A stretch of 64,000 bases of DNA. Origin: Blastocladiella emersonii ATCC 22665 (lineage: Eukaryota; Fungi; Blastocladiomycota). The stretch's first letter is position 1, and each line of letters starts with the position of its first letter. The notes under the pieces are model-generated. The model was not told where the DNA came from and made no database searches. It worked only from the letters and a program-made list of their open reading frames with translations. Of the stretch, positions 1-64,000 are shown piece after piece. A program made the translations under genes and the position numbers. The stretch lies in contig JANHCV010000004.1 of assembly GCA_025594325.1 (NCBI GenBank), positions 1,426,001-1,490,000 of the forward strand, in the 5' to 3' direction.

Positions 1-1028
1 CCGAGGAGACACCGGCCGCGACCTCAGACGCCTTCGCCGTGGCAGATACGGTGCCGACGCCGGCAGCGGCCCCGTCGCCCACGTCGCGCGAGGCCTCGCT
101 TCTCTCGTGGTACTACTCGCAGTTCCGCCCGACTCGCCTGTACTCGCAGCCTCGCAGCGTGCCGCTCTCCCGCACCCCGGACCTGACGGTGCCCGGCCAC
201 GGCGCCATCTTCAACATCCGGTCGCTGCCCGAGGCGTGGGACGCCATGAGCGAGATCCTGCACCAGCGCGTCGACTGCGTCGGTGTCGACGCGGACGGGA
301 CTGAGCGGAACCTGATACTGACCATCGGGTACACGATCCCCGGCTCGCGCGAGGCGCGGTGCTTCGTGTTCGACTTTGAGGGCCTCACGCCGCCCGACAT
401 CTTCCCGTTCCGCGACTGCATCTCGCTGATCCTCACGCACCCGGGCATCGTCAAGGTGTTCCACAACTGCGCCGGTGATGGTAAGCGGATCCGCAGCGCT
501 GTCGAGATCGGCGATATATCGCCCGCCGAGGATCTCGGCGAGTGGATCCGGCACTGGGGCTTCGCGACGACGCAGGCGGGGGCTCACTTCAAGAAGTTCA
601 CGGCCAAGGTCGTGACGCGGACCTCGTTCAAAGTCCCCGGGATCGATGCGGCGGGTAAGAAGATAGATCCGCAGATCCAAACGCTCTTCGCGCCCGGCGT
701 CATCATGGGCCGCTGCGAGAACGGGACGTACGCTGCGCTCAACGAAGTACTTTCGGCGACGGGATGCCCGCAGAACCAGCGCAAGCCGCTCATCGCCTTA
801 GCCGGAAACGGTGGTGCCCGCAAGGAGGCGAAGCTACCCGGGCCGTCGTTCGGGCTGTCGGGCATTCCGCGCTCCCCGCAGTGGCTCGAGGAGCGCGGAT
901 GCGACGCGACCATGCTCGTTCCCGCGCGCAACGCCATTGAGACTCGGGTCCATGCGCTCAGGCGCTGGGCCGTGCAGAGCAGCACGGCCATGACCGTCAA
1001 TTCGGATTATGCTGCCCCGAAGGCATGA
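1..1028 (+). CDS. DnaQ-like (DEDD; WRN-exo/EXD/Egalitarian-type) 3'-5' exonuclease-fold protein, copy 1; 5' end probably outside the window
   Basis: ORF 39..1028 starts at GTG and the frame is open to the window edge. Motifs in WRN-exo order: VGVDADG (ExoI), FVFDF, HPGIVKVFHNCAGD (ExoII), AEDL, ALNEVL, PRSPQWLEERGCDA (ExoIII-like). No introns seen. Confidence 0.65.
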   Translation, partial: EETPAATSDAFAVADTVPTPAAAPSPTSREASLLSWYYSQFRPTRLYSQPRSVPLSRTPDLTVPGHGAIFNIRSLPEAWDAMSEILHQRVDCVGVDADGTERNLILTIGYTIPGSREARCFVFDFEGLTPPDIFPFRDCISLILTHPGIVKVFHNCAGDGKRIRSAVEIGDISPAEDLGEWIRHWGFATTQAGAHFKKFTAKVVTRTSFKVPGIDAAGKKIDPQIQTLFAPGVIMGRCENGTYAALNEVLSATGCPQNQRKPLIALAGNGGARKEAKLPGPSFGLSGIPRSPQWLEERGCDATMLVPARNAIETRVHALRRWAVQSSTAMTVNSDYAAPKA

Positions 1029-1373
1029 GCATTGGTTTCATGAGGTGCATACATGTATTTTATTGGTTCCATGTCGTGTCAACGTTTTCTTTGATTACCG
1101 AGGTCAGGAGGCGGGGTCGCTTCGTGTCTCGCGCGTGATGCGAGACGCGTCGCGAAAACACGTGACCCATGCAAAGGGAGTCCCTGGACGCGTTGGTTGG
1201 TTGGCGCTTGTCAAAGGAAACTTGCTTACCAAAGTCCAGGAGATCAAGCTTCTTTTAAGAGGCATGACGATGGTAAAACAGTGACGCAGAGCACGGGCAG
1301 CTGGCGGAGCTTCAAATAGGCCGCGGAACCAGGATGTTCGTTCATCATACTTGACACTGCAAACATTGATATC

Positions 1374-2495
1374 ATGAAACTAATAGCTGCTAGCCTTGGC
1401 GTTGTTCGCCAGCAATTTTGCGCCCATGCATTGCGTACCGGCGTACTGGGCCAGCTCCGACTGTGTTGTCCATTGACTCGTTCCGCTGCTCAGGCAGCAC
1501 CGCGCTTCTGGGCACGCTCTGCCCGGTCTATGGCATCATTTGCACCAGAGCCGCCTGCTGCGGAGCCGTTTCGCGGTGCTACGCTCTTTCCTTCGCAGAC
1601 CCCACAACTGTCCCTTTCACGCAGCGTGACGCGCGATCCAGACGTGGTCGTCCCCGGTCACGGCGTCGTCTTCAACATCCGCTCGCTGAACGAGGCGTGG
1701 GATGCCGTGGGCGAAATTGTGCACCGTGGCATCAGCAGCATCGGCGTCGACGCGGACGGCACCGAGGAGAACGTCATTCTTACGTTCGGGTACACGGTGC
1801 CCGGGACTCGCGAAGCGCGGTGCTTCACGCTTGATCTCGAGGGCCTCACGCAGGACGAGACCGCGCCGTTCCACGAGTGTGTCTCGCTGATCTTGTCGCA
1901 CCCGAACATCCTCAAGGTTTTCCACAACTGCCACGGCGACGGCCGACGGATCCACAGCTCTATCCCGATTGACATGATCGCGCCGGCCGAGGACCTTGGC
2001 GAGTGGGTCAGACTCTGGTGCGAGGAGTCGAAACAGGTGACGGCAAACGTGGAGGAGTTCAAGGAGGAGTTTGACGACAACGCCGATTCGGCCGGGTCAG
2101 ATTCGACGGGGAAGGCCGCGGGCGGTGGCCGGATCTCGTCGGCCCTCGCGCCAAGCCTGCTGATCGAGTACAACGACAACGGTTGGAGGATGGCGCTGAA
2201 CGAGACCCTGGCAGCTACAGGATGCCCGCAAAACCAGCGCAAGAAGCGCATATCGGTCAATGGCGTGGCTCACGGCATGAGACGTCAACCCATCTTTTCA
2301 TTGAAGCAGACGAGTGGGCTTTCCGGCATTCCGCGGTCGCCGACGTGGCTCGAAAAGCGCGGGTGCGATGTAAGCATGCTTGTTCTTGCGCGAAACACCA
2401 TCATCAAGTCCCGGATCGACACCCTCCGTGAGTGCCACGTCCAGCTGACGACGGCCATGACGGTCAACGCTGGGATCGCAGAGGAAGAGCTGTGA
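1374..2495 (+). CDS. DnaQ-like 3'-5' exonuclease-fold protein, copy 2 (tandem paralogue) with a possible mitochondrial presequence
   Basis: 373-aa intronless ORF, clearly paralogous to copy 1 (VPGHG.FNIRSL.EAWDA, IGVDADGTE, HPNILKVFHNCHGD, ATGCPQNQRK, GLSGIPRSP.WLE.RGCD, TAMTVN). The first ~55 aa are Arg-rich and lack acidic residues. Confidence 0.65.
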   Translation: MKLIAASLGVVRQQFCAHALRTGVLGQLRLCCPLTRSAAQAAPRFWARSARSMASFAPEPPAAEPFRGATLFPSQTPQLSLSRSVTRDPDVVVPGHGVVFNIRSLNEAWDAVGEIVHRGISSIGVDADGTEENVILTFGYTVPGTREARCFTLDLEGLTQDETAPFHECVSLILSHPNILKVFHNCHGDGRRIHSSIPIDMIAPAEDLGEWVRLWCEESKQVTANVEEFKEEFDDNADSAGSDSTGKAAGGGRISSALAPSLLIEYNDNGWRMALNETLAATGCPQNQRKKRISVNGVAHGMRRQPIFSLKQTSGLSGIPRSPTWLEKRGCDVSMLVLARNTIIKSRIDTLRECHVQLTTAMTVNAGIAEEEL

Positions 2496-2788
2496 GAGCG
2501 TTGTGATGTGACTGTTATACTCTTGATTTTATTGAATACTAGCGTGACTTGTTCTTCTCGTTCCGACTTGACCGCTTCGCGCACGCGTCCCGCGACTCGC
2601 GCAAGATTTGAGGCGCGTCGCCCATCTGATCGCTCACATGATTTCCTAACGCGTCTCAGTTCTGGCTGTGGAACAACGATTCATTTGAATGGATATTATA
2701 GTCCAAGATTATAATGAGCAACAATTTTCAATAAGGCAATCAAGGAACGACAGCGGGGAGCACATGCGAATTCGAAGGAGGTTGAGGA

Positions 2789-4174
2789 TCACTTGGAATC
2801 ATCAGAAACGCGTCCGTACTCGCCGTTGAGAATCGTTAGCGCTTCCGGCCCAGCACGTTCGCGGCCGTTGATGGGAAACAACGGCATGAAGAGAGCCGAC
2901 TCCAGCTCGGGGTTCAGCTCGCTATAGTAGCTGGCGTTGAAGCGCGAATCAATAGACCAGCCTTCGGGGTACGGAGGGGGGGGGGGTGGTCATGGTTGCG
3001 CGGCCAAGGTAGGCCGCGAAGCCGTCAAGCTCTTCGTCGCACAGCTCGATGGTATGCGTGTATCCGGCCCTGGACGCGCCAGCCTTCCCGCCAACGACAA
3101 GGTTGTGGCGAGCTTTCGCGAACAGCGAAGCGAGGTTTGGGCTACCAGGATCAGATCCAAGCGACCAGCCAAAAGCAAAGCTGTCCACAATGGCAATGGT
3201 GGTCTCCGTGCCCGGACCGTGCCGGTCAATGAGGACAAGGTCGTTGAGAACAAGCACGCCAAAAAGACCGCGGTCAGTGTGCTGGATCTCGAGAACGCGC
3301 GTGCCGGAGTGCATAAGTGTTCAAAGATGGAGTTGACCGCGAGAAGAACTCGATTGGCCCACATCTCCCGCGTGTTTTGCAGCGATTGTGGGAGAGCGAC
3401 GTCTCTCATCGAAAGCGAGAGCGCGGTGCGAGCAACACAAGCCTCCGAACCAAGCTGATTGTGCAAAGTCGTGTAGCTGCCAATGCGAGGCGGATTCACG
3501 TTCAATCCAGCTCTGGAAGAAGCGACTGAGAGGACTCGAGCAAGCTTCAGCACCACGCGGTCCTGTTTGCGCAAAACGGTCATGTTGTCCACGCGTACAG
3601 GGGTGCACAAGCGCACGACTTGGCGCTGCCCGTCAACAAGAGTGACGGCAGCGCCTTTCGCGCCTGCAGCCTCCTTGTCTGAGAGCAGTGTGAGCTCGAC
3701 TGAAGACTCCTTGCCAGGCGGGAGCGCAAGTACAAGCTCGATGGTGTCACGCTTGGGCTCGGTAGCGCAAAGAACAGCAAGCGGCCAGGACTCAGAAACG
3801 GACGGAACCGGTGGGCGCGATTCAATGATTCCGGTCAGTGTAGCAACGAACAAGTCAGCTGGAAATGGAGTAACAAGCGCGTCGGAAAGGACAAGCATTC
3901 TCCCGCCAAGGAGCCCGCGTGGGCGGGTACAAGGCTTCAAGAACTCGCGATAGACGGCAAACGGAAGCCTGCAGTTCAATGAAAACGACGCGGGAGGATA
4001 AAAGCTCACGGAAACACGCGAGAATAGCCGGTCCAGTGACCGAAGCGGAGGAGGGACCGCGGGCGCCGTGGGCACCGACCACACAGGCGGGTTCGGAGCC
4101 GGCCGCGGCGGGGACGGCGACGACGGCTTTGACGTCCGCTTTGCATTAGCGTTCTTCTTTGGTTTATGCTTCAT
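2789..4174 (-). pseudogene. Hypothetical protein interrupted by two apparent compensating frameshifts (near 3316 and at the G11 run 2976-2986)
   Basis: The frame from 4174 reads naturally to IFEHL (~3316). ORF 2949..3314 then reads naturally (MHSGTRVLEIQH...GRATMTT). Removing one G from the G11 run continues PPPYPEGWSIDSRF...DDSK* to a stop at 2791-2789. Family not recognised. Confidence 0.45.
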
Positions 4175-4257
4175 GGTAGTGGGTCAGGGACAGCGGGGAG
4201 GTCGCGGACGGGCAAGCGAGTTCATCAAGCGGAACTGAGGCCCTCCCATGTGACCCC

Positions 4258-4273
4258 TCACATGATATCGCGA
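4258..4273 (+). promoter_or_regulatory. Putative promoter element TCACATGATATCGCGA (E-box-like plus CGCG)
   Basis: Lies in the divergent intergenic region 4174-4604. An identical 16-mer is at 58045-58060 and a variant (GCGATATCACGTGA) at 56207-56220. Confidence 0.35.
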
Positions 4274-4603
4274 TGCGTCTCTCATGTCTCGCGTCCCCTC
4301 CCCAGTTCCCTTGCCCTCGCCCAAGCTTTCGCTCTCGCACTGCGCCATGCGCGCTTCCGACGCCGAGTCGTTGAGCTCGAGTCTCGGCGAGTCCCTCTGG
4401 CGCCTGGTGGGCTCGAGGTCGGCGAGAGAAGTGCGCTAGGTGTAACTGATGCCCGCGACAGTGCTCTGGTCTCGTACGGGAGCCATGGTGCACGACAGGT
4501 CCTTGCCACAACTTGAGCGTGTAGTTCGGCGACCACAACCGACACCAGCGCTAGCGACTGACGGTCGCTCCCCTGGTCGCTCCCGCTCTCCAGCTCGCCC
4601 ATC

Positions 4604-5390
4604 ATGTATCTTCGGTTCACGCGGTTGGCGCTCGCGACTCGCCGCAACGTAGCCGTCCGGACGCTGTCCTGCGGCGTCCACGGGCAACCGGTGGTGCCGT
4701 CGAGATTGGGATCATGGCCGCAACAGCAGCGGTGGTCGTCGACCGGGGTGAACGACGCGCCGGCTGGCGAACCCATTGCTGCTGCTGCGCCACAGCAGGA
4801 GCTCAAGAAGGCGACCAAGGCGGCCCCAGCGCCGAAGCCGATCCCGATCGAGATCCGTGAGGAGGACCTCGAGGAGAAGTTCGTCAAGGGTGGCGGAAAC
4901 GGCGGGCAGAAGGTGAACAAGGCACGTAGCGACGCCATGCAGGATGTGGCCTGCCGGTCCATGCACCTCGCTGCATGGCTTGCAGCACGCTCACGGCGCG
5001 TGCGCGCGTGCTGACGAGCTCCTTCGCGCGACGCGTGTTGTGTAGACGTCCAACTGCGTGCTGCTGACGCACAAGCCGACGGGGATCCAGGTGCGGTGCC
5101 ACGAGACGCGGTCCTTGTCCGACAACCGGCGGATCGCGCGCAAGCTGCTGCGGCAGAAGCTGGACGACCACGTCAACGGCGAGCTGAGCAAGCGCAACCA
5201 GAAGGAGGCGGCCGAGCGGCGCAAGAAGCTCAAGAAGGCGCAGAAGGCGAGGAAGAAGTACGCCGCCGCCGCCGGCGACACGACGACGCATACGGCAATG
5301 AGTCCCGAGAGCTCGTTGTCGTCGCCATCGGCGGTGGACGCGAACCCGGCGGCCGTGGGGTCTGAGGAAGCCAAGTCGAGGGCAGCGTGA
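4604..5390 (+). CDS. MTRFR: Mitochondrial class I peptide release factor homologue (C12orf65/MTRFR-like); exons 4604-4921, 5046-5390
   Basis: EDLEEKFVKGGGNGGQKVNK|TSNCVLLTHKPTGIQVRCHETRSL..NR.IARK.L (GGQ domain), basic C-terminal helix, Arg-rich presequence. The join needs a GC-AG intron 4922-5045. Confidence 0.85.
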
Positions 5391-6234
5391 GAAGTCGGAT
5401 GGAGCTGGAGTTGCAGCGTGTGGCGATCCCTGATCGATCGGCCCTCAGCACCGCCTCCGAGCCCGTCACAACATGATGAGTCGTGTGTTTAACCTTAAAA
5501 TACGCAGCGGCGGAGATGAGATGGAGGCGAGGAAGCAAACTGATGGAAGGGAAGGGCCGCAGCGAGAAGAACAAGGGCGGTGTTGCTCGAGGAATCCGCC
5601 GGGTCGCCGCGCCCCGGCCTGCCCCGCGTCCAAGTCCGCCAAGGCCGGCGAGCCGACGCCGCCGACGACGGCGAAGGGTAGGACGACGTGATCGGCGCTG
5701 ATCCACTCGTTGGAGACGAGGTCGCCGTGTCGGCAGTGAGCACGTCACCGCCGTGCTGGCAGACGAGTCGAGCGGGACGTGGGTGGCGGGTGGCCGAGTC
5801 CGCGTCGCGTCTTGCCCCCGCTTCGTTTTGCTACGGAGCGCGCTCATTGGTCCGCCGCACCGCCACGCAATTTTTGCGCCATCAGTGGGGAAAAAACTCG
5901 GCGGGCGCCGGCGCCGGCGCCCGACCGAAAACGTGACGCGTGCAGCGGCGTTGAGGCGGCCCGTGCGGGGTCGCGTCGCGTCCCCAACTTTCTCGCCTCC
6001 GCAGACCCGCCCGTGCCCGAGCCCGCCTGCCCGCCCGCCCCGCCGCCAAGTATAAAGCGTAGCCGCCCCCCCCGCCGCCTCCCTGCCTTGATCCGCTCAC
6101 CCACCTCTCCCTCTCCGGATACACAACGAGGCCGTCCGTTCGTGGCGACCGATCCATCCGACCCTCCCCCTCCCTCCCTCTCCTACACTCGTGTCTGCGA
6201 GCCCGCATACCCGACCACCACCGCCATCGCCACC

Positions 6235-9200
6235 ATGACCACCGTCGCGTCCAACGGCCGCCAGGGCCACTCGGGCTACACCGAGAACATCTTCGACGGC
6301 AAGCAGGAGCAGATGCTCAACGTGGCCAACCACATTGCCGAGAAGGGCTTCATCCCCAAGGAGCTCGTCCAGTCCGAGGTCCAGTGGTTCTACACGTACG
6401 CCGCGCCGCCGCTGCGCTTCTCCCGCCCGGGTCGCGCGAGAACGGCACGCTGACGCGCCGCCCGCGACCCTCCCGTGTAGCAACCTCGGCATCGATGACA
6501 TGTACTTCATGCTCGAGTCGGTCGAGACGATCGCCAACCACATCATGGCCCTGTACGGCGCCAAGATCTTCGCCTTCACCAAGAACGAGAACGTGCTCGA
6601 CATCAACCTCGAGCGCGAGACCGAGGCCGGCGCCGTCTACATCCACACGTCGCGCCCCGGCGTCTCCACCACCACCGGCCCACAGGTCGAGCGTCGGTAC
6701 GTTCTCCGCCGCTGCTCTCCCCACGGCGCGTGCGCGTGCGAGCGGGTGCGGCACGTTCGACACGGTCAACAAGCGCGCTCCGCGTGGCCCGACCGTCTCC
6801 CGCTCGCTCGCCACCGCATCGCGCGTGTCGTGCTGCCCTTGTTCCGTTTCCCGCCGCGTTTGACGTTTCGGACGAGCGCGGCGGCGGGCAAACGGTCGCA
6901 CGCACTCGCGCGCATGCACGCACGCATGCACCGCCGTCGAATTCGATCACGCCATGGAATGAAACGCGTCGCTCACCCGCCCGTTCGCCCGCCCTTCGTA
7001 GCATCGACAACAAGTACCTCGACAACTCGTCGACCGACAAGGCGTACCGCCTCGAGACGTACCGCTCGCTCGGGACCGTGTCGAGCAACCTGGCCACGCA
7101 GCTGCGCTGCTACTTCGTGACGCAGTGCCAGTTCGCCAAGCCGACGCCGACGGCCGAGGAGGCGACCGACATCCGCCTCGTGGCCGACAAGGCGTTCCTC
7201 GAGAAGGCGACGGAGAACACGCTCGACGTGTACCAGAATGTGATGCGCCAGGTGCTGGCGCGCACGGGCCCCGTCATCGAGATGTTCGAGGTCGAGGGCT
7301 CGCGCGAGAAGCGCCTCGTCATCGGCTACCAGCAGCGCTCGACGCGCACCTTCTTCTCGGCCATGTCGGACCTGTACCACTACTACGACCTGTACTCGAC
7401 GCGCAAGTACGTCGAGCAGTTCTCCAACGGCGTCACCATCATGTCGCTCTACCTCAACCCGATCCCCAACTCCAAGGCCCCGCCGATCGAGCACTCCATC
7501 TACCAGGTCATCAAGGAGGCGTCGCTCATCTACTGCCTGCCCACCACCCCGCTCCAGTCCTTCTTCCAGACGGGCAAGCTCTCGGTCCAGGAGGCCATCT
7601 ACGGCTACGTCGGCTGGATCTTCTCGCAGCACTTCCTCAACCGCCTCGGCTCCGAGTACGCGACGCTCACCTCTCTTCTCGACGCCAAGAACTCGGCTCA
7701 CGTCGAGGTGCTGACCAAGATGAAGAAGCGCCTGCGCTCGGACACGTTCACGCGCGAGTACATTCTCGACATCATCAAGCTGTACCCCGACCTGGTCAAG
7801 TCGCTCTACGTCAACTTTGCCATGACCCACTACGTCGGCCAGCAGGAGACGCAGATCCGCCCGTCGCTGTCGTACCAGCGCATCCGCACCGACCACGTGC
7901 TCACGGACGCGCAGCTCGCCGACAAGATCAAGAAGACCGTGTCCAACAACCACGAGCTCATGGTGTTCGAGGCCTTCCTCGCCTTCAACCAGCACGTGCT
8001 CAAGACCAACTTCTACCAGCCCACCAAGGTGGCGCTGTCGTTCCGCCTGGACCCCTCGTTCCTGCCCGCCATCGAGTACCCGCTCAAGCCGTTCGGCATG
8101 TTCCTCGTGGTCGGCGCCGAGTTCCGCGGCTTCCACGTCCGGTTCCGCGACATTGCCCGCGGCGGCATCCGCGTGATCCGCTCGCGCAACAACGAGGCGT
8201 ACTCGATCAATCTGCGCTCGCTCTTCGACGAGAACTACGCGCTCGCCAACACGCAGCAGCGCAAGAACAAGGACATCCCCGAGGGCGGGTCCAAGGGCAC
8301 CATCCTGCTCGACATGAACGCCCAGGACAAGCCGCGCGTCGCCTTCGAGAAGTACGTGGACTCGATCCTCGACCTGCTCATCACGGGCCAGTCGCCCGGC
8401 ATCAAGGAGACGATCGTCGACCGCTACGGCCTGCCCGAAATCCTCTTCTTCGGTCCCGACGAGGGCACCGCCGACTTCATGGACTGGGCGTCGCAGCACG
8501 CGCGCAAGCGCGAGGCCTCGTTCTGGAAGGCCTTCACCACCGGCAAGTCGCAGTCGCTCGGCGGCATCCCGCACGACCTGTACGGCATGACCACGCGCTC
8601 GGTGCACCAGTACGTGGTCGGCATCCTGGCCAAGCTCGGCATCGACGAGTCGACCATCACCAAGATGCAGACGGGCGGCCCCGACGGCGATCTCGGCTCC
8701 AACGAGATCAAGATCTCCAAGGACAAGACGATCGGCATCGTTGACGGCTCCGGTGTCCTGTACGACCCCGTCGGCATCGACCGCACCGAGCTCACGCGCC
8801 TCGCCACCGAGCGCAAGATGATCGCGCACTTTGACATCAAGAAGTTGTCGCCGCAGGGCTTCCGCGTCCTCATCGACGACACGGAGGTGACGCTCCCCGA
8901 CGGCACCGTGGTCTCGAACGGCCTCGCGTTCCGCAACGAGTTCCACCTCAAGGGCGAGTACGCCGGGACCCTGTTCGTGCCGTGCGGTGGCCGCCCCGAG
9001 GCCGTCGACATCTCGAACGTGCACAACCTGCTCAACGAGGACGGCTCGTCGCGCTACAAGTACATTGTCGAGGGCGCCAACCTGTTCTTCACGCAGGAGG
9101 CGCGACTCCGCCTCGAGAAGGCGGGCGCCATCATCTTCAAGGACGCGTCGGCCAACAAGGGCGGTGTGACGTCGTCGTCGCTCGAGGTGCTCGCCGCCCT

Positions 9201-9672
9201 GGCCTTCAACGACGCCGAGTTCGACCAGCACATGTGCGTCAAGAACGGCGTCGTGCCCGAGTTCTACGCCAAGTACATCCACGAGGTGCACGAGATCATC
9301 GAGCGCAACGCGGCCAACGAGTTCGAGTGCATCTGGCGCGAGTCGCAGGCGTCGGGCGCGTCGCGCGCCGTGGTGTCGGACGAGGTGTCGTTCGCCATCG
9401 TCAAGCTCAACGAGGAGCTCCAGCACACGTCGCTGTGGGAGAACCTGGCGCTCCGCCGCCTCGTGCTCCAGGCCGCGCTCCCGCGCCTGCTCCAGGAGAA
9501 GCTCGGCCTCGACACGCTCGTGGCGCGCCTCCCCGAGACGTACACGCGCGCCATCTTCGGCGCCTACCTCGCGTCCCGCTTCGTCTACACGTACGGCACC
9601 AGCCCCTCGCAGTTCGCCTTCTTCGAGTACATCTCGCCCCTCTTCGCCAAGATCGCCGCCCAGCAGCAGTAA
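6235..9672 (+). CDS. GDH2: NAD-specific glutamate dehydrogenase (large fungal type); exons 6235-6395, 6481-6696, 7002-9672
   Basis: FRGFHVRFRDIARGGIRVIRS, NKDIPEGGSKG, GPDEGTAD, GGPDGDLGSNEI, PCGGRP, EGANLF, DASANKGGVTSSSLEV. GT-AG introns restore one frame. Confidence 0.97.
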
Positions 9673-10119
9673 GGCGCGCCGGTCCCGAGTGTGTGATGGT
9701 CATGTGTGTGTGTTTCTTTATTTGCAGTAGATAGCTCTTCTTTATCATCATCTTGGTCTCCTCGTCTCGTCGTTCATCTCGACTGTTGCCTTCGTCCATG
9801 TCTCGCGGCAGAGTCCGCTCAAACGCAAGAACTTGGCGACGATGGCCACGACCACAGTCGATGACTTCAGTTCCCGCGCGACGAGCGCGGCTGCTCAATC
9901 AACGCCGCCACGGCAGTGCTCGTCAACGTAACCGTGAATGAACTCAAGCGCGATGCCGTGTACGTTGCGTGTTGAATCCTCGGGAGACCCGTTGGTGGCC
10001 GTGCGACGAGCGACGCGTCGACGACCGTGTGGCGCAGCGCGTCCCTCCCCGCCCCCGCACCCGCCGCCCGAGAGGTTGCGTGCAAGAAGTATATATATAA
10101 CAAATGCGCTCATCGTGAC

Positions 10120-11265
10120 TCACTTGAGCATCCGCCGCGTCTTACGGTTCGCAGCCTGGACGCGGCCCGCGACGCGGTCGACCTCGTCGCGGGTCTCGTC
10201 GATCATCTGGTTCTGCGCCTCGAGCTCGTCGTTCATGGTGGTCCCGATCTGCTTCAGCCGGCCGACCACGGCGCCAATCTCCTGGATCACCGAGTCCTGC
10301 TCGGCCATGGTCGCGTGCTGCAGCTGCACGAGATCGGAATTGGTCGCGCCCGCGAGGTCGACGCGCGGCGAAGACGCGTACGCGCCTGGTGCGGCACCGG
10401 GAAACGCGCCGGGGATCCCCGCTGAGCCCGTGGGGCGGCCGACGGTGCGCCGTGGCGGGTGGTCGGACCGCGCGGGCGTCGAAGGTGCCGCAGTTGTTGA
10501 TGCCGCGCTCGCGTTCCCGAACAGCGACGACGTGACGTTGAGCCGCTGCTGGACCGCAATCACCTCCTGGCGCGCCGACAGCAGCAGGTTGCTCCGCCGC
10601 ACGCGTTCCTTGGGCGAGATCCCGCCGGGTCCCGGTGCGCCGGCCGCCGTCGCTTCTGAGAGCCCGGCCTCGAGCTGACCGAGCTCAATCAGCAGCTCGT
10701 CCGCCTCGACGGCCGCATGCGACGCGACGCGCTGCGCGCGCATCGAGTCGCCCGCCGCCAGTAGCGAGTCGCGCTCGATACACGCCTTGCGCAGGTCGAC
10801 GATGCGGCCCTGCGCGTGCTGTAGCCGCTCGAGCCACGACGCGGGGCCCGTCAGTGCGCCGCCGTTGCTCGTGCGCCGGCCGTGGGGACCAGCGCCGCCG
10901 CGCTGCAGCTGCGTGAGCGTCGCGACGTCGAGCCCGAGGAATTCGGCGAGCTGCGGCGACGTGGCGAACGGCGGCGTCGAGACCAGCGTCGTCAGGTACT
11001 GCGCGAGCGACCGCTGCCGCGCCGCCACCACGGCCGTCGAGTTCTTGAACAGCGACCGGCCCGGCAGGCCCGCCGTGTCGAGGACGTGCCGGTGCACCGG
11101 GTACGCGGCCGCGAGGTCCGAGTGGAGTTTCGAGACCTCGCTGTACCGCCGCAGCACGCCGCCCGCGGCACTGCCCGCAGGGTACACGACCTCGGCGACC
11201 TGGATGCGGTAGAAGGTCACGCCGTCGCGTAGCTCTGTCGCCGGGATGAGCACCACGTTGCTCAT
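10120..11265 (-). CDS. VAM7: Soluble PX + Qc-SNARE protein (Vam7-like)
   Basis: N-terminal PX domain (TFYRIQV..LRRYSEVSKLHSDL..LPGRSLF..ARQRSLAQYL) and C-terminal SNARE motif (EQDSVIQEIGAVVGRLKQIGTTMNDELEAQNQMIDE) with no TM helix before the stop. ATG at 11265. Confidence 0.8.
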   Translation of the reverse strand: MSNVVLIPATELRDGVTFYRIQVAEVVYPAGSAAGGVLRRYSEVSKLHSDLAAAYPVHRHVLDTAGLPGRSLFKNSTAVVAARQRSLAQYLTTLVSTPPFATSPQLAEFLGLDVATLTQLQRGGAGPHGRRTSNGGALTGPASWLERLQHAQGRIVDLRKACIERDSLLAAGDSMRAQRVASHAAVEADELLIELGQLEAGLSEATAAGAPGPGGISPKERVRRSNLLLSARQEVIAVQQRLNVTSSLFGNASAASTTAAPSTPARSDHPPRRTVGRPTGSAGIPGAFPGAAPGAYASSPRVDLAGATNSDLVQLQHATMAEQDSVIQEIGAVVGRLKQIGTTMNDELEAQNQMIDETRDEVDRVAGRVQAANRKTRRMLK

Positions 11266-11457
11266 GGTTGGTTGGTTCGTTAGCTTCGTGTGTGCGTCGC
11301 GATGACGGCGACGTCGAGAGGAGCGAGCGATGGCGAACGACGACGCGCCGACGACGTGATGTGGCGCTACCGCCTTCGCCACGTTCGACCTCCGCGAGAC
11401 CTGCACGAAGCTCATGAACTACGGCCCTATCGATCTTGCGACATCATGCACTCTTCC

Positions 11458-12230
11458 ATGGCAAGCAACACGGCCCAGCGCCGTCTGATGAAGGAGTACC
11501 GCGGTACGGGCGTTCGTGGGGTGACCCGCTCGCCTGGCCGATCGCTGACTTGCGCGTGAACCCGTGCAGCGCTCGAGAGCAACCCGCCAGAGGGAATCTA
11601 CGCTGGTACGCCGTGAGATGAGCGTCTATGGATCTGCAGTGTCTCACCCGCAACACAGAGCCCGTGTCTGAATCCAACCTGTTCGAGTGGGAGGCTCTCG
11701 TCGCGTACGTTCCGCCCGTCGTCGTCACCAAATGTCCGCCGCGCTCATCCACACCCTCTCCCTCAGTGGCCCACCGGGCACCGACTACGAGTACGGCGTG
11801 TTCACCGCCACGATCAAGATCCCGCACGACTACCCGCTGAACCCGCCGACCATGAAGTTCACGACGCGCATGTGGCACCCGAACGTGTACCCGGACGGCA
11901 CCGTGTGCATCTCGATCCTGCACGCGCCGGGCGAGGACCCCAACATGTACGAGTCGTCGAGCGAGCGGTGGAGCCCCGTCCAGTCCATTGAGAAGATCCT
12001 GCTGTCCGTGACCTCAATGCTCGCCGAGCCCAACGACGAGAGCGGGGCCAACATTGACGCTAGTGTACGTTCATCGCTCCTACTACGCCGGTATCGACGC
12101 GAACTAACGGCGTGAACGACGCGTTTGACAGAAAATGTGGCGCGACGACCGGGCCAAGTTCACGGCCATCGTGCTTGACACGGTGCGCGAGTCGCTTAAC
12201 CTCCCAACGACCAGTTCCTCTTCCTCCTAG
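11458..12230 (+). CDS. UBC7: Ubiquitin-conjugating enzyme E2, Ubc7/UBE2G2 type; exons 11458-11503, 11570-11605, 11659-11704, 11767-12064, 12132-12230
   Basis: [81 protein letters not shown]. The acidic loop after the catalytic Cys is typical of Ubc7. Confidence 0.93.
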
Positions 12231-12541
12231 ATGATGCGATGATGAAGCAAATTGAAACTACATTCGAGGACATGGCCGTCGGGACCGCGCAGGAAGAGCT
12301 GAGGACTCGACGTGAGGAAGACTCCGTCGTGATCAACGCGGCGCGACACATACTGTGGGAATAGTGAACAAGGTAACCAAATCTATTCAGGCTCTCAAAC
12401 AAAGCCCATATCTCGACACGATACTTGCGACCAGCGCAGTCGTGTCAGCGAGCAGCGATGTGAGCTGCCCGTCCCTGCCTCGAGGGCCGAGCTTGACGGT
12501 TTTGTCGTTGTTGGCGCGAAAGGCCGCCCGCCCACGTCGGA

Positions 12542-14010
12542 TCAAGTCGACGACGACGCGGTCGGCGGCAGCGGCGCCGTGGCGGACCCCATGAGGAACA
12601 CGGCGAAGCTGTCCTTGGCCGGGGTCGGCGACCACCACAGCACGTTAAGCGCGTCCATGGTTGCCTCGAGGCTGTGGCCCGCGTGCATGAAGACGAACCC
12701 GAACACGAGCGCCACGGCCCAGTACTGCGGGCGGAGCGCGGCCACCTTGTCGAGGACGCCGAGGCGCATCGTGAAGCTGTCCTGCGGGAGCGCCTTGGAG
12801 ACGGCGCGGAAGTGGGTTGTGAAGTCGACCTGCACGGACGCGATCTTGCTCGGGAACGCGAGGATGACGTTGCCGTGCATCGAGCACGCGGGCCGCACGT
12901 ACTTGTTGGCGCGGTGGTAGACGAACAGCTCGCTGGCGTTGCACGACGGCGCAAACTCCTTTGCGAGGATCAGGGCCTTGTCCGCCGCGTCCTCGAGAAA
13001 CGACGGGAACTTGGCGACGAGCTTGTCGATGGCCACCATGGTCGCGGCCACGGACGTCTCGAACGCGACTGGGTCGTACGGCGTGGAGAGGATGGCTGAG
13101 AGAGCTGGCGCGGTTGGCGCCCGCGGCGCCGGGACCTCCTGGCCGGCGCCCGAGTCGCGGCGGCCCTTGTCCATGGCGGCGACTACGGCCTCCTCCTCCT
13201 CCTTGGCGACGATGTCGTCGGCCGAGGTGATGACCGAGATCGTGTCGAGCGAGTCCTCTGTAGAACGAGCGGGAAGCAAAGTCAGTGACCACGCACAACG
13301 TAATGAGGCACACGAGTCGAAAGCGTACCCGAACCGGTACCCGAGCTAGCCTCCGAGTGCTCGGCGACCGAGTCGGAGGCGCCCGTGAACATCTTGTCGA
13401 GGCCGAGGTCGAACGAGGCGAAACTGGGCATCGTGAAGAGCGGCGACGGGTACGGACCCGCCGAGCCGAGCGACGGCACGACGGAAGGCACGGCGGCGGG
13501 CGCCGTGTCGACGACGGCCGAATCGCCGTTGTCGACCGCGGCCTGGATCTCGACGGCCTGGACGTGCGGCACAGCGGGCACGGCGTCGGGGCCGGAGTGG
13601 TTGATCTTGCCGGCGTCGATGATGGCCTCGGACGCGGCGCGCGAGACCGGGATCTTGAGCGTGGCCGCCGGGGCCGCGACGGTGGCACCGGCCTTGGCGT
13701 TGCGCTCCATGAGCATGAACAGCTGGCGCTGCGCGATTTGGTTCTTGATGGCCAGCTGCGCCGCGGCGGCGGCCTTGACGGCGGCGTCGCGCGAGTGCTG
13801 CTGCTGCTGCTTGTTGTTGCGGCCGGGCACCATGCGGCGGACGCCGGCCATGGCGCGGGCCTTGATGTGGCCGAGGAGCGTGAGCTTGGTCTCGACCGTG
13901 GAGGCGGGGGCGGCGGCCTCGTTGCGCACGGGCTTCGCGCAAGCGAGCAGCGCCGGCGAGGCGGCGGCGGCCGGGTTGACCTTGGCGGCGGCAAACGACT
14001 TGACGTGCAT
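12542..14010 (-). CDS. Hypothetical protein; exons about 14010-13341 and 13257-12542; Ala-rich N-terminus, globular-looking C-terminal ~170 aa
   Basis: Strong GC3 codon bias in ORFs 13282..14106 and 12542..13279, joined in frame by a GTACCG...TACAG intron. No family recognised. Confidence 0.65.
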
Positions 14011-14679
14011 GGTGAGGATGCAGGCGATGAACAGGTCGATGAGCACAAAGGCCGTGTGGGGCGGCGAGCTGCGACCGAGGACGGGTGTCGATGGTGCGGA
14101 GCTCACGGGGGTCGACCGTCAAAGAGGCGGCCGAGGTTACACCGAGAGGCAGAAGTAGTAGACCGAGGCGTGTCGGTTGCTGGAGGCCGGCGTGGAGATG
14201 ACGACGGCGGCGGGGGCGACGGACGCGCGGGGACGGTCTGGTAGTACTGCTGCAGCTTGGCGTGGGTTCTTCGTCGAAGCGAGGTGCACCGAGGTTGAGT
14301 CGGTACAGAAGGCGGCGAGGAAGAGGTGCTTGGGGGGTCTGTCTTGTCGGACAACTTGAATACGTCTTGAACGGGCAAAATGCACTCAAGTGAGGAGCGA
14401 GAGGAGAGTGGGCGGGTCGCCCGGCGCTTTGAGGGTGCGCTCGCGAGCGCGCGCATTGCAGGCACCAGCCCGCGACTGACTGGTCTGCGCGAGTGTGACA
14501 TGAAAGCGTGACGATCAGCGAGTCAGCGCTGCGAGTGGCGGCGCCCGAGGCCGGCTTGCGGGCGGTGGCTCTGGCATCCCATGACTGCGCCTCATACGTC
14601 AACTGCGGATCGGGCCTGTGAGGGGAGCGCTTCGGCCAAGTCAGGTGGCCAGGCGCGTCGGCTGAATTACACGTGTTCA

Positions 14680-15794
14680 GGCACGGAGGTGGCGCGTCGC
14701 GTCCACCGCGCGGGACGATCTGCAACGGAATGGCCGATCACGAACTTTGAGCATCAACGACCACGCAGAATAAGTATATAGGACGTGATCGAGCTTTGAA
14801 GGAGGAGAAAACGCGCTTGTCGACTTGACCGAGCGAGCTTGGCGGCTACCGCGGTGAAGGGGTACGCCGTGCTGACGGATCAGCCGGCCCAGCATGTTTA
14901 GCGTCGCGAACCACGCCTCAAAGTCATAATGCCTCAAGTTTTGCAACACTACATCAGCGAGCCATGAGCTTGAGCATCGGAATGGGAGGCCAAAGCCGCG
15001 TAGACGCGTTCTTGGGGCCGCGACGCGCCACGCGCGTCAGCTGCGCAAAAACCGCCGATCCTGTGTCGTTCGCGGTGCACACTATGCGCTCCTGTCCAGC
15101 GCGGGGCTCGCCGGTGAGAACTTCTTGCTCGCTCATCAGGGCATAGGAGAGCTTCAGCCGCGAGGCAAACAAGGATTCTTTGGCGGCCGAGCAAGGTTTG
15201 ACTACGAGCTCGCGCGCTTGGTCCTTGTCGCTCCCGCGATAGCGGCGGTAGTCGAAGACGAGGGACGATGTGGAGAAGAAGCGGTTGATGACACATGAGC
15301 CTGAAGGAGAACCTGACTTCCCGATGAGATCGAGGATGAGGCCGTACGATTGAGCTGTGGTCTGGCGCACACTCGCTGCAGCGAACCAGCACGAACGGGT
15401 CCGCACCAGTGACAGGGCACTGATCTCACACCTTTCGAGCGCGGAAGTGCGATCGGGGTCGCTGGGTCAAGTTGTCAACAAAGAAGTCGCGGCGTAACGC
15501 TCAAGCGTCGAAGCGGACCAGCGACTCAGCAGTGTCCGTGGCCATCATGATGTACCAGCGAGAGCATCACCGTACCTGATACCATCGCCGATGTACATCG
15601 GACTGCAGATGTCGTCGATCGCACTTGCCGTCAGCTTTGAGTTCGCTGCATGTGTTGCAGGAATGCCGCTCAGTCTGTCGAACGTTTTTACGCGAGACGA
15701 CATCGTTATGAAAGCAACGACCAGTTCGCTCAGCCTCGCAACGAACTTCGCCAACGTTTACGTTGGGCGACAAAACTGCATGTGATGTAGACAA
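14680..15794 (-). CDS. Possible multi-exon, Cys-containing hypothetical gene or relic, lower GC than its neighbours
   Basis: Protein-like segments (HSCNTCSELKADGKC; LVRCSECAPDH; GSCVINRFFSTSSLVFDY...; LRHYDFEAWFATLNMLGRL) are bounded by GTACGG donors and a CCTTCAG acceptor. I could not build a complete model. Confidence 0.25.
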
Positions 15795-15834
15795 CTGCGG
15801 AAGAAAGCAATTCTAAGACAAACCGACGACAAAT

Positions 15835-17229
15835 CTAGGCCGCGGCGACGCCGGGACCCGCGAGCTGCGGGGTGGGACGGGCGTGGCCGTCGTCCTCCTC
15901 GTCCTCGTGCTCGTGGATCGTGTCGGGAATGGCGATGGTGGTCTCCTCGGGGCGCGACCAGAAGGCGAGGTCGGCGGGCGTAGTCGACAGCAGCTCGTCG
16001 AGCTCCTCGCGCAGGTCGTCGCACCACTTGTCGAGCGGGTGGTCTCCCGGGTCCTCGCCGAACGGCTGCTCGATCTGGTTGCCGATGGCGTCGACGCCGA
16101 GGAACGTGAAGGCGACGAGGAAGACCATGACGGGCATCAGGTAGTTGCCGAGCGCGCCGATGATGTGGAACGGCAGGATGACCAGGTACAGCCAGATCAG
16201 CTGCTTGAAGTGGACGAGGTAGGCCAGCGGGGTCTTGCTGCTCACGACGCGCTCGAGCGAGGTGAGCGTCTCAATCTTCTGGTTCGTGAGCGTGTTGAGC
16301 GTGCCGAACTGCCCCGAGTCGATGCGGGTGGCCTTGAGCTGCGCCATGTACCAGGCGGACAGGAAGTGCGAGATATCGAGGCACACGTTGTTGTCGTTGA
16401 GCGACAGGTACCCCTTCTTGTGGTGGTGGCTGTTGGTCGACACGGAGCGGTGGAGGCCGCGGGTACCGTCGGCGGCGGGCGCGGACGCGCCGGACGGCGT
16501 CGCGTCCTTGATCGACTCGGGCACGTGGACGATCAGGCTGGTCTTGCTGTGGCGGCGGCGCAGGGCGAGCTCCTGGATCTGGGCGCGCTTGTTGGCGGGG
16601 ATCAGCTCGACCAGGTCGACGCGGATGCGGCCCTCGCGGTCCTGCAGGCCGTCCTCGCCGCGCAGGTGGTTCTTGACCGAGATGAAGAAGGCGAGCAGCA
16701 GGTGGATGGCCTGGCGCTTCTCGACGCGGTCCGAGTCCGACGTCTCGTTGACGCCGACCCAGATGATGCGGGCCGAGTTGCGGACCGCCGTCAGCAGCGT
16801 GGCCCACAGCTTGCGGCCCTCGTTGTACTTTTCGTAGGACGTGTTGTTCTTGAAAGCGAGCAGCACTATACCGAGGAAGGAATCGCGAGCGCGCTGTCAG
16901 TCAAGTCCGACGAGACGAGGCGAGGCGAGATACGATGGCAACGTACGCGACAGTACGAACGACGTGAGGGTGATGTAGCTTCCACCGTTCTGGATCTACA
17001 TGGGCGCGGCCGAGAAATAGCGTCAGCGTCGGACCTGCATGTCCATGGTGCATCTCGACCGTACCGAGACACAGGAGTTGTTCTTCTCGCAGACAAAGGC
17101 GCCGAGGAACGAGACGGCGACGGACCACAGCGTCGCGACCGCGACGGGCAGCAGGACGGGCTTGGCGACCGAGCCCTTGACGAGCAGGGCGTCCGGGTAG
17201 CCCCAGTAGGCGGCGTATCCGCTGGGCAT
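15835..17229 (-). CDS. Bestrophin-family (UPF0187/YneE-type) anion channel; 3 exons
   Basis: LLLAFKNNTSYEKYNEGRKLW, LERVVSSKTPLAYLVH, IGNQIEQPFGEDPGDHPLD. ATG at 17229 (MPSGYAAYWGY). Confidence 0.88.
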
Positions 17230-18076
17230 GGTCGGAGTCGGTGTTGGTGGTGGCGAAGTGGCGGTGGCGTTGCGCGCTGCGTCTCGAAAACGAAGCGAGA
17301 GCGGGCGAGCGGGCGCGTCTATAAATGCACTGCAGCGGCTGCGTATGCGTCTAGCTAAGTCGTCGCAACAGGAGCGAGGACCGGGGGCGGCGGGGAGGAC
17401 GCCCCTCTTATAAGTTTGGGGGTGCAGGACTCGGTGCAGCGGTGGCGCTCCGAGGTCGCTCGCTCGCCGCCGCCGCCTCCGCCTCACTCTCCCCGATCGG
17501 CAAGTCACTTGGTGACGCACAGCCGGGGGAGCGAGCCCGAAAGAGGACCTCGCGCCGTCGTCGCGTGGGGCCAGTCCACTTCCCCCGCAAGGACCAGCGC
17601 CTCCTCCGAAGTTGGCGGTTGGTGCGAGGCAACCGAAGTCGCGCGAGGAGCGACGCAGTCCATCGGGTTTGAGGATCAAGAGTCCGCGGACCTGTGGGTT
17701 CAATGAGATGCGCGCTTGGTCGTGATGCGGGCCCTGATCTTGACCATGGTGAGGATGAAGACGTGTCGAGAGCCACGCTTCTTCAGCATGTGCCTCCGCC
17801 GACTCGCTCACTTGCGAACACACGACTGTGATGCGGTCTCTGAACACGGCCACGGCGAGGCGAGGGTGGGAGCGCAACGTTTAGCAAGGCGACGACAAAA
17901 TGGAGTAGCGGGACGAGGGAGAGGGGGCGCGACCGCGCAAGCGAGCGCGGCCGTCGAGCGAGTCAGGCAGGGAGGAGCGACGAGTACGGGATGAATGGCT
18001 AAGGCGAGGTGATGGCTAATGAGACACGAGGGAGAGGGAAGAAAGGAGAGAGGATGGGTTTCGACAAGGTAGACTA

Positions 18077-21000
18077 TTACTCGTCCTCGACGCTGACGAT
18101 CAAGAGCGGCGCCGACGACTGGCGCATGCGGTTGAGCTTGGCGCCGGGTGACGGGTCGTTGGTGCGTTCGGGCGCCACGTCGTGGTGGTGGTGGTGGTCG
18201 ACGCCGACCGAGAACCCGCGCGGGAGGTTGGCCGCGGACGACGACGTCGACGCGTCCTTGCCGCTGCTCGTCGGTGCCGTACCCTGCCGGCTCGCGCTGC
18301 TGCGCCCGCCGAACCGGCTGAGGTAGTGCCCGAGCCCGCTGGTCCGCGACGCGGGTTTCGCGGGCACGGGCTGCGTCATGCTGCGCCCGGTACACGCGGG
18401 GGTCGCCGCGGCGGGCGGGAAGCCGTCGGCGGATTTGGGCGGGGACGACGACAGCGGGACAGCCATGGCGGCGGCCTCGGCGGCCCAGTCGGCCGAAAAG
18501 AGCTGCGTCGGGGCGGCATCGGCGAGCATGGGGCCCGAGCTGCGGCGCGAATCAGAGACGACGGACCCGGCGACGGACCCCTGCGAGCCCCACCGCGAAG
18601 CGGACGGGCTGCCGGCGTTGCTGCTGCTGGGGTTGCCGTAATCGGCGGCGGCGCCGGGTTTGCTGCTTCTGCCGTTCGACTGCTGCTGCTTCTGCTGGCT
18701 CTGCACGCGGGCGGCGGCGAGCGTCATGGCCTCCATGAGCGCGGCCGACGGGACCGACGACATGCGGCGCTCCTTGATGGCGGCAATCTCGCGCAGGATC
18801 ACGGCAAGGCGGTTCACGGCCGGCGTCTCGGCGGGCGTCGCGGCCGCCTGCATCGCGTCGATGCTCTTGGTCAGGATCCGGAACAGATCCGAGAACTGGC
18901 GCTCGATGTCTACCAACCGCGAACATACGAAGGAGGTTAGTTCGAGAGTCACGACGGTCTCGACCCGGAGGAGTCGTACCAATGTTCTTCATCACGTCGG
19001 GGATCGGTGGTGCCGAAGACGGGACGAACACGCCAGACGGCGACTTGGACCGGAGCACGGGGGCGCTGCCCGCCAAGTTCTCGCCCTCGGACCCCTGCAG
19101 CTCGCTCGACCCGGGTTTCGACGACGACGGCGTCGTGATCGCGAGCGGCGCGGGCCCAGCCTTGGACGCGCACTTGCGCAGCGGCGACGTACGTGGACTC
19201 GACGCGGCAGACGACTTCCCGCCGGCCGAGTCGGCGAGCGCGGGCGCAGACCCCGCCGTCGCCGTGACCGTGGTCGTCGTCGCGGCGGTCGTGGGCCCCG
19301 CGGCCTCCTTGTGGCCGAAGATGCGCTTGACGAGCTTCTTGCGTGTGCTGCCGGGGCTCTTGGCCTCGGCGGCGGCGAGCGCGGGGACGGACCCGGTGAG
19401 CGAGGTGGTGAGGTACGGTTTGGGAGATCCGGCGACGGACTCGGCGGGCGAGGCGTTGTGCGGCGACGCGGTGGCGGACGCGGCGGCGCTGAGCGGACCG
19501 AGGGCGCCGCCGCGCGCGGGCGGGGCGCCGGTGCGTGGCGGGGGCGGCGTGGACACGGCGTCGAGGAAGGCGCGGATGCGCGGGATCATGACCTCGAGCA
19601 GCGGGTTGAGCGGCGTCATGTACGGTTCCTTGGCGCCGTCGAAGACGGACTGGTTGGCGAGCTGCTGCAGCGCCTTGGACAGGAGCGTGAGCGTGCGCGA
19701 GACGGTCTGGTTCGGGAACACGTCGCACAGGCCGAACAGCTTGGGTCCGAGGACCGCCGCGTTGAACAGCCGCAGGAACAGGAACGACGAGACCACCGTG
19801 TACCGGACGTCGCGGTCGTCGGGCCACCGCTCGACGGCGCGCTGGCGCAGCGCGGCGAAGATGGCGCGCAGCGACGCGGGGCACTCGTCGGCCGACGCGA
19901 CAATGCGCTCCACCGTCCACTTTACGTAAGCCTCGAGCACCCACAGGTTCTCCTGGAGCTGCTCGGTCGAGGACACGAGGACGGACGTGGACCCGCGCTC
20001 CATGCGCGCGCGGTCGAGCTCGCAGGTGCGGTTGTCGGAGATGATGGTCTTGACGACGACCTTGAGCGTGTTGACGAGCATGGGCGTGGCGACGAGCTTC
20101 ATGAACTGGTCAATCGACTTGGACGCGACCGAGTTGGCGCGGAACAGGAGCGCCGGGTGCGCCGTGGCGTCGATCTCGCGGCGGGCGACCGAGATGAGGT
20201 ACTGCTCGTGGAAGTCGACCGTGTACATGACCTGGACGAGCGTGCGCGCCATCTCGTCGCGGTCCTCGACCGTGCGCTCCATGCACCGAAGCACGTGCAT
20301 GTCCCGCGCGATGAGCACGTTGACCAGCGGCTTGTACACTGTAAGCGGCAGGATGTACTCGTTCCAGTACGTCAGCCGCACGCGCAGCGTGACGCCCGCG
20401 ACCTTGGGCCGGTCCTCGAACGCAGACGACGAGCCCGTTGACGACGTCAGCGCCGTGTCGGTGGTCATGATGGACGGCGACGACGGGAACCCGCTGCGCT
20501 GGCTGAGCTCGCTGCCGCTGCTGCTCGCCGAGCTGATGGAGCACCGCGGGGCCGGGCCACTGCTGCCGGGTCCGAGCTGCGCGTTGGCGGCGGTCGGCGA
20601 GCTCGCGGCGCTCGCGGCGCTCGCGCCGCCACCGCTGTACGCGCTGCTGGCCGAGCTGAGGTTGTTGGCGCTCGCGCTGAGGTTCCCGTTGCTGCCGTGG
20701 CCGCTGCCGGCGACGTTGAGCTGGAACCAGCGCTCGAGCGGCTTGCTGGTGCTGAGCTGGTCGCCCGGGATGACGACGGACCCGAGGCACGAGTCCTTGA
20801 ACTTTTTCTTCTGCCACAGCTCGACTACGCGGTACGGGCGAGGGTTAGATCACGGCCAGCGATCCATCGCGCGATAGCCGTACCTTCAATGTACCGCACG
20901 TCGTTCTTGAGGTCGGCCTCGAACTCGTGGTCGAAGAAGGCCGAGTCGGTGACCTTGTTGAGGACGGGCGACTTGCCGACGGTGACGGCGCGCGGCGGCT

Positions 21001-21457
21001 TGGGCGGGTGGTGCTCGCCGGCGGCGGTGAGGGCGGCGAGCTGTGGCGGGCGCACGATGAGCGACATTTTGCGGAACCCGCTGATGGGCCCCGTGGCCTC
21101 GGCGCGGAGCAGGTTGGGCGCGGAGCCCGAGGTCGAGGATCCGGGCCCACCGGGCGACGAGCAGGAGGAGAAGCTGCCAGCGTGATGGTGGTTCCTCGAG
21201 GTGCTCCCGAACGGCAACCCACCGCCATCACCGGTCGTTGGCGTGGTGGGTGTTGGCGGCTGCGAGGTGCCCGGGATCGACAGCGAGGCGGGCGGCGAGG
21301 CGTGGCCGACGTAGACGAGCTTGGCCACGGTGAAGGTGTCGATCTCGTCCTTGAGGTGCGCGAACCGCACCTCGATGACGCGCACCGACACGCGGTGGTC
21401 TCGTCGCAGCGTCGAGGCCGCGGCGGGCGACGCGGGGCCCGGCGACAGGTTCATCAT
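18077..21457 (-). CDS. C2-domain Ras GTPase-activating protein; exons about 21457-20885, 20824-~18980, ~18910-18077
   Basis: C2-like FFDHEFEADL..VELWQKKKFKDSCLGSVVIP..ERWFQL. RasGAP arginine finger LFRANSVASK and FLFLRLFNAAVLGPKLFGL..RTLTLLSKALQQLAN. Confidence 0.9.
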
Positions 21458-22619
21458 GGCCGGTGGTGGTAGTGGTCAGGGCAAGCGCGGCGGCGACGAT
21501 GAGGGCGAGGGCGGGCGGTCGCGTGGGTCGCCGAACGGCAGCGGCGACGGCAGCCGGTGGACGGTGGCGTCGGGTGACTGCGTAATCGGCGGCGGCGCGT
21601 GCAGCAGGAGCGGCAGCAGCGGGTTGACGAGAGGGAGGAGGAGGGAAGGTGGGTCCCTCGGCGCGGGTGCGACGGCGGCGGCGGCCGCAGGGTCGGCGGC
21701 GGAGAGCGTGGGCGATAGAGTTGCAGCCGAGCCGAGCCGAGCCACACGGCGGCGGCGGAGGACACGGGCGCTAGCGGACCGAGTGCGATCACAGCAGGTG
21801 TGGATAGAAGCTTAGACCCGTTCCGGGCAATCCCAGCGGCGGCCCCTGAAAAATCGAGGGCGGGGTGGGTGCTGCAGCGGTGCAGGCGCGGGTGCGGACG
21901 CGCGGACACGGGCGGGCAGGTACGACGACAGCGACGCAGCGGCACCGGCGCGACAGGATGCCCTAACGAGGCAGGTCGGGGTGGCGCAGCCGTGCAGAAG
22001 CGGCAGCAGCAGGCGGAGATGGCGGGCCAGCCGTGGGCGACGACGGGCGGGACGGCAGGACGAGGGACCGAGCGAGTCGACGAGCGAGAGCGCGGCCGCA
22101 GCGGGGTCGAGTAGGGCGGTGCGCGAATCGCGGTCGGGTTGCACCGAGTTGCGGGCGGCGGTCGGCGAGCGGGTGGGCGTGTAGCGTGCGTGCGCGTAGG
22201 TGCCGAGAGGGAAGGTGGGAAGGCCGAGAACAATCACGGCCGGGGCGCGGGCGGGAGACGGGACGGGGCGGCGGCGCGCGGGCGCAACTCGGGGACGGCA
22301 GGTGGGTCTTGTTCAGTCAGTGATTGCGATGCATCTCGCGTGGGTGCGGAGAGCGACCCAGGATCGGGCGGGACGGCGCAAGGTTGGGTTGGGGCCGGCG
22401 GGCAGGCCGGCGGGCAGCGGCGGGCGGCAGCAGCTGGTGCAGGCAGGCACGCGAGCTGAGGCGACTCGCAAGTCTCAGGTCTTCTTCTGCTTCTTCTCCC
22501 AAGCCCCGCGAGCGTCCACATTTATCGCGCCAAGCGCGGCACGCTCGGCGAGACGAGACGGGCGAGGAGATTAATTGCGCGCGCCCCGATCGTCTCCCGC
22601 CGCGAAATGGCCGGGAGCA

Positions 22620-23204
22620 TCACGTGGCGGGCGCAACGCGTCCGTCGACCCGTCGGTTCCTCGCTGCGATCAAGCGGGGCGGGCTCGTTCTCCTGCTCGT
22701 CCTCACACTCTTGCGCACACTCAGCATCAGAACGCGATCATGTCCGGCTGAGCAAACTTTTGGTCGCGACCCCTCACCCTGTCCAATACATGGCCTGCCC
22801 TCGAGCACCTCAGCGAGCTTGAGCAAGTCGACCAGGCCGCGCGCATGCCGGGTCCCCGACCGCGCCGAGAGAGCAGCTGTGAGCGCACCCGACTCGACCG
22901 CGGCCTGCTCGTCGAGTGTAGGCACACGCTGTGGCCGCGGCCGTGAGGTGCAGCACGCTCATGACGGTAACGAGGCCTTCGTCGCGGTGCTCGGCGTATG
23001 TGCCCCGAGAGCGCCGTCGTGCTCGCAACGTGCTGAACGGATGTGCGCCAGCTCGACACCCAACACGCTCTTGGTCATGGCGGACAGCTTGAACTTGTCA
23101 AGCGTGGACGACAACAGTTTGCCCGCGCGCTCCTTGCGCGCGGACCTCGCTGCACCGGTAGTGCGCGGCACCAAGTGTGGAGAGGCCCCGGACAGACACT
23201 TCAC
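22620..23204 (-). pseudogene. Degenerate ORF fragment with one in-frame stop, unknown family
   Basis: ORFs 22959..23204 and 22620..22925 share a frame and are separated by TGA at 22961-22959. The text is protein-like (GKLLSSTLDKFKLSAMTKSVLGVELAHIRS; RGLVDLLKLAEVLEGRPCIG). Confidence 0.2.
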
Positions 23205-23418
23205 TACATTTCTACGTGTCTTGCCTTCGCCTTGAGAGAGAGAAGCGTGGGCGCGCGGGCGTCGAGCTGTTAGGGATCAGCGGCGGGGAAGAGCAACGTT
23301 GCGCACCGACCGCGTTGCGCCACCTGTGGCTCGCTGCCCACTTCCCTTAACACTCGGTCAAAAAGAACAGGGCGAATGTATTATTGCTGTATTGAATGAC
23401 CTGGTGCACTGGGCTGGG

Positions 23419-26400
23419 CTATGGCCCGCCTCGTGGTCCCGCCGGCGCCGTGCTTCCTGGTGGTGGCGCGTCGATCCGCGGCGACGACGCGCTCCTTGGC
23501 GACCCGCCCACTTCTCCTGCGGCACCGCTGGGAGCGAGCCCGGGCCGCGGATCCGGCGGGAGCGCCGACGAGCTCGAGTGGCCATGCCCGTGGCCGCTGA
23601 CACTGGCCGTCGACGGGACCGACCCGCGCGTATCCGTCGTCCCGACGCGCGTCTCGGGTCCCTGCCACACGACCGGGGCGGGTTGCGCCTGCGCGGCCAT
23701 GGCCCCGATGAACCCCGCGAGGTTCGAGTCGGAGATGGACGCGCGCCGCATCATAGGCCGCGGGCCGAGCCGCGATGCGGCCGGCGACGCGAGCGGGCTG
23801 CCGATCGGGCTACCGCCGCTGCCGCTCATGTCGCGCGACACGAGCGGCGTCGACTCGGAGTCGGCCTCGGAGTTGGCCGACAGGTGCGAGTCGCCCGACC
23901 GGTAGTGCGCGGCGCCCGTGCTCCCGTCGCCGAGCGGCGACGCGAACACGCGGACAGAGGGGACAGCGAGCGGCGAGCGGGCTGCTCCTGCGCTGGGCCC
24001 GGGCGATGGCGGTGCAGTGAGACCCGACTGCTGCTGGCGGAGCTCGACCCGCCTTGGCTCGCCGAGCGCGACGGGCGAGATCTCGGCCCGCCACTCTTCC
24101 TCGCTCATGCTCGCGGACCGCGATGTTCCCGACGAGCTCCCGCTGCTGCTCCCGCTCGACACGCGCTCGCGCAGCCGGCTCGACACGGGTGGCGTGAATG
24201 TCGGCGTCACCGTGCGTCGGTTGTTGTTAACCGCGGGGCGGAACGATGAGACCGAGGACAGGTTCGACGAGGAGGTCGACGAGCGACCGCCGCCGCCACC
24301 GCCCCGCCCGCCGCTCGTCGACCGCCGGTGCTCGGGCGCTGCAGTGCCGCGTTCTGGGTCCGAGCTGGTGCTCGGGCTGTGCGTCGGGCCACCCTCGCTG
24401 CTGCCGCTGCCCGTGAGGTTGATCCGGAGCATGCTCGCGGCGCGCGCCGCGGCCTTGACGACCTTATCGCGGACGAGGTCGGTGCGCGACCCGAGGTTCC
24501 TGCGCGACCCGAGCAGCGAGCGGGACCCGCCGACGGTACTCCCGCCGCCGCCGGGCGCGAGCCCGAGCGTCGACCTTGCCGCGACCGACGTCCGCGACGC
24601 GTACCTTGACGCGTTGCGCGACGACAGGATCTGCTCCTCGGTGTTGATCATGGCGTTGTGCAGCTCGCGGTTCTGCATGTCCTCGAGCGACGCCTGGTGC
24701 GCCGACGCGATCCGCTGCTCCTCGGAGCTCGGCACCGCGAGCTGCGCCACCGTCACGATCTGGTCCTGCAGCGCGGCCGACGCCGACGACGGCGCGTTGG
24801 CGAGCGCGAGCCACGTCGGCTGGCTCGTGCCCAGCCGCACCACGCCGTCGCCGTCTACGGGTGCCAGGTGCTGCGACGCGCCCCACGTCGGGTTGAGCTG
24901 TCGCCGCGCGCCGCCGTGGTCGGCCGTCCCACCGCCGCCGCCCGAGCCGGACAGGGACAGCGAGCTCCCGCCGCGCGACCGCGGCGGCGGCGTGTTGAGC
25001 GTCGGCTTGAGCCCAGTCGCGACCCCGCTGGGCGCGTGCGGCGGTGCGTGTGGGGCCGCGATCCCGCTGCTTATCGACGTTCCGGCGGCCGTGCTGCTCG
25101 AGATGGTGAGCGACGAGGACGGCGGTGGTGCGCCAAGCGCCACGGCGCTCCGGATTGGGCGCGACGGCGACGCGCCGCTGCTGCTGGACGCCACGTTGTT
25201 CTCGGAGACGAGCTTGGTCACGATGACGGCGGCCTCGCGCACCGTGTGCAGCGTCTCCTCGCTGACCGCCTGCAGGTCGACGGCCGGAACCGACAGCGCG
25301 CTCGCGGCCGCGGACGGCGGCGAGTAGGGCGACGGCGACTGCAGGTGCTGCTGCTGCTGCTGCTGCGTCGGCGGGGAGTAGACTGCTGGCGGCGGCTCGG
25401 TCTCGAGGTTCGCGTCGTGCGCCTGCGTGAGCATGGCCTCGGACGCGGTCTGCAGGTTGACCATGGGGATCCGCGCGTCCGAGTTGGGCGCGAGGAGCGG
25501 GCCCGACCGCGGAGAGCTGGTGCCCGTGGTCGACCCGAGCGGCGCGTCGGGCACGAGGTTGTTGGCGAACTCGGTGCCTTCGGCTTCCTGCTGCTCCGAC
25601 ATGAGCGACTGCCCGCTGGCGAAGGTCGCGCTCATGCGGCGCACGAGGCCGCGGACCGTCAGCGACCCGCGCCGGTCGCCGGCGCCGCCAGCACCGCTGC
25701 CGCCCACGCTCTTCGGGTCGCTGAGCGTCACCGATGACCGGCGCGGCGCAAACACCGTGTTCGGGTGCAGGTGCGTGTGCGGGCTCTCGTTGGTCGCGAG
25801 GCTCGGCGGGACGTTCGACACGTACGAGCTGCGCTGGGCGCGCCGGCTCTCGTCCTTTTCGAGCTTCTTGTAGATGGACGCCTGGATCGACCGGTTGATG
25901 GCCGGAAAGTACGGCAGCACTAGGTCGAGGTCGTGCTTGTGCAGGATCGTCAGGATCATGTTGGACCGCGACCGGATCGTCGCCGTGCGCCGGCACGCCA
26001 TGAAGACCGAGATCTCGCCTACACGCGGTGGCGGTTTAGAGAGAAGTGGTTGTGGTCGTGCGAGGGGAAATGGCGTACCGAACCAGGAGCCCTTGCCCAG
26101 CACGCCGACTACGACGGGCATGCCCGACTCGTCGTCAATTACCTCGCAGTACCCGCGCTTGATGATGTACAGCTCGCGCCTACACGCATACAGACGAGTG
26201 GTGAGATGCGAAAGCCGTCGCTCTCTCACAAGCACCCGTACCCCCAGTCGCCCTTGGTCACAATGAGCTCGTTGGGCGGGATGAACCGCTCCTTGATGTA
26301 GCTCGACAGGGCGCGGAAGAAGGACTCCTCGCAGTCCTGGAACAGCGGGATCGCGCGGAACATGTGGATCGTCGCCTGCGACATGATGTCGGTGCGCGCC

Positions 26401-27687
26401 GAGTACGGCAGGTGCTCGAGGATGTGGCTCCCGTCGGCGAGTCCGTTCGAGTTGCGCCAGATGAGCTGGAAGTGCCGCTCGATGCGCTTGATGAGTATGT
26501 CCTCGATCTTGCGGTCCGTCGCGTACTCGAGAATCGTGAGGACACGGTTGCGGTAGTGGATCTTGTGCGAGATGCTACATGCGCGCGAGTGGGTGAGTGG
26601 GGTGGTGATGGCCACGGGCAGCAGGGTGAGGGCGAACCTGTTGGTGACGATGGCCGTGCACTTGGCCGTGATGTACGCCACGATGAGGCGGCCGGAAGTG
26701 CGCATATAGCTCGTCACGGTGCGCTCCTGCTCGGTGAAAGTGCGCTGCTGCGCGTACCGGTACGAGAAGAGGACTACGGGCGAGCGGCGCGGTGAGAGAT
26801 CAACGACCTCGTTGCACCCGGATCGTCCGGAGCGGGAACGTACGGTTGACGGAGCGGTACACGGACAGCCCGTACGCCTGGACGAACGGAATCGCGTGGA
26901 GGTTGGTGCCCTCGTTCCAGCTCCAGGTGCGGTAGTCGGCGGTGAAGGCGCCCGGGATGGCGGCGCTCCATGTGAGGCACGCGATGACGTGGATGGTGAT
27001 GAGGGCGAGGAACAGCAGGTAGGCGATGCGGACGCGCAGGCCGCCGACGGACAGCAGGTCGACGGTGCTGCGGAACCAGCGCACGATCTTGATGATGATA
27101 ACAAGGCGGTTCGAGTTGAGCCACAGCCACACGTCCTGCTTGCGCCACGGCACGGGCGGGGCGCCGTTGCTCAGGTCGATGCTGTCGTCGAGCTGCGCAA
27201 ACACGTTGAAGATGAAGTAGGTCGGCGTGATGTACAGCAGGTCGATGAGGAACCGCGACCGGAAGTACTGCCGGCGCAGCTCGCGGCGGTCGCGCGTGAT
27301 CTGGCCGTCGGCCGTGATGACCGCGCCGTTGAGCGCCATGGCAATGTCGGTGAAGGTGAGCAGCAGCGCGAGGTAGATGACGATCGACGTCGGGTGCGAG
27401 CTCGGCAGCCGGAACGCGATCTGGAACGGCGTCAGGAACGCCACGACGAACGACAGGATCATGTGCAGCCACTCCCAGTGCTGGCGCGCCGGCGACGTCG
27501 GGTCCTCGATGAGCCGCCGCCAGTACTTTCGCACCCGCCGCTTGAGCTTGGCGAACCGCAGCCGCGTGCGCACCCGCAGGTGCCGCACCGGCTCCTGCAG
27601 GAAGGTCGCATCGGGCAGCGATATCGACGGCCGCGGCGTGAGCGACCCGCGCTTGTTGAGCAGGAACCCCGGCGGTATTGGTGGCAT
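23419..27687 (-). CDS. Cyclic-nucleotide-binding-domain cation channel (CNG/KCNH/HCN superfamily), divergent; at least 5 exons, ~800-aa low-complexity C-tail
   Basis: 6-TM region (ARQHWEWLHMILSFVVAFLTPFQIAF; YFRSRFLIDLLYITP), C-linker (LEHLPYSARTDI), CNBD (IPLFQDCEESFFRAL..ELIVTKGDWG|RELYIIKRG..GKGSWF|GEISVFMACRRTATIRS). ATG at 27687. Confidence 0.88.
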
Positions 27688-28382
27688 GGGCTCGGCAGCG
27701 GGTAAGGCAGGACGGGTGGGTGGGGAAACGAGTTGAGATCGGGGTCGAGGAAGCGATGGTCGGGACAGCGGCGCGAGCAATCGGGCGAGTAGGTCGTTGA
27801 TGCCAGCAGCGAGTGTAGATTCATGGGCATGCAAGATCAATGCGGGGAGTGTCCATGTCGAGGTGCGTTGCGTTGCTAGTCCATGTGCATCGGTGGTAGT
27901 GGACTTTGCCCGGTGCGTTCGTTCTCCAGCTGACGCGCGCGGGTGGCACAGCGGCGGCCGTGGTGGCGCGTGGATGGATGGATGGAGAGGGAGACACACG
28001 GCCGACCGTCGCCCCGCTCGCGAGGAGCGCGTTCTTGTCGATTGCAGTTCGCCCGCAGCTCGTGCCGCTGGGGCGCGGGTCAGGGCCCGAGTCAGGGAGG
28101 GCCGCGATATGGTTCGAATTGGCATGCGGCTTGTCCCAAACTGAGACGCGCGACATGACCTGCTCGGCGGCCTCCGTCGACCGCCGGAGCGAGCACGCGC
28201 CGGGAGACGCGTCGCGAGACGCGTCGAGGTATCACGTGGCCCGTTTCGATCCCAACTCACCGATCGCGAGCGCTGATCGCGCTTATATGCAGAGAAATGG
28301 GGAAGGTAGTACGGTGTTGTTAAACGGAAGTAAATATCAAATGACTAGACAAGGTAGCACGAGCGAGCGAGGCCGGCGGCGA

Positions 28383-30458
28383 TCAGACCATGAGGCCGAG
28401 GCGGTTCAGGTCGATGGCCGCGTCGCGCGCCGCCGTGTTGCCCGAGTCGTGCTGCATGACGTAGTTGATCGTGGCCGCGGCGTGGGCGCGGAGGAACCGC
28501 CACTCGGTCGGGAACGCGGACGCGATGTTGGCGGCCGCCGCCTGCTCGAGCACCGCGCTCACGGGCCGCGTGCCGGCATGCGGCGCCCACAGCCCCTCGC
28601 CGCGCGGCTCGAGCGACAGGGCGAGCCACAGGTCGAACACGGCGGCCGACGCGGTCGTGATCGGGAACATTGTCTGCTGCTGCTGCTTCGAGCCGCCCGG
28701 TGGGCCGAGCAAGAGGAGGCCGAAGAGCCCGAGCTGCGCCTCGGCGTTGACGAGGAGCGCCTGGTACAGCCGCGTGTCGGCGCGCTTTGCCACGTCGGCG
28801 GCGACCGCGGCGGCCGTGGCGGCGATCTGCGGCGGCGCGATGAGCTCGCTGCGGCCCGTCGCGGTGCCGGACGGCGACTTGTGCACGGCCTTGATCCAGT
28901 CGAGAATGAGACACGCGAACGCCGACGGCGCCGCGCGCTTCTCGGCCTCGGTCATGCGCGGACTGTTCACCGAAAGCATGTACGCGGTCACGTCGGGGCG
29001 ATGGTCGGCCGACGCGTCCTCGAGCTTGACGCACCGCAGCAGCTTGCGGCCGAGCGTCGCGGGCGCCGCCTCGTCGCCGCTGTCGCCGAGCACGTAGCGC
29101 GCGGCCGAGTACAGGTTCAGGATTTCCTTGAGCTTGGCCGACGTGGCCGCCGGGTCAAGGGCGACGCGGGGCGACGTTGCGCGCGCGCCTGGGGCCGGGC
29201 CAAACTTCTTGGCGGGCTTGGTCGGGTCCTTGACCCGCATGCGGACCGGGCTGCGCGGCGGGGACGTGGACGCTGACGTGGCCAGCGTGGGCGGGGTCTT
29301 GGTCGTGGGCACCGGCGGCGAGGTCGAGCCCGGGTGCTGGTGCTGGTGGACGGGGACCGGGTAGTACATCACCACAACGGGCATGCCGGCAGCACCAGCG
29401 CCGCCAGGAACACCGCCGCCCATGGCCATGATCTGGTTGAGGTCAGGCATCTGGCCGTACATCGGGCTCGGGACCATGTACGCGGGCGACGCGGCGTTGG
29501 GCGACGTCGAGCGCACGTCGTCGGGGCGCGGCGGCGGGGTCCAGCGCGGCGCGTGCGTGTGCGACGCGTGGCCGTGCTGCTGCTTCGGGTACTGCGGCTG
29601 GTGGTGCGGCGGGATCGGCGAGGTCGCGCGCCACTCGCGGTCGGGCGACGCGGACTGGGCCCGCGGCTGCGCCGGCGGGGTCTCGGTCTTGTGCTGCGCG
29701 CGGTGGCGCGACTTACCCGTGTCCGACTTGACGTTGCCCGCGAGCGACGGCGCGGACCCCGTCAGGCGCAGGTCCGAGTAGTCGCGGACCGGGCGCGGGT
29801 CGGCGAGCGGGCGCGACGCCTGGTACTTGGGCGACTGCGACTGCTGGCGGTTCGGGATCGCGATCGACTTGTCCTCGGACCGCCACGGGACGGCGGCGGG
29901 CTTGGACCCGGCGGCCGCCGTGCTCGGGCGACGCGTCGCGGGCGGCGTCGTGGTGAAGGCCTCGCCGCGCAGCGGGGACGTGGTGCGGGTGGGTTGGATC
30001 GAGTCCGTCGATGCAGCAACGGCCGAGAGCTCGGGCGCGCTACCGTGGACGCCTACGCGTCGAGCGTGAAGTGTGTGTGAGTCGAGTGTTCGCGCTCGCG
30101 ACGCATTCGAGAGACGCTCACCGGCCGACGACAGGTCAGCGCTACCGGGCGGGCGCGGCGACTCGGGGACGTCGACGTCGAGCTCGAGCTCCGACTCGCG
30201 CCGGATGCCGCCGCCGACCGACAGCGGCGAGGGCCTCGACGGCGCTGCGGCGGACGCGGGCGCATCGCTGAGAACGCCCTCGGCGGCGGCCGAGTAGGAC
30301 GGGTGCACTGTGAGCGAGCTCATGGACGCCTCGATCGACGCAGTGCCCGAGTCGACGTCTTTGCCGGGCGGCGCGCCGGCGGCGTCGGCCTCGGCGGGGC
30401 GCAGCGCCGCAGTGATGTCGGCCGTGATGAGCGTCGGCGGGGTATCGTGCGGGTCCAT
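28383..30458 (-). CDS. Hypothetical 691-aa protein: Ser/Pro-rich N-terminus plus a helical C-terminal domain, possibly a degenerate RhoGAP-like fold
   Basis: Long single-exon ORF with coding codon bias. The C-terminal pattern ACLILDWIK..ELIAP..RLYQALL...LGLFGLLL..AAVFDLW only loosely resembles RhoGAP helices. Confidence 0.6.
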   Translation of the reverse strand: MDPHDTPPTLITADITAALRPAEADAAGAPPGKDVDSGTASIEASMSSLTVHPSYSAAAEGVLSDAPASAAAPSRPSPLSVGGGIRRESELELDVDVPESPRPPGSADLSSAGERLSNASRARTLDSHTLHARRVGVHGSAPELSAVAASTDSIQPTRTTSPLRGEAFTTTPPATRRPSTAAAGSKPAAVPWRSEDKSIAIPNRQQSQSPKYQASRPLADPRPVRDYSDLRLTGSAPSLAGNVKSDTGKSRHRAQHKTETPPAQPRAQSASPDREWRATSPIPPHHQPQYPKQQHGHASHTHAPRWTPPPRPDDVRSTSPNAASPAYMVPSPMYGQMPDLNQIMAMGGGVPGGAGAAGMPVVVMYYPVPVHQHQHPGSTSPPVPTTKTPPTLATSASTSPPRSPVRMRVKDPTKPAKKFGPAPGARATSPRVALDPAATSAKLKEILNLYSAARYVLGDSGDEAAPATLGRKLLRCVKLEDASADHRPDVTAYMLSVNSPRMTEAEKRAAPSAFACLILDWIKAVHKSPSGTATGRSELIAPPQIAATAAAVAADVAKRADTRLYQALLVNAEAQLGLFGLLLLGPPGGSKQQQQTMFPITTASAAVFDLWLALSLEPRGEGLWAPHAGTRPVSAVLEQAAAANIASAFPTEWRFLRAHAAATINYVMQHDSGNTAARDAAIDLNRLGLMV

Positions 30459-30711
30459 GGAGTCCGAGGCGGCGGGCAGCTAGTGTGCGAGTGTGGCGCG
30501 CGCGGGGGAGAGCGGAAGAGCGGGAAGAGAGGGGAGGGCGGACAGGCAAGTTTGCGTACGTGGGACGGGAGCGGTGTGACGCTGATGACCAACGCGTCGC
30601 GCTCAGCCCGCGTGTTTCAAAACAAACGCGTTTTCGCCTCACGTGCAAACGACCCGATTCCACCCAACTCGCGCAAAATAAGGTGAAAATCTTTGATCAT
30701 GGATTCGTTCA

Positions 30712-33700
30712 TCATGGGACCAGATGCTGGGTCGACGGCGACGTCTGGTCGTTAGACCCGAGCGCGCGGCCGAGCCGGCTTCCGCCGCTGCTGCTCGAGT
30801 CCGTGACAGCCGCCGCCGCCGGGTCGGCCTCGCGCCGTCGCAGCTGCAGCGTCTCGAGCAGCGCGCGGCCAATCTGCTGCGACCGCCACCCGTTGGTCGA
30901 GACCGCCGCGGGAGGCGGGCTTCGCGCATCGCCGCTGCTGGCCACGAGCGGCGACGTCGTGTGCGACATGGCCGAAGGCGGCGCGCTCCAGTCGCCGCGG
31001 TCGTGCGCCGACGTGTTGGGTGTCGACGGCGGCGTCGACGTCGACAGCGACGCGTGGTGGTTCTCGAACGCCTGCGTCGACGTGGCGTGAAGCAGGCCGC
31101 GCGTCCCGTCAATGCTCGCGCTGCTCACCTGGCTCAGCGGCCGCGCGCCGTACTGCGCCGGGCTCGGGATGCTGTGCCGCGACCTTCCGCCGCCGCCGTT
31201 GCTCGAGACCGGCGCGGTCGGCTGTAGCAGACGCAGCGAGTCCGATTGCACCGACGAGGTCGCCGGCGACGTTGATGCGGCAGGCGCGGCAAACTCGCGC
31301 ATCGGGATCCGGTCCATGACGGGCTCGCTGGTCCCGTTCGGCAGCAGCGTGGCCTCGTTGCGCACGTAGATGGACGGCCCGCACAGTTCGCCGCCGTCGT
31401 GTCGCGGGTCGCCCATGCCCGATGCGGGGCCGTTACGGATCACCGGGTCCGAGCTCGTCAGGAGCCCCGTCTTGACGCGCGCCACGCCGCGGTCGTGCGG
31501 GAGAGTGGCCGCCGCGGGCTTGCCGTCGAGCGCGGTGGTGGCCATGCCGGGCTTTTCTGGCGGCAGTCCGCCGGCTGGAGCCGCAGAAAAGGACGAGCTC
31601 CGCGCACCGGCCGCCGGCCAGCCCGCGCCGCTGCCGTCGGGACCGAGCGAGACGGCGCGGCTCGTCCGCCGTGCCAGCGTCGCGACCTTGGACCCACCCG
31701 GCATGGGCAGCACCCCGCCGACGCGGCCGAGCGTGGTCGCGAGCGGGTGGACGCTGACGACGGGTTCCTGGAACCGGCGCGCGGCCATGATGCGCGACGG
31801 CTTGAGGTGATTCTCGATGGGCGGGACGATGCGTGAGCCGAGAATGCCAATCGACAGCGACACGGCGATCAGGATGACCTGGAACGCGAACGTCGACCCG
31901 CCGCCAAAGTTGGTCGAGTCAATGAGCTGCATGGTTGAGCGGACACCCTATACACGCACATGGAGTTAGTTGATGGCGCTCGGGTGATGAGACGCGAGTC
32001 AGTGCGCACCATGGAACCGGGGACGAGGAGCAGGATGCCGCCGAGCAGCGGCGCGATGGCCGGGTTGCCCGTGACGCGGCTGTACAGGTTGGCGATGATC
32101 CCGACGGCGAACGAGGCGCACACGGACGCGGCGTCGGGGCTGACCTTGATGCTGTCGAACCAGTAGCTGAGCCAGAAGGCGACGAACCCGCAGAACATCA
32201 TGATCGGGATCTGCTGCGGCGCGGCGCGCATCGCCGCCGACAGCGCGAACGTGAACACGACGAGCAGGCCCATGGCGAAGTAGATCCAGTACGGCGACGA
32301 GCTGACGGCGACGTGCGACGCGCAGCTCGTGAAGACGGGGACCAGCTCGCCAGCCACGCGCACCTCGCCCGCGAGCCCGACGTACGCGTTGTATCCCGTG
32401 ATGATCCCGAACGCGATCACCAGCGACTTGACGAGCCCGGACATGAGCCGCGTGGTCCCGGACACGACGTGGCCCGACGTCATGTCGACCATGCCCGCGC
32501 ACAGCGTCAGGCCCGGCAGCTGGTTGAGGATCCCGCTGATGGTCAGCGTGCGGTAGCACACCTCGAGCCCGGGCACGCCGAGCAGGTCGCCGACCACGGG
32601 CGTGTACTTGAAGATGAACAAGCCGACGAACCCGCACAGGAACGAGCACAGCGGGTCCTCGACCAGCCGCAGCGCATTCACGCGGTACGTGACGACGAGC
32701 AGCAGCTGCACCGCGAGCGACAGGATCCCGGCCGCGAAGAAGTCGACCCAAGACCCGCCGAACGCCAGCGGCGCGATGAAGGCGCTGCTCAGGATGCTCG
32801 CGCACCGCCCGCCCCACAGCGTGCACCAGAACCACCGGTTGCGTCCGTCCGGATCGTTCGGGTCCGAGGTGGGAGAGTAGTCGGTGATCAGCACGTCGAG
32901 CCGGTCCGTAGCCACCTCGAGCGGGACCACGCGACACGCCAGATCGCGGCACAGCCGGTTCGTCACGTACAGCCGGCCCATGTCGTAGTCCTGGTGCAGC
33001 GGCAGCGCGAGCGTCTCGGCCGCCGATGCGCGCGACGTCAGGTGCGGCGGCGCCTCGAGCGTGATGAGGATCAGGCTCGGGAGCGTTGCGAAGGTCGCGG
33101 GCACGTCGAGCGTCTCGGCCGTCGTGTACAGGAGGTATCTACACGGCGTGCGTGGTCAGCGTCTCGGGCTTGAGCAGCAGTACGAAAGTGACATACTCGA
33201 GCCGATGCGACGGCGCGCCGAAGATGGACAGGGCCTCGGCGAGGCGGATGAGAAAGTATCGCTTGATGTAGAACGGGTCAATGACCGACTCGTCGCTCTC
33301 GGTGCGGTGGAGGTCGCCGCTCTCGTCGTAGCCGTTGGCCGGATCCTCCTCCTCCTCGAACCGCGCAAACGGACCATTCGCCGAGGGCGGCGCCTGCTGC
33401 TGGTCGTTGCTCCGGCGCGACATCATGGACTGCGCGTCGCCCGAGGCCCCGCCGCTCGGCAGCAGTCCGTGCGACGAGGCGCCCTTCATCGAGAGCCGAT
33501 CGAACGGCTTGAGCGACGCGTTCGCCGCCTTGACGGAGATCCCGCCGCTCCCGCCGTTGGGCCCAATGAGCGCGTCGTTGGACGTGGTGGTCATGGCCGA
33601 GACGGACGCCTCGGTGCGGGTCGGCATCCCCGACGACAGCAGGTCCTGCGAGCCCATAGGGATCGAGAACATGGACGGCGTCTTGTTCTGCAGCCGCGAG

Positions 33701-35244
33701 TTGCGCTGCACGTCGTTGGACGACCCGCCGCGGATGAACGGGACGTGGTTGTTGACGAAGATCGGACGCGCCGCAGAGTACCGCGGCGACCCCTCGCCGC
33801 CGATGCGCGGCGAGCTGCCCGTCAGCCCGATCGGACTGCGAACCGACCGCGGCTTGGTCGCCGACAGGTTCGGCGACGGGATCGGCGCCGGTGCGGGGGG
33901 CAGCGGCGTGCCTGCACCGGTCGAGGTCCCCGACGCGCCGGCCACGGCCGCGCCCGTCTGGTCGTGCACGTCAATGTACGTCGCCTTGGTCAGCGTCTCC
34001 GAGTACCCCGGCTCGGTCTGCGTCCGCTGGTGCGCACGCCGCGGTATGCTGCTCCGCGCCGCGGCCCCGTCGTCGAAGCCCGGCTGCACCGGCGACGTGG
34101 GCGACGAGTCGGTCGCGAGCGGGACGAAGTGGCTCATGACGCCGAGCGTCGTCCGCAGCACGCTCGACATGGGCCGCGGCTCGGACGACACGACGGCCGA
34201 GCGCGACCGGTCCCTTAGCGCGGCCGTGATGAAGCCCGCGAGACTCGTGTGCGGCGAGGCCGGCGTCGCGGGCGGTGGGACGGGGGTTAGGGCGGCGGCG
34301 GTCGACGGCGTCGCGGTTGTGGTGGTTGCGGTCGCGGCCGTGTCGGGCGGGGTCACGGATGCGCCGTGCGACAGCGTGCTCGGCGAGGTCACGATGGTCG
34401 ACACGGGCCGGTGGTGGCGCAGCACCGAGCGCGTCTTGGCGTTGAGCGAGCGCGATCGGCTGAGCCCCGCGGCTGGATCGCCCGACTGCTCCGCGGCGCC
34501 GCTGCCGGCTCCGGGGTCGGGCAGGTCGATGTGGTGCTCGTGGTGGTGGTGGCCGTGGCCGTGGCCGTGGTGGTGGTGGCCGTCGGCGCTCAGGCGGCGG
34601 CTCTTGGAGGACGACCGCGACCCGCGGCGCTGCGGCGAGTGCGCCCCGTCGCCGGTCGTGTCCGACGGGCCCGAGTTGGAGTTGGACCGCGAGTGCGAGC
34701 GCGAGGGTGACGAGTTGGAGTTGGAGCGCGAGTGTCGCGTCGACCGGGACCGCGAGAGACCCGCCGACGGCGAGGCGCTTCGTGGCGGCATCGACGGGGC
34801 TGCCGTCGCTGCGTGTACAGCCTCGACCACAGGTTGCGCGGTGGCTGCCGGTTCGCGCACAGCAGCGGCAGTCGGCGTGATGGGGTCCTGCGCGGGCGAT
34901 CCGCGGGGGCTGCTGCGCTTAGATTGCGAGTCGAGGTTCCCGGCCACGCTCAGCGAGAGTCCGTGGCTGTGCTGGACGTGGCGGTCCTCCTCGGCGATGG
35001 TCATGAGCGAGGGCACACTCTGGCTTCGGACCGGCCGCGCCGAGCGCGAAGGCGGCGAGACCCACTGGGCGTAGTCGGCGCTCCCGCGGCGAGGCGTCAG
35101 GGGCGGATTGGTCGGGGCCGGCATGATGAAAGGGAGCGGCGGGGTCAGGGGCGGCGTGTCGCCGGCCGTGGCATCGGCGGACTGGGCCGGGGCCTGCTCG
35201 TTGGCCGGCCTGCCTGGACCGGTCCCATTCATGGCAAAGTTCAT
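30712..35244 (-). CDS. PRM10: ThrE/DUF1212 family membrane protein (Prm10-like); 3 exons, long disordered N- and C-termini
   Basis: RYFLIRLAEALSIFGAPSHRLE|YLL, YDMGRL, SGILNQLPGLTLCAGMVD..GHVVSGTTRL, ILLLVPGSM|GVRS. Multiple TM helices. Confidence 0.85.
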
Positions 35245-36116
35245 GTGAGGTGGTAGTGCGAGGTGGCGGGCGACGCGTATCGCGGACGCGCGCGTGATGG
35301 ACGGCTACGCGTCGTAGTCGTTGGCGATGCTGGAAGTCGGGCGCCAGTACTCGGCGCAAGTAGTCATGGCGAGCCAGTGGGCGGTCCTCAGCTTCACACC
35401 GGGCTCGAGATCTGATGCACGCTCGCACACGGGTGGATTGGGACGTGGCATCGAATCGCCCGAGGGCCCACACCCCGTCCGCGTCTCTGGAGACATTTTG
35501 GCGCGAGGTGCGAGGCGAGCGCGTGCGGCGGGTGCATGTGTGCATGGGAGACGCGTTTTGCGTTGTTCGCGCGCGCAGGGGAGCGCGGCGGCGGGTGAGG
35601 CAGGTTGGAGACGCGCCGCGAAATCGCGTGACGGGCTGCCACGCCTCTCGCCGGCCGACTGTTCGCGAAGATCGCCAACGCGTCGCTTTTCGCGGCCGAG
35701 CTGACTCGACCGGCCGACCCGACTCGCCCGCTCGCTCCCGCTGACGCCAATCCGCTGCAACGCTACGCATCACGCACGCACCCAACGCACCCGCAGCAAA
35801 CTTCCTGCAAGCGCCACCCGCCGCGCTGCATCTCGTCCCGTGCCCGCCGCGTTTGCTAGTACGGCACCGAGCCTGCTGCCGCTTTCGCTCCTCTCTCTCC
35901 CCTCGGCATCTCCGTATCCATGTAACTGGGCTCTTCGCTGCCCTCGAATCACTCGCTCCCGCCTCCCTGCCCGCCCCGTCCCCCCGTCGATCGCCTCGTT
36001 GCACCCCGCGAGGCCCACAGCAAGGTCCCAAACTGACGCAACTACTCGACTTTCTCGCGTGCCTCATCGGCCACCCTCGCAGAAAGCAGCCCAAGAACCG
36101 CCATCTCGCCTCTACC

Positions 36117-39100
36117 ATGGTACGCTTGCGGACTCATGCCGAGCGACCGAACGCACCAGTGTGCTGACCAACGCGCGCCCGCCCCACTAGTCGGCCACCA
36201 TGGACGTCGACAAGCCCGCCGCCGAGCAGACCATTGATGAGGGTCTCTACTCGCGCCAGATGTGCGTCGTCTCCACGCTTCGAACCGTCACCCCGCGCTG
36301 ACTAACATCCCCCGCCACCCGCGCGTCTAGCTACGCGATCGGCCTCGATGCCATGAAGAAGATGGCCGCGTCCAACGTGCTGATCATCGGCATGAAGGGT
36401 CTCGGCGTCGAGCTCGCCAAGAACGTGGTGCTCGCCGGCGTCAAGTCGGTGACCATCTACGACCCGGAGCCGGCCCAGCTCGCCGACCTGTCGTCGCAGT
36501 TCTTCCTCACCGAGCAGGACGTGGGCAAGCGCCGCGACCACGTCACCCAGCCCAAGCTCGCCGAGCTCAACCAGTACGTGCCCGTGTCCGTGCTCGACGG
36601 CGAGTTCGCCCTCGACCGCCTGCAGGCGTTCCAGGTCGTGGTCGTCACCTCGGCCACGCTCCACCGCGTCATGGAGATCAACGACTACACCCACGCCCAC
36701 GGCATCAAGTTCATTGCCGTCGACACCCGCGGTCTCGCCGCCTTCGCCTTCTGCGACTTCGGCGCCGGCTTCGAGGTCACCGACGCCACGGGCGAGCCTG
36801 CCCACTTCGGCATGCTCGCCGCCATCTCGTCCGACAAGGAGGGCGTCGTGACGTGCCTCGACGAGACGCGCCACGGGCTCGAGGACGGCGACCACGTCAC
36901 GTTCACCGAGGTGGTTGGCATGGACGGCCTCAACGACTGCGCCCCGCGCAAGGTCAAGGTGCTCGGCCCCTTCACCTTCTCGATCGGCGACACGACCGGG
37001 CTCGGCCAGTACGTGCGCGGCGGCATCTTCAAGCAGGTCAAGATGCCCGTCAAGCTCGACTTCAAGTCCGTGTCGGCGTCCATCAAGGACCCCGAGTACC
37101 TCTTCTCCGACTTTGCCAAGTTCGACGTGCCGCCGCAGCTCCACGCCGCCTTCTACGCGCTGTCCGAGTTTGTCGCCCAGCACGGCCGCGTGCCCGTGCC
37201 GCGCAACGAGGACGACGCGGCCGAGGTGCTCGCCAAGGCCAAGGCGTTTGCCGCCACGCTCAAGGACCCCGTCGAGGTCAACGAGAAGCTCGTCAAGCTG
37301 TTCGCGTACCAGGCCGCGGGCGACCTCAGCCCCATGGCGGCGGTGCTCGGCGGGCTCATGGCGCAGGAGGTGCTCAAGGCGTGCTCGGGCAAGTTCCACC
37401 CGCTCAAGCAGTACCTGTACTTTGACTCGTTCGAGTCGCTGCCGCAGTCCTACTCGCTGACGCAGTCCAAGTGCGCCATGCGCGGCACCCGGTACGACGG
37501 CCAGATTGCCGTGTTCGGGTCCGACTTCCAGCGCCGCATCCAGGAGTCGCGCAAGTTCCTCGTCGGGTCGGGCGCCATCGGGTGCGAGATGCTCAAGAAC
37601 TGGGCCATGATGGGCGTCGGCACCTCGGGCGACGGTCAAATCTTCGTCACGGACATGGACTCGATCGAGAAGTCGAACCTCAACCGCCAGTTCCTGTTCC
37701 GCCCGTGGGACGTGTCCAAGCTCAAGTCGGCGACGGCGGCGGCGGCGGTGCGCAACATGAACGGCGAGCTGCAGATCACCACGTTCACGGACCGCGTGGG
37801 TGCCGACACGGAGCACATTTTCAACGACGCGTTCTGGGGGCAGCTCGACGTGGTGACCAACGCGCTCGACAACGTGGACGCGCGCAAGTACGTGGACCGG
37901 CGGTGCGTCTTCTACAACAAGCCACTGCTCGAGTCGGGCACGCTCGGGACCAAGGGCAACACGCAGGTGATCCTGCCGCACAAGACCGAGTCGTACTCGT
38001 CGAGCCAGGACCCGCCCGAGAAGTCGATCCCGATCTGCACGCTCAAGAACTTCCCGAACCAGATCGAGCACACGATCCAGTGGGCGCGCGACCTGTTTGA
38101 GGGCCTGTTCCGCCAGCCGGCCGAGAACGTGAACCTGTACCTGTCGGAGCCCAAGTTCATTGAGCAGACGATGCGCAGCAACTCGGCCCGCGACACGCTG
38201 GCCTCGGTCAAGGAGTTCCTCGTGGACCAGCGGCCGCGCTCGTTCGAGGAGTGCATCCAGTGGGCGCGCCTCAAGTTCGAGGAGCTGTACGTCAACAACA
38301 TCAAGCAGCTGCTGTACAACTTCCCCAAGGACTCGGTCACGTCGACGGGCCAGATGTTCTGGTCGGGCCCCAAGCGCGCGCCCGAGGCGCTCGCCTTCGA
38401 CAAGACCAACCCGCTGCACATGGATTTCGTCGTGCACGCGGCGCACCTGCACGCGTTCAACTACGGGCTGCGCTCGGTCGAGGACCGCCAGGTGTACGTG
38501 GACGTGCTCGACGCCATGGTGATTCCCGAGTTTGTGCCCAAGGAGGGCGTCAAGATCCAGGTCAACGAGGCCGAGGCGGCGGCCGCTGCGTCCTCGGGTG
38601 GCGATTCCTCGTCGGGCGGCGACGAGCTCGACCAGCTCGTGGCGTCGCTCCCGGCGCCCAGCACCATGGCCGGGTTCAAGCTGACGGCGGCCGACTTCGA
38701 GAAGGACGACGACTCGAACCACCACATCGACTTCATCACGGCGTGCTCGAACCTGCGCGCGACCAACTACAACATCGCGGTGGCGGACCGCACGCACACC
38801 AAGCAGATCGCGGGCAAGATCATCCCGGCGATCGCCACGACCACGGCGCTGGTGACGGGTCTCGTGTGCCTCGAGCTGTACAAGCTGCTCGACAACAACA
38901 AGCCGCTCGAGCAGTTCAAGAACGGGTTCGTGAACCTGGCGCTGCCCTTCTTCGGGTTCTCGGAGCCGATCGCGGCGCCCAAGCTCAAGTACAACGGCAA
39001 GGAGTTCACGCTGTGGGACCGGTTCGAGGTGGCCAACATGACGCTGGGCGAGCTGCTGGCGTATTTCGAGAAGGAGCACCAGCTCGAGATCACCATGATG

Positions 39101-39304
39101 TCGTCGGGCGTGTCGATGCTCTACTCGTTCTTCATGCCCAAGAAGAAGGTGGACGAGCGCAAGGGGCTCAAGCTGTCGGACCTGGTCGAGACCGTGTCCA
39201 AGAAGCCCGTCCCCGCCCACGCCAAGTCGATCGTCGTCGAGGTGTGCTGCAACGACGCCGAGGGAGAGGACGTCGAGGTGCCCTACATCCTCGTGCGCCT
39301 GTAA
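36117..39304 (+). CDS. UBA1: Ubiquitin-activating enzyme E1; exons 36117-36119 (ATG only, inferred), 36191-36261, 36331-39304
   Basis: DEGLYSRQ, GMKGLGVELAKN, VGSGAIGCEMLKN, DMDSIEKSNLNRQFLF, catalytic SIPICTLKNFP, FEKDDDSNHHIDF, AGKIIPAIATTT. Confidence 0.98.
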
Positions 39305-39540
39305 GCGCAACGCGTGCTCGCTGTTGAGCGGTTTTGTCTGATGTGATGTGATCGCTGTTGCTCCCAATGTAACTGGCCTGTTCCTTTTGCTGACTTGCTT
39401 GCTCGCGGTGTTCATGTCCCGTTGGCCCGCGTGCCGCCTGCAGCCGCGGTGACGCGTCCACGCTTTCCTTCAGCTCAAGTCGCCGCCTATCCTTCTCCCT
39501 TTCTCCAAAGCTCGCACCCCTTGCAACTTAACGCTATACC

Positions 39541-40582
39541 ATGATGACATCGACACCCGCTACTACCAGCAACAACCATGCATCCGCCGTCGTCCCGCTG
39601 ACGGCCTCGTTCGACGCTGCGCCGCTCCGTGGCGCGACGCTCGTCCTCGTACGCTTCGGCGCGCCTCCGCCCTCGGCTCCCGTCGCTGACACGTTCACCC
39701 GCGATAGCCGACCGTGTCCACGGGCAACGTGCCGCAGCTCGTCGCCGACCTGCTCGCGTCGACGCTCGGCGACATGGCCCGCGTCGGCGACCTCGGCTCG
39801 CCGTACGTGCTCAACCTGTGCGGGCCCGACGCGTTCGGCCGCGCTGACCAGGTCGCGATGCCGCTCGAGGGTACGCAGCCACGGCCTTTGTACTTGAGCC
39901 GTCGCTGACTCGTAGCCCCCGCCTCGCAGTGTACCACAGCCCTGCCGCCAACCTCGCGGTGCTGCAGCTGCGCACGCCCGTGATCCAGGGGTACGGCGGC
40001 AAGTTCACGCGCGCGGTGTGGGACTGGGCGGCCGCCGCGGGCGTCGCGCGGATCGTCGTGCTTGCGTCCGCTGACGCGGCGTACCGCTCGGACCACTTGA
40101 TCGAGGGGTACGCGGGACGGCTTTCCGAGTAACAGGGCTTCGGCTGACGTGTTGAGCGTGAGTAGCACGCCCTCGTTCCGCCAGTTCGCGCTCGGCACCG
40201 GCGGCACCGACGACACCACGCCGTCGTCGGCCCTGTTCGCGTCCGCGGCCAAGCCGCTCGAGCCCGAGCACCGGAGCGGCTTGCTGCGCGGGGCCGGGAT
40301 CCTGGCGCCGCTCGTGGCCGTTGCGGGCAAGGCGGGGATCCCGACCGACGTGCTGGTGACATTCACGCTCGAGGGCGGTACGTAACGTCGTTCCACGATC
40401 TGCCCAATACCCGCTCACTCCATCACGGTGTAGACAATCTGCCCGACACCATGATGGTGTGGTCCAAGGTGCACGCCGCCCTCGGGCTCGCCGACGCGGC
40501 GCGCCAGCCCCGCGTGCCCGCGTCGTGGGCCGAGCTGTACGGCGCCGCGCTCGCGCCCGCGGTCGCGCGCGACGTGTATTGA
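39541..40582 (+). CDS. PSMG2: Proteasome assembly chaperone 2 (PAC2/PSMG2 family); multi-exon
   Basis: The spliced N-terminus reads TLVL|PTVSTGNVPQLVADLL, then LAVLQLRTPV, FTLEG|DNLPD and PRVPASWAELYG near the end. These match PAC2 hallmarks. Confidence 0.8.
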
Positions 40583-40699
40583 TTCTGCAAGAGGAGATTT
40601 GATATATATCACATACACACCGAAAAGGAGGAAGACTGTACAAAAATGAATGATGGGCTGGGATGCAAGGGAGCAAGGGTGCAAAGGGTCAAAACGGCG

Positions 40700-43171
40700 T
40701 TAGGTCCCGAGCAGCGTCGACGGGCTCACAAACTTGATCTCGGGCGGCCGTGGCGGCGACGTGTGCCCGTTGCTGCCCGCAACTGGTGGGGCGGCGAGGT
40801 CGAGCGGCGGCAGATCGTCGCCATCATCGTCGAGGTCAGGGTGCAGCTCGGCGGCCGCGGGCGCGACAGGGACCGATTCCACCGCCGCCGAAGCGGAAGC
40901 CGCCGCGGGCCCGTACCGGTCGCCGAACTTGGCCGTGAGCAGCGCCGCGGGCGCGGTGCGGGACCGCGACACGGACGCGCGGGACGAGGAGGACGGGGAG
41001 AGTTCCTCGACCGGGAGCGGGGGTGCTGGCGCGGGCGCTTGCGCGGCGAACAGGACGGACATGGGCGACAGGGGCGCCTGCTGCCGCTGCTGCTGGGCCG
41101 GCGGAGATGATGCTGGTGGTGCCGCGTCGTTGACGACGATGGCCGGGATCTCGGTCGGCGACTCGGTCGTCGGCGTGACCCCCTCCGCTCCGCCACCGCC
41201 GCCCGCCGCGGGCGCGAGCAGCGCGTAGCTCGACGAGCCCTCGGTGAACGACAGGATGCGCGGCGGGAGGAACAGGGACGCCTCGCTCCCATTTCCACCG
41301 CTGCGCAGCGTCGACGGCGCGCGCCGGCGCTGGATCGGCACGTCACCTTCGGCCCCCTCTCTCTCCCCATCCTCCGAGCCGTCGCTGTCGTCGTACCGCA
41401 GTGGGCCCAACACGTACGCCTTGGGCGCCGGGAGCACGTCCATGTGCGGCGAGGGCAGGCGCAGGGTCTCGTTGCGGTGCTGCGCGAGGAGGCGGGCACG
41501 CGCGCGCGCGATGGCGCGTTCGCCGACGGTCAGGCCGCCCGACGGCGCGACGAAGCCGAAGGGCGTCGCGGATCCAGCGGCCGGTGCAGCGGCGTTGAGC
41601 GACGGCGAGCCCATGGGCTGCGACGCGATGAACGGGCGGAGGACGAGCGGCTGCGTGGTCCCACCCGGCGCGACGACCGTGGGAGCGAACGCGGCGGGTG
41701 CGGCGGCTACGCTGGACGAGGCGGCGGCGGCGGACGGGTCAACGGACGATGCGGCAGTGGCGGCAGTCGTGGTGAGACCCGTCGGTCGAACGAGGATCTT
41801 CGCGGCAGGAGCGCCCGCGCCGGCGCTCGACGAGGACGCGACGGCGCCCGCGGGTGCGGTCCCGTCGCTGCCGCCCTTGTGCATGGACATGCGGCTGGCG
41901 CCCGTGTGCGCGCCGCGGCGGGACAGGGACAGGGACAGCACGCGGCGGGTGCCGGGTGCCGTCGTCGCGGATCCCTTGCCGCCGAACAGCGGCGCGAGCA
42001 CGCTCGGGAGCGACCAGCGGCGGTTGGAGCGCGAGGCGGGCGGGACGAGGTCGTCGGGGAGCGAGTCGGAGGTGAGGAACGGGCGCGTCGGGTACTCGCC
42101 GCCGGGGCCGGGCACGCCCAGGTTGGATGGAGGTGGGGACAGGGATTGCGGTGGTGGCGCGTGCGGCCCGCCAAACCGCGCCGACTTGTCGGAGTCGGAC
42201 CCGGCGATGGCGGTCCACGGCCAGCGGTGGTGCACGGAGCGGAAGCGGAACAGGGCGGCGAGGGCGAACAGGAATGAGAAGGTGGCGACGCTGACGGCCC
42301 ACGCGGCGCCCGTCGAGAGTCCGTGCGAAGATGAGGCCCCCGCGCCCGTGTCCGAGTCGGCGGGACACGTCGGGATCGCGACGCGGCCGTTGACCCAGGT
42401 ATCGGTGGCGTCGTCGTAGTACATGTTGAGGCACGGCGACGCGTCGCTGCCGGGGGTCAGCGACCACTCAAGCGGCAGGCACAGGTTGGCGCCGGCGCGC
42501 GTCGTGTCGTTGCGCGACAGCAGCGAGCACCGCTCGCCGCGGAACTGGGCGAGGATCGGCGGCACGCGCGTGAAGGCGTTGTTGTTGAGGTGCAGCACCG
42601 ACAGGTTGCCCGCGCTGACGACCGAGGCCGGGAAGTCGCGGATCAGGTTGTGGCCGAGGAACAGGACCTGCAGGCTCGTCGCGGACGCGAGCGCGGCGCC
42701 CGGGACCGCGGTGAAGGCGTTGTCGGAGGCGTAGAGGAAGCGCAGCTGCGGCATGGTGGCGACGGCGGCGGGGATCTCACCGGCAAAGTTGTTGTAGCGG
42801 ATGTGGATCTGCTGGACGGCGGGCAGCGAGGCGAGCGGGGCGAGCGACCCGGACAGGGCATTGTTGTTGAGGTAGAGCGAGGCGAGGTGGCGCAGGCCGG
42901 CGAGCGAGGCGGGCAGCGTGCCGTTGAGGTTGTTGGACCGCAGGTCGAGGTTGACGACGTGGCCGGCCGCGTTGCACGCCACGCCGAACCACCGGCAGCA
43001 GTCGGTCGACCCGCGCACCGCCTGCATGAACCCCGTCGTGTACACCCACGACGGCCCGCCCGTCGCCGCGTACAGGTCGACCAGCGCGTTGCACTCGGCC
43101 GGGTCGGGCGCCGCGGCGGCTGGCGCGGGCGCGGGGGACGGTGATGGTGTCGTTGTTGGTTGTGCGCTCAT
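40700..43171 (-). CDS. Single-pass leucine-rich-repeat protein (plant/bacterial-type LRR with Cys cap) with a long disordered tail
   Basis: Cap ECNALVDLYAATGGPSW...CCRWFGVAC; repeats LDLRSNNLNGTLPASL, LYLNNNALSGSL, IHIRYNNFAGEIP; TM AWAVSVATFSFLFALAALF followed by RFRSVHHR. First ATG at 43171. Confidence 0.8.
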   Translation of the reverse strand: MSAQPTTTPSPSPAPAPAAAAPDPAECNALVDLYAATGGPSWVYTTGFMQAVRGSTDCCRWFGVACNAAGHVVNLDLRSNNLNGTLPASLAGLRHLASLYLNNNALSGSLAPLASLPAVQQIHIRYNNFAGEIPAAVATMPQLRFLYASDNAFTAVPGAALASATSLQVLFLGHNLIRDFPASVVSAGNLSVLHLNNNAFTRVPPILAQFRGERCSLLSRNDTTRAGANLCLPLEWSLTPGSDASPCLNMYYDDATDTWVNGRVAIPTCPADSDTGAGASSSHGLSTGAAWAVSVATFSFLFALAALFRFRSVHHRWPWTAIAGSDSDKSARFGGPHAPPPQSLSPPPSNLGVPGPGGEYPTRPFLTSDSLPDDLVPPASRSNRRWSLPSVLAPLFGGKGSATTAPGTRRVLSLSLSRRGAHTGASRMSMHKGGSDGTAPAGAVASSSSAGAGAPAAKILVRPTGLTTTAATAASSVDPSAAAASSSVAAAPAAFAPTVVAPGGTTQPLVLRPFIASQPMGSPSLNAAAPAAGSATPFGFVAPSGGLTVGERAIARARARLLAQHRNETLRLPSPHMDVLPAPKAYVLGPLRYDDSDGSEDGEREGAEGDVPIQRRRAPSTLRSGGNGSEASLFLPPRILSFTEGSSSYALLAPAAGGGGGAEGVTPTTESPTEIPAIVVNDAAPPASSPPAQQQRQQAPLSPMSVLFAAQAPAPAPPLPVEELSPSSSSRASVSRSRTAPAALLTAKFGDRYGPAAASASAAVESVPVAPAAAELHPDLDDDGDDLPPLDLAAPPVAGSNGHTSPPRPPEIKFVSPSTLLGT

Positions 43172-43860
43172 TCTGGTGATGATATAATCGTGCAGGCGGT
43201 TACGTTGCGTCAAGTCGCGCGCTGCTGCGTCACGGTCGACTGCCGCAGCGGAGGGAACCACTGAGTGAGGTCGCTGCTCAGGTCGCTGCGACGACGAGCA
43301 GGCGACTCGAAAACGCCACACGGGGCTTCCAGCTCCACCGCTGCCTAAAAAATAAACGCGCCGACCTGAGAAATAGAGTGCACGGCATCGCGATGAAATC
43401 CTGATGAGTCGAACGCTATTCGCATGATCCTCGCGCTATTCAACAGCGCGGAGAAGCGCGGGAGGGACCGTCGCGACGCGATGGGAGGGACCGGGAGGGC
43501 CGTGACTCGTCCATGTTCAGTGACGCACGTCGGAGGAGAAGAGGGAGGCTCAGCGGGCGAGGTCGCAGGATATCCGATCACGCGGAGCCTTTTCCTTCAG
43601 GCGCGCACGTTCCGGGAACGCCCGAGGGGAGGCGCGCATGGCTGGCATGGAGCTTGCCATTCCGGGCGCGCCCGGCGCACGTGCGCAACGTCACCCTGTT
43701 GTGCCTCCAAGGTTGGCGACGGCGACGCGATCATCATCTGCTCGCCGCCCGCGACCCCGAACCCCCGTATAAATACGGCGCGGCCCCCCGCACCCTTCCC
43801 GCTCTCTTGATCGCGCTCGCCAACCTTCTCGCCCGACCAACGTAACAACTCCACCCCACC

Positions 43861-45236
43861 ATGCTGTCTGCCTCGTACGCGGCGCGCAACGCCCGCCTCC
43901 CCGCCCTCGTGGCGCGCTCGGCCTCGACCTGGGCCAACGTCAAGATGGGTCCCCCCGATCCGATTCTCGGTGGTGCGTGCTACATCCCGTTCTGGCGCGA
44001 CGACGACGACGATCGCCCCCGATCTCACTCCTGTGCCCGCGCTTCCGCCGTACAGTCACCGAGGCCTTCAAGGCCGACGCCAACCCGAGCAAGATGAACC
44101 TCGGCGTCGGCGCGTACCGCGACGACAACGGCAAGCCGTACGTGCTGTCGTGCGTGCGCAAGGCCGAGGGCATCCTCATGGACAAGGCCCTCGACAAGGA
44201 GTACCTCGGCATCACGGGCCTGCCCACCTTCACCTCGGCGGCCGCCCGCCTCGCGTACGGCGAGGACTCGCACGTGCTCGGCGAGAAGCGCGTGGCCGTG
44301 ACCCAGTCCATCTCGGGCACGGGCGCCCTGCGCATCGGCGGCGAGTTCCTCGCCCGCTGGTACCCGCACGCCAAGCGCATCTACCTGCCCACGCCGTCGT
44401 GGGGCAACCACACGCCCATCATGCGCGACTCGGGCCTCGAGGTGCACGCCTACCGCTACTTCGACAAGTCGACCAACGGCCTCGACATCGAGGGCATGCT
44501 CGCCGACCTCAAGGACGCGCCCGAGCGCTCCATCATCCTGCTCCACGCCTGCGCCCACAACCCGACGGGTGTCGACCCGACCCCCGAGCAGTGGAAGGCC
44601 ATCCACGAGGTGGTCGACGCCAAGGGCCACTTTGCCTTCTTCGACATGGCCTACCAGGGCTTCGCCTCGGGCGACCCGCAGAAGGACGCGTTCGCGCTCC
44701 GCCATTTCGTGTCCGAGGGCGCCATCGCCGGCGAGGGCCGCCTGTGCCTCGCCCAGTCGTTTGCCAAGAACATTGGCCTGTACGGCGAGCGCGTCGGCAC
44801 CTTCTCGATTGTCGGCGCCGACGCCGAGGAGGCCAAGCGCGTCGAGTCGCAGCTCAAGATCCTCATCCGCCCCATGTACTCGAACCCGCCCATGCACGGC
44901 GCCCGCATCGTGTCGACGGTGCTCAACACGCCTGAGCTCAACGAGGAGTGGCTCGGCGAGGTCAAGACCATGGCCGACCGCATCATCACCATGCGCGAGC
45001 GCCTCTTCAACCACCTCGTCGACGACTTCAACTCCAAGCTCGACTGGTCGCACATCACGTCGCAGATCGGCATGTTCTGCTTCACGGGCCTGCGCCCCGA
45101 GGAGGTCGACCGCCTCAAGTCCGAGTTCGCCGTCTACCTCACCCGCGACGGCCGTATCTCCATTGCCGGTATCTCGTCGGGCAACGTCGAGTACCTCGCC
45201 AAGGCCATCCACGAGGTGACCAAGGACCGCGCCTAA
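43861..45236 (+). CDS. AAT1: Aspartate aminotransferase, mitochondrial; exons 43861-43972, 44056-45236
   Basis: PPDPILG|[42 protein letters not shown] Lys in [20 protein letters not shown]. Arg-rich presequence. Confidence 0.96.
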
Positions 45237-45828
45237 GCGCCTTCCCCCTCTCCCCTTCCCATCTGTGAATACCTCCTCCCCTCTCTCTCATCGCGCGTGT
45301 TGGTGCGCTGCGCGCACTCACCCCCTTCTCCTCCTCGTCGCATGATATAGCCATGTCTCCGCTTTTGGATATCTTGGTCGCGTCGTTGCGTTCCGAGAGC
45401 GGGAACCGGGCAGTGTGCGCGTGCGGCTTCGCGTCCCTCTCTTTTCCCTACCTCACCCCCCACCCGCCCTGAATGTCGAATATCGGAACGTCAAGCTCGA
45501 AGAATGAAGAATCAATACACCCAAACTATTGCTAGTGAACCTCGCCTCTATTGATCGTGTGACGGACGGCCTCCGTCTCGAGCGCGCGGTTGGTTGATCT
45601 GCGAGTGTCCGCGCCTCGTTCGATCCCTGAGTCAACTCAGAACCGCGTTGACTGCTCTCGCGCAACTTGATGGTGACGGATCGGTGAACTCGGTTGCATG
45701 GCGAGTGGCGTTCATGACCCACGCTGCCTGATACCATGGCTGATCGCCCAACGACTCGTCGCATCAGCTTCAGTGCCAAGGTTGACGAGATGGTTGACAG
45801 TTAAGAGATCAATAAATACTAAGCTAGT

Positions 45829-47881
45829 CTAATGTCCACCCTCCGCGTCCTCCTCCTTGCCCAGCAACTGCGCCAGTCGCGGCGGGAGGGACTTGTAAAG
45901 TGCCGCCCGGAAGTTCGTGTCCATGGCGAAGATGATGATCGGGTCCATGAGCGGCGAGAAGGTGATGAACAGGCACATGGTTGTGTCGAAGGCCACGGGC
46001 AGCCGGTGCTTCGTAAAGTAGCACATCAAGACTACACGACCACGCGTGCGTGTACGTTAGTTGGTGGTCGCGGCAGCGTCGAGCGAGAAACACGTACTCT
46101 GGATCACGAAGAGGATGAACGTCGAGAAGAAAGCCGCAAAGATGGTCAGCCCGCGCCGCATCAGGAGCGCCTCGATGTTGAGCTTCTTGAGCGCCTTGCG
46201 CTTCTTGCGCCGCGCCACATGGCTGCCCGTCTGCGCGTTGATCCCGGCGCCGTTCGACCCGCGGAGCCCCGCCTGCTGCTGCTGCTGCTGCCCCGCTCCG
46301 CCGGCGCCCGGCCGACTCGGCACACTCGCGTCGTCGCTGTCCATGGTCGACGAGCTCATGATCGACGACCCCAGCCCGTTATCCGCCGACGAGTCGCCGA
46401 GCGAACTGTCGGACGCGTTGCGGCTGCCCATCTCGCGCTTCGTGCCCGGCACCGCGAGCGTGTTGCCGCCGCCCGTCACGGGCGCGGCCAGCGACGCGAT
46501 ACCGCGGGTGAACGCCACGGACATGCGCCGGATCGGCGCGATCAGCTTGTCGCTCGCGCGCTTCGGGCGCATCGGACCCGCGGCCGCGGGCAGCTGACGC
46601 GACCCGCCGAGGATGTTGGAGCTCGAGTTCCGGATGTCGGGCAGCGCGCCGAGCACGCTGTTCGTGGTCGCCGTCGTCATGACCGTGTCGGTGGTCATCA
46701 CGGACTCGGACCCGAACGTCGTGCTCTTGAGCCCGACGCCAGTTCGGATCGTTTCGACCGACCCGCCGTTGGCCTTGATCAGGTGCGGCGGTGACATGGC
46801 GCCGTGCGGCGTCGTGGGACCGGCGCCCGGGCCGGTGCGCCGGCCCGCGACGGCCGCGGCTGCGCCGGCGGGCGCGTTGGGCGACCGGCTCGCGCCCGTC
46901 ATCTTGTTGAGCTTGCGGAACGACTTGCGCAGCTTGCGCACGATGGCCGAGTAGACGACTAGAGGGGCGGCGAGGGTCAGTGCACGGCAACGTTGCCGGA
47001 CAGCGACGGGATAGCGTACCCATCACGAGCTGAATGTTGGCCGTCATGACGCCGACGCTACACGAGAAAGTACCGTCAGTATGGTGTGGCATGTGCAGAG
47101 GACGCATCACACGCACGTACTCGAAGAACGTGAGCCACGTCGAGATGACCTCGCCGGACCCGAAATTCGGGTGGCAGAAGAGCCCCGACGCCGAGATGAC
47201 GGGCCGCGGGACCGTGAGCATGTGGAACATGCTGTTCCCCACGGCCAGCGCGAGCACGTTCCCGAAGGCCATGACCACGAGCTTGTTTGGGAGCTACGCG
47301 TACGCGAACGGGTCAAGACGCGTGGCGCAGGGCGAAAGCGCAAGGCAAGCGTACCTTGATCATCCGAAGGATGCACAGGAACCGCTCGGCCGAGACGACA
47401 AGCAGCTGCGCGACGAGCGCCGTGAGGAAGAAGACGTTGCCGCCCGCGTCGATTTGGCAATGGACCTACGAGATCGGGGAGGGTCAGTGGCCGTGGCCGA
47501 GGTCCGCGGCAGCGGGCGACGGCGTACGTATTGCCAAGACCGGTTGTAGAGGAAAACGGATTTGGTGGTCAGGATGAAGACACCGTAGACAATGTGTGTT
47601 GAGCTACAGCCGACACGAGCGTGAGCTCAAGGCCCAGTCACGGCCGGGCGAGCGAGGGCCACGCACCATAGCGCCAACGAGAGCATGTTCGAGGCGTTGA
47701 ACCCGAGCTGGTACACGACACCGGTCCTCACGAGCGCGACATTGAGGACGATGATGATGATAGCCTGCGCTATGCCTATCGAGTTGAAGAGAACCGCGCT
47801 GTCCTTGTTCGGGTACGCAAGGGGGTCCCATCCGACCCCCTTGTTCCACGCAATCAGCGAGTCCGGGTCGGTTGTGTTCAT
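45829..47881 (-). CDS. Class A (rhodopsin-like) 7TM receptor, copy 1; multi-exon, very long ICL3
   Basis: N-glycosylation sequon MNTT, TM1 AIIIIVLNVALV, TM3 HCQIDAGGNVFF..SAERF, TM6 EALLMRRGLTIFAAFFSTF, TM7 FSPLMDPIIIF followed by helix 8 DTNFR. Confidence 0.8.
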
Positions 47882-48050
47882 GGGCTAGCTTCGCAGTGGC
47901 ACTGTTCGAGAGAGCCAGATTCACGGGTCGAGATAGGAGAGAGCGCGGCCGGAGCCCGATCTGAACGGGCCATCCGTATTCGGTGACACAGCGACAGGTG
48001 TCGACTTGGGCCGGGGGACGAGTGGCCCTGTCCGCCGGACCGATTCCTCG

Positions 48051-48077
48051 GCAGTGCAGTGCAGTGCAGTGCAGTGC
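48051..48077 (+). repeat. (GCAGT)5 pentanucleotide microsatellite
   Basis: gcagtgcagtgcagtgcagtgcagtgc, ~170 nt upstream of the ATG of 7TM copy 1. Confidence 0.9.
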
Positions 48078-48349
48078 TGGGGCGGCTCTCCCACCGCATT
48101 CGCGGCAGTGCAGAGTGCGGGGGACGCAGTTTGCCCGGTGCGTACGGTGCGGAAAGCCATTTGCGCGCGATTAGGCTGGGAGACGTGGCTGCCGAGGACG
48201 CGTCGCGGCGCGGCACGCTACGAGACACGGCCGCGGGTGACATCACGTTTTATGAGACGCGACGCGCGAGACATCTCACGTTTTCGGTCCGCGCATAGCC
48301 GAAACGGCATTCCAATCACAGATATATATGGCCTCCAATCGCACATCGC

Positions 48350-49538
48350 TTACACGGGCGCAGCGCCGCCGATCCCGGCCACGTCCTCGTAGAAGAAGTT
48401 GACGTTGGGCGGGAGCGGCGGCACGTCGATCTGGTCGCGCAGCTCGAGCCCATTGGCCTTGACATCCAGCAGGCGCAGGCGCACCGTGATGTCGGTCAGG
48501 CTCTGGATGAACTCGGTCGTGTCCTTGTTGACGATACCGCGCGACAGCAGCAGGTTGAGCCCGTCGGTCCACTCGGAGAACTGCGTCGCCGACGTGCAGA
48601 TCAGGTGCAGCAGCCCGTTGTCGGGCCCGCCCATCAGCGAGAAGCACAGCGTCGATACCTCGGACCCGCTCCCGCCCGACGGCAGACGCGTCCGGACCAG
48701 GGGAGCTTGCACCGTGGCGCTGGGCACGGGCGGGACGCCGCCGGGTGGGAGCGGCGGCGGCGGAGGCACGATGTTGGTGCTCGACGTGCTCGAGGTCAGG
48801 TTCACGGTGAAGGCCGGCGCGAGCGGCTGCGCGCTCAGGCTCGAGACGTGCGACGCGCCGCCGGGCACGGGCGTCGGGCCCGGCGACGTGGCCGCGTGTA
48901 TTGGCGAGCTGAGGCCCGTCAGAACGTCGGTCACGGCGCTGAGCTCGACTACACGTCACTGGGTCAGCGAGATGTGATGGCGAGACGCGGCGAGGCGAGC
49001 GTACTGCGCTCGGTGAGCTGGTCGAGGTTCGGCTTGCGGTCGAGCTTCTCGGGAAAGTCGCCGTAGTGGAGCGTGCGCTTGGTTCCACTCAGGTAGCAGA
49101 AGCGGTACTGCAGCGGCTTGTTGCTGCGCTTCGGGCTCGACCCGCCGCCGTCACGCCCGCCGCCGCCCGACGAGGTGGGCGACGACGACGAGTTGCCGTG
49201 CATGCCCGGCGGGATCTGGAACCACGCGCCCGTGAACAGGCACGACAGCCGCTGCTGCCGCAGGAAGTTGTACGACTCGCGGTACACGACCTCGCGCAGC
49301 TCCCTACATGACCGATTGCGTAAGGATCGGCTTCCGAGGAGACCAAGACAGAGACGCACTTGACAGCGGGCTGACTCATGAGCTCCTCATCCTCGTCAAT
49401 GTCCTTGGGGCTGCGCGCCGGCGAGCCGCCCGGGGTCGGGGTCGTGGGCGTCGCGGTCCCGGGCGCCGGGCTGCCCCCGCCGCTCCCGCCGCCACCGCTC
49501 GGCATCAGCGTAGTCACTTGCGGCCTCGAGTCCGACAT
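48350..49538 (-). CDS. ELMO/CED-12 C-terminal PH-domain protein lacking the ELMO and ARM domains; 3 exons
   Basis: K|ELREVVYRESYNFLRQQRLSCLFTGAWF, RFCYLSGTKRTLHYGDF, FSEWTDGLNLLL, ITVRLRLLDV..ELRDQIDVPPLPPNVNF. The divergent IFT81 ATG lies only ~190 nt upstream. Confidence 0.8.
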
Positions 49539-49729
49539 AGTTGCTTTGCTTTAAGTGTGCGGCGAGGAGAGATCGGAGCAGCAACTCGACCAGGTGCGGC
49601 GCGACGCGTCGTTTCGCAGCTGCAGCCTTCACGTGAGACGCGACGCGTGCCCGGCCTGCGCGGCCTCGTCCCTTTCGCGACTAGTTGCCCTCGCCTTCCT
49701 GCCCTCCTCATCGCCGCAAGGTAACTGCA

Positions 49730-52135
49730 ATGTCATCGAACCTCGCACCGAGTGCAGCGGACCTGCGCCGGGTCATTGACCAGCTCGCGCGGCCGCCGTT
49801 CAGCAAGCGGCTGTCGGTGGTCGCGCTACACGACGACCTCCCGCACCCGGACTTTGTTGCGCTGCTGAACGAGGTGGTCGCGCACGTCGACAGCGGCACG
49901 CCCAACTCGCCGCACGCCCTCGATATCCGCAACGAGCTGCCCGAGGTCACGGCCAACCGCATCGCCGACTTTTGTGTCGGGTCGCTCGGATACGCTGGCG
50001 GGAACAAGCATGCGCGATGGCATGGATCGCGAGAGTGTGGTGCTGATGCCTCACGTTGGGTGTAGGGACGATGTCGCGAACAACATCCTGAGCGGCCAGG
50101 AGCGGTCCGCGCTGCTGCACCTCATGTGCTTCCTGCTCTCGGACGTGCAGGCGCTGCAGCAGGCCGCGTACAAGTCGCGCTTCTGCCGGCCTCTCGACAT
50201 TCCGCTCGAGTTCTCGGGCGACGACCGTACGCGTTCTTGCGCTTCCTAGTCCGAGTTTGGGACACTCACCGCCGCATTTCCCGTGTAGAACTCCAACAAC
50301 TCGTCCAGCAGCTGCAGGAGCGCCAAGCCGAGTTTGCCGAGACGCTCGCGCAGGCGGAGCAGATGCATGAGGCGTCGCAGCAGACGGCGGATCTCAAGCG
50401 CGACATCAGCCAAATGGAGGAGGAGAAGCAGCTCGTCCAGAGCAAGATCCAGCTGATGCAGCGCAAGGTCGCGGACATGGTACGCGCGTTCAACTTCACA
50501 CCCCTACAACCCTCTCTCATCTCCCGCCGCTGTAGCCCAACGCGACGCAGTGGCTCCAGGCCGCGCGCGCGCTCCGCACCGAGCAGGAGCAAGACCGTGC
50601 GCTGACGGACCGCGTCAAGGACCTGCGCGTGCAGCTGGCCTCGGTCGACGAGCGGCTCAGCCAGGCGCAGCGCCGGCTCGCGGACACCAAGGAGATGTCG
50701 CGCGCCGAGCCGCAGAACTTGCTCGGCAAGCTCGAGCGCGAGGTGCAGACCAACCGGTTCCTCGCCAAGGAGAAGCTGCCCAAGGACCTCTCCAACGTGC
50801 TCCAGGCCGTCGCTCTGCTCCAGCGCATCGCGAGCGAGGCGCCGTGGGGTCCCGCTGACCTGCTCAAGCTCGAGCACGAGGTCGAGACGCTCGGCGAGGA
50901 GCTCAAGGATCTGACTGAGCGACGCGTCAAGAACCAGTACGCCGGATCGTCCTCGCACGCTTCGAACACGGGCTAACGCGAGCCCGCTGTAGCAACACGC
51001 AGGACAAGCTCGCGCTGTTTCGGCAACAGGCGACGGTCGTGGCCAACAAGCGCAACGCGACAGCCGACCGCCTGCGCGAGGCGACGGCGGCCATGGACAC
51101 GCTGCGCACGCAGCACGCGGCGGCCATGGCCAACGCGCCCAAGGCCAGCTCGCGGATCCCGCGCGGCGACGAGTTCAAGGCGTACGTGGCCGAGCTGCGC
51201 ACCAAGTCCAACGCGTACAAGGCGAAACGCGCCGAGCTCGCGGCGCTCCAGTCCGAGTTCACCATCGCGGCGCGCACCCGCGAAATCCTCGCCGAGAAAC
51301 GCACCGCGGCCGACCGCGCCCTGCAGGCGCTCGAGCAGCGGCACGGCGTGTCAGGGCTCCGCAACACGCGGACCACGCTCGAGGAGGTGTCGGGCAAGAA
51401 GGGCGACCTCGACGTCGCGAAAGCCGAGGCCGTCGACGACATGTCGACGCTCGTGCAGTCGCTCGTCAAGGCGGTCCAGGACAAGAAGGCGGTGCTGGCG
51501 CCGTCGATCGCCGAGCTCAAGCAGCAGCGCGCGGCGCTCGGCGAGCTCGAGGCCGTGCACGCCGAGCGCAAGCGCGCCTACGACAACGTGGTGCTGGCGC
51601 TCGAGACGGAGATCACGCAGCTGATCGGCGACATCCGCGGGCTGCGCGCCGAGGCCGCCGCCGACGCGTCGCGCTGGCACTTTGTCACGCACATGATCGG
51701 GTCCATGGACGTGGCCATGGACACGGTCCTGCAGGAGATGAAGGTGTACATTGGCAACGCCGACGACGTCGACGCCGCCGTCAAGGCCCGCGGGTTCCGC
51801 TCGTGGCGCGACCTGTACCAGCGCAAGGTGTTCGAGGGCGAGGCCCAGGCGCGACAGCTCCACGAGCAGCTCAAGCGCGTCCACGAGTCGCACGCCCAGA
51901 ACATCGTCCAGCTCCAGCACTTTGCCACCGCGAAACAGCTGCTCGCGCTCCGCGTCGCCGCCAACAAGAAGCTCATGGAGCGCGCCGCACGCGGGGATAC
52001 GGGCAACTCGCGGACCGGCGCGGGTGATGGCGGCGAGGTCTACATGGTTCGCTTTCCGCCGTATGGGTCCTGTGCGCGCGCTGACCCTGCCTCGATGTGT
52101 AGGGCGCCAACGAGCAGCGGCTCGTCATCTCATGA
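49730..52135 (+). CDS. IFT81: Intraflagellar transport protein 81; multi-exon
   Basis: N-terminal CH-like domain (LRRVIDQLARPPFSK..DIRNELPEVTANRI..LGY), long coiled coils (DKLALFRQQATVVANKR; DEFKAYVAELRTKSNAYKAKRAEL), C-terminus EQRLVIS*. Confidence 0.9.
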
Positions 52136-52296
52136 GGCAGACACGTTGTACGAACTCAATGAACACTCTTGAACCTTGATCGTCGCGCAAGAGAGGCAGC
52201 AGGGCGAGACAAGCTACGATCGATAGAGATGATGGGGGAGGGACAATGACATATAACAACAGGGAGGTAAAACAACAAACAGAGTGCGCCGACCAC

Positions 52297-53271
52297 TTAA
52301 CGCTTGACCCAAGCGAACTTCTTGCGGGCCTTCTTCTGACCCGGCTTCTTGCGTTCCACCTGGCGCGTGTCGTTGTCGAGCAGGGCGGCGGCCTCGAGGT
52401 CGTCGCGCGCCGCTGGCTCATGTACGGCGAGGGCGCGGGCGACGGCGACAGCGGTCGCCTCGGCCTGGCCCGTCGGCCCGCCGCCGTTGACGACGGCCCA
52501 CACGTTGTACTTGCCGTAGGCCTTGGCGACCTGCAGCGGGAAACTCGCCGACTCGACCTCGCGGCGGAGGAAGTAGTCGGCGATCGGGGTCCCGTTCACA
52601 AAGTACTGCCCGTTGCCCGGGACGACGGTGGCGACGGCGCGCGACGTCTTGCGCGAGCCCGTGGCGACGGCGCGACCAAAGGCGTCGGGGACCTTGGGCG
52701 CGGCCGACTCGGCGGCAACTGCGGCCTTGTTGAGGAACGGCACCAGGAACTTGCTGTTGGCGACGGGGTTGGCGAGCACCGCGTCGTGCACGAGCTTGCT
52801 GGCGGCGGCGATCTCGGCGATCCCCTCGGGGGTCTCCGGGTCGGCCGTGATGGGCGCGAGCGCGGGGAGGGCGCCGACGCGCAGCGCCAACAGGTGCAGG
52901 ACGAGGGTCTCGTACTGCTGCTCCGACAGCGTCAGGGCCATCTCCTGCATCAGCACGTCGCGCGACTTGAAGGCGCGGCGCACCGCGTCGTACGCGGCCG
53001 GGTTCGCCTTGATGGTCTCGACGGCCTCGGCCGCCTCCATGGCGCCGCCCAGCCGCGTCGTCAGCTCCTGGACCAGGTCGTAGTACTTGGCGTTGCCCGT
53101 GAAGTACGCGGGCGTCGCGGGCCGGCTCGTGCCGTGCATGTCGATCGACATGGACATGGCGCGGCGGGACGACGAGGCCGCGGCGGCGAGGATGGGGCGT
53201 GCCGCGAGGGCAGCTGCGCCACGGCACGCCAGCCCCGCGGAGACGGAGGCCACCAGCGAGCGGCGAAGCAT
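52297..53271 (-). CDS. MRPS9: Mitochondrial ribosomal protein uS9m
   Basis: ATGSRKTSRAVATV..G.G...VNG, VNGGGPTGQAEA..VAVARAL, DTRQVERKKPGQKKARKKFAWVKR*. Presequence present. Confidence 0.95.
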   Translation of the reverse strand: MLRRSLVASVSAGLACRGAAALAARPILAAAASSSRRAMSMSIDMHGTSRPATPAYFTGNAKYYDLVQELTTRLGGAMEAAEAVETIKANPAAYDAVRRAFKSRDVLMQEMALTLSEQQYETLVLHLLALRVGALPALAPITADPETPEGIAEIAAASKLVHDAVLANPVANSKFLVPFLNKAAVAAESAAPKVPDAFGRAVATGSRKTSRAVATVVPGNGQYFVNGTPIADYFLRREVESASFPLQVAKAYGKYNVWAVVNGGGPTGQAEATAVAVARALAVHEPAARDDLEAAALLDNDTRQVERKKPGQKKARKKFAWVKR

Positions 53272-53514
53272 GATGTGTCGATTACGTTGCAGGGACTGAG
53301 CGAGTGCTTCGCAATGGCGGATTCGTGATGCGTGGCCGGGTCGAGCTCGATTCGGTCGCTCGCGGCGGAGCGGCGGCAGAGTGTTTGAAGAGCTTAGCTG
53401 CAGATCACCCCGCCGTCACCTGACCGACTCAACACTGAAGGACGCTACGCGTTTTCGCTGCCGTTTTCCCTCTCTCCTCAGTCGCAAGGGCTAGGTGAAC
53501 CATGTATCTGGATG

Positions 53515-55838
53515 CTACGACTTGGACCTGCTCGAGCCGCGCGACTTTTTGCTCTTGGGCCACAGCCCGAACGAGCGCAGCCGCGTGATGGATGCGCGAC
53601 GAAAGTTGCGGTCCTGGGACGCGATGATGAGCGGGTCGAGGGCCACGCCACCGCAAATGACGAGCGTCATGACTATACAGGTGTTGGTGTCAGTCCCGGT
53701 CCGAGACGGGCGTGGGTGAGAGCAACGTACCCTTGTCCACGTTCGCGTCGATCCGCTCGCCCGTGATCCACGCGTGGAAGAGGTGGATCATGAACATGAT
53801 CCACGTCGACGAGAAACTGAGGAAGACGAGCAGCCCACGCCGTAGGAGGAGCGCCTCGGCGCGGAGCAGGCGCATCTCGCTGCGCTGTTTGCGCCGCCGC
53901 TTGCTCGGCGACGACAGCGGCGGGCCCGACGACCGCGACCCGTCGCCCGACGTCACGGATCGCGTACCGGCCTGCACGAGCGGGAGCGCCGTAGTAGACG
54001 TGGAACCCTGCGCCGTCAGCCCGCTCATGGGCGAGGTCGCACCCGGTGCAGGCGACGACGGGCTAGCGGTGTGCCCGGTCCGCGTCGCCGCCGCCGCGGC
54101 AGGCGGCCGCGCGAGCTGCCCCGACTCGCTGTTGAGGCTGATATGGCTCCCGACCCAGTCGCCCGTGCGGTTGCTCTGCGTGACCGACGACGTCCCCTGG
54201 TCCGTCGTATCGCCGCCGCCGCCGCTCGTCCCGTCCTCGTCGTAGTCGTCCTCGGTCCGCACGCCGATCCCGAGCTCCGGGATCTGCACCCGCGATATCC
54301 GCCGCATCTGCCGCCCAAGCGTCGCCGTCAGCCGCGACAGCGTCAGGTGCGCGCCCCGGCCCGCCACGGCGTCCCCGCTGCCGCGGCTCGCGCGCGACGG
54401 CGGCTCCTGTGCCATCATCCGCTCGCGCGCGACGGTCCCGACACCGACGAAGCTGAGCCGGAACGTCGGTTGTTGCGGGCTGAGTCCGTCGGCTTCCTCC
54501 GCGGACGCGTTGGACTCGTCGTCGGCGTCGTTTGGCTCCTCGATCAGCGGCAGCGGCGGTTCGAGCAGGAGCGGCGGGGGCCGTGGGACCGGCCCATCGT
54601 CCATGGGCGACGCCGGGAGCGGAACGTCGGCCCCGTTGACGACCGTCACGGCGGGCCGGTTGCGGTCGCGGTCGTCCTTGCCGGGAATGTGGATCACGAC
54701 GGACTTGGCCGCCGGCCGCTCCGTCGGCGACTGCTGCTGCTGCGGCTCGGGGAGCGCCGACTCGGACTTGAGTGTCGGGTCGACGATCATGGCGCCGACC
54801 GAGGTCGGGTTCTGGCCCCACGAGGATGGATGTTGTTGTGTCGACGGGCCCGAGGCGGCGGACGTCGGCGGCTGGTTCTTGCGCGAGAGGTTGGCCTTGC
54901 GGAAGCTCGTGCGCAGCTGCTTGATGATGATCGCGTAGACCGCTACACGCAAAACCCGCTTGTTAGTTGCATTTCTGGGGAGCACGGTGGAGGCGACAGT
55001 GCCACGTACCAACGACCGTGAGTAGGTTGAAGTTGATGATGACGAGGTCAATGTACGTGACGACGACCATCTCGCCCGACACGCCGAACGCGGGCCCGCA
55101 GAACAGTCTAGACGAGCGCTCGTCAGTTCACTCGGTGGGGAGGTTGCGTGGACACAGGAAGAGTCGTACCCGCTATTCGAGATGGTCGGATTCGGGCCGA
55201 AGAACCAGTGGATGAAGGCGAAGAGGCCGCCCGTCCCCCACGCGCCGAGCGCGGCAGACCAGATGATTCGTGGCGGGACCTTGATCAGCTTCTTGATGGA
55301 CAGGTACCGCTCCATGGAGATGGTGAGCATGGCAAAAACCGAACTACAAACAGACGTCGCGTGAGTAAGCTTGAGGACGGCCGAGGCGCGACAGCCGCTT
55401 ACGGACCTGGAGAGCGCGAACGTGTTCATGCTCGAGTCGAGGATGCAGTGGATCCGGTCCCACCGCAGGTTGACGAGGAAGAAGACCTTGGTGATGAACA
55501 CGCAGAGGCCGTAGACAAAGTTGTTGATGCTACGTCCGCGTGGTTCGCGCGTCAGCGTGCATCCGTCGCATTACACGCCAGCCGCCGTACCAAAAAAGAA
55601 TCGAGAGCAGGTTCGCCGGGTTCGTGCGATGTAGCCGTGACGAGAACCCGACCCAGACCACGAACCCGTTGAGGATCATGGCACAGAGCACCTGGAACAT
55701 GTTGACGAGGTGAAAGGCGACGGTCTCGCTCATGGGCGTCCGCCAGTCCATGGGGTTCCACCATTCCCGCCTCAGCAGGATCTCAGCAACGTCGGTGGTC
55801 GGGTACGGCTCGATGCCGTCGAACCACGCGGGCGGCAT
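53515..55838 (-). CDS. Class A (rhodopsin-like) 7TM receptor, copy 2; multi-exon, very long ICL3
   Basis: TM1 VLCAMILNGFVVWVG, TM3 MLTISMERYLSI, TM6 EALLLRRGLLVFLSFSSTW, TM7 VMTLVICGGVALDPLII followed by DRNFR. Confidence 0.8.
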
Positions 55839-56336
55839 GATGGCGGGAGGCGAGTTGGAGGCGGCGAGGGGCGAAGGGGCGAAGGGGCGAACGTCGCCGG
55901 TAGCGAGGAGTGCACGTTCAAGCGCGTGCGAGTTCCATAGTTTGCAGGAGCTGCGTGTGCTTCATTGACAGCAATTCTACCGCCGTGTCGTTTGCATGTA
56001 GAGCGAGCGAGCCGCAATCTGGTGCTGGTGCGCGCCGGCCAGCTGAGAGTATTCTCGTCGTCTTCCTTCAGATTTGGAGACGGGTGCGCGGTCTCCCACC
56101 CGTTGCGCGAAGAATATCAGCGCGCGCGTGTGCGACTGAAATTAGCGATTCCCGGCGGGTCGGCGCAACACGCGTCGCGCGTTTTGCCTCGCGCGGGAGA
56201 CGCGTTGCGATATCACGTGAGAGGCGCGCTGATCGCGTTTGCCCTGCGCGGCGCAGCGCAGGCCGCGTTGTGCGCGCACCTTGGGCGGCAAGCTCGCCGC
56301 CATCCGCCCGCTCCCTCCTCTCCCGTCGCTCCGAAA

Positions 56337-57860
56337 ATGAGCGAGTCACCGCCATCCGAGCAACGTATCGACGACGACAACGCCACCATGCCCGCGACGA
56401 CGCGCAGCCAGGACGCGCCGACCCGAGTCAAGGCCGCGCGCCCCGCCGAGGACGAGCCCGAGACCGCCGCGGGTCCCGCGGCCAAGAAGCGCCGCGCCGC
56501 CGCCATCAAGAAGGAGGTCAAGCAGGAGGTCAAGGTCGAGCCCAAGCAGGAGATCAAGGTGGAGCCCAAAGCGGCCAAGGTCAAGCAGGAGTCGAAGCCC
56601 GCCAAGGTCAAGCAGGAGGCCGGCAAGAAGAAGAAGAAGGCCAAGGCCAAGGCCAAGCCGAAGAAGCGCCCCGCTGCCGACGGCGACGAGTCGGACGACG
56701 GCGACTACGACGGCGGCGGCGGCGCGCGCAAGACCAAGGCCAAGCAGCCCGCGGCGTTCGCCTTCGACGACGAGTTTGGCGCCGAGTTTGAGGAGTTTGG
56801 CGAGTTTGACGAGGACGAGTCGGGCGCCTCGACCCGACTCACGATGCCCAACCCGGTCGTCCCGGTGCCGGTGCCCGCGGACCACGTCAAGATCGTGTCG
56901 TGGAACGTCAACAGCATCACCACGGCGTTGGAGCGGGGTACGCTTTCCATGTCTCACCGCATCGCCTCCACGAGTTGCGACTCACACCGTCTCTCGCGCG
57001 GCGCGTAGGTTTCATCGAGTACCTCGACGGCGAGCAGCCCGACGTGGTCTGCCTGCAGGGCACCAAGATCAGCGGCGAGCCCGAGGAGCTGTCGTTCGAC
57101 GACCTGTACCCGTACCAGTTCTGGTCCACGAGCACCAAGTCGCGCGGGTACTCGGGCTCGGCGATCCTGAGCAAGCTCGCGCCGGTCGGCGACGCGCGGT
57201 ACGGGCTGCCCGACGAGTACGGCATCGACGACGCGCGGTGCCGCGTCATGACGCTCGAGTTCGCCAAGCTCACGCTCGTGTCCGCGTACGCGCCCAACGC
57301 CGGCATGAAGAACCTGCAGAACCTCGACGACCGCCGCGAGTGGAACCTGGCCATGGAGCAGTACCTCGCCGCACTCGACGCCGTCAAGCCCGTCGTGTAC
57401 TGCGGCGGCCAGAACGTCGCGCACGAGGAGATCGACCTCTCACGTCCCAAGCAGAACGAGAAGTGCGTGCTCGCGCGTCGCTCACCCGCCGCCGTGATCC
57501 TCGACTAACTCTCGCACCTACCGCATCTCCAGGACCGCCGGCCACTCGGCCAAGGAGCGCGAGGATATGACGCGGCTCCTCGACGAGGTGCACCTGGTCG
57601 ACGTGTGGCGCCACCAGCACCCGGGTGACCAGCGCTTCTCGTACTTTGGGTACCGCAACGACTGTCGCTCCAAGGGGATCGGGTGGCGCCTCGACTCGAT
57701 TCTCGTCAGTGAGCGGCTCGTCGAGTGCGCGGACAAGAGCGCGGCCGTCGGCGCGTGCACGATCCGCGACGACTGCTGGGGCGCCAGCGACCACGTCCCG
57801 CTCGTCCTCACTGTGCCGCGCGCGCTGTTCGAGGCGTCGCCGGCGGCTGCCGAGGAGTGA
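56337..57860 (+). CDS. ExoIII/APE1-family AP endonuclease homologue with catalytic substitutions; exons 56337-56937, 57009-~57462, ~57531-57860
   Basis: KIVSWNVNS, PDVVCLQGTK, GYSGSAILSK, YAPNAG, CGGQNVAHEEIDL, GWRLDSILVS, SDHVP. Lys-rich N-terminal extension. Confidence 0.88.
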
Positions 57861-57959
57861 TTTTGGGGGAGTGTGTGTGTGTCGTTTGTATCGTATATCC
57901 CACGACACGAGTGATTTCTACTTGACGACACGCCGCCGCTCGACATGGCCGTCGCGAGC

Positions 57960-58053
57960 GGCGATTCCTATTCTGCCCCCCAGCCGGTTATCCTGCCCCC
58001 CGCGGCTATTCTGCCCCCTCGGCTATTCTGCCCCCAAGCCACGGTCACATGAT
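57960..58053 (+). repeat. Left TIR made of 4 tandem TAT(T/C)CTGCCCCC units
   Basis: Units start at 57969, 57989, 58007, 58024 (spacing 20/18/17), followed by GGTCACATGATA. Confidence 0.9.
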
Positions 58054-58274
58054 ATCGCGACGCGTCGATTTCCCGCGACCGGCCGCCGTTATCACGGCCC
58101 CGTCGACTTGTACTGACTCCGCAAAAAATCACACACATAAAAAAGAGTTCATGCAACGTGATGAAAAATGCTGAATGAAAAGCTCACGCGAAGCGATGTC
58201 GCTGCCAAATGAAAAACAGAAGCGTATTTATTCAACGGGTCGACAGGCTCAACATTTCTTGCTCTTATCCAACT

Positions 58275-59770
58275 CTAGTGCCTCTTTTTGAGCAGCTCCT
58301 GGAGCGCGCGCGCGCCGGACGTCATGGGCGCGTTCGCGATTGCCGCGGGCGTGGTCGTGGTGGTCGCCGTGGCGGTCGCGGCGGTCGAGCGCGCGGCAGT
58401 CGTTGACGACAAGGTCGCCAGCTCCACAGTCGTGACCGCGGTTCTCAAATCAGTTGCGTTTGTTGACTCGACTGTACCGCGCCGTGCGCGCTTGCGCGCG
58501 GGGCCCGAGTTCGCCTTGGCGGAGCTCTTCCGCTTCGCTACACGCCAGATGGTGAGATCCGAACGTCCTTCAAACGCGGCGACCAATCGTACCTTGCGTT
58601 GCAAAGTCTTTTGGGCAACTTGCGGGACGAGGAGGAGATTTCGGCGGCCGGCCGCGGTTGCTCCCGTACTTTCTGGGCGGGTTGCGGACGTCAGGAAGGC
58701 TGTCCGCTCGTCCTTGCACCGGCTGCCGCGCCGCGGGAGCCTTGCCCTTCACTGCAGCTGGGCCAGGCTCCTCGTCGTCGTCCGGCGGGAGCTCGCCGTC
58801 GTACTCGTCCTTGTCAAGCACAAGGACGTCTGCGTCGGCCGCGTCGAGATCCTCCTCGAGAGCTCTGGGCGTAGTCGGCCGCATGTGCTCGCGGATCAGC
58901 TGCCCGAAATCCGGACCTACAGGCTCGGGCGGCAGCACTTCGCCGCCGTTGCTGTTCTTGCCCAGACTGCCGTGTTCGCTAGGAAAAATGAAGTCGCGGT
59001 CGACCAGGCTCTTGCCCTTGGCCATGAGGTAGGCGTCATCAATCATGCTGAGCGTGAACCACACGTCCCCGGCGTGATACATCACGGCGAACGCGTGATC
59101 GCATGGATGTGTCACGCCGACGCGACACGAGCAGAGAATCGCGCCGTCGTTGAAGACAATGAGGTAGTACAGCTCGCGCGACGACCGCCGAAGGCCCACC
59201 CGCCATACCGATCGGGCGCACTCGTTGTTGGCGAGCTCGCGGAACTGGTCGTACGGCATTTCCGCGAGATCGCGCTCCTGCAGCCGCACTGGAGTGCAGT
59301 TGTGCACGTTTTGCAGACTACTTAAGAGCGCGTTAGCGACGTTTGGAGTGCAGTTTTGCGCGATTGCCCTGGCAATGGCGCGTAGGTCCGCATTGAGGTC
59401 GCTGAACGAGCGACCCAAATTATTGCGGTACACGGCCTCCATCTTGTTGGCCTGATCCGCTTCGCGAACGAGCTCGCGGCCGACCGCACTGTCGACCCCC
59501 ATCAAGCGAGTGTTGGTGTCGAGGCCGAACCGCTTGAGGAGGCCGTTCATGCCCTCGACATGCTGGTCTCCTTGATCGGCCACGCTCAGTGTTTGTCCGA
59601 TCTGCTTTGACGCGACGCGTGGTGAGCGACGCGTCAAGACGGTCGCGCCGACGGCACTAGGAATCCGCGTAATAATTTTTTTGGTTGGAAATTTCACGCG
59701 GGAAGCGGTCACCTTTTTTTTTCGGTGCGTGCAGCGTGCCACATTTTTTCGAGGGAGTTGGTTGTGGTGC
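58275..59770 (-). pseudogene. Truncated MULE transposase (C-terminal part only), probably with an intron near 58540-58590
   Basis: ORF 58570..59982 carries a motif like the E of the DDE triad (EGMNGLLK), a SWIM finger and GRPPK. No N-terminal DNA-binding domain or D-D catalytic segment is recognisable. The 5' limit is approximate. Confidence 0.7.
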
Positions 59771-59804
59771 GCGGAGTTGAGCTGGGTCATTTCACGCGTT
59801 TTTT

Positions 59805-59899
59805 TATCATGTGACCGCGTCTGGACGGCAGAATAACCTGGGGGGCAGAATAGCCGAGGGGGGCAGAATAACCGACTGGGGGGCAGAATAACCGCCTCC
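59805..59899 (-). repeat. Right TIR made of 4 tandem GGCAGAATA-ending units
   Basis: Units end at 59835, 59852, 59870, 59890 (spacing 17/18/20, the mirror of the left TIR), preceded by TATCATGTGACC. Confidence 0.9.
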
Positions 59900-60185
59900 G
59901 TCGCGAGCGAGGAAGCGAGACGCGTCCAATCGCGCGGTGCCTCGCGCCCACGTGAGTTGAGTGAGACGCGCCAGCGCCACACGGTTGGTCGGCGTTGGCG
60001 TCCGCGGACTGCTCCGTTCGCCGAACTTCGCCGCTGCCGCCCTCCCCCTCCCCCCTCCCCTCCCGCCCAGTAGACTTGCCAGACTTGCCTCCATCGCCCT
60101 CACTTGAAGCAACGCATCGACCACCGCCAACCGGCCACACCGCCCGTCCCACAAAACTCCGGAACCTGCTGCACCGCCGGCCACC

Positions 60186-63100
60186 ATGGACGGCCTCCAG
60201 GTCCTCGTCGAGCGCTTCTACTCGACGGGCTCGATCGATGCCAAGAACCAGCTCGGTACGACGCGGCCTCCTGCGCGTCCCGCCGCCGCCACCTTGCGCC
60301 ACCGCCGTCGTCCCTGGCCAGCGGTCGGTCCCTGACCGCCCGTGCGCGCGTGTGTGTCTAGAGAGCGAGCTTGCGTCGCTCAAACGCCGCCCCGATGCCG
60401 TCGCGCTCGTCCTCGAGCAGGTCGTCGAGCCGTTCCTGTGCCAGTCGCCGCCCGCCGGCCACGCGCACCCGCAGTTCCTGTTCCTCTGCCTCGGTGTCGT
60501 CCAGGTTCGTTGCGATCATGCTACGGTCCACCGTAGCCTCGGTCTCACCTCCTCCCCTAACCGTCTAGGACTCGGTGCGCCAGTGGGACACGCTAGCGCC
60601 ACCAACACAGTCGCTCGTCGGCGCGGCGCTCGTGCGGGCCTTCCAGACGCGCGACGCGGCGCGCCCGCGGTACCTGAGCGGCAAGATCGTGCAGCTGCTC
60701 TCCGAGATTGCCCTGTTCGCGTGGCCCGCGCAGTGCGACCCGTTCCAGCTCGCCGTCGAGCAGATCGCCGCCGCCGCGGGCGACCCCGCCGTGACGCGCC
60801 AGGCGCTCGACCTCGTCCTCGCCACCTGCCAGGCGCTCAGCGGCGCGCCAACGTGCCGCTTCGTCATGGCCGCGCGCGCCGCCGAGATCAAGGCCCAGTG
60901 GGCCGCGTTCGCCCGCGAGCTCGAGCCGTTTGTCTACTCGGTCCTCGTCCCCGCCGCGGGATGCGGCGACGCTGCGGCCGCGGCGGCGGATCCCGCTTCG
61001 GGGTCCTACCCGTCCCCGCTCTCGCCTAACGGTGCCGCATCGCCAGGGCGGAGGTCCGCTGCTCCCGACGTGCGCGCCACGCGCCGGTGCCTCGCGATCC
61101 TGCAACTGCTGCCGCACCAGCTCGACACCGCCACGCTCGGCGTCGTGCGCCACCTGTGCGGCCCGCACTCGCCGCTGCGCCTCGTCGCCCTCGACACGCT
61201 GCACGCCCAGCTCTCGCTGCAGCGCGTCGACCAGGCCGTGTTCCCGACGCTCCTCGACGTCGCGCTCGGCGTGCTGCGCGACGTGGTTGCCGAGACGCCC
61301 AACCACCCGCCGCCACCCGCGGGCGGCGACGACGATGTGGATGTGGACGATGCCGACGACGCGGGACGAAGCGGCGGCGGCGGGAGCGGCGATGACGACG
61401 ACGACTCGGGCACCGTGCCGCCGCACTCGGTTGTGTCGCGGCGTGCGCTGCGCGACCTCGCCGGCCCCGTCGCCGCCATGCACCTCGCGCGAGCGCGACC
61501 GCACCACCTCCTGTCGCTCGCCGAGTCGGTCGTCCCCGCCGTCGGCACGGGCAACCGCGAGGCGACGTGGGTCGTGCAGGAGGTCCTCGACTACATTGCG
61601 CCGCTCCCGAACCGCCTCGAGTACGCGCCGCTCGTCAGCCTCGTCCTGTCGCACGCCATGACCGCGCTCAACAGCGTCGAGATGGGCGACCTCGACGTGG
61701 AGGAGGGTGATCCCGAGGCCGCTGCGGACGGCGGCGGCGCCATGGACCCGCTGCAGCCCGCGACGCCCGTGACCCCCGTCACCCCCGCGGGCGGCCTGAC
61801 GAGCAGCATCCGCACGGGCCCGTCGCGGCTGACCGGGCTCCTCGGTCTTCTGACCACGGCGAGCGAGATTGACCCCATGTCAGTCCTCGGCGCGCTGTTC
61901 CCTGCGCTCAACGCGTGCGTCGCGCACGTCGAGGAAGCGTGCGCCAAGAATCATGGCGCCGGCGTCCCCGGCGCGCTCGTCCTCGGCCTCTCGCTCAGTC
62001 TGCGCGCCGTCGCGCGCATGGCCGCGGCGCTCGACGGACACCCGGAGATCCAGTGGATGCTCCTGTCCAAGTTCGAGGACCTCCTCGCGCGCATCGCGCC
62101 GGGCGTCGCCCAGACCGTGCCCGGCACCCCGCGCATCACGCTCGAGCTGATCCTCGCCGTCCAGGCGTACCTCCACGTCCTCGCGGCGCGCGAGCGCCAG
62201 GGCGCCGCTGAGGCACCGCCCGTGTGCGCGCGGCTCACGGGCACCCTGCTCGCGCTCCTCGCGTCGCCGCCGTCGGATCTCGCGGCCGCCGGCCCGCTCG
62301 CTGAGCAGCTCCTCCTCGCCGCGTCGCGCACCGTCGCGTCCGTCGCGACCACGGTCCGTCCGCGCCGCGAGCCGGGGAACGACTGGTGGGTGTCGAGCCT
62401 GCGCCACTGCATGCTCGCGGCGCACGCGGCGCTGCCCGCGGGCCACCCGGCGACGCAGCGGCTGATCCAGGCCGTCGTCGCCACCACCGTGTTCCCCGCG
62501 CAGGGCCAGCCGCCACCAGCGCTCCGCACGCCCGACGCCGACGCGCGCACCGCCGAGCTCAACGGGCACCTGCTCGCGGTCGCTGCCGCGTGCCGCGATC
62601 TACGGGACATGCTCCCGCTGCTCCGCGCGGTGCTCGGTACGGCGCGCGGGGATACGATCCCTGTCAAGGCGATTGTCGCGGCGGCGGTGCCCGGCGACTG
62701 GCTCGCGCACTACCTCGGGACCCTCGAGCGGGCGACGGATCCCGGGCATCTTCTGGATTTGTTGGGGCTGTTCGCGCTCCTCGTCGAGAGCCAGAAGCAG
62801 TCGCCGCTTGCAGCCGAACTCGTTCCACGCATCCTCCACCACCCGCTGCTCGGACACGCGGCTGTCACGGCCGGGTTCCACCACCTCCTCCGCTTGCTCG
62901 TCGAGGACGGGAACACGTTTGCCCCGCACCTCGTCGAGTTTGGCCAGCTCGCGTCAAATATGGGCGGTGGGAACGTGGTACGCTTCAGTCCTTTCAACTC
63001 GACTGAGGTTCGCCGGCTCACTTCGTGCGCGACCCGTGTAGCCACCACCAACACCGCTCCTCCGCGTCGTCTCGGCGACCCTCGACGTGCACTGGGGCGT

Positions 63101-63734
63101 GTTCCTGCCCGGCGGCGTGCGCGCCATGGCCGCGAACCAGCCCCTGCGCCACCCGGAAACGTTCCTCGCCCTCGTCAGCGTCCTACTCCGCTCGCTCCAG
63201 TCCAACGATATCGAGCACGTCCGCGTCGGGATCTCGTCGCTGCTGTTTGTCCAGGAGAAGCGCCGGCTGTTCACTCGGGTACGCCTCATTGATCACTGAC
63301 GTGAATGCGGCGAGCCTAATGTCGCGACGCGATGTAGGACGCGTGGACCTCGAACTTGCACTCGGACGCGCTCCAGCTTGCGCTCGCCGCCATGGTCCGG
63401 CCCGGTCTTGCGCTCCTGCAGGACGACCTCGCGGGACTCGTCAAGGCGATGCTCGCGCACCGCATGGCACCGGCCGACCGCCTCGAGTCGGACCTGCGCG
63501 GGATCTACGCCTTTTTCATTGCGCAGGCGCCAGGCACCAGCGCGGTCGCCGCGATGTGGGAGGGCCGCGTCAACCGCGCGGTTCAGTCGCTTCGGGTACG
63601 TTGTTTCGAAAGCACGGGTGGAGGGCGACGGCGACTGACGCAGATCGATGCGCGGGTAGGACGACCACGCGTTCGAGCTCACGCTCAAGGGACTGCTGCA
63701 CGACGTCGGCTGCATGTCCGTGTATTATTGCTGA
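60186..63734 (+). CDS. XPO6: Importin-beta/exportin family karyopherin, most like exportin-6; multi-exon
   Basis: N-terminus MDGLQVLVERFY, QWDTL..YLSGKIVQLLSEIALFAWP; C-terminus LLRSLQSNDIEHVRVGISSLLFVQEKRRLF and DDHAFELTLKGLLHDV. These resemble XPO6 termini as I recall them. Confidence 0.6.
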
Positions 63735-64000
63735 CGGCGGACAAGACTGATGATGATAAACGATCTATTCACTTGCACAAATCCCGATGGTAGCCGCAAT
63801 GGAGAACGCGTCTCGCTGCAGATCAGTGCTTGCGGCCATGGCCGGCGAAACGTTCCCCCGCGTCTTGAGTAGTGGACATGCAATTCGAACCTGCTGAACC
63901 CGCGACGGCGATGCATGTCCACCCGGTTTCCGCCGCGACTGAAACGCCGGCGACGTGCTGCGCCACCACGGCGCGCCGCGTTTCAAGGCGCAAGCACTGG

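What the first reader, a model, noticed from the sequence alone, without database searches (positions are those of the whole stretch)
56337..57860. APE1/ExoIII homologue with both key catalytic acids replaced by Gly: candidate pseudo-nuclease
Seen: LQGTK (GGC at 57059-57061) where the family has LQETK, and CGGQNVAH (GGC at 57407-57409) where it has CGDLNVAH. The AGFT motif reads AGHS. Established: these are human APE1 E96 (metal binding) and D210 (essential for catalysis). WNV, YAPN, NVAH, WRLD and SDH are intact, the ORF and splice sites are intact, and codon bias is strong. Inference: a maintained, catalytically dead protein that may bind or shield AP sites or act as a scaffold, with a Lys-rich N-terminal extension.
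Basis: partly seen in the sequence, partly recalled or inferred. Interest (0 to 1): 0.72.

Follow-up and report, generated by a model that had tools for sequence, protein, structure and literature searches.

The report
APE1-type repair gene lacking catalytic acids
The only APE1/exonuclease-III-type DNA-repair gene annotated in the water fungus Blastocladiella emersonii is intact and looks well kept, but it has glycine in place of the two acidic residues needed to cut DNA; its closest sequenced relatives keep both, so it is either a newly evolved non-cutting DNA binder or a gene that has just started to decay.

Summary
A three-exon gene (56337-57860, +) encodes the protein that NCBI lists as H9P43_004269 of Blastocladiella emersonii ATCC 22665. 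It is an APE1/Xth-type AP endonuclease homologue. It has Gly (GGC 57059-61) at human APE1 E96 and Gly (GGC 57407-09) at D210.

- **Uniqueness:** none of 366 fetched relatives has either replacement in an intact protein.
- **Sequence support:** contigs of three sequencing runs, all from one sample, match the gene with no differences.
- **What is kept:** the other catalytic motifs and most family-conserved DNA-contact positions. GC3 is 0.94, against 0.63-0.67 in the introns. Both introns sit at the same position and phase as in the B. britannica orthologue. The predicted fold is a confident APE1 fold.
- **What fails:** B. britannica, Catenaria and Paraphysoderma all keep E and D, so the change is specific to one lineage. 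No Allomyces orthologue and no second B. emersonii copy were found, and there is no RNA evidence.

Best reading (about 0.5): a maintained protein that cannot incise but still binds DNA, a natural analogue of the laboratory E96Q/D210N mutant. Main rival (about 0.3): a gene recently disabled by missense changes. This is a moderately interesting new variant of a known kind.

The parts
56207..56220 (+). 14-nt motif GCGATATCACGTGA, 117 nt upstream of the first ATG. It is a candidate promoter element.
Evidence: The window has three exact copies of GCGATATCAYGTGA where 0.04 are expected by chance.
56337..56937 (+). Exon 1. It encodes a disordered N-terminal extension of about 180 residues and the first strand of the nuclease fold (the SWNV motif). 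The N68-equivalent Asn codon is at 56904-56906. The annotated alternative start is at 56388.
   Evidence: Translation. The P0001 record starts at the second Met. No Pfam or NCBIfam family matches the extension.
56505..56618 (+). Lys-rich segment with six hydrophobic-K-x-E motifs (IKKE, VKQE, VKVE, IKVE, VKQE, VKQE), followed by a K/A run that looks like a nuclear localisation signal.
   Evidence: six motifs. Only 19 of 5000 shuffles of the tail reach six. Seven of eight orthologue tails checked have none and one has a single motif.
56757..56819 (+). Acidic, Phe-rich stretch (alternating F with D/E) between the basic tail and the nuclease domain.
   Evidence: in P0001 residues 126-150, K+R = 1 and D+E = 11.
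56938..57008 (+). Intron 1 (GT..AG), phase 1, inside the Gly codon that follows 'ER'.
   Evidence: It has the same position and phase as intron 1 of the B. britannica orthologue L001:6001-7184.
57009..57462 (+). Exon 2, the core of the EEP fold. It holds both Gly replacements and the intact YAPN and NVAH motifs.
   Evidence: Pfam PF03372 at E 3e-09. TIGR00633 at 108 bits. APE1 chains in the PDB at E about 1e-30.
57059..57061 (+). GGC = Gly at the position of human APE1 E96, the Mg2+ ligand (LQGTK where the family has LQETK).
   Evidence: E in 361 of 367 sequences, G only here. No read differences.
57407..57409 (+). GGC = Gly at the position of human APE1 D210, the residue that activates the water. 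The next residue is Gln where 84% of the family have Leu.
   Evidence: D in 363 of 367 sequences. No read differences.
57463..57532 (+). Intron 2 (GT..AG, with a CTAAC branch site), phase 2, inside the Lys codon before TAGHS.
   Evidence: It has the same position and phase as intron 2 of the B. britannica gene.
57533..57860 (+). Exon 3. It holds AGHS (57537-57548, family AGFT), WRLD (57684-57695, D283 equivalent), SDH (57786-57794, D308/H309 equivalents) and the TGA stop at 57858-57860.

Best explanation
This is the B. emersonii orthologue of the fungal and animal APE1/Xth-type AP endonuclease, and it seems to be the only such gene annotated in this species. The gene is real and structurally intact. 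Its product should fold as an APE1-like domain behind a long charged, disordered tail.

It has lost the Glu that holds the Mg2+ ion and the Asp that activates the attacking water. It should therefore be unable to incise abasic sites, or trim 3' ends, at useful rates (inferred from mutagenesis of human APE1).

The residues that grip DNA and the flipped-out abasic sugar are almost all kept. The likeliest activity is therefore lesion or nick binding without cutting, like the laboratory E96Q/D210N 'dead' APE1, which still binds AP-DNA. A tail-mediated nuclear or nucleolar role is also possible. Real AP incision would be left to Apn2- or Apn1-type enzymes.

Shown: family, orthology, the two replacements, their uniqueness, and gene integrity. 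Inferred: loss of activity, retained binding, and continuing selection.
For: - **Family and fold:** (pLDDT 93, pTM 0.92; TM 0.83-0.90 to APE1).
- **Orthology:** the gene tree places it with B. britannica and Catenaria. Both introns are shared in position and phase with B. britannica. The Blastocladiales-type C-x-IRDD insert before SDH is shared.
- **Sole copy:** a Catenaria query and a blastoclad profile query list no second B. emersonii protein.
- **Uniqueness of Gly/Gly:**
- **Selective retention:** N68, Y171, N174, N212, D283, D308 and H309 are kept, and so are K98, W119, Y128, R156, N226, K276, W280, R281 and L282. 46 of 54 near-invariant columns are kept.
- **Signs of continuing constraint:** GC3 is 0.94 (0.97 in exon 2) against 0.63-0.67 in its introns and 0.71 in the neighbouring transposon ORF. 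Splice signals are canonical. The branch length (0.79) is no longer than the path to B. britannica (0.85), which keeps its active site.
- **Time since the change:** the E to G(GGC) change needs at least two nucleotide steps, so it is not a single fresh mutation.
- **Literature:** dead APE1 binds AP-DNA in the same nanomolar range as wild type, and the Lys-rich N-terminus drives sliding on DNA (PMC13221653). Nuclease-independent roles run through the N-terminal tail and W119 (PMC9561277).
Against: - The Gly/Gly state is seen in one species only. The three nearest sequenced relatives keep E and D, so there is no conservation evidence for a new function.
- There is no RNA evidence. No RNA run holds the stretch, and the published annotation text does not mention RNA-seq.
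- The eight changes at near-invariant columns are not significantly concentrated on catalytic residues (2 of 9 catalytic against 6 of 45 others).
- An intact ORF means little in a genome with 67% G+C, where spurious ORFs above 350 codons are common.
- High GC3 decays slowly, so it cannot exclude a recent inactivation.
- Some conserved positions near the DNA interface are altered (K78R, G155C, F232H, F285I).
- I recall from memory that a dead APE1 that binds AP sites tightly acts as a dominant negative in human cells. A protein like that would be expected to be costly.
Confidence: 0.5

Rival explanations
1. The gene was recently disabled and is on its way to loss. APE1-type activity became dispensable in this lineage because Apn2/Apn1-type enzymes do the work. 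Two missense changes knocked out catalysis, and the gene has not yet picked up frameshifts or lost its codon bias.
For: - The change is confined to one species, and all relatives keep E and D.
- No Allomyces orthologue turned up with a blastoclad profile, which hints that the gene is dispensable in this family.
- B. emersonii has the most deviations at near-invariant columns (8 of 54).
- Both inactivating changes involve A to G at codon position 2, the direction favoured in a GC-rich genome (inference).
- Earlier notes report an APN2-type gene elsewhere in the genome (s1-273349, s1-266391; unchecked).
- A transposon lies about 90 nt after the stop codon (s1-076900; the depth jump at 57924 fits).
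- From memory: ascomycete yeasts lack this gene type, and the S. pombe laboratory strain carries a mutated apn1.
Against: - GC3 of 0.94-0.97 equals or exceeds that of neighbouring genes.
- There is no stop or frameshift in 1383 nt, and both introns have canonical signals.
- Seven other catalytic residues and nearly all DNA-contact residues are intact.
- The branch is no longer than that of B. britannica.
- The Gly codon at E96 is the preferred GGC, which requires two steps.
Confidence: 0.3
2. It is still an enzyme. In this reading it is a phosphodiesterase or nuclease with a remodelled active site or a different substrate, using the remaining D283/D308/H309/N212 set, and the two Gly open room for a bulkier ligand or a differently placed metal.
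For: Five of the EEP motif positions remain (WN, the N of DxN, D, DH, plus Y171/N174). Gly, rather than the isosteric Gln or Asn, at both sites enlarges the pocket (inference). Neighbouring changes (L211Q, F232H) add polar groups near the site.
Against: [quoted passage not shown] E96Q and E96Q/D210N lack both APE1 nuclease activities (PMC9561277). EEPD1 lacks the motif-iv Asn and is inactive on every DNA substrate tested (PMC12988330). No acidic residue replaces either acid in the alignment.
Confidence: 0.15
3. It is a sequencing or assembly error at the two codons.
For: Two of the three supporting runs may be the data from which the assembly was made.
Against: Three runs (word depth 26, 137 and about 4) give contigs with zero differences over the whole gene. 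Two independent A to G errors, each falling on a catalytic codon, are very unlikely. Several nearby conserved positions also differ.
Confidence: 0.03

Closest known systems
Human APE1 (APEX1) and its fungal Xth-type orthologues (for example Catenaria anguillulae ORZ37713.1 and the B. britannica protein P0028)
   Same: - Same fold (Foldseek TM 0.83-0.90).
- 37-47% identity over the domain.
- Same WN, YxPN, NVAH, WRLD and SDH motifs and same DNA-contact residues.
- Shared intron positions with B. britannica.
- A charged, disordered N-terminal tail, as in APE1.
   Different: - Gly replaces the Mg2+-binding Glu (E96) and the water-activating Asp (D210).
- Other changes are L211Q, F232H, G155C and F285I.
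- One residue is inserted after NAG.
- The tail is much longer (about 180 residues) and has six hydrophobic-K-x-E motifs and an acidic Phe-rich stretch.
Laboratory APE1 E96Q/D210N ('ED', 'dead') mutant (PDB 5DFJ, 5WN2)
   Same: The same two positions are neutralised. The best PDB sequence match of the domain is in fact such a mutant chain (5wn2). The mutant lacks endonuclease and exonuclease activity but still binds AP-DNA (PMC9561277, PMC13221653).
   Different: This one is natural, and it has Gly rather than the isosteric Gln/Asn. Binding is untested here.
EEPD1, a metazoan EEP-fold pseudonuclease (PMC12988330)
   Same: It is an EEP-fold protein that has lost residues needed to start phosphodiester cleavage but keeps the phosphate- and metal-binding motifs. 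It is proposed to act as a DNA binder or protector.
   Different: EEPD1 loses the Asn of the DxN motif, is an obligate dimer with HhH domains, and its degenerate site is conserved across metazoans. The protein here loses the Glu and the Asp, is an APE1-subfamily orthologue, and the loss is seen in one species.
Crc of Pseudomonas, an ExoIII-fold catabolite repression protein
   Same: It is an ExoIII/APE1-like fold with no nuclease role. It shows a weak sequence match to exon 2 (E 1e-4).
   Different: It is bacterial and works with Hfq on RNA. It is only distantly related and is not an orthologue.

Membership tests
APE1/Xth (exonuclease III-type AP endonuclease) family, by descent | Sequence match to the family models above the curated cut-off | tested here: met
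   TIGR00633 on exon 2 alone scores 108.2 bits against a cut-off of 99.05. Exon 3 adds 71.5 bits. PF03372 matches.
APE1/Xth (exonuclease III-type AP endonuclease) family, by descent | EEP four-layer alpha/beta sandwich fold closest to APE1 | tested here: met
   AF2 model with pLDDT 93.2 and pTM 0.92. The top 47 Foldseek hits are APE1 chains with TM 0.79-0.90.
APE1/Xth (exonuclease III-type AP endonuclease) family, by descent | Orthology to fungal APE1-type genes (tree position, shared gene structure) | tested here: met
   It is sister to B. britannica + Catenaria with 90/58 support. Both introns have the same position and phase as in the B. britannica gene.
APE1/Xth as an active enzyme | Motif ii: Q-E, where the Glu binds Mg2+ (APE1 E96) | tested here: not met
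   The motif reads Q-G, with GGC at 57059-61.
APE1/Xth as an active enzyme | Motif iv: D-x-N, where the Asp activates the water (APE1 D210) | tested here: not met
   The motif reads G-Q-N, with GGC at 57407-09. The Asn is kept.
APE1/Xth as an active enzyme | Motifs i, v and vi, plus Y171/N174 (WN, D283, D308-H309) | tested here: met
   All are present.
APE1/Xth as an active enzyme | Mg2+-dependent incision 5' of an abasic site | not testable with these tools
   This needs a biochemical assay of the recombinant protein.
EEP-fold pseudonucleases (EEPD1, Crc) | EEP fold with loss of residues essential for catalysis | tested here: met
EEP-fold pseudonucleases (EEPD1, Crc) | The degenerate site is conserved among orthologues, as evidence of a maintained non-catalytic role | tested here: not met
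   B. britannica, Catenaria and Paraphysoderma keep E and D. No relative shares Gly/Gly.
EEP-fold pseudonucleases (EEPD1, Crc) | Demonstrated lack of nuclease activity together with a binding function | not testable with these tools
   This needs incision and EMSA assays.

The most novel reading that the evidence does not exclude
B. emersonii has converted its only APE1-type repair nuclease into a dedicated protein that binds lesions or nicks without cutting them. This would be a natural counterpart of the dominant-negative E96Q/D210N mutant. It would be tethered or regulated through a new tail that is rich in SUMO-consensus motifs and has an acidic segment. It would shield abasic sites or strand breaks, or signal from them, for example in the dormant zoospore nucleus, while Apn2/Apn1 carry out incision.
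Probability: 0.2. Interest if true: 0.75.

Novelty: new variant of a known kind. Interest (0 to 1): 0.45.

Why it matters
APE1's E96 and D210 are among the most conserved residues in DNA repair. In 366 relatives sampled here they are never replaced in an intact protein.

A natural orthologue that lacks both but keeps the DNA-binding surface would test three things directly:
- what an AP-site-binding protein that cannot cut does in a cell;
- whether the nuclease-independent roles reported for human APE1 (tail-driven DNA scanning, condensates, checkpoint signalling) can sustain a gene on their own;
- how a repair enzyme turns into a pseudoenzyme.

If it turns out to be a gene at the very start of decay, it marks the first step of the APE1-type gene loss seen in other fungal lineages. 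That would be useful, but ordinary.

Tried and rejected
- **RNA evidence.** The contigs kept both introns. Expression is therefore untested.
- **A separate active AP endonuclease.** I could not show that the genome encodes Apn1 or Apn2. Only this 64-kb window is readable, the protein searches list only the best 120-150 hits, and no tool gave me an Apn1 or Apn2 query sequence. Only unchecked earlier notes point to an APN2-type gene.
- **Word search with P0001.** This search missed Catenaria and B. britannica. They appeared only when Catenaria or a blastoclad profile was the query. Absences in these lists are therefore weak evidence, and this includes Allomyces.
- **dN/dS.** Not attempted. The nearest relative is only about 46-50% identical in protein, so synonymous sites are saturated.
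- **Accelerated evolution.** Rejected as a clear signal. The terminal branch (0.79) is 2.3 times the median but matches the B. britannica path.
- **D70N as a third lost acid.** Rejected. N is the commonest residue at that position.
- **APE1 redox function.** C65 is Val here and in the fungal orthologues shown in the alignment, so this is not a candidate function.
- **Synteny with B. britannica.** Its neighbours (Metallophos and HIT genes) are not next to the gene in this window.
- **Literature.** A search for Blastocladiella plus 'AP endonuclease' found nothing.

Full report
**1. What is in the sequence**

Reading 56000-58200 and translating the three frames gives a three-exon gene on the + strand:
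- exon 1, 56337-56937;
- intron 1, from GT at 56938 to AG at 57008;
- exon 2, 57009-57462;
- intron 2, from GT at 57463 to AG at 57532, with a CTAAC branch site;
- exon 3, 57533-57860, ending in TGA.

The coding length is 1383 nt, or 460 codons.

Searches used each exon by reference. They also used the database's own record P0001, which the exhaustive protein search returned as a 100% match to exon 2. P0001 is 443 aa and starts at the second Met (56388). It shows exactly the splice joints I had inferred (…ALERG/FIEY… and …NEK/TAGHS…). NCBI names it hypothetical protein H9P43_004269 of Blastocladiella emersonii ATCC 22665. That locus-tag series belongs to the published assembly (PMC9730499).

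**2.

- Exon 2 matches PF03372 and the exodeoxyribonuclease III model TIGR00633 at 108 bits, above its cut-off even as a fragment.
- Exon 2 matches zebrafish and human APE1 chains at E about 1e-30. The residue-by-residue alignments put LQGTK on LQETK and CGGQNVAH on CGDLNVAH.
- So GGC 57059-61 stands at E96 and GGC 57407-09 at D210. AGHS aligns with AGFT.
- The best PDB sequence match of the whole domain is a crystallisation mutant in which these same two residues were neutralised (5wn2).
E96 is E in 361, D in one, gapped in four, and G only here. D210 is D in 363 and G here, plus in two truncated fragments that simply end at that point.
- N68, Y171, N174, N212, D283, D308 and H309 are all present.
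- D70 is Asn here, but Asn is the commonest residue at that position in the family, so it is not a third loss.

**3. It is not a sequencing error**

Contigs from three runs of one sample (word depth 26, 137 and about 4) cover the gene with no differences. They contain both introns, so they are DNA. Two of the runs may be the source of the assembly. The low-depth third run still spans both codons.

**4. Orthology and the key test**

*Nearest relatives.* They are only 44-47% identical over the domain in the MAFFT alignments, and at most 50% (Paraphysoderma) over the trimmed tree columns. They are:
- Paraphysoderma sedebokerense (P0151);
- Catenaria anguillulae (P0010);
- Blastocladiella britannica (P0028).

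*Support for orthology.*
- In an IQ-TREE analysis of 36 sequences, the B. emersonii protein is sister to B. britannica + Catenaria with 90/58 support.
- It shares the Blastocladiales-type insert with C-x-IRDD before SDH.
- Both of its introns lie at the same position and phase as in the B. britannica gene (L001:6001-7184).

*Result of the test.* All three relatives, and every other orthologue examined, keep LQETK-type and GDLNVAH-type motifs. The replacements arose on the B. emersonii lineage after it split from the sampled relatives.

*Other copies.* A search with the Catenaria protein and one with a profile of the four blastoclad proteins found no second B. emersonii protein of this type and no Allomyces orthologue. 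The word-indexed search demonstrably misses some true relatives: one search missed Catenaria and B. britannica. These absences are therefore only suggestive.

**5. Maintained or decaying?**

*For maintenance:*
- GC3 is 0.94 overall and 0.97 in exon 2. Its own introns are at 0.63-0.67, credible neighbouring genes at 0.85-0.97, and the adjacent transposon ORF at 0.71.
- Splice signals are canonical.
- 46 of 54 near-invariant columns are retained.
- Nearly all family-conserved DNA-contact and lesion-pocket positions are retained: K98, W119, Y128, R156, N226, K276, W280, R281 and L282.
- The model is a confident APE1-like fold (pLDDT 93; Foldseek TM 0.83-0.90).
- The terminal branch (0.79) is no longer than the path to B. 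britannica (0.85), whose active site is intact.
- E to Gly(GGC) needs at least two nucleotide steps.
- A recurrent 14-nt motif, with three copies in the window against 0.04 expected, sits 117 nt upstream of the ATG.

*Against:*
- The state is known from one species only.
- There is no RNA evidence.
- B. emersonii has the most deviations at near-invariant columns (8, against 6 for the next sequences). These also hit G155, K78, F232 and F285.
- The losses are not statistically concentrated on catalytic residues.
- Intact ORFs are cheap in a genome with 67% G+C.
- Codon bias decays slowly.

A recent inactivation therefore cannot be excluded.

**6. Mechanism**

- Asp210 is proposed as the general base, and Glu96 (with Asp70) coordinates Mg2+ (bioRxiv 10.64898/2026.05.11.724140).
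- E96Q and E96Q/D210N lack both AP-endonuclease and exonuclease activity (PMC9561277).
- The dead double mutant was assayed for AP-DNA binding over the same nanomolar range as wild type. E96 and D210 are reported to promote APE1's release after cleavage, and the disordered Lys-rich N-terminus drives sliding along DNA (PMC13221653).
- Nuclease-independent signalling through the N-terminal tail and W119 has been reported (PMC9561277).

By inference, the B. emersonii protein cannot incise. It probably still recognises AP sites or nicks, and it may act through its tail.

The tail is unusual. It has a basic segment with six hydrophobic-K-x-E motifs; only 19 of 5000 shuffles reach six, seven of eight orthologue tails checked have none and one has a single motif. 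An acidic Phe-rich stretch follows.

**7. Comparison and verdict**

By descent this is a member of the APE1/Xth family. As an enzyme it fails two defining motifs.

It resembles the known EEP-fold pseudonucleases EEPD1 (PMC12988330) and Crc. It lacks their hallmark, a degenerate site conserved across orthologues.

My estimates are:
- about 0.5 for a maintained DNA-binding protein that cannot incise;
- about 0.3 for a gene recently disabled under relaxed selection. Earlier scan notes, unchecked, report an APN2-type gene elsewhere;
- about 0.15 for residual or altered catalysis;
- about 0.03 for an artefact.

Novelty: a new variant of a known kind. Interest is moderate (0.45). It would rise sharply if sister isolates share Gly/Gly under purifying selection, or if the protein binds AP-DNA without cutting it.

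Noticed in passing
window 56505-56618 and 56757-56819: The N-terminal extension has six hydrophobic-K-x-E motifs (the SUMO-acceptor consensus) within 38 residues. Seven of the eight orthologue tails checked have none and one has a single motif. An acidic stretch alternating Phe with Asp/Glu follows. No family model matches either segment.
   Followed up: partly
window 4258-4271 (-), 56207-56220 (+), 58045-58058 (-): There are three exact copies of GCGATATCAYGTGA where 0.04 are expected by chance. One lies 117 nt upstream of this gene's ATG and one lies inside the neighbouring transposon end. Read depth also doubles around 56148-56221. The motif is a possible shared promoter element.
   Followed up: partly
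window 57924-58200: Contig depth jumps about tenfold (26 to 286 in run X1), and single-copy contigs end at 57987, only about 90-130 nt after the gene's stop codon. This fits a multi-copy transposon end (tandem GGGGGCAGAATA-type units) inserted just downstream. It may have replaced the gene's 3' UTR or polyadenylation region.
   Followed up: partly
L001:6001-7184 (B. britannica) and the tree: In this gene tree B. britannica groups with Catenaria (100/95), not with B. emersonii. The two 'Blastocladiella' proteins are only about 44-46% identical. Either the genus is not monophyletic or this gene is misleading.
   Followed up: no
orthologue proteins P0002-P0010 and P0152-P0157; window about 56838-56850: Fungal APE1-type proteins share a short N-x-T-(M/L)-P motif about 20 residues upstream of the nuclease domain. 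It is absent from the animal sequences. B. emersonii keeps only L-T-M-P. Its function is unknown.
   Followed up: no
window 56666-56739: A GGC/GAC-rich coding stretch (the D/G-rich segment of the tail) attracts contigs from elsewhere in the genome. Depth is up to three to six times the local level and there are several loose ends, so it acts as a low-complexity repeat.
   Followed up: no
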